This document shows, in pieces, positions 1 to 57,868 of a DNA stretch of 57,868 bases. The notes under the pieces are model-generated. The model had not been told where the DNA came from, did no database searches, and saw nothing but the letters and a program-made list of their open reading frames with translations. The stretch spans positions 1-57,868 of the forward strand of contig MU626389.1 of NCBI GenBank assembly GCA_025603075.1. The letters run 5' to 3'. Source of the stretch: Neoconidiobolus thromboides FSU 785. Lineage: Eukaryota; Fungi; Entomophthoromycota. Numbering within the stretch: the first letter of the stretch is position 1; the number at the start of each line of letters is the position of its first letter. Made by a program: the position numbers and the translations under genes.

Positions 1-920
1 ACCATTTTATTCACAACATTTAATAAATTTTTAGCTGTAGAAATACGTGATACTTGATGTAAATCAGAACTAATTGTATTAGGTAAATAATTTGATTGAA
101 TTAAAGGTAATGCCACTTTAAAATTAAAACCACCACCGCCATGTCCAACATCAAATAAGACACCTTTATTAAACAATTTAATTAATACATCTTTAGGTGT
201 TTTGTAATCTTCTAATATTAATTTATTCCCATGTCCATTATAAAAATGAGTAATGATATCCCCTTGAATTAAATAAGGTTCGATATCTTCAATTGTTGGT
301 GGTGAATGTCCAATATGAATCATTAAAGGAATGTTAAATTGATCTCCTAATTCACGTGCCATTTTTAAACTTGAAAGATCCTTGTCGTTAACAGTAAATT
401 TATCTAATCTTATTTTAATTCCTTTAATATTATCTAAATTTTCTTCAATAACTTCTTTTGTAGATAATAAATCTAATGAATTTAGATTATCTTTTAATTC
501 CCCAGTACGTAATATAAGACCATGACTGGCTATATTTAAAAAAGAATAAATAGAAATTGGTGAATTTGAGATTATATTTTGTTGAAAATTTGAATAATTA
601 TAACTTCCCGCAGAACCTGCATCGACTACAGTTGTAACTCCAGATTCTATTGCACTAGTAGCTGGATCAATTCCCCAATAAGTTGAGCCATAATAAGCAT
701 GAACATGCATATCAATTAAACCTGGGGTTATTAAACAACCTTTGATATCGAGGGTTTGATAATCGGGAGATAAGGTTAATGATATTCCTATTTCTTCTAT
801 TATTCCATTACGAAGCTTTATTTCTGAGGGATAAATTATATTTGACTCAATATCAACTATTTGGCCATTGATTAAATGCCAATTGATATTATTACTGTTT
901 TGATTTGAAGAATGAATCAT
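1..920 (-). CDS. Metal-dependent amidohydrolase/deacetylase (COG3964/'dihydroorotase-like' family), intronless, 3' end outside the window
   Basis: Manual translation from ATG at 920 gives 306 uninterrupted codons, missed by the ORF track because there is no stop in the window. Motifs: PGLIDMHVH (HxH), SGVTTVVDAGSAG, GIKIR (carbamylated Lys position), PLMIHIG, GDIITHFY, FDVGHGGGGF, PNTISSDLH. Confidence 0.85.
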   Translation of the reverse strand, partial: MIHSSNQNSNNINWHLINGQIVDIESNIIYPSEIKLRNGIIEEIGISLTLSPDYQTLDIKGCLITPGLIDMHVHAYYGSTYWGIDPATSAIESGVTTVVDAGSAGSYNYSNFQQNIISNSPISIYSFLNIASHGLILRTGELKDNLNSLDLLSTKEVIEENLDNIKGIKIRLDKFTVNDKDLSSLKMARELGDQFNIPLMIHIGHSPPTIEDIEPYLIQGDIITHFYNGHGNKLILEDYKTPKDVLIKLFNKGVLFDVGHGGGGFNFKVALPLIQSNYLPNTISSDLHQVSRISTAKNLLNVVNKM

Positions 921-1193
921 ATTTTACTTTTGTAGAAAAAAATTCAAAAAAAAAAAATTCAAAACTTCTTTTTATAATGAAAATAAATTAAAATATTGCT
1001 ATATTGAAAAATATTAATCCGAAATAACATAACTCTATTTTAATTGTTCTATTTCTAATTTTGCTTTGGTCATCATTGTTTATTGAAATAATTCTTGATT
1101 TTTCTTTTATTCATTTTTTTAGAAATTTCAAAAGCTGAATTTCATTTGTTTTTTCTTTTAAGAATTACTTTAAAAGAAAAGAGATTAAAAACA

Positions 1194-2639
1194 ATGGAAG
1201 ATAAAGTTAATAATACAGAGTCAAAAACTAGTAAAGAAGCAGATGAGATTGTAAATGGACATGAAACAAAAGCTATAACACAAGAAGAGGTGAATGAAAA
1301 TGAAAAAAATGAAAAAAATGAAACTGAAATAAAAGATACAATTGAAAAAGATACAATTGAAAAAGATACAGAAAGTAATTAAATATTTATAATTAAAAAA
1401 ATCAATGTTTAAAACAATAATAAAGAAAACTCAACTGAAGGGTTAATAAAAGGTAGTTCCGAAATAAAAATATATACCAAAAAGGATCAATTAAAACTAG
1501 AAGAAATTGAAACTAATAACGAAGGTAATCTTCATTTATTCCCCCAGATAATAAATAAACATTAATCAATATTATTTGATTCAATAGAACTCGATCTAGC
1601 TAGTAAAATAATACAAAACTATGACATAATGATCAACAATCCATTATTTGATGTATCTTTTCAACAGAAATTAAAAAAAATGCGAGCATTAAGATCGACG
1701 AAATTAACTTCACTTTTAGATAAAGCATTAGAAAAATGTTTATTGAGTTTCAAGTAAGTATAAATCTATTTTATTGAAAGAGCTTATGAGAAGTTTTATG
1801 TATTAGTGGGACAGTATATAAAATAAACTCATTGACTTGTATCTATTTATTTTTAGTTATAAGAGAGTAGCTGAGGCCTTCCCAGAATTAGCCAAAAAGG
1901 AAGGGGAAATTTTAAAAAATGCATATCAACAAGCAGTTAATGTTTGGAAATCGGGATGTAAGGTAAAAAGAGGTTATTATCAATGATTTAGTTTTAATGA
2001 ACTTAACATATTTTTTATATTAAATAATAGGAGGATTTTCAAAGAATTATTGAAAAATATCAATTGATTAATAAGTTGAATGAATTTGATTATGAAATTC
2101 AAAAAGAAGTTATTAAAAGAAAATTTCATAGTGAGGTTTTAAATAACACTCAAGAAAATTCAAGGTAAATTCACTAAAAATTAAGTCTATTTTTTTAAAT
2201 AGAACACTACAAATTGAGCATTGATGATATTGATATTATAGTCTTGAAGATTTATGTTCTATTACTCCCAATCAATTACTTGAAGCTAAAAAAATAAAAT
2301 TAATGAAATTGGAATTAAATCAATTAAAACTGGAAAGGAAAAAAGTAAGTTTATATTATATTTAGTAATAATAGAACAAAACATAATACAATATAATATA
2401 ATAATATAATATATTATAGATGGAGTTTTATTCTATTTCGTTTTATTTATTTTCATATTTAGATAGAAGAAGAAAATCAAACGCTATATAATTCAATAGA
2501 ATTTAAAAATCAAAGTGTGAAACAAATTATGGAGGATTCAATGGAAGTTATGACGGATGTTAATAAAGTAAATCTATTAATTATAATAAATTTATTAATA
2601 TTAATTTTATAGGTATTTATGTTTCAAAAAAATCATTGA
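1194..2639 (+). CDS. Multi-exon coiled-coil protein, probably Nnf1/PMF1-like kinetochore (MIND complex) subunit with an acidic low-complexity N-terminus
   Basis: GT-AG-joined exons give ...KLTSLLDKALEKCLLSF..YKRVAEAFPELAKKEGEILKNAYQQAVNVWKSGC..EDFQRIIEKYQLINKLNEFD..., which resembles the Nnf1 pattern. The N-terminus has short tandem repeats (ENEKNEKNE; IKDTIEKDTIEKDT). The family call is from memory only. Confidence 0.5.
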
Positions 2640-2993
2640 ATGAAAAGATAATAAAATAAATAGGAAATAATGAGTATATTATTAAATAACTAGTGTTATT
2701 ATTTATGTATCTATTTTAATGAAAAACGGTGTTGATAAAACTTCCATACTTTTTTATTAATATTAATATTTTGATTTTTTTCTTTAACTACTAATTTTAT
2801 GTATTAAATATTTAATTGCAAAGTAATTTTTGATTTTTGATTTTTTCAACCAAAAATTTTCATTAAAAAAACGACTTTAATTAACACTTTAAAAACATCT
2901 AATAAGAAATCTTGTTTTTATTTTGAAATTCTTTATCTTTTTGTGACGAATTTTCTAATCAATTTTATTTCTGACTATTCAAAAATAATCATT

Positions 2994-5900
2994 ATGGACA
3001 GAGAACAATATATAGATGAAGAAATAGAGTTAACAGATCAAGAAGAATCGAATCTACCTTCCACTTTCAAAGAATATGAATTTGTAATTGGAATATTAAA
3101 CGATATTATAAATATAAAAGTGAATAATTTTGAAGAAAGAATAATAAAGAATAAACTAGATGAAGTTATTAAAATAGTAAGTATTAATTAATATATAATA
3201 TATGATATAGTATAATAAATATAAAAAAACAAATATAAAATTCCTTGCTAACTCTATTATTTTAGCTTGATCAATACCAAACATTTCCTAATTTGTTAGA
3301 TCCTCATTTAAAATTATTAGTTGATAAAGTGTTATTCTATTTACGAAGTTCAATTCAAGAGATGAACTTAATACCAATAACATCAATTGAAGATATTGAA
3401 AATTATGAATTCAAATTTCAATTACATGATTCTTTATTTTTGTTTTTATATCATTTAACTAAAATTCGAGGTTATAAAACTATTAGTAAGTTGTTGTTTT
3501 TCAATTTAATAAATAGAGTGTTAGATATGTTAAAGAAAGAGATACTAATTCTATTTTTTATTCTTTTTAGTTCATTTATTTACCCATGAAACAATTGATT
3601 TAGAAGTGAATTTTTATTATTTTATCAAGAGAAAACAAATAAAATCCCATTTATTACCTTGGCAAAGTGAATATATACTATTGTTATGGTTATCATTAAT
3701 ATTTATGATGCCATTTGACTTAAAAAAATTGGACTCGGGTTATAGTAAACAATTGGGTTATGAGGTAAATTAAAATAATTATTAACTATTGTTATTATAA
3801 ATGAAAAATCAATTATTTTTTATATTTAGTCTTTAATTGATCATGTAATTTTTATATGTAAAGGATTATTGTCAGTTAATGGCAAATGTATGGAAAGTGG
3901 TAGTCGATTATTAGCTCAATTAGTTATTAGGTAATTATTATATAATAATAAAAATAAATAATAATAGCAAAATTAATGGTGTAAAAAATAACTCTATTTT
4001 TTTATATAGACAAGATTGTATTACTCATTATCTACCCGAATTTTTAGAATGGAGTTATAGTTCATTACAAAAAAGTGAAGAACTATTTCTTGTAAGGTTT
4101 ATTAATTAATATTAGTTTAAATACATTTATCAATCTATTAATATATTTTTATAGTGGATAGGATTAATTACTAGTTTAGTGAATATATTAAAATTAGGAC
4201 AAAGGGAAGAATTAATTACATATATTAGTTCATTTGAATCTTATTTACAGTTATTTGATATGAAACAATTTTGGACTAAAAATGGTAATTTACGACAATT
4301 AAAAATTAAATATTCTCAACAATTGGGATTATTATGTTTAAAACCAATTGTAGCTAGTTGGAGGTATAAAAGAGGTAAGGAGAAAGATTAATTATAATAA
4401 TAGAGTATTTAATTGACGATTATGAATCTATTGTAAACTGTAGACTAATTAACAATATACCTTTTTTAATAAAAATAGGTTTTCGTACCTTGGAACAAAA
4501 TTTACATGGAAAAATAGAGGTTGATGATGATCAAAAATATTATCCAGAAAATAAAAAGAATGAAACTGAGAAAAATGAATTTGAAGTACCAACAATAATT
4601 GAAAATATTTTAGAAAATTTATTTGATGGTTTAAAAGATAAAGTAAGTTTGATATTAGTGTATTAAAATAAACCAAAACTCAATTGTTTTTACTTTATAA
4701 AAGGAAGTAGCTTGTCGATGGTCCAGTGCTAAAGGAATTGGAAGGATTGCTCAACGTTTACCAAAATCTTTTGGTGAAGATATAGTTTTATATTTATTAA
4801 ATCAATATAAAGAAAATGTATACAATTATGAAAATGAAGCTCCAAATTTATCTAATGTAGATGAGAATATTTGGCATGGTTTATCTTATTCGATTGCTGA
4901 ATTAGTACGTCGAGGTTTAATACCAAAACATTTAGTTGGTCCATGTTTAAAAGCAACATTATTAGTATGTTTATTTTTTAAAGTTCTTTTTATTTAAGAA
5001 TTAAAATAAACTAACGAATATTGTTTTTATTCAGGCTTTACAATTAGATATAAGAAGGGGTACTCATTCAGTTGGTAGTAATGTACGTGATGCAGCATGT
5101 TATGTAATATGGTGCTTTTCTAGAGCTTATTTGAAAGAAGATTTTTTACCCTTTGTAAACTCATTATCAAAAAGATTAGTTGTTATGGCTGTATTAGATA
5201 GAGAATCAAATGTAAGAAGAGCTAGTTCAGCAGCATTTCAGGAATTTGTTGGTAGAGTAGTAAGTGTTTTATAATATTTGATTAAAGATTAAGGATGATT
5301 AATTGTTTTGTTTCAATAGCATATCTTTCCAAATGGTAATGAATTATTGGATATTATTGATTATTATTCCATAGCTAATATAAGAAATTCGTTTTTAATT
5401 GCTAGTTCAAAAGTGACAAAGTAACAATTAGTATTATTTTTATATAAAATTTATAATTTTTTATTTTCATTTTTATAAAAATAGGTATTCTCATTATAAA
5501 GAAGCTTTATTTGAACATATGATTCAAATCAATTCATTACACTGGGATATCAATGTTAGAAGATTAACTTCTATTGCAGTTTATAATATATTGCCTTTTA
5601 TCGAAAAGGAAGCTATTTATAATTCTATTAATTTTTTAGTAAATTGTTATTCATTTATATTTCATTTTATTAAATTAATACTTATCTATAGCTTTTACAA
5701 ACAAGAAAATCGGAGCTTTGGGCTATTCACGGTTCCTTATTAACCTTAAGTAATTTATGTCTAGCCTTATCTAAAATGTCTAATTTCAATCTCTCATCTG
5801 AAAATCAATTATTATTTGATGAATATGATTTCAAATTAACCTTCCAAATGATACCTCAAGTTTTAATAAGATTTATAAACAATGGCTTACCAACTTTAGG

Positions 5901-7681
5901 ATCTGATATAGTATTAGAAGGTATACTTGAAATGATCAAAAAATTAGCGATGGCCAAATGGCCTATTAATGAAGAAATGCGAGTTAATATGAGACAGCTA
6001 ATTGATTTATCGGCAAATAGAAAGGAGGAAAGAATTCAATTATTAGCTTCTGAAAGTATGTTTGAATTTTCTAAAGGATATGGAATTTATCCTGAGGAAA
6101 TTAAAAATTACTTAAAGGAAATTGATCAAAGTAACAATTTATATTATAAACGTGGATTAGCATTGATATTAGGAAACATCCAATTAAAAAATAGGAAAGA
6201 AGAATTAGAAACTATGTTTTTAAAATTAATAAAAAAAATTGAAGAGCAAGGAATATATACATCTCAAGATATTAATTTAAAAAAAAATTGTATAACATCA
6301 ATAAATCAATTATTACAATATCAATTAAAAAATAACGATTTATCTCAAGAATTATTTATACAACTTTATTATTGTATTTTATCCAATTTAAAAGATTATA
6401 CAATAACGAGCCAAGGTGATGTTGGCTCTCACGTGCGTAAAGAAGCTATGTGTTGTTTACATTTAGGAATAAAAATAGTATTCGATTCCAAAGAAAAAGA
6501 AAGTCATCAACAATTACAGTTAAAACCAAAAGATTTACAACAATTAATTATGGGCTTATTACAACAAAGTTGTGAAAAAATTGATCGATTAAGAGAATGT
6601 GCAGGTTTAATTTTAATCGATATATTAAGAAAAAAAGAAATTGAAACACCTAATAAGCAGAAGCTTTTATCTATTTTGGATATAGAACCTCCCATTCAAT
6701 GGCTTAATCCAGCTTCTGTATTTCCAAATGTTATTCAAGTGTTGAAAATTCCAATATATCGTAAAGTAGTATTAAGTGGAATCCTTCAAAGTAGTGGAGC
6801 GATTACGGAAAGTTTGGTAAGTTTGAGTAAATTTAAATTGATTGATTCTATTTTTAACTTTTAATTTTGAAAATAGATTAAACATGCTGGTGGAGCATTA
6901 ATTGATTACTTAATTGAATTATCACAACAAGAAGAAACTGATAATAATCTGATAACTCAAGATAATAATAATAGTGAATCTAATCAATTACAAATGATAT
7001 TTAAGGACATACTCGAATTAATTGAACAAAATCAAAATAACGATCGGATTTTATTACCTATATTTGAAGTCTTAAATACCCTTTTCGAAGCTCAAGTATT
7101 TCAAAAGGTGTTAAATGATGAAAAAGATGAGTTGTATGTGAAGCCTTTTTTTATATTTGCAATATTTGATTGATTTTTTAAATATATTTTTTAGTATTTT
7201 TAAGTTGGCTAATTGTATTCGAAAAGAATATGTGAATTGTAAACAATTAACAAAAATTATGAGTTGTTGTAAAGTGTAAGTATTTTTTTATATGAAATAT
7301 TTCACCCTATTAAATTGAATTTGTTTATTATAAATCCAAGTATCTGTCAATTAAGTATAGTTAAAAATTCAGAAGCTAAAAAAATAGTATGGGCACAAAT
7401 TTTAAGGTTTTTAACATTTAATAATTTAAAGGTAGAATTTTTTTATAAATCATGTTTTCAAATACTGAATTTTATTAACTTGATAGATCCGTACCACTGC
7501 ATGTGAACAAACGTATATGAGTTTAACTTCAGATAATAGTGAAAATAAACAAGATTTTGAATGGTTGGAAGCTATATTATTAGAAACTGAATGGGATAAA
7601 TCAATTGTTGAATTAAGAGATATTGTTTTTCCTTTGTATAATAAGTTTGGTTTATTACCTCCTAAACTGATTAAAAAATAA
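2994..7681 (+). CDS. TBCD: Tubulin-specific chaperone D (tubulin folding cofactor D), many introns
   Basis: Exon translations include LLDPHL, IRGYKTI, RWSSAKGIGRIAQRLP, WHGLSYSIAELVRRGL, DIRRGTHSVGSNVRDAACYVIW, DRESNVRRASSAAFQEFVGR, DYTITSQGDVGSHVR, EKIDRLRECAG, all characteristic of TBCD/Cin1/Alp1. Confidence 0.9.
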
Positions 7682-8002
7682 AGATAAGTTTATACTTTTA
7701 TTTGTAATAAATTTGATAAAACCTGTTTCTTTGAGCTTTTAATATTTTTAGTCAAAATATTTGAATATTCAATTTAATCTTTTAAATATAAAGCTTATTT
7801 AATATTTGGAATATTAAATAATATGATAAATTATCAAAATAAAATTAAACTAAAAATGCTAATAAAATTTAATTGTTTTTTTACTTGAATAAAAATGAGA
7901 CAACAAAAGAAATGAAAAAAAGAGGTTGCCTAACTCTATTAGAATAATAAAAGACTTAGCTCATTGACTTCTCATTTACACTTTAATATCTATGCTAGTA
8001 AT

Positions 8003-9856
8003 TTATTTACGCATGGTTCCAAAGGCTTTATAAGCAAAACGTTGGAGTTTACGTTGAGCGGTACCATAAGTATCTTTTTGAGCATCAGAGGCATCAATGG
8101 TAAGAGCTTCCATAGCTTCAGCTAAAGCATCTTCAAGATCTTTCTTCTCACGTGGTTTAATCTTAAGAGAAGTGGTAAAGTCATTGAGTTGATTTTCAAT
8201 TTGATAAACGTAAGATTCAAGGGATTGTCTAGCTTGAACAGTTTGTTCACGTTTAGCATCTTCTTCTTTGAATTGTTCAGATTCTTTGATCATACGCTCA
8301 ATATCAGCGGATGAAAGACGTCCAGATGAGTTGGAGATAGTGATGTTGGCGGTACGACCAGAAGCTTTATCAAGAGCAGTAACTTTGAGGATACCATCAG
8401 CATTAAGATCGAAAGTACATTCGAGTTCTGGGGTACCACGTGGAGCTGGCATAATACCAGTAAGTTCAAATTTACCTAACATATTGTTATCTTTAGTCAT
8501 TGGACGTTCACCTTCGTATACTGGGAATTGAACAGTAGTTTGGTTATCTTCAGTGGTGGTGAAAACCTTCTTCTTGATGGTTGGGATAGAAGTGTTTCTT
8601 GGGACAACAACAGCCATAACACCACCTTGCATTTCAACACCAAGGGAAAGTGGGACAACATCAAGAAGTAAAAGATCTTGAGTTTTGGTTGGATCAGAGG
8701 TGTTGGTAAGGACAGCACCTTGAACAGCAGCACCATAAGCAACAGCTTCATCAGGATTGATGGATTTGTTTAATTCTTTACCGTTGAAGAATTCTTGAAG
8801 GAGAGATTGGATCTTTGGGATACGAGTAGAACCACCAACAAGGACAATTTCATCAACAGCGTTCTTGGCAACACCGGAATCCTTAACAACTTTTTCTACT
8901 GGAGTAACAGTGCTTTGGAAAAGAGTGTTACATAATTCTTCAAATTTAGCACGGGTAAGGTTAGCTTGATAATCAATACCTTCGAAAAGAGAATCAATTT
9001 CAAGAGTGGTTTGAGTAAGGGAAGAAAGAGTACGCTTGGCACGTTCACAAGCAGTACGGAGACGACGAACGGCACGAGCATCACCAGAAAGATCTTTCTT
9101 GTGTTTACGCTTGAAGTCTTCTTTGAAATGTTCTAAAAGAGCATTATCGAAATCTTCACCACCTAAATGGGTATCACCAGCAGTAGCTTTAACAGTGAAA
9201 ATACCTCCAGCAATGGTAAGAAGAGATACATCGAAAGTACCACCTCCTAAATCGAAGATAAGGACGGTCTTCTCAGTGGTATTCTTTGAGTCTAAACCGT
9301 AAGCAATAGCGGCAGCAGTTGGCTCGTTAATGATACGGAGGACATCAAGACCAGCAATAGAACCAGCATCTTTAGTGGCTTGACGTTGGGAGTCATTGAA
9401 ATAAGCAGGTACGGTAACAACTGCTTTCTTGACGGTTTTACCGAGTTTAGCTTCGGCAATTTCCTTCATCTTGATAAGAACCATGGCAGAAATTTCTTGT
9501 GGGGTATATTCTTTGGTCTCACCTTTGAATTCAACTTGAATCTTTGGGTTACCATCGTTATCAGTAACCTTGAAAGGCCAGTGAGACATATCCTTCTTTA
9601 CGGAAGGTTCATCATAACGACGACCAATAAGACGCTTAGCATCGAATACGGTATTTTTTGGGTTCATAGCGGATTGATTCTTAGCAGCATCACCAATGAG
9701 ACGTTCCTCTTCAGTGAAAGCAACATAAGATGGAGTAGTACGGTTACCTTGCTCATTGGCAATGATTTCAACACGCTCACCTTCCCATACGGCAACGCAA
9801 GAGTAAGTGGTACCTAAATCAATACCGATAGCACCTTGATATTCTTCAGCAGACAT
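8003..9856 (-). CDS. SSB1: Hsp70, ribosome-associated Ssb type, intronless
   Basis: [41 protein letters not shown]. It lacks a C-terminal EEVD and ends [12 protein letters not shown], as Ssb-type proteins do. The ATG at 9856 is preferred over the upstream non-ATG start in the track. Confidence 0.9.
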
Positions 9857-10577
9857 CTTTATCAATTTGTAAATAAGACAGTAATTAAGTCCAAAGACAA
9901 AGGAAGATTTTCGCTAGGCATATTGGGCTAAATAAATTTTTGGAAAATTTTCAAGGCTGGACTTTTACGACCAATTAGTTATGATTTGCTGCCCCAAAAT
10001 CAATTTAATTGGTACATTAAGATTTCGATAATATCTTTTGGCTTATTAAATTGGGATCACAACTTATGGGAAATTATCTGAGAAATGATTGTAAATAAAG
10101 TAAGCTGGAATTTTCTGTTAGTAAAACTTGGAAATTAGAATCAATAGTTAAAACAAATTGCAAACAAAAAGAATATGATTTCCTATTTTTATTAACTTAA
10201 TTTCTTGAAGCAAAACAAATGTGAATTAAAAATAGCAAATTATAAATTTATAACAATTTTAATAATTAAATACGGGGATATTTTGTATAAAATTACAAGT
10301 CGAAAACTTTACTTTGTTAAAGTTAGTAATAAAATGTAAATTAAACTTTATATAAATAACTTGAATTATTTTAAAATTTTTATTTTTCTACAACTAAGCT
10401 TTGTTGTTCTCAATAATATATTAAATAGCCAAAGCTTAAAATTTACAATACAACTTCTAAAAATTATTCTATTACTTACAATGGTCAAGTATTAAAAAAT
10501 AGCAAAAATTACTGGTTAAATCAAAGCCAAAGTATACCTAACTCCTAAATAATAAACTATATGACGTTTAAAACAAA

Positions 10578-10678
10578 TGGGGGTGTTTTTATGGTTTCAT
10601 CACTTTTTCTGTTTTTTTGAGCACTATTTGAGTGGAAAGATTGTTAGTGAAATTCTTAGACAAGAAAATACATCCCCA
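10578..10678 (+). mobile_element. ~100-bp TIR element (MITE family A) copy
   Basis: TGGGGGTGTTTTT...GCACTATTTGAGTGGAAAGATTGTTAGTGAAATTCTT...AAAATACATCCCCA; matches the other copies. Confidence 0.8.
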
Positions 10679-10986
10679 AAGAGTAGGCAAAAAACTATTT
10701 TTATTGTAAGTGTTATTAATACAATGAAATATTACCTTTAAGTAAATTTGATTTGACTTAATTTTTAGCTCAAAATATTATTAATTGCCATTAACTGCTT
10801 CTAAACTTTTAAAAAACTATACTAATATATTCATAAAATCTTTAATAAATGAAGTAACAGTACACGTTTGATTGTTTCTACTATTCACATAGTGTTATAC
10901 AACAGAATGGGACCATTTGGTATTTGGTTACCAGACTAGTATCAATTTTTGAACACATAAATTAAACGTATAATAGCTTATCAAGC

Positions 10987-12052
10987 TTAAACAATATTAA
11001 GAGCTGCGGAGCACGAGGGACAATGCCACGATCCTTTTGGCGGTTCAGTTAAGCCAACACATTCATAATGAAACCATTCATGAGGACAATTCTATCGATA
11101 TTAATAAACAACACTATTGAAGTTAATATTTTTTACCTCCCCATCACAGCCAACCATATCCCCAAACGATTCTCTGCTACAAAAGCAATATAGGCGGTCG
11201 TCATTTTCGCTTTCTTCAAACTCTTCTTCTCTTGTAATATTTCCGTTCTCACTACTTATTTTAATAACTGTTTTATCTCTCTGATGTGAGCCCCTATAAT
11301 ACTATTAGTTATATATTCGATAAGCAGGAAAAAGATATTACTTCGGAGGTTTCTTTTGTCTAGCATGAGTTCCAGTTTTTTGTCTTGAGCTTATACTTAC
11401 TTGACTGGCACTAACAACCGATATTTTCCTTTTTTCTAGTATTATTAATAACAAAGTTTCATAAAATAATAACAAAGTACCAGGAACTGTAGTTACTTTA
11501 TAGCCATTCGCATCAAGATTAGTATGATCTTCCCCATTTTCATGTAAACTTTTAGCTGTCGGATCCCAAATTAATGCTTCACTGTTCATTTTGTTTATAC
11601 GAATTTCAAGCTAATTTTAGATATTAACTATTATCATTTTCTTATTTTTAATTTACCATAGTTTTTAAATTTTTTAAGCGTGCTTTTGAGTCTTCACATT
11701 TATTTAAAGCTGTTTTAAACTCTTTATCGACTTTGCCCATAACTTGAGCTTCTTGAGGATTTACGCCATTAGTAAAGCCATTAGTTTCATAAAACTTTGA
11801 TAAAGATTTTTCTCTTAGATCCAGACGAGTTCGAACCTCTTTAAATAAAATAAATAAAAAATTAATAAACATTTATAACATACTTTGAATATCTTTTGAA
11901 TTTTCTTTAACCTTTGTAAACGTTTTTATAAATTCCGATCTTAAATGAGATAATTCTAATATTGCTATTTTAATGTTCTGATTTTTGTAATAGTTTTTTT
12001 AGTTACCATCAAGATAATCTTGAAGTATTATATTGTAGTCAATTCCTTCCAT
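10987..12052 (-). CDS. ING-family (Yng2/Pho23/ING) chromatin reader with a C-terminal PHD finger, multi-exon
   Basis: First exon [15 protein letters not shown]. Spliced C-terminus [22 protein letters not shown]|[27 protein letters not shown] is a canonical ING PHD finger. Confidence 0.82.
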
Positions 12053-12348
12053 GCGTCAGTAATATTATTAGTAATTCACAAATTTAATCAAGTTAGCTAA
12101 GCATCCCAAAACGTTAATTTAAGGACAAAATATCTATTTTTGCATTATATTACATCATAAGTTACAAATAGCAGAACAAAAATGTAAATTATAAAATTTA
12201 ATTGGTAATTAAAAACAATCACAATAAAAAACTTTGCAGTCAAAAAAATGACGGGAATCCCATAATTCGAGGCTTATAAAAAGACTGACGAAAGCGAGAT
12301 TTTTCGAACTATTAATCAGGTTTAAAACTCGTTTAAAGTTAAAGTAAA

Positions 12349-12895
12349 ATGGCCAACCCAAAAGTATTTTTCGATATCACCGCCAATGATCAATCATTAG
12401 GTCGTATCGTTATGGAGCTTCGTAAAGATGTTGTTCCAAACACCGCTGAAAATTTCCGTGCCTTATGTACTGGTGAAAAAGGATATGGCTATAAAGGTTG
12501 CTCTTTCCATCGTGTCATTCCAAACTTCATGTGTCAAGGTGGTGACTTCACCAACCATAACGGTACTGGTGGTAAATCCATCTATGGTGAAAAGTTCAGA
12601 GATGAAAACTTCACTCTTAAACATACTGGTAAACTATTTTTAAACTATTTTTTATTTTTAATACTGAATATATTTTATAGGACCTGGTATTCTTTCTATG
12701 GCTAATGCTGGACCACATACTAACGGATCCCAATTCTTCCTTTGCACTGTTAAGACTGAATGGTTAGACGGCAAACACGTTGTATTTGGATCAGTTGTTG
12801 AAGGTATGGATGTTGTCAAGAAAGTTGAAGGTTACGGTTCCAACTCTGGAAGAACCTCAGCCAAGATTGTTATTGCTGACTGTGGTGAACTTTAA
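12349..12895 (+). CDS. CPR1: Cyclophilin A peptidyl-prolyl isomerase; one intron at 12629-12680
   Basis: [44 protein letters not shown]|[29 protein letters not shown]. Confidence 0.97.
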
Positions 12896-12958
12896 ATAGA
12901 AATTTTTAAATAAATTTTTCATTTTAAATTTTTTGTTTCTTTTTGTATTTTTAATACC

Positions 12959-14085
12959 ATGGAAGGTAAAAGTGAAAGCTTTGATGAATGTTACAGTGAC
13001 GAAGATCGTTTTAATAGCTTAATTGTATCCGAAATAACTGAAATAAATCAACCGATTACATTGGATGGGGGACATCATATATTAACAATTAATATCGATG
13101 AATCTTTATTACAAATAAACAGTTTGGATCTTCCTAAACAGATTAAATTAAAATTTACCTATGGTACTGAATTAGACTTAGTTGGTAGTTCTATATTTGA
13201 AATAATATTTTGTATGACTTATGACAAATAAATCTAAGGAGAACAACTTTGGGCAGGGGCTTTAATTCTTTCCGATTTTGTTTTACATAACAATAGCGAG
13301 TTTAAAGGAGAAACTGTATTTGAATTAGGAAGTGGGCTTGGTTTGCTTGGGCTTATAATTTCATTTATCAAAGCTAGTAAAGTTTATTGCACAGGTAAGA
13401 TTGAGTAATATTAATTAACTTAATATTAACTAAATCTAGATTATTTAAAAGAAGTACTTACAATTTGTCAATATAACGTTCTTCAGTTAAATGAAGGCGA
13501 CTCGTATAGGTTCGAATTTAAAAGAGTAGATTGGATGGAAGCTAAATTGATGGATGGTGGCGAAGGAACTGGTATTATAGATGAGTTTAGTTGGGATCAA
13601 CAAGAAACGATAAAATCATGTAAAGACATAAAATATTTCTTTGCAGCAGATGGTAAATACATTTAAAAATAATAGAAATGACTTAATGTTTCATAGTTGT
13701 TTACGATAATCCATTAACAAAAGGATTTTTAAACACAGTTTTGAATTTGTTACAATGTTCAACAAGAGAATCTCCTACTTTATTTTTAAGTATTGAAAAA
13801 AGGTAGTTTTATGATAATGATAATATAAAATAATGTTAATTTTGTTTAAAGAATCAATTTTTGTTTAAATAAATTAAAGGTTGTAGCTGAAGCATATGAT
13901 TATTTATTCGAACTTGCAAACCAAGAGCCATATTGCAGCAAACTTAAATTTGAAAAAGTAGCCATCGATTTTCCGAAATTCATTAATAACTATGAAAGAA
14001 CAGAGCAGCTAGTAAGTGATATTTTTATAATAAGAATAACAATTAACCCTTTATTCAGGAAATTTGGAAATTTATCTTAAAATAA
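12959..14085 (+). CDS. Seven-beta-strand (METTL22/EFM-like) protein-lysine methyltransferase, multi-exon
   Basis: Spliced exons give LDLVGEQLWAGALILSDF, VFELGSGLGLLG (SAM motif I), YCTDY, FLAADVVYD and a C-terminal EKRINF...YERTEQLEIW pattern as in METTL22. Confidence 0.75.
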
Positions 14086-14409
14086 AATCTAAACACTATA
14101 TTTTAAGTTTTAAGTAATTTTTGTTTTATTTAATCATCAAGCTTTATTAAATTACTCAAAATATGTATTATATTTACAAAATAATACAGTATGCTCTTCT
14201 TTAAAAATAAAATAAAAGTAAAAATTAGATATCGATATTAATTTTATTATTGATTTTTAATAAACGATAAGCCTATAGAAGATTAATTATATATTATTAC
14301 ATTATCAAATCGTAATCTTTAACAAAAAATATTATGAATTCAGGGTAAAAATTGTATTCAATTATTATATTATCTTCTATTGTTTAATGATTTATATATT
14401 TACTTTATA

Positions 14410-14506
14410 ACATGTAATTGTTTTTCTTGATTTGATTTATTTTTCCATTTATCGTATAAACTTAAAATTTATTCGATATTACTAAAATAAAAAATACATC
14501 CCATAT
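14410..14506 (+). mobile_element. MITE family A, degenerate copy
   Basis: Right end AAAAATACATCCCATAT is clear; the internal TTTTTCCATTT motif is present; the left end is decayed. Confidence 0.45.
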
Positions 14507-14635
14507 CAAATGTTTATGTCGTATTTTTCTTTCTAACTACTATCAAATTTATACAATAAATAATTTAAATTATGGTGGTTTATTTTTAATTAAAAAATGA
14601 ATAAAGAGTCTATAAATAAAGTCATCTAAAAAAAT

Positions 14636-14965
14636 CTACACTTTTGTATTCTTGAACATTTCCAACGTTAGATTTAAATCATTTTGTGTTTTTTCAAACT
14701 CTGCCGCTTCTTTTTTGAACCTTTCTTTTCTTTCCTATAAAAACAATCAACGTTTATTCTTTTCTTTAGTTTAAAAAACACTTACCTTTACTTTTAGGTT
14801 CCTATCGATAACTTTAACGTTACTTAAACTTTCCCTCTGAATTTGATGTATATTTTGACTATCTATTTTTTCCACTAAATCTTTATCCTTTTGCTTATTC
14901 TGCTTCTTTTTTTGATATGGTTTTTGGCCTGTCTTTTTATTCCCTCTGATACTCTTTTCTTTCAT
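14636..14965 (-). CDS. Small (~92 aa) basic/charged hypothetical protein; one intron at 14735-14785
   Basis: ORF 14771-14965 joined through a GTAAGT...TATAG intron continues in frame as ERKERFKKEAAEFEKTQNDLNLTLEMFKNTKV*. Divergent from VPS18 (about 190 bp apart). No family recognised. Confidence 0.55.
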
Positions 14966-15157
14966 TTTTTTTAAAATTAAAAAACCTCAGTTCCCAAAGT
15001 TTTCTAAGTGTTATAGTTGGAATTTATTCATAATCCTTATCATTGCAAAAATTGATTGTTTTCCATCTTACTGCAAATTCTCCATTTTCGTAAGAATTAG
15101 AGTGGCAAAACTAAAAAAGAATGACAAAAGCAAAAAAGTTATTTAATCAATTTCAAA

Positions 15158-18100
15158 ATGGCGGACTTGAGTTTATGGAGTGAAGAACCAGAGGTAGTAG
15201 AGGAGTCTTATGGTGTTCTAGAGGAAGCGGTGATGATTATGGATACACCAAAAAAGAAGAAAGAGGAGATAGAAATCTTTACTTTAGATCAAGTACAGTT
15301 TGAGCTACCAGATAAGTTGATTCATTTTTCAGTTGCCAATAACCAGTTGGTTTTATTATTAAGGAATAAGCATTTCCTTATTGTAGACTTGTTGATGGCA
15401 GATGACATATTAAGTAAAGGAATAACACTGTATACTACAAAATTATTTATCTAGTTTTTTTTAGGTATTCAGTTACCTAATGAAGCAGGTACTCCTCATA
15501 AAATTTTTATTGACGTTACTGGACAACATATCTTCATTTCCACTTTGGATATGAAGTTTTTTTATTACAATAAAAGACTCCCTAAAATTCAAATAATTCA
15601 CAAATTGAACGTAAGTATTATTTGCAATGATTTTTTTGTAAGTAAATTCTAATGATCTAATAAGGGATATTTAGTAGAATCTATTGCATTCGATAAAAGT
15701 ATAAATGAGAACAGTATAAGCACCGGATATATATTAGTGGGATGCAAAGATGGGAATATTTTTGAATTGGTAATTGAAGCTAAAGAAGAAAGTTTCAAAA
15801 CACAGGATAAAAGGATCAAAAATATATACAAGTTTAAAGAAGAAGTGGCCATTTGTTCTATTTATTATCAAGCTTTTCCAACCGACCCTTATCAATATTT
15901 TGTTATGGTTACTAGTAATGATAAGCTATTCCAGTTTATCGGTAAATATAAGAAAGGTGATAAGTCTAGATTTTTGGATATCTTCTATCAGTATGGAGAA
16001 AATCCCCAATTTCAAGAAGTTCCTGGCGATATTCAACATTCTGAAACTCATTATTTTTCTAATAATGTAGAAAAAGAGTTCCATTCATTAGTATCTAACT
16101 TTGCTTGGTTAACAGGTAATATTGGGTTATGTAGTCATATTATGTAGTAACATTTTTTAATTAGGTGCCGGTATTTATTATGGAGATTTTATTTTTGGTT
16201 CTCAAGAAAAAGGAGGAAATTTGATAGAGAACGGACAGTTGATACCATACCCTAACCAAGAAATACCATTATCTATTTCATTAACAGAGTTCCATATCAT
16301 TTTGCTATATGAAGAAAAAATAATGGCGATATCAAAATTAAATTTTGAAGTGGTTTATAAAGAAAACATACCATCCAGATTTGGTATACAACAATATGCC
16401 AAACAAGTGATTATGGATTATGTAAGAAGGACATTTTGGATCCATACAGAGGATTCAATTTATGAGATTATTATTACAGATGAGGACAGGAATGTGTGGC
16501 GACATTATTTAAACAAAAAAATGTTTAATGAGGGTCTTAAATATGCCAAAACAAACGAACAAAAAGATGCAATTTTATTTGAACAGGCTAACAGATATTT
16601 TGATACCCAAAGGTATCATTTATCAGCTACTTATTTTGGTAAATGCCGTGCTTCATTTGATCAAATTGCTTTAAAGTTTATTCAAAAGAATGAACTTGAT
16701 GCTTTAAGATCTTTTTTATTAATCAAATTAGAGAATATCAATAAGTCGGTAAGTTGTTGTTTATTTATAGTCATAATAAAAGCTCATGTTTTAAAACCTA
16801 GGATATTACACAAACAATATTATTATCTACATGGATCACAGAGTTATATTTAGTAAAGATGAATGAAATGGAAGAGAATAGTGTGGATGAAATTAATGAT
16901 GAAGGGGGAAGTTCGAATCAACGTATATTAGAAGAGATTGAATATATCATTAGAGAATTCCATAAATATTTGAATGATAACAAAGCCTACTTGAACAAAA
17001 AAGTGATTTACGATCTAATCTCTAATTACGGTAGAACAGATCAATTCATTTATTTTGCTGAAATTATGAAGGATTATGATAAGGTTATTAACCATTATAT
17101 CCTTATTCATCAATTTTCAATGGCTTTACAGGCCTTAAGTAAACAGGTAAACTAAAATATCAGTATGTATTTGAGTAGCTGTTTATTTTATTTTATTTAT
17201 AGCAATCTCTTGAATTATATTATAAATATTCAGTAATATTAATGGAGCATATACCTGAAGATTTAGTGACCTTATTAATGCGAACAAATAAATTGGACCC
17301 TATCAAGTTGATACCAGCATTATTGAAATTTGATTCAGATAAATTTAAAGATATTCAAAATCAATCTATAAGATATTTACAATTTATTATTAGTAAACTA
17401 AATTGTAAGACACCTTCAATTCATAATTTACTATTATCTTTGTATGTTCAGCAATCAGAAGATAATGAAAACACATTATTACAATTCCTTATGGCGGAGG
17501 TAAGTTTGTGTTATGAGACCGTTGTAAAGTAAGATTAACCACTACTATTTTTATAGGAAAGGTACTACAATCTAGATTATGCTTTAAGACTTTGTTTCCA
17601 ATATCATCGTATTCAATCTATTATTTTTATCTATAGCTTGTTAGGGTTATATGATGAAGCTGTTAATACCTCTTTAAAAGTAAACCTTATTTAGCGTTAC
17701 TGAAGTATTATTAACTTTTGTTTAAGTATCAAGACATTGAATTAGCCAAAATTAATGCAGATAAAGTAGAAGATGATAGTGATAGGCGTAAAAGATTATG
17801 GTTGAAAATAGCACGTTATATTATTGAGGAAAAGAAAGATATCAGCGGGTAATTTGATTAGAATGAAATTTTGATGTTAATAATAATTTTTATTAATTTT
17901 ATTCAGTGCTATCAATTTATTGCAACAAAACGAGGTTATTAAGATAGAAGACATCTTACCTTATTTTCCAGATTTCGTACAGATTGATGAATTTAAAGAA
18001 GAAATTTGTAATGCTTTAGAACAGTATAACTTGGATATTCAAGATATCAAACATGAAATGGATATGGCTACTAAGTCTGCTGAAAAGCTGAGATTAGATA

Positions 18101-18660
18101 TCAAAAATCAAAAATCAAGGTAAAGTATCGAATAATAATAACAACAATGAAGTTGTTTTAATTTCGTTTTTAGATTTGTTTTATTATCACCAAAAGAAAA
18201 GTGTATTATATGCTTAAATAATATTTTGACAAGACAATTTTACATATTCCCCTGCCAACATCCTTTTCATTCTGACTGTTTAATTAAAAAAGTAAGATCG
18301 GTCTTTATTAGTAAGCTAATTAATTTTACAATTTTTACCTTAGGTTTCGAATAACTTATCAAAATCGGAAAATCAGAAATTAAGTCAGATACAGCAACTT
18401 CTTACTAAAGAAATATCAGGATTGAAATCGGTATCTGAAGATTTGATTACTGAAAAAAGAAACCATATTAACAAGTTGAAAGTAATTTCTACTACTACTA
18501 TTAGTATATATGTTTGTTAATATTCCAATTATTTTAGTCTGATTTAGATGACATTATAGCTTATGATTGTCCAATTTGTGGTGATTTAGCAGTTAAAAAT
18601 ATTGATACCCCCATCATTAGTGATAATGATTTTGAAGAGTCTTTGTCTTGGATGCTTTGA
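15158..18660 (+). CDS. VPS18: Vacuolar protein sorting protein 18 (Pep3), HOPS/CORVET subunit, multi-exon
   Basis: Pep3/Vps18 beta-propeller region, PLSISLTEFHIILLY, VWRHYL, clathrin-repeat-like region, IKIEDILPYFPDFVQIDEFKEEICNAL, C-terminal RING CIIC...FYIFPCQHPFHSDCL and DCPICGD. Confidence 0.92.
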
Positions 18661-18909
18661 TTTTTAATTAAAATTATTAATTAGTATTATACTCAAATTA
18701 TTGGTTTTAAATTTAATAAAATATGGTATAATAAAAAGCTGTTAAATCATGCTATAAAAGGTATTGACAATATCGCTTTTATATTTTTTACATCGAATTC
18801 TAAAATAAAACCTAGTAAATCATTCAATTTTAAATTTAAGTCACGTCACCAAATTAATTTTGCTTTAAATTTAAATACTATCAAAAAAATAGTATAATTT
18901 CTAATCAAA

Positions 18910-20834
18910 ATGCCATTCAAAAACCCATACCCAGCCGCTCCTTCTAATTCAGAGCATAGAGCAGTCACGAATTTCCGTAAATATCTAAGAATTAAAACCG
19001 TTCAACCCACCCCAGATTATGAATCCTGTAAAAGTTTCTTAATAAAACTAGGGGACGAACTTGGGCTGGAAAGTAAAGTTATTGAGGTATATTACTAAGC
19101 TAAAATTTTGATAACTGGAAGCTAATACTTTTATCAAGTACATTCAAGGTAAACCAATAGTGATACTAACTTGGAAGGGTTCCAATCCTAGTTTATCCTC
19201 AATCATGTTAAACTCACATACCGATGTGGTACCTGTATTTGAGGTAAATATAATTCATTTTCAATTCATTCTAATAATAAAAAGGACTGCTGGACTCATG
19301 ACCCATTTGCAGCAGACAAAGTCATTGATAAAAATGGAGATGTTGTTATTTTGGCTCGTGGTGCTCAGGATATGAAAATTGTTGGAATTTTGTAGGTTTT
19401 TTGGATTGAATTATCTAAGATTTGCTTAATTTTTTTGGGTAGATATTTGGAGGCCATTAGAGAACTTAAAAAGGAAGGAGTAAAACCATTAAGGGATATA
19501 CATGTTACTTTTGTACCAGGTAACTTAATCTAAATTATGCATTTGTGTAAATTGTAACGTAATTTAGATGAAGAAATCGATGGTTTTGATGGGATGAAAA
19601 TATTTTGTAAAAGCCAAGAGTTTAAGGATCTAAACGTTGGATTTGCTTTAGATGAAGGTAAGTTTTACTTTTATTGTAATTTATTAAAATGCTGATTTCT
19701 TTACAGGTATCAGTAATGTCAATGATGCTTATAAAGTTTTTTATGGGGAAAGGACACCTTGGTAAAATAGGATTATAAAATAGTTATTAATTTCGTGTTA
19801 AAGCTAAAACTGTTCGATTTTAGGAAAGTCAAATACACAGCCTATGGTAACACAGGCCATGGTAGTCAATTTATTGAAAACTTAGCCACGGATAAATTGG
19901 TATGTTTAAATTTTGATAATAATCATACCTAATTTATGTAAAATAGAGAAGAATCGAAGAAAGGATTAGTGAGCTACGTTGTAGAGAGGAAGCGACGTTA
20001 AAAGAAACCTCAAAGTTCAAATTAGGAGATGTAACTACATTCAATCTTACTATGTTAAGTGTAAGACCTCTTTATACTGTTAAGTTCCAAGCTAACGTGG
20101 TTTATAGTCTGGTGTCCAAGTGAATGTTGTCCCTCAAAGTGCTGAGGCTGGTACACTTATATTTTATACAAAGCATTTTATAATTTACTCTAATTTAATT
20201 TTTAGTATTTGATATACGTATAGCACCTACCAGAAACCTTAGTGAGTTCCGTAAAATGCTTGAGGATATTGGAAACGAAAATGGGTAAAGGGCTATAATC
20301 TTAGTGATTTGGAAAAAACGAATAGTAATATTACATTTTCATAGAGCTAAAGTCGAATTCATTTCTTATTTTGAATCTGGGGGTGTAACATCAACTAATT
20401 CAGATTATCCTTGGTGGAAAGCATTCTCGAAAGGGTGTGAGGAAAGGTAACTTAATTAGGAATATTGGTTTGAAGTTTACTAAAAACTATAGTGGTCATA
20501 ATATTGAACTTGAAGTATTTCCAGCTGCTACAGGTAAGTAACTTTTATAACGTAATTTTATGTTACATCATATTAACCATTGGCTTCAAATATAAATTAT
20601 TTATTAGACTCAAGGTATTTTTATCTGTCTTTAATTGGATTTTGTAAAACTGATTTCTAAATTAGATATCTACGCCAAATTGGAGTACCTGCTTACGGGG
20701 TAAGTCCACTCAAATTAACTCCAGTGCTTTTGCATGATCATGATGAGTATGTCAGAGAGTCCACTGTCTTAGAAGGTCTAGAATTTTACAAAACTCTTTT
20801 ACCTCATCTTTTTAATATGAAAGAAGGCATTTAA
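18910..20834 (+). CDS. ACY1: Aminoacylase-1 (M20A metallopeptidase family), many introns
   Basis: FRKYLRIKTVQPTPDY, IMLNSHTDVVPV, ARGAQDMK, DEEI, LDEG, GHGS, FPAATDSRYLR, PVLLHDHDEY. Confidence 0.9.
20608..20614 (+). other. 7-nt microexon of ACY1 (ACTCAAG)
   Basis: TTATTAG|ACTCAAG|GTATTT. It is needed to build the conserved FPAAT-D-S-R-YLR between the flanking exons. Confidence 0.8.
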
Positions 20835-21022
20835 ATAGTGAAATAAAGTAAAATAGTTTTTCCTCAGATGATTTTAATTTTGTTGTTTGTATATGAGTTT
20901 ACTCTAATTTTAATTTGCTTTATACTATGATTAAGCTAGGATCATATTTTTAGATTTTTATTATTATCAAGCAATCAAAAAAAACTCTCTTTACTTGCCT
21001 ACTCATAACACTTAGGTCTACC

Positions 21023-24999
<3,977 letters not shown>

Positions 25000-25403
25000 A
25001 TTTCTGATTATTTGATACTAGTAAAATATTAAATAAGACTTTGATTTTTTCTATTTTGTAGCTTGATGTACGGATTTAATGACATAAAATAAAAGCCACA
25101 TGAAATTTTGTTAAATTTTTTGCTTTACCAGAATAAAGGTTATTAAAATTGGAATCTTATATATTAAAATAGTAACTATATACACGTAAAATAATAAATA
25201 TAATAAAAAACTTAAATCGTAAATAAGCATTAGTTTAAAATATAAATCAAGTGATTGTTTAATAAAATCAACTAATTATTATTAGTTACTATAATAAGGA
25301 TAAATAATATCTAGGGTTCAGCAATGACGGAATGAAATGGTATTAAAAGAATAATAGATCATTATAACTTATCTCTGCTAAAATAACAATTAAGACAAGT
25401 TTC

Positions 25404-26903
25404 TTATAAACTCTTTAGCTTTTCTAAATCATTAATATAAGCTGGCTTTAACACTTTTCCATTAACAATTTCAAGCCCTTCTCCAGCGTATGTTACCAAA
25501 GGAGATATTTCAAAATCAATAGCGTTGACGTCGCCTTCGACCTTACCACCAGCAGCTTCAACAAACCTGACATGTTGAGAGATAATATCTTGACGAGAAG
25601 TTTCTGGGCAATCGCTTCCAGATCCAGGTGCATTCTTTAATGGAGAAAATTCTTCTTTACGGTCAACTTCAAGCACTGAGAAGCTGCTGGTAAATGGAAA
25701 AACATCAAAAACGAAAGCTTCAAGTTTCATTCCATTAGGCTTGCTTGGACTGACTTTTTCACCAGTTTTGAGGTCAATAAACTTAATCTTCTTTCTAGCA
25801 ATATGATACTCAAGTTTATCTTCAATTTCCTTCATACGCTGTAAAAACCCAATACTGTAAAAGTGATTACAGATGTTGCCAGCTCCGAATACAAGGTTAC
25901 CATTATCGTCTATGCGCTCAGCCATTTCATTTGTAATTTCACTATATTCAACAACACTGAATTTGTTATCCTTGACACAGATGACACCAACAGCTTCATT
26001 TGGATGAGCTTTAGGAACTACTTTAGCACCACATTCAGCATTATTTAATACTGAGTATCCAATAAAGGCTGGATCAGCAACACGGACCAAACAGTTATCT
26101 ACGCAGTATGAGTGGATGTACTCAACACCCCTTTTAACCATATGGTTAATAATGCCTTCCTTACGAAGAGCAGGATAGATACCACCGTTGCCATCTGGAG
26201 CTACGGCAACCTTAAAATCTTATTTTAGTTTATATCAAAAAATACGTTGTATTAAATTTACCTTAGACTTATCTTCTAGAATAATTTTACCTTCATTAGT
26301 CAAGCATGGAAGAACACCTTGGTTGAAAAAAATAACATCATTTGAATTTAATCCAAAATAATTATTTCTAACAAAAAAGGCTTCTGTAGCAGAACGAGTA
26401 GGACCTGAGGTCATAATATACCATGTAATAATAACTTTTTTACCTTGGGCTTTTCCTTGCGCCAACTCCTGGAGACGAATAATACGCTCGGCTTGAAGTT
26501 GGAAGAGAGACTTTTTAGATGGAAGGCCAATATCATAACACCCTTTTGGATCGGAGGAGCCTAAACGTGTACCTTGACCCCCAGCTAAAAGTAATACGGC
26601 TACTTTATTTTGACCAATTAATTCAATCCCTTTGTTCCACCATGTACTTTTTTTATCGGAAGGAGCAGATAATACGGAATCAAAAGCATCTTTTGGTAAG
26701 GGTTGGATGTCAGCAGCACCTTGCGAAGTACTTCCTGTGATGGCCCTTTTATAGAGATCATTTACACTATCAACATCAATGTCATTTAATTGTTTTAATA
26801 AAGATTGTTGTTGCTCTTGATCGAGGGTATCATAAAAGGCAAAAACGTGGCCTTGGTTGGCTTTTTCAAACCTTTGTTTGATGGATTGTAAATCAAGTGC
26901 CAT
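25404..26903 (-). CDS. QRI1: UDP-N-acetylglucosamine pyrophosphorylase; one intron near 26213-26260
   Basis: LLAGGQGTRLGSSDPKG, APDGNGG, YCVDNCL, AGNICNHF, KLEAFVFDVF, EFSPLKNA. Confidence 0.95.
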
Positions 26904-28245
26904 GGTGCTATAATAAGTGTTAAATTTTAAAATTTTAAAATAGAAGAGTGTTATGACAGTTGCTTTCTTTTTATAGTGGCGGTGTAATTGGGTATATTGT
27001 TCACTATTGCCTCAAATTAGTGTATGATGTAACCAGATAAAGTTCTGTTTATTTGTTTTTTTAAAATTCAACCAATTAAATTAAGATAAATATGAATTTC
27101 AACCCCAATTAGTATCTAAAAACTATTTTTGATCTCTTACATTTTAAAATAAATATTATTCAGGAATAATATATAGGTAATCTACATCAAAACGAAGGAG
27201 AATTTATTATAACAAAATAAGTTAACAAATTACATGACATATCTCAAATATTAATTTAAGTCTATTTAAAACAACTTAGTTTACTTTTTTAATTTGAACC
27301 TCCATTTTCTTATCAAATTTAAGTAATAGTGATAAGAAATAATTTTGTTTAATGAAGTACACTAAAAGTAATATTACAAAATCGCATTTTATTTGAGTAC
27401 GAAACGTATGTAAAATAAATAGAAATTTAGTTTAAATAGCTAATCAGGAACAAAATTAAATATAACACCTATATTTAAGTAATAGCAGTGATTGAACTAT
27501 TAAAACTTACCAAGCTCATCTATGTTTTACATTATTGTAAAATATAGTTTATTATAAAAACAATCACATAACAAAGTAATGTAGTTTAAACCAAATCAAA
27601 TGATATACTTAATACAATACTAGATAAAACTATAGAACCTAGCTACTATTAAGAAAATAAGCATAAATTACACTACTTAAACTATAGAAACTACATACTC
27701 GGCCCATTAATATAGTGTAGTTCATGATCTAAGAATTAAAGAAGTCATTATAAATGGGTTTAATTTTCAGTGATCATTCTGTTTTACTAAAAGTATTTTT
27801 AGATTCTAAAAATAGGATATTTATTTATAGATCAAATCTCATATTACCATTTAAAGGAGTAATTTGTAATAACATTGTAATATGATGATAAAGCAATAAT
27901 ACGTTTTTCATTGTAACTATGTATGGTTTTATATGAAAAGACTCAAATAAACTTTTTTATATTTGATCAAACTAGCTAGTAAGTCATTCAGTTAAATACA
28001 GTCTATAAAAGTTTATATTTAAAGTCATTTTATTAAACTCAAACATTAGTTTAAAAACGTTTAAGGTTATAAATATCATATAATATCACACTTTTTAAGC
28101 TTACATTTTTAACAGTATTTATTTATTATATACCTACGAAATAGTATAAATATACATATTTACATTTATTTTGATTTATAGCTTAATGATGTCTTTTAAT
28201 TTAGTTATATCCTTTAGATCAGTATTCTATTATAGAATAACATTG

Positions 28246-28350
28246 TATCTGGGAAAGTTTTTTTAGCTTCATCACTTTTTCCATCTCTTAAATATTGCTT
28301 GAGTGAAAAAATTGTTACCAAAATTTTTAAATCGAAAATACATCTCCATT
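28246..28350 (+). mobile_element. MITE family A copy
   Basis: TGGGAAAGTTTTTTTAGCTTCATCACTTTTTCCAT...GAGTGAAAAAATTGTTACCAAAATT...AAAATACATCTCCA. Confidence 0.75.
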
Positions 28351-29135
28351 TATTGCTTGTTATACAGTAATGTACGTATTAAATTAATGATTTAGATCAA
28401 GCCATACTATATAAAAATTTTATTTTCAAATTGACATACTTTTATAAAAATGTACAAAAAATATTGTATTGATATATATATATATTTAACAATTTTAAAT
28501 AGATGATAATTTATTCTGAATTATATTATTTACTTTCAATAGACATTTATAAATTGGAAACTTGTGTAAAATGAATTATATCAAAAATACAAGTTAAAAT
28601 AGTTTATTGTCGGCTTATTGTAGTACAATTACCATTAGTTAATATATAATAATATCATATTTTACACAGTAATAATGCAAAAATTCAATCAAATAATTAT
28701 ACATTTAAAACCTGGGAAAATTAAAATCAAATATCAGACTTAAAATCTTATTTTTAAAATTAGCTTTGAAAAATTCCTCAAACTAAAAGAATTTCAAAAA
28801 CATTATGAATTGATTGTATATTTTTAAATTAAACGAAAGAGAATAGTGAAGTTTGTGAAATATGTTTAAAAAAAAGATTCATCAGTTTTATATGATTTAT
28901 ACTTTATTACATTATATAACACTTCTTAAGTAGAAAACTTTAAGCGTGGGAAAATAAAGTTAAGGGATAAATTAAAATGATAACAATTGCTAGATAACAA
29001 TATGATCCAAAATTACTAAATTTGATTGGATAATGTGAACGAATCCCATGCTTGAAAGTAAGCTCGAAAACTAGCACGAAATCAATAGTGAACCATTCAA
29101 AATTATCTGGACTTGTTTGTTACATTCTGAAAATC

Positions 29136-30524
29136 ATGATTAGATCTCTTCGCGCCTCCTTCAAATTAAGCAGTAAACTTCAACGTCATGCTTTTTCAAC
29201 TTCTTTAAAGGCTAGTTCCGGACATACTGTAAAACAATGATTAGATTTAATAAGATTGCATAATTTAACTTTGAATATAGATGACAGTACGTGATGCCTT
29301 GAACGCTGCCTTAGAAGAAGAGATGATCAAAGATGAAAAAGTTTTCCTTTTGGGTGAAGAAGTAGCTCAATACAATGGTGCTTACAAAGTAAATTTATTG
29401 TCACCGTTTTTTTTATACACTAAGAGTTTTTAGGTTTCCAAAGGTCTTTTAGACAAATTCGGCCCAAAACGTGTAATTGATACTCCTATTACCGAAATGG
29501 GTTTTGCAGGTTTAGCTGTTGGTGCTGCTCTTTATGGTTTAAAACCAGTTTGCGAGTTCATGACTTTCAATTTCAGTATGCAGGTATAAATTATTTTTAG
29601 AATGTATAAATAAATCAAACCAACATATTAATAAATAGGCTATTGATCATGTTGTAAATTCTGCCGGAAAAACTTATTATATGTCTGGTGGTATTGTACA
29701 ATGCCCAATTGTTTTCCGAGGCCCTAACGGTGCTGCAGCAGGTGTTGGTGCTCAACATTCACAATGCTTTGCAGCTTGGTATGGGTCTGTACCAGGTTTA
29801 AAAGTTGTTTCCCCTTACTCTGCTGAAGATGCCAAGGGTCTTTTAAAGGTATAGCTTATTTTTGAAAACTAGTAGATAATTTGTTAAACTATAAAATAGG
29901 CAGCTATTCGTGATCCTAACCCAGTAGTATTCCTTGAAAACGAACTTATGTATGGTGTTTCTTTCCCAATGTCTGAAGAAGCTATGAGCTCTGATTTTGT
30001 TTTGCCAATCGGTAAAGCTAAAATTGAAAAAGAAGGTAATCGCTTGAAAGAAACATTTGCTAAAATATTAATTAATTAAAGGTAACGATGTTACGATCGT
30101 TGCTCACTCTCGTTGTGTTGGCCAATCCCTTGAAGCCGCTGAAAAGCTTGAAAAAGAAGGAATCAAAGCTGAAGTAACATAGTTATAGTACTAATATACA
30201 ACATTTAACTTTATATGTATATAGGTTATTAATCTTCGTTCTATTCGTCCATTAGACATCGATACAATTACTGCCTCAGTTAAAAAGACCAACCGTTTAA
30301 TTACTGTTGAAGGTGGATGGCCAATGTTTGGTGTAGGTAGTGAAATTGCTGCTCAAGTTATGGAATCAGATGCTTTTGATCATTTAGATGCACCAGTTAC
30401 ACGTGTAACTGGTGCTGATGTACCTATGCCATATGCTCAAAACTTAGAAGAACTTGCCTTACCTACAGGCGATATTATTGCTAAGGTTGCTCGTGATGTC
30501 CTTTACAAGAATGCTAAGCAGTAA
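29136..30524 (+). CDS. PDB1: Pyruvate dehydrogenase E1 beta subunit, mitochondrial precursor, multi-exon
   Basis: R/S-rich presequence, then [68 protein letters not shown]. Confidence 0.97.
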
Positions 30525-31228
30525 ACTAGAATGTGAGCTGTAGAATAAACTTATTAATTTTTATTAGTTAGATATATATTTTAAAGCCATCTTTTTTATA
30601 CTTAAAGTGTCTGACATTACACATTATACTTAATAGTTAGAGCTTAAATTATTCTAAGTTAATTGAAATAAATAACATATGAATCTTGCTACTATTATAA
30701 TAAAGTGTAGTTATTGTTTGATATTTTGGTATATATTATATACTTTTATAGTCACTTTGATAACAATGTAAAATAACATGTTCAGAATAAAAACTTTATT
30801 GAATATAATAGTTGTTTTATTACAACTAGATGGCCTTCGTCAAAGTAAATCATAAAGCCGTTCACTAAGTACTTATTATTTTTATCCTATATGGAATAGA
30901 GCGAATCAGCTTGTACTTCAAGATTTAACAATTGATATATCAGGCGTACTTATAGACAATATCAATTTCTTTAAAAAGAAAACGGTAAGGTACCCAGCCA
31001 TAACAGTAGTTTCCATTTCTGGATTTTTTAAACTTTTCTGGTTACAATTTGTCTAAATAGCTTTTAGAAAAGAAATTTTTACCATTGCAATTGGATACTT
31101 CCTAATAGGTTTTTCCAAAAAATGTTCCATTTATAAATGCACCCATCTAATAAATAGTATGAATGCTATAAATGCAAATATATGGTTTTCATACTGATCA
31201 AAAGTTATTTTATTTAATCAAAATCATC

Positions 31229-31336
31229 ATATGGGGCTGTTTTTTTTTAGTTTCATTATTTTTCCATCTTTTAAGCGCTATTTAAGTGGAAAAATTGTCA
31301 GTAAAATTCTTAAATACAAAAATACATCCCCATATA
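31229..31336 (+). mobile_element. MITE family A copy
   Basis: ATATGGGGCTGTTTT...TTAAGCGCTATTTAAGTGGAAAAATTGTCAGTAAAATTCTT...AAAATACATCCCCATATA. Confidence 0.85.
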
Positions 31337-31446
31337 TCAAAAACCTTTTACTATAAGATCTACCATATAATTGAATTTATTTAAAGTATTAAAATCAGTA
31401 AAATAGATTTATTGTATTTTATTTAAACATCTTACTATAAAACAAC

Positions 31447-31547
31447 ATATGGGGGATGTTTTTTTCCATTACTTTTTCCATTTTTTTTAAAGCGCTATTT
31501 AAGTGAGAAGATTGTTACTAAAATTCTTTAAAAAAAGTCCCCTATAT
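31447..31547 (+). mobile_element. MITE family A copy
   Basis: ATATGGGGGATGTTTT...AAGCGCTATTTAAGTGAGAAGATTGTTACTAAAATTCTT...GTCCCCTATA. Confidence 0.85.
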
Positions 31548-31749
31548 TTTATCTTTTAGATTTCATGAAAATAACTACACTTCTTTATTAATTGAGGTAT
31601 AAGTCGAAAAAAGCAAAATGTTATTACTTAAAATACCAATGGAGAGAAAGACTAAAACCATAGAGGAAAATGCTTCAGCTATATAATCTACTGGCTTATA
31701 AATTAGTTTGTAGATAGCTTCAGCGAACTGAAGTAGAAATGCTAAGAAC

Positions 31750-31855
31750 ATAGGGATGTATTGTTGTATTTAATAATTTTCCTAACAATTTTTCCGCTCA
31801 AATGGGGCCTAAAAAACGGAAAAAACAATGAATCCAAAAAAAATACCCCCATATA
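31750..31855 (-). mobile_element. MITE family A copy inserted in the GPCR pseudogene
   Basis: Reverse-orientation match to the consensus. Removing it with one TA rejoins the frame (..HSVS-I-FLAFLL..). One TSD copy reads TG on the minus strand. Confidence 0.8.
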
Positions 31856-31923
31856 GATACTGAATGCATGATTAATCCACAATATAGCTTGATTTTCGCT
31901 GATCTATAGGTATTAAGAACCAC

Positions 31924-32029
31924 TATACGGGGATGTATTTTTGTATTTAAGAGCTTTACTAACAATTTTTCCACTTAAATAGCGCTTAAAGGATGGAAAA
32001 GTAATAAAGTCAAAAAAACATCCCCATAT
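31924..32029 (-). mobile_element. MITE family A copy inserted in the GPCR pseudogene
   Basis: Reverse-orientation match, TA on both sides. Removing it with one TA rejoins the frame (..SGQED-I-VVLNTYR..). Confidence 0.85.
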
Positions 32030-34536
32030 CTTCCTGTCCGCTCAACTCTTCTTGCTCAACTAATCAAAAAGCTTGATTTACTTTATCTATTAATTTGAAA
32101 GAGTATATTGCAGATACAATTAAAGGCGCAATTGAACTTGTAGTACTACAAATAAAAGCTACATTAGATAAAGTGAAATATGGCACTACTAATAAACATG
32201 TTATTTTTGAATCGCCTGGAATCATATACTTTAGCCCTGAACTAGCGAGCAATAAACTCATAACAAAAAACAATTCATAAGTAAAAGTAGAGGCATATAA
32301 TTTCTTAACTTAGGTCTGATAATAAAAGCATATATATCTAAAGCTAAGAAGGTGCCTAAGCTAAACTTTGAGAAATAAACCTTAAAATTGATAAATCCAA
32401 TAGTTTAACAAGCAGTAGCATCTTCAATGATGTTTTTTTAGCGATGACTCCATACGCAATCCTAAAAGTATAGCCAATACTAAATAGGTATTCCAGCAAC
32501 CCAATAATGCCCAATGAAACAACACCCCTTTTATTTTTGATTTCTAGAGCAAAAAAAATTAGTAGGGTATTTTAACTAATGTTGTCATAGAAAATATTGA
32601 AAATATATAAAACGCATAGATCGCCATTCCTTTAAAAGAATCAAAGGCTGGTATATAGCATTCGACTTTTAATTTTATAGCTCCTTCCTTTTTAATGTTT
32701 TTCAAGGTTACATAAACATTAATTGCCTTATTTTATTAGATATAATTGATTTGTATTAATTGTTGTTTAAGATATTGAATAAACTGGAATAACATAGCAT
32801 GTATTTTTATTTTTATAACATTAGTGTTATAGCCTTTTCTTTCCTCAGCACATAAAAAAGTTTCAATAGAGGCTGTATGTATGTTATAATTTTATTAACT
32901 GTACTAAGATTACTTTGTATGTGCTTAATCAATTCGATTTATCAATTAAATTAATGTGTTTTTCATCCATAATTTACTATTAATTAAGCTTGAAGCTGTT
33001 ATTTTGAGGAGCTGGCCACAATCAAATGAACAAAATGACTTATGGTAATATTTATTCAATAACTAGCTATTTCCCCTTATTTTTATATTTTGTAACCGTA
33101 TAAGTACTCGATTTAGTCATGTTGACTTTCAGCTAGCCTTTTTTTTCTACCTTTTTGGCTACTAGTTCTCCTAATATTTATGCCTTCTATAGTTTTAAAT
33201 ATAGAATATTAAAACTATTATTTACTATCGCTAATGAAAATGAAATAAAAATACAGTTTAATGATAAAGTTGGTGACTTTGATTATTTTTAAGAAATGTA
33301 AGTTAATAATTTTATCATTCTTTTGTGTAAAGGTAAAACATCAAATATGAAAAGGTCATTTATTAAACACCAATACTCTTTAGGTTCCTTTAAATCAATC
33401 TAACTATATAAAAATCAAAGATCGAGTTAAGTTGTGAAAGAATTGACATGTATTGCGTAGAGATATATGACAACTAAAAAGCAGTTATTAAATTATTCTA
33501 CACCTTAGACTTTTTTATAATCAAAAGGCTATTAAGTATTGGCCTTGGTTTCTCACCTTAAATAAGATTAGTGTTTTTTGTTAAATTGCCTTTTTAGTAT
33601 TGTAATTGACGACAGATGGGTTGAAGGTAACAGTAAGAACATTTAGTGATTTAAACATCAATTGACCAAGATATAAAAATAAGTTGGGACCACTGCTTAT
33701 TCTATTGAAAGCTATTAACTTAGTTACTCGTTTAGGTATTTGGTATTACATAAAGTGCTTAGCATGACTAGCAAACTTAAAGCCTTCGATATAATTTTTG
33801 AACATTATCAAGTTTTATTTGTATGGCTTAGAAGAATCTAGTATGATATAAAAGTATATCATAAACCTAATAAAAGTATTGGCTGGATTTTTTATAGGAA
33901 TCAACCGCTTGGTTGGGGATCTAGCCCTATTTTTATAGCCATGATATGTGTAACGCTTTACTGAAATAAAATAACATGTTTCATTTTGTAGTTGTAATCT
34001 ATTAAATTTACCTGAGATCTCCTATATTGACTCTTCTACTGTGATTCATTTTTCTCATTTTTTATTATTTATTTTTTATTTTTTATTTTTTATTTATTGT
34101 TTTTTGTTTTTTATCTCAAGACTTTATATTGAATTTTATATAATCATAAAACGTATTCCTTTAACTTGTATCCATAATTGTTATTGTGGTTTAATATAAT
34201 ATAACTCATTTATTGATATTAAAGTTAATAACTATAATATATAAAATCAAAATCGATTTCATTGTTTAATATGAAAACATATTGTTAGTATCGATAATTA
34301 TGTTTCAAAGATACTTTTGAATCATTTTAATAAGCTACTAAATATAATATAATAGGCCCTTAATTTTTTGATTAATAAACAAAGTGAATTTTAGTAACAA
34401 ACTCAATGCTAGTTGAATTGATTTTGATATAAAACAAAATCGCGTATTTTAACAAAAAGATGATGAAATATTCTTGAAATGGAAAGCTTTTAAAAAAGTA
34501 TTTAAAGTTGATAATAGCTATTATATTTCAATAAAG

Positions 34537-36211
34537 ATGTTTTCAAGAATTATTTTAGCAAAATTCAAAGTGCTTCCAGCACATAAATTAATAGGCAATC
34601 ACAGTACATTAATTAACTTATTATAAAAATTGCTTGACTAATTATCTGACTCTAGCTTTTTGCACCAGCTCAAAGTTGGGGGAAATAGCATTGAAGTGTA
34701 TGGAATTCCCTTGTATTGATAAGTTAGAAGAAAGAAATCGCTCTTTTAATAACGGGCCCGAGCCAGAGTATGATAAAGTAGTTAGCGGGTATAAGCTATT
34801 TAAATATGAAAACCAATTTGAAATGGATTATGGTACTTTACCCAGGTTTCAGCTAGCTTATGAAACGTGGGGTCAACTAAATGAAAACAAAGATAACGCT
34901 ATATTAATACATACTGGGTTATCCGGGTCGTCCCATGCTAAATCTCACGAAAACAACTTAAATCCTGGATGGTGGGAAAAATTTATAGGTAAATAAAAGG
35001 AAATAGTCAGAGTAATTTTTTAACAGTATTTAATTAGGACCTGGTCTATCCATTGATACCAATAAATTTTTTGTTGTATGTACTAATGTATTAGGTGGGT
35101 GCTATGGCTCAACAGGCCCATCGAGTATTGATGATACGATTGAAAATAATACTCAGAATAAAAAATATGGTTCAAAGTTCCCTATATTAACTATATTTGA
35201 CATGGTACGCGCTCAGTTTAAATTATTGGACCATTTAGGTATTCAAAGATTACATGCTTCTATAGGCTCGAGTATGGGTGGGATGCAAGTAAGGATTTCG
35301 ATAGTATTTTATTAATATTTTATTAATATTTTTTGTTAGTCTTTAGCTGCTGCTATACTGTTTAGAGATAGGGTAAATAGAATTGTATCTATTTCGTCTT
35401 GTGCAAAGTCACACCCTTATTCAATAGCTTTAAGGCATGTACAAAGACAAGGTAGTTCAATCAGTCTATTTTATTAACTTAATCTGATAGTTTAACTAGT
35501 ATTAATGACGGACCCAAATTACAATAAAGGAGATTATTATGGTAAAGCACCGCCCCATGTAGGGATGAAGTTAGCTAGAGAAATAGCTACAATTACGTAA
35601 GTTTTTTTTAACTTACTATAATAACTATAATCTAACAAGTTAGCTACCGCTCTGGTCCAGAATGGGAAAAAAGATTTGGATTGCAAAGACAAGATGAAAG
35701 TGTGCCACCGGCCTTATGTCCCGATTTTTTAATCGAAACTTATTTAGACCATCAAGTAAGAATGATTTGATATTAATTCAGCTATTAATATAGTAATTTT
35801 TTATAGGGAGAGAAATTTTGTTTAAATTATGATGCTAATTCCTTATTATATATCAGTAAAGCAATGGATATGTTTGATTTGAGCTTAAGCAATTTAAAAA
35901 AACTGAATGTAACAAAGCAACATTTAAGTGAAGAATTTAAGCGTATGGCAATAACTCAAGACAATGATTTAGAATTAGGCTTAAAAATAATAGCTGATAA
36001 ACCTATCTTAGTTTTAGGAGTACAATCAGATATCTTGTTTCCAAGCTGGCAACAAAAAGAGATAGCTTCAAAATTAAAAAAGCACTCCAAGCACGTCCAT
36101 TATTTCGAATTAGATGCTGAGTATGGTCATGATACTTTCTTAATTGATTTGAACAATGTAGGACCCCCATTAAAAGGATTATTAGAACAGAACAGAGAAT
36201 CATTTAAATAA
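34537..36211 (+). CDS. MetX/Met2-fold acyltransferase of the Cys2 (serine O-succinyl/acetyltransferase) subfamily, probable mitochondrial presequence, multi-exon
   Basis: [54 protein letters not shown] (nucleophile), [45 protein letters not shown]-terminus [11 protein letters not shown]. Confidence 0.85.
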
Positions 36212-36213
36212 AA

Positions 36214-37493
36214 TTAAACACTTTTTTCTTTTATTTTTGATAACAAATCGTCTCCTTTCTCTTGTTTAGTAGCTAATAGGAAACCATAATGCTCCGCTAA
36301 CAACATCCATTCTTCCACCTCATCCAATCTTTCAATCTTATTTAAATGCTCTAAAACTTGTTCATTTAATAAATTTCTTTCAATATTCCATACAGTACTA
36401 AATGATACACTTAAAAATCCTAAGCTGAGATATCTATTTTTTTGGCTTCTTAGATTAGAATAGAGTTGGGTCCCTTTTAATTTTATTCCTCTACGCTATA
36501 TGTCATCATTAAAATTACTAAAGTCATTTATATTATTTGATAAAAAATTACATTTAAATTGTTAACCATCATTTGTGAGAATGGGTCTTTATCCAAACTA
36601 GGCTCATAGCTTAATAGAGTTATTTGGTTCAATTCACTTAATAAATATCGAAACATGTTATCCACTAATTCAGGTTCAACATAAACAAGAACGCATTCAG
36701 CTAAGATAAGAGTAGGTAGACTAGGCATATTAGTAAATTAAAATTAATATATAATTAAAATTACTTTTTGTTAAAGTTGTATTTCAATAAGTTTGGGTAA
36801 ATCTCTTCTTTAAATTTTCTTAAATCTCCAGATATAATAACATAATTATCACTACTTAAATTATTCTTATTATGGCCTTCAATTTGAATATAAATATATA
36901 TATTAGTTGATTATATTAAACATTACTTAGTATAATTTCCCCATTTAACTGCTTTTTCAAATCTTCATTTTTACAAACCTTATTGATTTTACTAACTGTA
37001 ATATCCTCAAAATCGACTTCGAAATATTTAAAGTTAATTTCCAACTTATCAAATTCTTCCTAAAAAATAATAAGAGCCTTATATATTTAATCATCTAGTG
37101 CTATAGCCTCTACCTTTATATAAAAATATCGTGTATCCATTCCAGCTCCTAAACTAAGTATTTGTAATTCTTGATTACTTTGCTTACATTTACTTGCTTC
37201 TTCTAAAACAATATGATCGATGGTAAAAGACCTTATAAACGTTCCTTTATTATTAATTATCAGCAATTACTTCCATAAACTAATTATCCTAACTACCTCG
37301 ATTTATCATTGGTGGTTTAATTTCTGTTGGTTCAATATAAAGGTATTTGATATATTCATCCTTTAAATATCCCTTTTTAACTGCCGACCTAATTAAATTG
37401 TGAGTTCAGTATAGTGTGTCTTATTCAATATTCATACCATCTGCTGCTTAAGGCGTCTTTACATGTCTCTTTAACGGGTTGATCTAAATCCAT
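36214..37493 (-). CDS. PPM1: Leucine carboxyl methyltransferase 1 (PP2A methyltransferase), multi-exon
   Basis: DALSSRWSAVKKGYLKD, PPMINRG, QILSLGAGMDTR, YFEVDF, PTLILAECVLVY, DPFSQMMVNNL, DEVEEWMLLAEHY. Confidence 0.88.
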
Positions 37494-37665
37494 TTAATTA
37501 TTGTTAAGTAAAGCCAATTTTATTGAAATTTTGTATTTTGATATTCAAAACTTTACGTCATTTTTGGTTTATAGCTCTTAACTTTTATAAATGTATCATT
37601 TTATAGATATTTTTTGTTCCAGTATTTTATTCATTTTCTAAAGAACAAAACTGAATTAAATCTTT

Positions 37666-37768
37666 AAATGTGAAAGTCTTTTTTGTTTAAGATTTTTAAT
37701 GATAAGTTTTCTACTTGGCTGCGCTTGAAAGTAGAAAAACAAATGAAACTAAAAAACACTTTCAAATC
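37666..37768 (-). mobile_element. MITE family A, degenerate copy between PPM1 and the ABC-F gene
   Basis: TTTTTTGTTTAAGATTTTT...GCGCTTGAAA..GAAAAA..ATGAAACTAAAAAACA matches the reverse consensus; the GGGG/CCCC termini are decayed. Confidence 0.6.
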
Positions 37769-38095
37769 ATAGTTTTTAAACAGCATTCTCATTTTTAACT
37801 CACCTTGAAAAATGTCATAACTTAACAATAAATCAAAATGATAATAATGATAAACAATAGTTTGTTAAATGACTTATCAAATGTTATAGACAGTAGTAAT
37901 AGCTTAATGACTTTACAATAAACTAATAATAGAATTTATGATTTAGTACCTATTCTTCAACAAATGCATTTTAACCTTTCGCAGCATCATTTGATCTACG
38001 CAGTTTAAGCTTTTTGGTTTCAATTTGAGTATAAATAAAAAAATGAATTACGGAGTTAGTCAGTATTAAAAAATAAAAATTTAATAAAAATAGTC

Positions 38096-40447
38096 ATGCC
38101 AAGTGAATATCAAGTAATTTGAATGAAAATATGTCTATATCAAGTATTAATGATATGATTTATTAGCCTTTGTGGCAAAAAGCCAGCATGCTGCCATTAG
38201 CTGATAAGAAAAAGGAGAAAGAAAAAGGAAGCTCAAAGTTGAAAGAGCGAGCAAGACTCCGAAAAGAAGCTAAAGAACTAAAAGACAGTGGTTCTCAGTC
38301 CGAATCAGATACCAAAGATGTTGATTCTATAAAAAATAAATTAGCTCAGTTAAATATTGAGGGCGAAGCAAACGAACCAAAAATTGTGGCGACATCTCAG
38401 GTTTCTAGATTTCACTCAGCAACTATTGAAACTTTGGCTAAAGAGGTAGCTAGTCATAATAAACTCAACTTTATTCTTGCTAATTAAATGATTAGATTGA
38501 TTTAAAAGATGTGAATATTACCATCAATGATAAAGAAATCTTAGTTGACGCCAAACTTTTAATTAAAGGGGGCGTAAGATATGGTATGATTGGCCGCAAT
38601 GGGGTCGGCAAATCAACTTTGTTCAAGGTTTTAAGTGAAGATACCTTAATCGGATTACCTACAAATCTTCGAATTTTAGCCATTCAACAAGAGTTTGACA
38701 GCGGTATTACTACTACGGTTATTGATGCTGTATTGGAAGCAGATAAAGAAGCTGTTCGTATTTTAAAAGAAGCTGAGAGTAAAAAATTTTGGACTTTTAT
38801 TTCAACCAACTAATTTTATATATAGTTTTAAATAACATGGGTGGGAAATCAAACAGTTTGTTTAATGAATCTGAGATAAATACACAAGTCCTTCAAACAA
38901 TCGGAAAGTTACTCTCGGATAGGGCTTATGACAATATGATTGCTTTACAAAAGATAGCTACACATAGAAGCGGTATGAGAGGTAAAGATGCGAGATTTGC
39001 TGCACTAGCTGCAGAAAAAGAATATAAAAAGAGCGTTGATTTATTATCTTCAGATCATATTGATGAACTCAGATCAAAAATAACTAGTGATGTCATTAAT
39101 GGTATCATATCTGAGGTATTTGGAAAGCTTTCTTTAATTGATATTGAGTCTTCAAAAGCAAAAGCACAAGTCATTCTTAAAGGTTTGGGATTTAGTGAAA
39201 AAATGATAATAGGTCCACTATCTTCCTTATCAGGTGGATGGCGTATGAGAGTTGCATTGGCTAAAGCATTGTTTTTTGAACCAGATGTTTTACTTCTGGA
39301 TGAACCTACCAATCATTTAGATTTACCAGCAATTAATTGGTTAAAAACTTATTTGGTTGAAGAGTTCAATCCAGATTCAAGTGTAGTTGTAATTTCACAC
39401 GACCGTTCCTTTTTAAATGCGGTCGCACAAGAAATTATTAAACTTAGAGATCAAAAGCTTACTTACTATAAAGGAAATTATGATTCATATGAAGAAGCAA
39501 CGGAAGACTTACGTAAAAAGAAAGAAAGGATGCATGCCTCAATTGAAAAAAGGAAAAAGCATATGGAAGCTTCAATTCAAAAAGCAGTTGCTCATGCAAA
39601 GTCTTCTGGTGATGATAAACGTTTAGGAATGGTTGCCTCTCGTAAAATAAGATTAGAAAAGATGGGGATGCTCAAAACAGAAGATGGCAAAAGATTTAAA
39701 CAGTCTAACCGCCCTGGATATCATATTGACTATAAGCCTCAAGTTGTACTTGATAAACCAGAAGAGACAGTGACATTGTCAATACCAGATCCAGATCCAT
39801 TGCGTAATTCAGGAGCATTAGTGAAACTAGATAATGTATCGTATAAATACGATGCCAAATCACCTTTTATTGTTGAGAATATGACCCTTAACGTTGAACT
39901 TCATTCTAGAATTGCCTTGTTTGGCACTAATGGATCTGGCAAATCAACCGTAATGGGTTTAATCCAAGGCGAACTTAAGCCATCAAAAGGTAAAGTGGAA
40001 CATCATTCGACTGCACAAGTTGGCTATTTTTCGCAACATCAAGTAGAATCACTTTCCGAACAACCAGATACAGTAACTGCAGTATCCCTTTTAATGGAAA
40101 ACCATCCAGGTTTAATTGAATCAGAAGCTAGAACTTGGTTAGGCTCATATGGTCTTGGAGGAAAAGTGGCTGTTGCTCCGATTGCTAAGTTAAGTGGAGG
40201 ACAAAAAGTTAGATTTGCTTTGGTAGACATTTTACTTGAAGGTCCTCATCTTTTATTGCTTGATGAAGTTACGAACCATTTAGATATTCAAACCATCGAA
40301 GCCCTAATCATGGCAATTAATCAATTTGAAGGTGGTGTTGTACTTATTTCTCATGACCAATGGTTTTTAAAATCAGTTGCTAGTGATTTTTATACCGTTA
40401 AGAAAGGGAGGCTGATATCTGTTGATTTTGACAAGATTTCAAAATGA
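38096..40447 (+). CDS. ABC-F family soluble ATPase (two ABC domains, no TM domains)
   Basis: GRNGVGKST; LSGGWRMRVALAKALF..PDVLLLDEPTNHLD; GTNGSGKST; LSGGQKVR..LLLDEVTNHLD. The 5' exon and start at 38096 are tentative. Confidence 0.85.
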
Positions 40448-40939
40448 TTAAGCTATAAATAAAAGTAAAATAAACTATATCACTTTTTGTATAGAGTAAA
40501 AATGAAAAACCTAAAGTAGAATTCCTTAATTTATTTCATTATATAAATCTACTTATTTAAAAAATATAATCATATTATGCTTGGGGATCCACTTTCAATA
40601 GTTTCTTGCCAAACGCTATAGTATGCCTTCACTAAACAAAATATATCTATTGTCTAATTTTAGAATAGGTTGATTAGCCTATCCTACCATCATAAATTAT
40701 CATTGAATCCGTTACGGTTTATAACGTTGTGTCTATCACACTAGTTTTTATTTAAATGCTTTATATTCGTTTATCCTGCTCTACTTCATCAGATAATGAT
40801 ATTCCAAAATTTACTTATCGGTTTCTGCGCTATAATACTATTTATAAATAATAAAAATAGTGGATATAGCGTTGTTTTAAATAATAGTTATAAAATTATA
40901 ATAATTACAATATTATAACTTTATTTCGCAGAGTAGAAC

Positions 40940-42511
40940 TTAAACATCGTAATCTTTATTAAATCGACTCATAGCTTTAATAAGCTTAAGATATTGATTT
41001 GATTTATAATTATAATAAGGCTTTAAGCTAAGTTTATATAAATAATTGATAGCTTGATTTAATTTTTGTTGCACTCCTATAAATTCTTTCTTTTCACCAA
41101 ATAAGCTTAAAAATAAAACACTAGTGCTTAAAATCGTAAGTTCAAGTTGTGATATAGTAAAATTAGTGATTTGAGTGCAGCACTCAATAAGATTAAAACA
41201 TTCTACTAAAGCTATGGTAATATCTTGATATAACAAAGTATTAATATTCAATTTATTTATATTGAACTTGATCCCAAGCTGTACATGATTTTCTTCAGAT
41301 ATAAATTTGGGCGAAATATTCGTTGTGAATAATATGAAGCGATAATAATGATATAAAATACTTGCTTTTTTAAAGTGGAGACTTAAATAAGCTCTATCTG
41401 ATTGCTTAAAAACATTTGGGTATTGATTCACGTATTCTACAAATTTCTTATACTCTTTTTGTATGTTTTCTAAAATCCGCGCTGTATTCTTTATTGTCTG
41501 TTTGATATAATCTGTTGTTTCGGTAATTATATCATTCTTTATGTAACATAGTACCAATAGAACTTGATTGTATTCAGACTCCATAAATAAAACTTTACGT
41601 TTAATTATACTTTTGCTTGGTATGGCACAGCTGGTTTGTATAAATTCGGTAGAAAAATTAGATCGATCGTTCAAAACATTTTGATGCCTATTAGGGATGT
41701 TTAAAAACCCCAGTTTATTAAAGGTGGAATAGAGGTATTTTCTATATAATTCTTTGTGTGCCAATTCTCTTTCGTTTACCAGTGATTTGTTTTTAGTGAA
41801 ATAAATTACATCTAACCCTAACGCTCCAGCCAGCCGTACCATATGCTGTAGTAAACTAGAAGCGAATCGATGGGTCCATGTAAATGACTGAAGTCCATCT
41901 AATACTACTAATATGAGTTGTATAGTATCTAAATTTATTTTAAGATTAGATAGCTTAGATAAATGATTATATAATTTATGCTCTAAACTATTTAGCAATT
42001 GTTCTACTGGAAAGGAGGATGGAATCCACATCATACCACATGCATAAATGGCCATCTTTAATGCTGGAGATTTGGAGCTTAAATCAAACGCGTCTTTATT
42101 AAATAATCTCATGTTTTCATTGTTATATTTGAAGTAATTTTCAATTGATTCATTTTGAATATTTACAAGGATATCTGGGTCAATTTGAAGGCATGATGGG
42201 TTAGATGGTATTGAAAAATAATGTTTAGTAAAATCAAGGGAGTCTAGTAAGTTAAGTGTAACTCTAAAATTAGTAGTGGTATCTCCTTTATTATGCAATA
42301 ATGGATATAGTAGTAGGTCATTATTAATTAAAGGTGCTTGAGTAAGGTTTCCATCTTGACACAGTATTATAGTCTTGGCTTTCAAGATACTATATTCTGT
42401 TTTTTTTACTTGCTTTTGTTTTTTATTTTTCCGTTTCAGTGCTTTGTTAGTATTAATGTTTTTCATAAATGAGGTATCATTAATTTTAATAACCATTTCA
42501 AAGATACTCAT
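40940..42511 (-). CDS. Intronless 523-aa protein with a fungal transcription-factor middle-homology-region (Fungal_trans-like) domain and no Zn2Cys6 cluster
   Basis: Pattern IENYFKY..MRLF..LKMAIYACG..NLDTIQLILVV..MVRLAGALGLD..ER matches the MHR scaffold. The N-terminus has a basic KRKNKKQK tract but no Cys6 motif. Confidence 0.65.
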   Translation of the reverse strand: MSIFEMVIKINDTSFMKNINTNKALKRKNKKQKQVKKTEYSILKAKTIILCQDGNLTQAPLINNDLLLYPLLHNKGDTTTNFRVTLNLLDSLDFTKHYFSIPSNPSCLQIDPDILVNIQNESIENYFKYNNENMRLFNKDAFDLSSKSPALKMAIYACGMMWIPSSFPVEQLLNSLEHKLYNHLSKLSNLKINLDTIQLILVVLDGLQSFTWTHRFASSLLQHMVRLAGALGLDVIYFTKNKSLVNERELAHKELYRKYLYSTFNKLGFLNIPNRHQNVLNDRSNFSTEFIQTSCAIPSKSIIKRKVLFMESEYNQVLLVLCYIKNDIITETTDYIKQTIKNTARILENIQKEYKKFVEYVNQYPNVFKQSDRAYLSLHFKKASILYHYYRFILFTTNISPKFISEENHVQLGIKFNINKLNINTLLYQDITIALVECFNLIECCTQITNFTISQLELTILSTSVLFLSLFGEKKEFIGVQQKLNQAINYLYKLSLKPYYNYKSNQYLKLIKAMSRFNKDYDV

Positions 42512-44676
42512 TGTAATATTTAGTCACAATTAGAATAATGGCAAGCTTTTATATATTTTTCTTATTATTTTTCGTGTAGTGCTGTTCTCCTAATTAATTA
42601 TCCCGAATTTCTATACAAAGAACTTTTTTCTTGGCAAAAACATGTTTAGTAATTTTAAAATTGATTTTTAATTAAAAAACTGACAAACATATTTATTCTT
42701 GCTATAATTATATCTATATTTTTAAGGTTTAATATGTTGCCTATATTATTATATCAATAAAAATGTATAATATTATAGGCAACATATGCTTTATGTAGAC
42801 GAAATAAAACAATATAAAGCCCTGCAACAATAGCTTTCGAAGTCCTCAATTTAAACATTACCAAAGCTGTGGATCAAATAATTAAGGATAAATAATTAAA
42901 ATAAGAATAACTTTTAACAATGCCCTTTTTTAGGAGTAAACTATATTTAGAAAGCCGCGCTTTTAAGTTTTGTTAAATCCTTCAAATAATCTGCAGAAAT
43001 TGAAACTATCAGTTTTTTTTTACTAACAAACTAATAAAATTTTAAAACAAGGTCAAATACAGTAAAGTAAAGATTTACAAGATAAAGATATAGGCTTTGA
43101 TATCAAGACCAGCCTTTTCCTTATCTACAGGGAAATTTTATAAAAATAAATAAGTCTAATGATGCACCAGATACTAAAATTTCCTTTGCGGTTTATAAAT
43201 TAAATTTAAACTTAATTTTGGATAAACATCAAAAATAACCTATGATTTTATTCTGGTTACTCTATTGAGAAAAAGTAAGGAAAAAAGTTAAATTAGATAG
43301 GCTTAATGAAATAGAGGGTTATTTTACCTGAACCTTATTCTTTAAATTGTTAAAAGGCACATTTAAACTATCTCAAACTGAAATAAATATTATACTGTCT
43401 AAAGCTCACTGTGCAATGCTGTAGCAACATAGTTTGCATCAATATTTAATATATTTATCAATTAAATCTTTTCAAAGTAACAAAAAATACAAGTTTAATA
43501 CTAAAATCTTAATGGCTTTTTTACGGTGGTGAGTGAAATTACCTCCTTCTTTTTAGCCCAAAAGTGAAGTTACTAAATAAAAAATGGTGCGCGATCTTCT
43601 TAAGATTTAAAATAGATAAGTTATGATAAAAGGTGATAGGTAAAAGCATATATATTCAGAATAAAATGATTTAACCTTAATATCTTGTGTGAGCAAGAAT
43701 TGAGTAATCTATTAAAGGAGAAGATAAGGAAGTGAGATATCCAAGGAGATATATAATCTTGAATTCTACATTTTGCTGGTTTTCAACATGAGGCAATTAA
43801 GATGTAAAATCTAGGATTTTCCACTAAAAGCCAAACATGAAAAGGTTAATTTTTTAGGTGATATTATCTATTTATTTGTTAATATTTTATTAACATAGTT
43901 GAACTGCATAAAAGAATTACTTAAAACATATAATATTACTTTTCGACTAGTAAGATAAATTCAACTTTTATATTATAATTAATCAAATAATTTATACACA
44001 TTTACTTTGGTGTAGATGTTACTTTTTCAATGATAACTAAAAATAAGATATATGTAGTTATTATAAAGATTGTATATAAAAGGCGCTTATAGATTACCTT
44101 ATTGTAGCCATTTAGGAATCATTTCATATACTTTTTACAATAGCTTTGAAAACAACAATATTATAATTTAATTATTGCTCTTTAAATATCTAACTAACTA
44201 GGGTTATTAGCTTATAGATGTGTTTTATTCAAAGTGTATTGTTCTTAACTATAGATTAATGGCAAAAATATGAAAGAATTATAATAGTGATCATCGGTGT
44301 GATTTATTACTACATAATACTTTTGATCAAAAAAAACTTTAAATTTAAATTTGGTAGTTACTACTGTAAATACATTATTTACGTTTTTTAGATTAAAGAG
44401 ATAAATCGGTTTCAGATTTCAAACTTACAACAGAGTATACATTTATAAAATATACTAAATAGACAATTGTTAATGAAATCAGAAGTATCGATCTATTGTA
44501 TATTTTATACTACCTGTAGAAAAAAGTTTATAACAAGCATGGTTTAATAAAATAACATTTAATGCATTAAAAATGCGACATAAATCATAAGATGATTTTA
44601 CACTAGCATAATTCCATATATATTATATTGACATATATAGCATTTGAAACCTTTAGTATAAACTTAACAATACATG

Positions 44677-44778
44677 TATAAGGATATCTTTTTTGTTTAA
44701 GAATTTTGTTAGTATTTTTTTGGCTCAATAGTACTTAAAAAACCGAAAGAGCAATGAAATCAAAAAAGACGTCACATT
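44677..44778 (-). mobile_element. MITE family A, degenerate copy
   Basis: TATAAGGATATCTTTTTTGTTTAAGAATTTTGTTAG...GCTCAATAGTACTTAAAAA...ATGAAATCAAAAAAGACGTC. Confidence 0.7.
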
Positions 44779-45527
44779 AATTCGACTCCTAATATAGAAG
44801 TATAACCTAACAGCTTTAAGTTGAAATAAAAGTTTTTCAACTAAATATTTAAACATTGTACTTAAACTAGTTTTCATTGGCTTTAAGTTGAACTAACGGA
44901 GCTAAAATAACACAGAAATATCAGATAAGGTTAAACTTTAAATATTTAAATGAATTATTACTAGTATAAGAAATGTTATTGTCCATCTTTAATATTATTA
45001 CTAATATCAATAAAATCCGTCCGGTTTCAAATTTTGGTTTGTTATATATTGTTTAAAATTGCATAATGGTGGACTATTTGATTTAATTTAACAATTATTG
45101 AAATAATTTTACATATTTGTTAAAATTATTTCGATCATTCATGAAGTTATATTTTATTTTAATATAATTAGTATGTAACTTTCTTCAATGTTATATTATT
45201 TACAAATTATGTTTGAATGTGTGTTACATTAAATCTTAGTTACAAAATTATAGAAAATATATAAAGCTTTGTTTTTTATGTTTTGCAGTTTATAGTGTCA
45301 TTGTTTAAATTATAATATACTTATTGCATTAATTATAAACTTTAAGGATGAAATGAAATTTCAAAAAATTAAAGTTAAATGAAGCTGTAGTTTGAAGCGG
45401 TGGGCGCTTTATTTAACTGAGTTTGAAATAAAACAAAAATTGTAGATCCAAAACATTTTGAGTAAATTATAATCTCAAGTCATAAAATTCCATTTTTATA
45501 TATGTCGAAGTATTAGTAATAAAAGTG

Positions 45528-45535
45528 TATAAATA
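45528..45535 (+). promoter_or_regulatory. Candidate TATA box of the small secreted ORF
   Basis: TATAAATA ending 58 bp before the ATG at 45594. Weak on its own in AT-rich DNA. Confidence 0.3.
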
Positions 45536-45593
45536 CTCAATAAAACTATACAAATTAAATCATTAAGTAATTACAAAGTCTTTCAACATCAAT

Positions 45594-45767
45594 ATGAAAT
45601 CACCTTTATTATATTCATTATTTATTATGTATTACTATTTTGCTGCCCCTGTCATAGAGTCTAATAACGTTTCTTTGATCCAACCTAGATCAATTCCAGT
45701 GGCAGGCGAACCTGTAGATGGTGCAGAGAAACTCAGCCCATTCCCCTTTTCTCACATCATTCCTTGA
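45594..45767 (+). CDS. Putative small secreted peptide (57 aa)
   Basis: MKSPLLYSLFIMYYYFA-APVIESNNVSLIQPRSIPVAGEPVDGAEKLSPFPFSHIIP*. Signal-peptide-like N-terminus, locally higher GC than the flanks, TATAAATA about 60 bp upstream. Below the ORF-track length cutoff. Confidence 0.5.
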   Translation: MKSPLLYSLFIMYYYFAAPVIESNNVSLIQPRSIPVAGEPVDGAEKLSPFPFSHIIP

Positions 45768-45791
45768 GCATTATTTTGTTAAGTTAAGGTG

Positions 45792-45896
45792 TATATATGG
45801 AGGTGTTTTTTTTATTTTACCACTCTTTCCATTTTTTAAGCACTACTTGGGTAGAAAAACCATTAGTGAGATTTTTAAACAAAAACATCCTTATAT
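45792..45896 (+). mobile_element. MITE family A copy
   Basis: TATATATGGAGGTGTTTT...TTTCCATTTTTTAAGCACTA...TTAGTGAGATTTTTAAACAAAAACATCCTTATA. Confidence 0.8.
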
Positions 45897-46149
45897 TTTA
45901 AATAAATTTTAGACTCTCAATAAACTAGATTTTAAGTCATAACTAGTTTTATTTGTAATTATATTAAAAAATTGAAATTAAATAAGATACAAACAGCAAA
46001 AACAAAATAATTTATATAATGGTTAAAACCAATCAGCAGAATATAATGTTTTGTCAAATTAGAATAATAAGGCTATTTGTTCAAATTAATCACATAAAGA
46101 TATCCGGCTGCCATTGTTTTTTATAATTTGACTATTTCTAATTTTCTTA

Positions 46150-47254
46150 TTATTTATTTCTATAAATAATAAACAGTTCTCAATTATGACTACAGGCTCT
46201 TGAGTTATATATTCATGCTTTAACTTGCTATAATAGCCTATTACATTAAAGCATTATAATACTGTTGTTAATGTTAATTGGTTATTTGAATATTCCTCAA
46301 TTGAAGTGCTTGGATTATACGAGAAACCAATGGCGAATAAATTGAAACAGTAGTAATAATATCTTCACTTCTCAATTTCTTTATCTCTGCTTTTTTAAAA
46401 TCCTTCCTTATCAATTCGTTCATTTCAATATAATTGTATTCTCGGTATAGCATATTTAAAAGTTCAATTCTTCCACTTGAAAAAAATCAAATATGGTCTA
46501 ACTAATGCCCTTTATGTTACATGCCTTTCGTGCTTCTGATTCTCACTTAGATGTCTATATGTGATATTAAGTCCAACAACTGAAGTGGGATGAACTGTAC
46601 GGTTAATTGACTCTGAGTGCAATTTATGTACCTGTAAAAATGATTGAAGTTCATTTAGTAAAATTAGTATAAATTTTACTGTATCCAGCGATGGTTTGAG
46701 TCTGAATGTATTTGTGTAGCTTATATTACATATTAGCTAATACGGCTTTAATAAGAGCTGTAAAAGGTGCCCATATTAAACTACAAGTATAAATAGATGT
46801 ATTTAATACCGTGAGTCTTTCAGTTAAATCATTAGTATCTTCCTTGAATAGAGGTAAACGTCTATTATTAATTTCAAAAAATTATTAATTACTTCGATCT
46901 GGGGACTTTTAAGATCACCTGTATTAATCTCAAAGATCACAGTTGTGGTCATTTATAACTTTGAGTTATCCTTCTTCTTTATTTCTGTCTATATCTTGCT
47001 AACAAACTCATATACCTGATTATTAATTTGATCTTACCTTTATTGAATAGAAATAATAATGAATACCCTTTAAATAATGGTAGTTAAGCAATAATCTCCC
47101 TTAAAATTGAATATCCCTTTTTAAAATGCATAAGTTATTGACTCGGCATTCAATTTTTCATTATAGTATTATTGATCGTTTGTGCTTTTCAGTTCTCCAC
47201 CAAATCGAGGCAACTAGCTCTTAACTTTAATTCAAATAAAATTCAAATAAGCAT
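46150..47254 (-). pseudogene. Decayed paralog of the 40940-42511 TF-MHR-like gene
   Basis: Relic NNRRLPLFKEDTNDL..LNTSIYTCSLIWAP..L..M*YKL aligns to NNENMRLFNKDAFDL..LKMAIYACGMMWIP..L..LEHKL. Relic RLKPSLDTVKFILILLNELQSF..H..GLNITY..ER..L.RPYL aligns to NLKINLDTIQLILVVLDGLQSF..H..GLDVIY..ER..LYRKYL. Several stops and frameshifts. Confidence 0.8.
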
Positions 47255-47360
47255 TATATGGGGATGTATTTTTTGTTTAAGAATTTTACTACCAATTTTT
47301 CTGCTCAAATAGCGCTTAAAAAATGGAAAAAGTGATGAAACCAAAAAAACGTCCTCCTAT
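47255..47360 (-). mobile_element. MITE family A copy
   Basis: TATATGGGGATGTATTTTTTGTTTAAGAATTTTACT...GCTCAAATAGCGCTTAAAAAATGGAAAAAGTGATGAAACC; near-consensus. Confidence 0.88.
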
Positions 47361-48613
47361 TTTGAATTTTATGTTTTTTTAACGCCAAAAATACAAAACA
47401 TACACCTCTCTATAACGAAAACAAAACCTTGGCTTTTAACAATTTAATAGAAAATTTGAGTACAACTTACTAGTATCACAAGTAAGCTTATATAGTTCTA
47501 ATATTGATTGTTGGTCTAGTTATCATTTATCAACCCTTATTCTTTTATACATTTTTTTTGTTTTGAACAATTCATTATTTTATAAAATAGATTCTTTTGG
47601 TTTGCTTTGATTTGAGTTTATTATGTTCTTATAATGATTTGATTTTAACCTTTAATCATGAGTAAAGTTAATTAAGCTTATTTAAATTTCGGAATTTATG
47701 TTTTTTTCAAGGCTATGGTTAGTTAAGTTAATTGTTCCTAATAAGGAAGTCTAGTAATTAAATAATAACTGGGTATTTCTTAATTTAGATTTTAGAACGA
47801 ATATCAACCTTTATTATTCGATTTGTATCGAATATATAAGCTTCTAAAACATATAGCTCTACATTGTATTGCTTTCAGGTATCCAACTTTATACATGTGC
47901 TTATTAAAAGTACTTTGTTTTTAAAGGCTTCATCAACCTTCATGACCTATAGTAATTCTTATTTTATCCAATTGAACGTAGTATATATATAAACTTTATA
48001 CAAATATTTTAAAAGCCCATATATCAGCAAGCTTTACTTATTCAGGAAAAAGCGATTCGTCTTCAAAAATAAAGAGGATACTATTTGAAAAAGGTGATCA
48101 GAGTTGTAGAAGGGATTTTGAGAATATCTCAAGCTAAAGACCTTATTTTTTAATTTACATTGATTTCCAACTTTTTTCCGAATGAAAACATCATACTCTA
48201 TATTTAATTAATAACTTTAACTTGGAATAAAGGTAGTATTAGATAATATTTGCCGATGAAGTATATAGTTTTGATTTTCTTTCTTCTACCTATTTCTTTT
48301 ACTGTCCCACCTTTGAGTTTTTTTAAACATAACAATATGTATGGGAACCAATTAGTTTTTAAAGAAAAGTAGGTTGCATTTATTTTAAATAAAGTGACCA
48401 CAAAAGCAGCAGCCTTAATTCCAATAAAATAAAGTTATTGTTTATGTCAGATAAAAAAAGTCGGTGGTTTTATAATGCTTAATTTAAAAGTCAAAACTAC
48501 CATATTAAATTTGCAAAGTAAATAATACTAATTCCTAATATGTTAAGAATACAAATTTTTAAAAAATTCTGAAGTCAATTATGATACTTGGATATATATA
48601 ATTTAATGAAATG

Positions 48614-48719
48614 TATATGGGGATATTTTTTATTTTCATCACTTTTTCCATTTTTTAAGCGCTATTTGAGCAGAAAAATTGGTAGTAAAATTGTTGAACA
48701 AAAAATACGTCCCTATATA
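48614..48719 (+). mobile_element. MITE family A copy
   Basis: TATATGGGGATATTTT...CATCACTTTTTCCATTTTTTAAGCGCTATTTGAGCAGAAAAATTGGTAGTAAAATT...AAAAATACGTCCCTATATA. Confidence 0.88.
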
Positions 48720-48759
48720 GATAAAATACCATAACATATATATAATAATTAAAATTAAA

Positions 48760-50377
48760 TCACATAGGAATTCCTTCGTGGATAGCTTGGTTATTTGGTC
48801 TAGATAACACCATGATGATATCACCTATACAATGGGTAGCGAATCCTGCTTCACAATAAGCTAAATAAAATAACCAAGTACGTTTGAAAATATCATCGTA
48901 TTTTGTAGGATCGATTTGACGTATTTTTTCATAGTTTAAAATAAACTTTTCTCTCCATAATCTCAAAGCTCGTGTATAATGCATCCCGATGTTATTGATA
49001 TCATTAATCACTAATTGGTTATCACTCCCATCTTTAATTGCGTTAACCAAAGCAGTAATAGAAGGAGTGTGACCTCCTGGGAATATATATTTTTGAATAT
49101 AATCTACTCTACTGCAGTAATCATCATATCTTGATTCATGGATTGTAATTCCTTGTAATACCATAATCCCGCCTTCTTCTTTTAACACGGAATGGCAGCA
49201 ATTAAAATAAGTAGATAAATACTCTTTCCCAACAGCCTCAATCATTTCAATTGATATGATTTTATCAAATTTCATACCAGATTTTAATAAGTCCCGATAA
49301 TCCATTAATACCACATTGATTTTAGTATCATAGCCCGCTTCAGCTATTTTTTTCTCAGCCAAAAGTTTCTGTTCAATACTTAAGGTAAGGGTAGTTACTT
49401 TACATCCAGTTAATTTGACAGCCTAAACAAAATATAATTATATGTTATATATTTAGAATCTAAGTAAGTTACCTCAATTGAAAGAGCGCCCCATCCACTA
49501 CCAATTTCTAACAAATGATCCTCTTTACACAATTTTGCTTTTCTAATAATAGTATGTAACTTTCTTAATTGGGCACTATAAAGTTCATCAAACTCTTCAT
49601 CCAAGCTTTTTGTTCTTACTTCATCTTCATTGTCATGAAGTTCTTCCCAAATAGGGCAGGAGTAGGTTAAAGTTGGATCCAAAAAAAGTTCAAAGAAATC
49701 ATTTCCTAAGTCATAATGAGCAGATATATTATTTAAGGTATTGTTTATGCTATTGACTAATTGTGTATTTGAAATATAATCTAAAGTTTGAAATACTTTA
49801 GAAGTAATATCAGTACTACCATTTTGTCCCGTTAACTCACTACGATTAAATACTAATAACTATTATAATTAGTATAATGTGGAAATTGTAAATAATTAAT
49901 GTACTTACTTTTAAAAAATCAGCGATGTTACTAATTTCGCATTCATCTAGCAGATAAGATTCAGCTAAACCCTAAAAGTTATAGTTAATAAACAAAGAGA
50001 TAAAAAATAAACTAGTTACTAAATCTGAGAACATAGCAACTCTCAACCAGAAACGATTGTTTTTAACTAAAAGGGTTACTGTTTTATCACCTTCACTTTT
50101 CTTTTTGCCAAAATAATATTTCTCTTTTTCAACAGTGATTACTTCTAAATGATTTATTTGAATTTTTTGAAGTAGTTTTAATATTTCATTTTTAACTAGA
50201 TAAAATTTAATAAGTGTAATGGGGATTTAACAATAATTTACCTAAGCTTATCAATGGTGTATAAGCTATGTTTAAAAACATATCACTAGTTTTATCCCCA
50301 AGGTACTCAACCAACTTAATGTACCATGGCCCCTTTTCTTCGTTCTTAGATTTTACAGCTTTATTTTGAATACTCAT
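48760..50377 (-). CDS. Cyclopropane-fatty-acyl-phospholipid synthase-like SAM methyltransferase, multi-exon
   Basis: FWLRVAMFSDLGLAESY, NISAHYDLGNDFFELFLDPTLTYSC, AQLRKL, LLEIGSGWGALSIE|AVKLTGCKVTTLTLSIEQK, DYRD, FDKIISIEMIEAVG, YIQKYIFPGG, HYTRALRLWR, YLAYCEAGF. Confidence 0.88.
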
Positions 50378-51829
50378 TTTTAAATATGAAAAAAAATAAA
50401 CAGATTTATGATTTTAGTTTACTTATATATCTCTTTTTTAAATCAAACCTATATTTTCTTTGAAGGGATGAGATTTATAATTTAATTATAATTACCAGTT
50501 TCGATTTAAATAATAAAATTACGTGTTTATTATTTTTAATAGTCAAACTTTCACGATCTGAAGACAAGTATTGTTTTTGTATAAAAATTGTATAATATTT
50601 TAAGATCTAAATAATGTATTTGTTCATAGTATAGTTGATATATAACTAATATTTGTCACATAAAGATTTTTTGCAATTATATTGTACTCCTTAAAAATAT
50701 AAGTAACGTAATTTTTCCTCGATCTCTTTAAAATAAATTAACCCATATAATTATACCCCTTTATCACGTTGAATCATATTCTCATCTGTTAAATTAAAAC
50801 TAATAATAACTAGCATTTTTAACTAAGAATGCCTAGCAAAAATTTATGTTAATCGAAAAAGATTATATTTACTTCAGATATGAGTGCTATAATATATATA
50901 TCTCAATTTATGATACGACTATCAAAACTAAATTGGATAAATTTAAAAATCCGGTCAAGAATTGAAAATAAAAACTTCCAACACATTTTATATAGTTAAT
51001 TTTAAAATTAAACAAAAAAGGGATTGTTTTATCGGGCTTATCCATATTCGCAAAACTTTTAAGTACCAAAAATTAATCTGGTTGAAGCCAATTTATGTAT
51101 AATTATTAGATGATATTTACTCTTGTTTGATTTCATAAAAATCCTATTTTTTGAGCATTTATCTGAGGATAGCTATTTCAACTTATGATAAGCTTTTCGT
51201 TTTGTAATAATCCCTTTATATATCATGTCCTTATTAGATGACTAGGTATGAAATATCAGTATTATATTAAATCAGTTTAAACTTGAGGTTATTTTTTACA
51301 TGTTTTTTGCAAATTTTGGGTACATCTGATAAAAAATACCTGTTCAAAAACAGGTTTGAAATTAGCCCATATAAAAATCAAACTGGAAATTTATTACGAT
51401 CCTTAACGGAGTTTGAAATTTATCCACATTTTATATATAAAAATGATTTAACTTATTCTTGATTATTTGATTTTTATATTATGAATTTATGTTTTTGAGA
51501 TGAGATCGCTATTATAGTTTATTTTAACTGTATATGGTAATGTTTTTATCAGTTATCTTTTAATAAAGAAAAAAAAGCTGTATAAGTTATATAAATTTCA
51601 TGTTAATACTTAAAAAAGATGTTTAATAAAACTATTAAAAAAATAATAATTTTAAACTTAAATAAAATATAAAAACAAAAACAAGATCAAAATTAATAAA
51701 CTTAAACCATTATGACAAACAAATTATGTTAATATCAGAATTTAATGTTTTATATTTAAAAGATAATAAAACAGTAAGCAAAATTTATTTTAACTATTTA
51801 TTTATTTAAAATGTTAAATTAAATTCAGC

Positions 51830-51879
51830 ATATGTAGATGTCCTTTTTGATTTCATTATCTTTTCCATTTTTTAAGTAC
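51830..51879 (+). mobile_element. MITE family A, left half only, cut at the junction with TIR family B
   Basis: TATGTAGATGTCCTTTTTGATTTCATTATCTTTTCCATTTTTTAAGTAC abuts TGTGAAATCTGG at 51880. Confidence 0.55.
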
Positions 51880-51979
51880 TGTGAAATCTGGTATTCAGTG
51901 ATTGGATTCAAAAACAGCTATTGCCTAATTGACTATACTGTAATTCGAAAGGTCTTAGTTTATATGACTAAGATAACTT
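51880..51979 (+). mobile_element. Older diverged left TIR of family B
   Basis: TGTGAAATCTGGTATTCAGTG..TCAAAAACAGCTATTGC..GACTA..TCGAAAGGTCTTA..TGACTAAGATA is colinear with the TIR at 52287, with substitutions and small indels. Confidence 0.75.
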
Positions 51980-52286
51980 GAATTATGAAGAATAGCACAT
52001 AATAAGCTATAGGCTATGTAAGATAAATACAATAGATAATACTAATGTAACATCTATGTAAAATATTATTAATAAAATTTAGTGACTTTATTAAATGTAC
52101 GAGATATCAGGGAACAATTCAGTTAAAAGCCTCAAGCTACTATGTTCTAGAATCTGTTTTATACTCCAGCAAGTATAGATATTAAAACGAGAGGATGATA
52201 TTCTTTGAGACGAAGATAGAAATTCTCATAGTAAATCAAAATAAGAGCATGGGATTGATTGTCTCTAAACTCGAGAACACAGCAGC

Positions 52287-52619
52287 TGTGAAATCTGGTA
52301 CTCAGTGTTTGGAGTCAAAAACAGCTGCTATTGCTAGGTTGACTACACTATAAGTCGAAAGGTCTTACTTTATGTGACTAAGATAGACTTNNNNNNNNNN
52401 NNNNNNNNNNNNNNNNNNNNNNNNNNNNNNNNNNNNNNNNNNNNNNNNNNNNNNNNNNNNNNNNNNNNNNNNNNNNNNNNNNNNNNNNNNNNNNNNNNNN
52501 NNNNNNNNNNNNNNNAAGTCTATCTTAGTCACATAAAGTAAGACCTTTCGACTTATAGTGTAGTCAACCTAGCAATAGCAGCTGTTTTTGACTCCAAACA
52601 CTGAGTACCAGATTTCACA
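52287..52619. mobile_element. TIR DNA element family B (Ginger-like termini) spanning an assembly gap
   Basis: 52287-52390 and 52516-52619 are 104-bp reverse complements. Termini are TGTGA...TCACA, with CAGC directly on both sides (52283-52286 and 52620-52623). Confidence 0.75.
52391..52515. other. Assembly gap (125 N)
   Basis: Run of N in the sequence. Confidence 1.
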
Positions 52620-53024
52620 CAGCTTAGGCGATTATTATATTACAATTAACCATGGGGCTGACAAAGCGATACTTCACAAGGAATAGTTAATTATAGTTTT
52701 GCGTCTAACCACACCCTCCCATATAGCTATTTGTTAACTTAGTAATATATTAATAATGTAATTACAACATCAAAATAGTTTATTTATTTGATAGCAAATC
52801 TGCAATGTTGGTTATAGAGCAGTTAATGATAAATATTTCTCAATAAAGCTTTATAAGAATATGTATCTATTTACATACTACAACTTTGATTAATGTTAAT
52901 ATATATAATATATTAGCAAAAGCCTTGTTAATTGCGGGATTTTATTAGATCTAGTAGAAATTTTCCCAACTTACAATACAAACTATAATAGAACAATTTA
53001 AAAAACTGTATTGGGTATTTTTGC

Positions 53025-53124
53025 TTTTTAATAAAAAAATTGTTTTTACAGGATTTTAAGCAAAGTTTAAATATAAAAATATTTAAAAATTGGATAAAAT
53101 GAAACTAAAAAACATCCTCATATA
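53025..53124 (-). mobile_element. MITE family A, degenerate copy
   Basis: ...AAAAATTGGATAAAATGAAACTAAAAAACATCCTCATATA end is clear; the other half is decayed. Confidence 0.5.
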
Positions 53125-53501
53125 TTATTTTCAATAAGTAAAATGTCCTAGATTTATTTTTTTCACTTAAAGTATATTTGAAAGAAAAGTTACATTTCAT
53201 GATTTCAACTTATTATAAAAAGTTAAATACGAATAAAAGTTTAACGCTGTTTATGTCATTGTTGATAGCTAACAGAAAGTAAAGTTAATTTTTCAATATA
53301 ATTATCATAACGTTTATTTTTTAAAGAGATTGAAGTTATTTACTGTAAGTTTATGACAATCTACATTATCGACACTGGTGATATAGACAAGCCCCATTTT
53401 AAAAAACATTAAAATATTGTGAAAAGGCAATAGTTCCTATTTAACTACTTGGATAGACTTGTAGAGTAATTTGTCACCAAATTTCTATCAAAAAAATAAA
53501 A

Positions 53502-53602
53502 ATGGGGATGATTTTTTTGGTTCCATTACTTTTTCCACCTTTTAAGCGCTATTTGAGCAGAACATTGTTAGTAAAATTCTTAAACAAAAAATACATCCCC
53601 AA
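53502..53602 (+). mobile_element. MITE family A copy
   Basis: ATGGGGATGATTTTTTTGGTTCCATTACTTTTTCCAC..TTAAGCGCTATTTGAGCAGAACATTGTTAGTAAAATTCTTAAACAAAAAATACATCCCCA. Confidence 0.88.
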
Positions 53603-54022
53603 ATGATGACAAACTATTCAATGCAATTATACAATTCTTTTTGTTTGTAAATGAATTTTTTTTAAATATTGCCCAAGTGAATCATTCTGAAATAAGCATG
53701 AAGATACTTTGAATAATATTCCGATGATTTCAGCAAAAGTATATATATTAAACTATACTTCTTGCTACCTATTTGATAATTAGTTCGACTTTTTACCAAA
53801 CCTTAAAGTAAAGGAATAACTTGTTTGCTAGATATAAGGAGTAGAATTATGTGATAGGAAATGAGTTTTGTAATTAAATATTTATTATCTGATTTCGATA
53901 AACCTATCAGATAAAGTTTATTTATTTTAATCAAACTTTAAGAAAAATTAAAATCAAAATAATATTAAACGTTTTTCTTATTATTTATTATCTTTTAGAT
54001 ATCAATAGCTTTATTTATTAAA

Positions 54023-55934
54023 ATGGATGCCAATGATAAAACTCCACTATTAAGTCAATCAAACTCAAAATATGATGAAAGAGTAGAATCATCTTCAAGT
54101 AAACCTATTTTTGTATAAAGAATAAAACTAATTGAGTATTTAGGCACAGAATGCAATATATCTAATAAACCAAAAATAAGGGAAGATACCTTTTTTACTA
54201 AAACAAGATGTCAAGTAATTGCATTGATAAGTATTATGTTGTTATCATGTAAATACTTTTAGTCAAATTAAATTCATTTTTAATACTTTATTAAGTTGGA
54301 AGTCATTACGTTGCTTTAGCATTAGGTTCTTTAAAGAATACTATAAAAAAAGTAAAATTCAATTATTTTTCCATTTTTTCTTTAACCAGTAATGATAGGA
54401 AATGGGGATATCAAACACTCAATACGGTATAGTTCAATCAAGTGTCGCTTTAATAAATACCATTTTGCCTTTACTTGGAGGTTTTTTTGTTGATTATTTT
54501 GGAACAACTAGTGGCTCAATTACTGCAACCTCATTTATATTAGTTGGAAACATATTAGTTGCACTCTCAACTAATTTAAAATCTTTCCCTATGATGGTAC
54601 TTGGTAGAGGTTTATATGGGTAAACTATTTATTATTACATAATACAATATTGTTATATCTATAAATAGAATAGGATCTGGTACAGTTGTTATTGTTCAAG
54701 AAACTATCATTGCACAATGGTTTAGCGGAAAAGCCCTTGGAACTACTCTGGGTATTAACTTGGCTGTTTCCAGATTAGCTTCATTCTTAGGAATGGCAAC
54801 TATAGTGCCTATTGCCAATTATACAAAATTTTATGGAAATGCGTTTTGGGTAATTTATACATACTATAGTAAAACTATTAATATTTACTTCAAATTGAGT
54901 TTGCCACTTTTATATGCTTATTATCTTGGTTGTCAAACCTAATGTACGTCTTTATGACTATTAAAGTTAAAAGCCACTTATCTTCAGAGGAGCTAGAGAA
55001 TATCAAAGTCAAAAAAGAGTTCCGATTAAGTCATTTGTTTACATTCCCAAAGCAATTTTGGGTTTTAATGATCATTGCTTATACAATGATCGGAGGATGG
55101 AATACTTTCTTACACTTGAATACGTAATTATCATTATAGCATATTATTATAAATCTAACTTTTTATAAAGTGAACTTGTTAAACTAAGACATGGCGACAC
55201 AGAAGAATTAGCAGCATGGAAAGCGTCAGTTTCACAAGTTTTACCCATTTTTGCACCTCCTATTTTAGGTTACTGGATTGATAAACGTGGTGATAGACCA
55301 AAATTGTGTAAGTTGATTTAGTAGTTAATACTTAATAGTTAATAATCAATTTCAATTAGTAATATTTTCAACTTTGATGTATATATCATCACTCATATTA
55401 CTTGGATTCACTGAAGTTGGCGCATTAAAAGGAATGATTGTGTTTTCAATATCCCTTGCATCTGGGATTTTACCTTGCATAAGTTCCATTCCATTAATAT
55501 TGCCTTCTACTTCTGTCGGCACTGGGTTTGGTTTATATAAAACAACATGGTCTTTAGGTAGCGTAATTCAAGATATTATCACTGGTATTCTACAAGATGG
55601 CACTAAACAGGATAAACACGCTTATGATGCGACTATATTATTTATGTGTATTGTTGGAGGAATTGCATTACTTGGCTCAGTTATGTTTCATTTAATTGAT
55701 AAATATTATTGGAATAGTTATGTTTCTATTGGCACTCAGGATAGGCTACACCTAGACGATATATTAAATAATGAAAGACAAGATAATGATAACAATTGTA
55801 AAAGAAGAAGTTACCATCCATTATTAGGATCTTTAAGTGAAATGAGGCTAAAATGGCATAACTATCTCCCAATCATATTACATTCTATCCTTTTAATTAT
55901 TGGCTGGATTATGTTTGTTGTGTTTTTATTTTGA
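54023..55934 (+). CDS. Major facilitator superfamily transporter (MFSD1-like), multi-exon
   Basis: GISNTQYGIVQSSVALINTILPLLGGFFVDYFG, GRGLYGIGSGTVVIVQETIIAQWFSGKALG, multiple TM helices, G..IDKRG motif in the second half. Confidence 0.85.
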
Positions 55935-56162
55935 TTAAAGTTTAAAGCATAATATATTACACTATGCTTGATGTATAAATGATTTATAAATAAGCGCTTT
56001 TATTGTCTTTTATAATATTACTTTCAGTATTTTTGATCGTATTTCAAACTATACTTTGGTTTTACTGCTTATTTGCTTTCATCGTATTTATAAGGAACCA
56101 ATAAAATTAAGTTCCTTTATGGAGTACCATAAACTACGCGAAAATATAAAAAAGAAATTTCA

Positions 56163-57488
56163 ATGTTTGAATTATTAAATTTATTAATAGGTAAAGAAGA
56201 TAAATTAAAGGATGAATATAAAATAACTTACCTTCCAAATGAGTTGTTGCATCTAATAATAAAGGAGCTTGATACAAAGGATAAATTAGAATTAATAACG
56301 GGCAATCAATTCTTTTATGAAGTAACAACAAAACATTTTTATTCAACATTAATAATGGACAACTTATCCAATTTAAAAAAGCAAAGCTATTTGAAGCACT
56401 ATAAAGTTATTAAAAATATAGTGTTACCAAAAAAAATAAATGGCGATGATTTGAGTTATTTAAATAATTTACTTTTACTTAATAACACAATAGTAATATC
56501 TACTTGCTATGTGGAACTTATATTTGATCAAGATTTTCCGCAATTAGTTTCGCATTATAATCTGAGTACATTGATATTTCAAAGCGAATTAGTTGCTCAC
56601 AATAAGGTAAAAAAAAATCAATTGAAAGTAGTTGAACAGATTAAGAAGGGAGTAAAAAATATATATTATAGTAATGTCATGTTAGATTTAAGCATTAATA
56701 ATTTATTATTATTTAATGAGTTTACAAAGCTAAGGAAAATAAGTTTGACTGGTATTATTGATTTAGGTATTCTGCAGCAATTTTTGAACTTCAAACATGT
56801 TAATTTAGAGTATTTATCATTCATTTTCAAAATAACTAATTTAGGAGAAGATAATAGATTAATTTTAGATGGTAATAATTTCAATAGTTTGGCTAAGTTT
56901 GCTTTACTTACACGTGGAATATCATTTATTATCCAAAATCATTTTCAAAAATTGACTAACATGTCCTTAAGCGTCTCTTATGCCACATCATTTGATGGGG
57001 CTATTAACAATAACAATATTCAAACATTGGGATTGTTGAACTTAAACAATGCCTATAAAATTCGACTTAGTAAAAAGGTGATCAGTAACGAAATTATTCC
57101 TTTATTTCAATTAAAAAATTTAAAGCACTTAATATTGGAATCGATAAATAGTAATGATATATCAATGAGTATTAACAGTACTGACACATCAATTCCACTT
57201 TTTCCAACCATTAATTTCAACTCAAATAGTATTAGGTATTTAACATTAAAATATTGTTCAATTGATATCTCTTTTTTTAATTTATTATTCAAACTAACTT
57301 CATTATACAAACTATGTTTAATAGATTGCTGCTTCAATAAAAATCAATTATTGAATTTAAGCAATCATATTATTACTATAAATTATCTTTATATTTTTAA
57401 ATGTAAACATCACTCTAATTATTTATCAACTTTGTTAAAGATATGTCCTAACTTGTTACTATTCGATACAGATATCAAAGATCAATAA
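56163..57488 (+). CDS. Intronless F-box / LRR(RNI)-like protein
   Basis: N-terminal ITYLPNELLHLIIKEL (F-box start), followed by LxxLxL repeats (LRKISL, LEYLSF, LKHLIL, IRYLTL, LYKLCL) and a terminal CPNL. Confidence 0.7.
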   Translation: MFELLNLLIGKEDKLKDEYKITYLPNELLHLIIKELDTKDKLELITGNQFFYEVTTKHFYSTLIMDNLSNLKKQSYLKHYKVIKNIVLPKKINGDDLSYLNNLLLLNNTIVISTCYVELIFDQDFPQLVSHYNLSTLIFQSELVAHNKVKKNQLKVVEQIKKGVKNIYYSNVMLDLSINNLLLFNEFTKLRKISLTGIIDLGILQQFLNFKHVNLEYLSFIFKITNLGEDNRLILDGNNFNSLAKFALLTRGISFIIQNHFQKLTNMSLSVSYATSFDGAINNNNIQTLGLLNLNNAYKIRLSKKVISNEIIPLFQLKNLKHLILESINSNDISMSINSTDTSIPLFPTINFNSNSIRYLTLKYCSIDISFFNLLFKLTSLYKLCLIDCCFNKNQLLNLSNHIITINYLYIFKCKHHSNYLSTLLKICPNLLLFDTDIKDQ

Positions 57489-57534
57489 TAGTTATAATAA
57501 TAGAGCATTATTTTAAGTTCCCATCGATAGTTTA

Positions 57535-57868
57535 TTACTCTTTAGGAGTATGTTCAGCACGCTTTTGAGCATACTTAAATTCTCCAATAACATCAATAAC
57601 TTGAGGTAATTTGGCAATACGATCAAAGTAATTAGAAAAATTAGGATATTTATCACGATGTTCTTTAGCATAAAACATTTGATAAAGGCACTCAGTTATG
57701 CAAAATATAAACACATCTGCTAAAGTAAGTTGGTTCCCAACTAAATACTCTTTCCCTTTTAGCTCATTATCAAGATAAGTTAATGCCTTATCAACATGAG
57801 CATATGAGGTCTCTTCTACTTTTTTGTTGTATTCTGTATTATACATTATTGGTAAATACAAAGCATAG
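57535..57868 (-). CDS. Glutathione S-transferase C-terminal domain, eEF1B-gamma-like; 5' part outside the window
   Basis: ALTYLDNELKGKEYLVGNQLTLADV, YPNFSNYFDRI (GST-C motifs). It ends TPKE* without the EF1G C-terminal domain. Confidence 0.75.
   Translation of the reverse strand, partial: YALYLPIMYNTEYNKKVEETSYAHVDKALTYLDNELKGKEYLVGNQLTLADVFIFCITECLYQMFYAKEHRDKYPNFSNYFDRIAKLPQVIDVIGEFKYAQKRAEHTPKE

Follow-up and report, generated by a model that had tools for sequence, protein, structure and literature searches.

Rhodopsin-family GPCRs of early-diverging fungi have already been published (Krishnan et al., 2012, PMC3251606; J Fungi 2025, PMC12387763; eLife 2025, PMC12716839). Fungal members with ERY are on record (Krishnan et al., 2012, PMC3251606), and expansion of the receptor family has been described in Conidiobolus coronatus (PMC12387763). 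The family that we describe here in Neoconidiobolus thromboides FSU 785 shares with these early-diverging fungal 7tm_1 receptors the seven transmembrane helices (TM) followed by helix 8, the Asn in TM1, the acidic residue at 2.50 and the pair of Cys3.25 and an ECL2 Cys. Tyr 5.58 and an ERY/ERL motif closing TM3 are common to both as well. Receptors of this kind are absent from Dikarya, and both cases show a large, lineage-specific expansion in an insect pathogen of entomophthoralean type. On the other hand, the N. thromboides family has NS...HT in place of NPxxY in TM7 and CM(F/L) in place of CWxP in TM6, and the locus at the centre of this study is, to all appearances, a dead copy.

The birth-and-death chemoreceptor families of animals (nematode Srx, Srv and Srsx, the rotifer 7tm_1 expansions and vertebrate olfactory receptors) provide a second comparison. 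As in N. thromboides, their genes are intronless or compact, encode about 300 aa, stand in tandem arrays and include about 20% pseudogenes. In a protein-language-model search, the nearest look-alikes of the fungal family were rotifer and nematode 7tm_1/Srx clusters. The host here is a fungus, however; the similarity holds at the superfamily level only, and the chemosensory role in the fungus is a presumed one.

The repeats inserted in the locus resemble Stowaway-like (Tc1/mariner-type) MITEs. They are approximately 105–107 bp long, do not code for protein, and end in terminal inverted repeats next to flanks that contain TA; candidate copies number in the thousands, and the host sequence is recovered when an element is excised together with one copy of its flank. 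Stowaway-like MITEs duplicate TA, whereas the N. thromboides elements have ATAT on both sides, with which a 4-bp duplication is equally compatible. The TA/ATAT flank presumably hints at a Tc1/mariner-like origin of the N. thromboides MITE family.

The window, that is, the whole 57.9-kb stretch of N. thromboides DNA that we analysed, has a G+C content of about 27% and contains long standard-code ORFs, for example that of an Hsp70 of 620 aa. Scans of the window for Rfam families and tRNAs found nothing.

Class A identity of the intact paralogues

A profile of 301 positions was built from 44 intact paralogues of the N. thromboides genome. Searching the same genome with this profile gave 80 matches. 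Among them are about 52 ORFs that are intact over their full length, and at least 14 loci that are fragmentary or contain stops. The intact paralogues have about 300 codons and no introns, and most of them stand in tandem clusters; each of the 44 examined is one continuous ORF. An earlier note on this DNA had proposed an expanded, fast-turnover family and a search for intact paralogues in the genome; the intact ORFs and the decayed loci bear out the proposal. A homologue search with an intact paralogue, of a scope without other species, returned only the annotated ‘hypothetical protein’ of N. thromboides FSU 785 itself.

No single piece of the window copy matches Pfam; its assignment to class A rests on the intact paralogues. 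Pfam 7tm_1 (PF00001) is matched by 20 of the 44 members at E <= 0.01 (best E 1.4e-12), and none of the 44 matches another GPCR family of Pfam. About half of the members are too weak against 7tm_1 (E above 0.01), and L003, the sole member whose score was read, falls below the gathering threshold. Against the PDB, the family profile retrieved bovine rhodopsin (E 1.5e-11), followed by PAR2, opsins, AT2R and MT1; the receptors among the PDB matches listed are all class A. The AF2 model of the intact L003 protein (pLDDT 92.6, pTM 0.88) displays seven long helices (7 TM), an ECL2 hairpin and helix 8. Superimposed on the PDB by Foldseek, this model found class A structures in all of its best 50 matches, with a probability of 1.00 and TM-scores of 0.52–0.68. 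The 7tm_1 search and the structure prediction proposed earlier thus both support class A, at the level of the intact paralogues.

The conserved residues agree with this assignment in part. The family consensus at the end of TM3 is LAxERL/Y, with R in at least 90% and E in at least 80% of members; that DRY-type receptors are not typical of Dikarya, as the earlier note stated, agrees with Krishnan et al. (2012, PMC3251606). C78 and C149, which correspond to the disulfide pair of Cys3.25 and the ECL2 Cys, occur in at least 90% of members. The TM1 Asn aligns with rhodopsin N55, the residue at 2.50 (rhodopsin D83) is a Glu, a conservative replacement, and a Tyr in TM5 (5.58) is typical of the intact members. 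CWxP and NPxxY are absent: TM6 reads Y-x-x-C-M-(F/L), without W or P, and TM7 reads N-S-x-L-x-L-x-L-H-T-G-I, the HMM alignment to rhodopsin ending ahead of TM6. Both motifs are typical of class A, not universal.

A receptor gene in pieces

On the minus strand of the window we found the relic of a family member, broken into pieces (Table 1). The scorable pieces are collinear on the profile, lie over all three minus-strand frames and cover 241 of the 301 profile columns. In the family profile search of the genome, the relic was matched at 31545-31757 (E 1.1e-7) and 32252-32443 (E 7.2e-5). The peptides listed in the earlier note are all present on the minus strand in the order claimed, namely MAIYAFYIFSIFSM; SLGIIGLLEYLFSIGYTF; ATAC*TIGFINF; SLGTFLALDIYAFIIRP; DSKITC; APLIVSAIYSFKLI; IVVLNTYRSAKIKLYCGLIMHSVS; and FLAFLLQFAEAIYKL...LLFSTY. 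Missing from that list was the second half of TM1, NTLLIFFALEIKNK, which a frameshift places in another frame. Piece 1 is below scorable length and was placed by its position and its likeness to family N-termini such as MFTFTPFYIATICVTS; piece 4b is not scorable, since the length of ICL3 varies across the family. The family first came into sight when piece 6 weakly matched four ORFs, each intact and about 300 aa long; a search of the genome with piece 4 recovered no locus but its own.

Table 1. Features of the relic receptor gene and of the neighbouring MITEs (positions in the window)
Feature	Positions	Strand	Details
Relic in full: intronless gene for a class A-like GPCR, about 300 codons	31575..32627	minus	ATG 32627-32625, TAG 31577-31575; collinear piecewise profile matches
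Piece 1: start codon, then the N-terminal half of TM1 (MAIYAFYIFSIFSMTTL)	32577..32627	minus	translation
Frameshift 1, A4 run, within TM1	32570..32573	minus	frame differs between pieces 1 and 2; 5 nt (GTTAA) in between
Piece 2: remaining TM1 (NTLLIFFALEIKNK, N1.50), ICL1, TM2 (GLLEY, Glu at 2.50), start of ECL1	32419..32571	minus	profile 22-69; hmmsearch/hmmalign
Frameshift 2, A7 run	32433..32439	minus	pieces 2 and 3a overlap in different frames
Piece 3a: ECL1 up to the conserved Cys (KNIIEDATAC)	32408..32437	minus	profile 69-77
In-frame TAA at the usual Gln of the ‘CQ’ motif	32405..32407	minus	one change away from CAA; aligned to q in ‘lgCqilGf’
Piece 3b: TM3 with LAL-DIY, ICL2, start of TM4	32261..32404	minus	profile 80-124
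DIY, decayed E/DRY (GAT ATA TAT)	32330-32338	minus	within piece 3b
Frameshift 3, T6 run, within TM4	32265..32270	minus	frame differs between pieces 3b and 4
Piece 4: TM4, ECL2 with the conserved Cys (DSKITC), TM5	32067..32270	minus	profile 126-189
In-frame TGA in ICL3	32064..32066	minus	translation and profile alignment
Piece 4b: ICL3 segment LVEQEELSGQED, reaching MITE 1	32028..32063	minus	translation
MITE 1 with both flanking 4-mers (ATAC...ATAT, plus strand), in ICL3	31925..32029	plus	95.2% identical to consensus; ends from 24-copy alignment
Piece 5: last part of ICL3, first part of TM6 (IVVLNTYRSAKIKLYCGLIMHSVS)	31855..31926	minus	residues 5-23 are profile 211-229, last residue is 230
MITE 2 with both flanking 4-mers (ACAT...ATAT), in TM6 just ahead of the ‘CMF’ position	31748..31854	plus	83.2% to 107-nt consensus, gapless
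Piece 6: TM6, ECL3, TM7 (ILSNNILLFSTYTSIN), start of helix 8	31578..31751	minus	profile 231-288; E 2e-9
TAG stop	31575..31577	minus	profile alignment continues past TAG
MITE 3, degraded, opposite orientation, about 22 nt past the stop	31447..31553	minus	88.7% to consensus, with indels
MITE 4, opposite orientation, downstream of the relic	31229..31336	minus	93.4% to consensus

The conserved anchors can be followed from the pieces to rhodopsin. The Cys of piece 3a aligns with family C78 and hence with rhodopsin C110, and the ECL2 Cys of piece 4 aligns with family C149 and hence with rhodopsin C187. DIY aligns with the family ERL/ERY, itself aligned with rhodopsin E134-R135-Y136, which supports the previous reading of DIY as a decayed DRY; R103 of the family, kept in at least 90% of members, has become Ile.

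Translations of AT-rich DNA, with their many Phe, Ile, Leu and Tyr residues, can mimic membrane helices, and a chance match of this kind would suit the low G+C content of the window, the hydrophobic peptides that other frames of the region also yield and the failure of the pieces alone to match Pfam. We regard this explanation as negligible, the controls refuting it. Single-domain scores of the pieces are 21–27 bits (18–22 bits in the whole-window run), against 8.1 bits for the top domain among 300 dinucleotide shuffles, and the rest of the 57.9-kb window holds no other profile match of at least 5 bits. Moreover, the matches are collinear, the two genome matches given above carry genome-calibrated E values, and the copy retains both conserved Cys, the G after CQ, LAL before DIY and the N in TM7.

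By its collinear match with conserved anchors, the window copy belongs to the family, even though it is not a continuous ORF. The rhodopsin-like GPCR pseudogene of the earlier note therefore stands, as a collinear but broken match to a family of the same genome with class A identity. We conclude with high confidence that a gene for a rhodopsin-family (class A-like) GPCR of N. thromboides FSU 785 survives in this region only as a dead pseudogene that stands alone.

Point lesions in the coding sequence

All three frameshifts fall at homopolymer runs (A4, A7 and T6). Assembly errors are common at such runs too. If the homopolymer shifts are errors of this kind, the window copy may be slightly less broken than it appears; such errors cannot account for either of the in-frame stops or for the two MITEs. 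The in-frame TAA replaces the Gln of the ‘CQ’ motif, which is invariant in one family alignment (A1) and the majority form in another (A2). A ciliate-type code, in which TAA encodes Gln, was considered since the TAA falls on this conserved residue. It is ruled out by the standard-code ORFs in the window, by the intact paralogues, which are open in the standard code, and by the fungal host. At the other end of the relic, the profile alignment crosses the TAG and a second stop 3 codons on, reaching 31545. As it gains about 11 positions there, the TAG at 31577-31575 may be premature, judging from the alignment.

Ten columns are conserved in at least 90% of members, and the window copy keeps 5 of them. 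Of the 17 columns conserved in at least 80%, it keeps 8; each intact member keeps at least 9 of the 17 (median 16). Among the residues missing from the window copy are the Arg of E/DRY and Tyr 5.58. Since it is only about 25–35% identical, over its pieces, to any paralogue, some of the ‘lost invariant’ residues could mark an old divergent lineage rather than decay.

A gene that still functions, with the MITEs (and perhaps other breaks) spliced out as introns and the homopolymer frameshifts being sequencing errors, would account for the position of every frameshift. The end of MITE 1, ...GTATAG, resembles a splice acceptor, and a 33-nt stretch, GTTAAA...CTAG (32590-32558), resembles a small intron. 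We nevertheless consider a functional gene very improbable. The 33-nt stretch encodes NTLLIFFALE, the conserved TM1 motif of the family, and the examined paralogues are intronless, which rules out both this candidate intron and another, GTTAAAC...TTTAG. The MITE boundaries have no GT donor, and splicing elsewhere would miss the register of profile positions 230 and 231. The TAA lies exactly on a conserved Gln codon, the TGA interrupts ICL3, and the two residues named above are gone. We thus retain the reading as a pseudogene: because of three frameshifts, the TAA, the TGA and the MITEs in ICL3 and TM6, the receptor can no longer be made from the window copy.

MITE insertions in and near the relic

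Both inserts belong to one repeat family, with a consensus of 107 nt including the ATAT flanks, ATATGGGGATGT...ACATCCCCATAT. As expected of MITEs, the elements are short and non-coding, with terminal inverted repeats (GGGGATGT...ACATCCCC), a flanking duplication and a high copy number. The window contains 13 copies, and a first look at the genome gave 1,740–3,449 candidates in 24.6 Mb. In an alignment of 24 copies, the sequence outside ATAT differs from copy to copy.

The earlier note had held that removing two MITEs rejoins the receptor frame. The frame is indeed restored and its peptides are correct, whereas its arithmetic of 106 nt plus a TA is not, the excisions being 101 and 103 nt. Each excision consists of the element and one copy of the flanking ATAT/TA. 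At MITE 1, removal of 101 nt (32026-31926) joins GQED to IVVLN in frame. At MITE 2, removal of 103 nt (31853-31751 or an equivalent register) joins the pieces between profile positions 230 and 231; the codon retained at this second junction is better read as ATG (Met) than as ATA (Ile), the Met aligning with the common M of ‘CMF’ in TM6 of the family. The predicted empty-site junctions would be ...GAAGATATAGTGG... and ...GTATCTAT(G/A)TTCTTAGC....

The coding frame also fixes the boundaries of the elements, as had been claimed, but the TA target-site duplication claimed with them does not follow: most copies are flanked by ATAT, and duplications of 2 bp (TA) and of 4 bp (ATAT) are indistinguishable and leave the same empty site. 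The restored frame and the exact register at MITE 2 show that both MITEs were simple insertions of the cut-and-paste type into a once-continuous coding sequence.

Dating the MITEs against the point lesions gives a rough order only, with MITE 2 older than MITE 1; MITE 2 is 85–88% identical to its best other genomic copies. A MITE insertion, most likely that of MITE 2, may have been the primary knock-out, the stops and frameshifts coming later. MITE 2 breaks a transmembrane helix and has diverged further than the other three local copies (83% to the consensus, at most 88% to any other copy), although this divergence may be inflated, as MITE 2 may belong to a different subfamily from the consensus. 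The coding sequence of a second pseudogene of the family (L065, G000:C60:104900-106500) likewise contains two MITEs, with one again in ICL3, but this pseudogene carries additional stops too. No date can be given to the point lesions, and four MITEs in 0.8 kb, compared with 13 in 57.9 kb, fit accumulation in already neutral DNA equally well. We therefore hold a MITE knock-out to be possible but doubtful. The earlier phrase ‘knocked out or colonised by MITEs’ is true as an either/or, with two copies of about 105 bp each within the coding sequence.

Turnover of the receptor family

The relic is a single loss within the birth-and-death turnover of a large family of receptors. A more far-reaching idea is that receptor genes are actively killed by the ATAT-flanked MITE, so that insertion, not point mutation, is a main driver of class A-like GPCR turnover in Entomophthoromycotina. 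It arises because two independent members each carry two MITEs in coding sequence; we think it unlikely to be right. The intact paralogues presumably sense extracellular ligands and would signal through three G-alpha proteins, for which there are three loci in the N. thromboides genome; host or environment sensing, the role that the earlier note put forward, may be among their functions.

The relic is real but ordinary, one more dead copy in a family whose expansion in insect pathogens of the Conidiobolus type was known before. It serves as a worked example of how host coding sequence sets MITE boundaries to the nucleotide. In annotation, the locus is best labelled a pseudogene, and the intact paralogues, at present listed as ‘hypothetical protein’, are best labelled rhodopsin-family GPCRs. 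The locus also adds a data point on turnover, with about one fifth of the family loci decayed.

The genome carries a class A receptor family

The window corresponds to contig C132 of the N. thromboides genome (24.6 Mb, 799 contigs, roughly 27% G+C), and its large ORFs code for Hsp70, tubulin cofactor D, Vps18, UDPGP and an ABC-F protein. Individual pieces of the receptor-like copy in the window have no Pfam match. The C-terminal piece (31578-31751) weakly matches four uninterrupted ORFs of 301-306 aa on other parts of the genome. These have in common a Cys before TM3, LALERL/LAIERY, the ECL2 Cys, CYxKL in TM5, CMF in TM6 and NSxLxLxxHT in TM7.

Searching the genome with a profile of the four ORFs gave 80 matches. 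A manual count of the match table puts the intact full-length ORFs at about 52, with lengths of 293-370 aa; the search revealed no other family member on C132. Most of the ORFs lie in tandem clusters (contigs C17, C98, C60, C142, C12, C237 and C93), and at least 14 family loci are fragmentary or contain internal stops. All 44 intact members that we fetched (L001-L044) are uninterrupted ORFs. More distant from the rest are L041-L044 (C75, C245, C58 and C552) and the C237 cluster, a subfamily of 322-370 aa in which ICL3 is longer and TM7/helix 8 differs (LLLHNKVY...); the same family profile detects it at E 1e-9 to 1e-22. The public record of one intact paralogue reads 'hypothetical protein K502DRAFT_218370' (Neoconidiobolus thromboides FSU 785). 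P0001, a public model of 284 aa also named only 'hypothetical protein', shares 93% identity with the 304-aa continuous ORF at L003:1091-2002 (minus strand); the difference probably stems from a spurious intron or a different start in the annotation.

Of the 44 members, 20 match Pfam 7tm_1 with E-values of 0.01 or less, the best being 1.4e-12; none of the 44 matches another Pfam GPCR family. The 44-sequence profile retrieves bovine rhodopsin at E 1.5e-11, then PAR2, invertebrate and cone opsins, AT2R and MT1. In the rhodopsin alignment, the TM1 Asn of the family corresponds to N55, the TM2 Glu to D83, the Cys of Cys-Gln to C110, ERL/ERY to E134-R135-Y136, the ECL2 Cys to C187 and the invariant TM5 Tyr to Y223. 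Modelled with AlphaFold2 from the family alignment, one member folds into seven long helices with an ECL2 hairpin and a helix 8 (pLDDT 92.6, pTM 0.88). The top Foldseek matches of this model in the PDB are all class A receptors (probability 1.00, TM-score 0.52-0.68), and a language-model search returned the protein's own Zoopagomycota cluster first, then rotifer and nematode 7tm_1/Srx clusters. The family is thus class A, although CWxP and NPxxY, the norm in this class, are both absent. In the alignment of the 44 paralogues, a rhodopsin-type E-R-L/Y in TM3 stands beside N-S...H-T-G-I in TM7, TM6 carries C-M-F/L, position 2.50 is Glu instead of Asp, and His284 is invariant. Three G-alpha loci are present in the genome, compared with roughly 52 intact class A-like receptors.

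The window copy is a broken member

Each piece of the window copy was placed separately on the 301-position profile of the 44 intact paralogues (Table). The peptides quoted in the earlier note were all found, on the minus strand at 32627-31575 and across three reading frames.

Table. Features of the window copy, local MITE copies and G-alpha loci
Feature	Position	Strand	Description	Profile positions
Piece 1	32627-32577	minus	first half of TM1	too short for scoring
Piece 2	32571-32419	minus	rest of TM1, TM2	22-69
Piece 3a	32437-32408	minus	ECL1 to conserved Cys	69-77
Piece 3b	32404-32261	minus	TM3, ICL2, start of TM4	80-124
Piece 4	32270-32067	minus	TM4, ECL2, TM5	126-189
Piece 5	31926-31855	minus	end of ICL3, TM6 start	211-229, last residue on 230
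Piece 6	31751-31578	minus	TM6, TM7, start of helix 8	231-288
Frameshifts (3)	32570-73, 32433-39, 32265-70		A4, A7, T6
TAA stop	32407-05		on Gln of 'CQ' motif, one change from CAA
TGA stop	32066-64		in ICL3
TAG	31577-75		possibly premature, because profile alignment continues beyond
MITE 1	31925-32029		in ICL3; 95.2% identity to consensus
MITE 2	31748-31854		in TM6; 83.2% identity to consensus without gaps, its divergence overstated because the consensus was derived from relatives of MITE 1
MITE 3	31447-31553		88.7% identity to consensus
MITE 4	31229-31336		93.4% identity to consensus
G-alpha	G000:C36:20117-21170		intron-split
G-alpha	G000:C33:140648-141744		intron-split
G-alpha	G000:C1:381165-382197		intron-split

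Over its pieces, the copy shares merely about 25-35% identity with any paralogue. Of the 10 columns conserved in >=90% of members it retains 5, the others being changed by D38G, R102I (Arg of E/DRY), Y180S, Y227H and H281Y; of the 17 conserved in >=80% it retains 8, below every intact member (minimum 9, median 16). A six-frame profile search of the whole window gave matches of >=5 bits at the relic only. The top domain among 300 shuffled versions of the region, with dinucleotides preserved, reached 8.1 bits, compared with 21-27 observed.

A functional, spliced receptor is a reading that fails, because the apparent 33-nt intron codes for a conserved TM1 motif, the receptor family is intronless, the stops fall on aligned codons and key residues are lost. 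Assembly errors could account for part of the homopolymer frameshifts, but not for the stops or the MITEs.

MITE boundaries and excision

Aligning 20 genomic copies with 30-nt flanks and the four local copies defines a conserved element of 107 nt, ATATGGGGATGT...ACATCCCCATAT. The sequence outside it varies by copy, so the duplicated target is TA or ATAT; both models predict an identical empty site.

Deleting 32026-31926 from MITE 1 (101 nt, core plus one flank copy) gives ...GGA CAG GAA GAT A|TA GTG GTT..., reproducing the GQED-IVVLN junction proposed earlier. Since ICL3 length varies in the family, the frame can be checked here and the register cannot. At MITE 2, a 103-nt deletion joins HSVS to (M/I)FLAF, the retained codon being better read as ATG than as ATA. 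When the two flanks were searched separately, the upstream piece ended at profile 230 and the downstream piece began at 231; the spacing across the junction is KLY, nine residues and MF, as in intact members (KLYTILAIYTTCMF). This junction is a real test, because one in three deletion lengths keeps the frame and a single register fits the profile. The rejoined frame claimed in the earlier note therefore stands, but its removal of '106 nt plus one TA' was miscounted, because its coordinates already contain both flank copies.

A first-look count gave 1,740-3,449 MITE candidates genome-wide. With the element profile, 13 copies were detected across the 57.9-kb window, and four of these lie inside 0.8 kb at the relic. 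This local nest (31229-32029) lies at or just beyond the dead gene. Intact members L002, L003, L007 and L035 are also flanked by MITE copies. L065 (G000:C60:104900-106500), a second decayed family locus, has two MITEs within its coding sequence (L065:678-780 and 937-1042). One interrupts it just past the ECL2 Cys and the other in ICL3, where there are stops too. Its neighbours L001 and L008, both intact paralogues, share 61-81% identity with it.

Identity to the closest copies elsewhere in the genome is 85-88% for MITE 2 and 90-94% for MITE 1, so by sequence divergence MITE 2 is probably the older insertion. We consider it rather unlikely that a MITE, most plausibly MITE 2 in TM6, was the primary knock-out and preceded the stops and frameshifts: the age of MITE 2 and its position within a helix speak for this order, but four MITEs per 0.8 kb suit passive accumulation in neutral DNA equally well.

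Fate of the locus and known fungal receptors

Chytrids and Blastocladiomycota have rhodopsin-family receptors with ERY motifs, and Dikarya have none (Krishnan et al. 2012, PMC3251606). Diverse fungi again yielded rhodopsin-like GPCRs in a study whose proteome set included C. coronatus (eLife 2025, PMC12716839), and the C. coronatus genome paper lists 125 putative GPCRs, annotated mainly as class A rhodopsin-like (J Fungi 2025, PMC12387763). The earlier interpretation of a rhodopsin-like GPCR pseudogene is supported by the 7tm_1 matches of the family, the rhodopsin alignment, the fold and the collinear broken copy, and the published absence from Dikarya agrees with it, but the finding is ordinary, class A-like GPCRs being already known in fungi, including C. 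coronatus. The window locus belonged to a birth-and-death receptor family and has long been dead.
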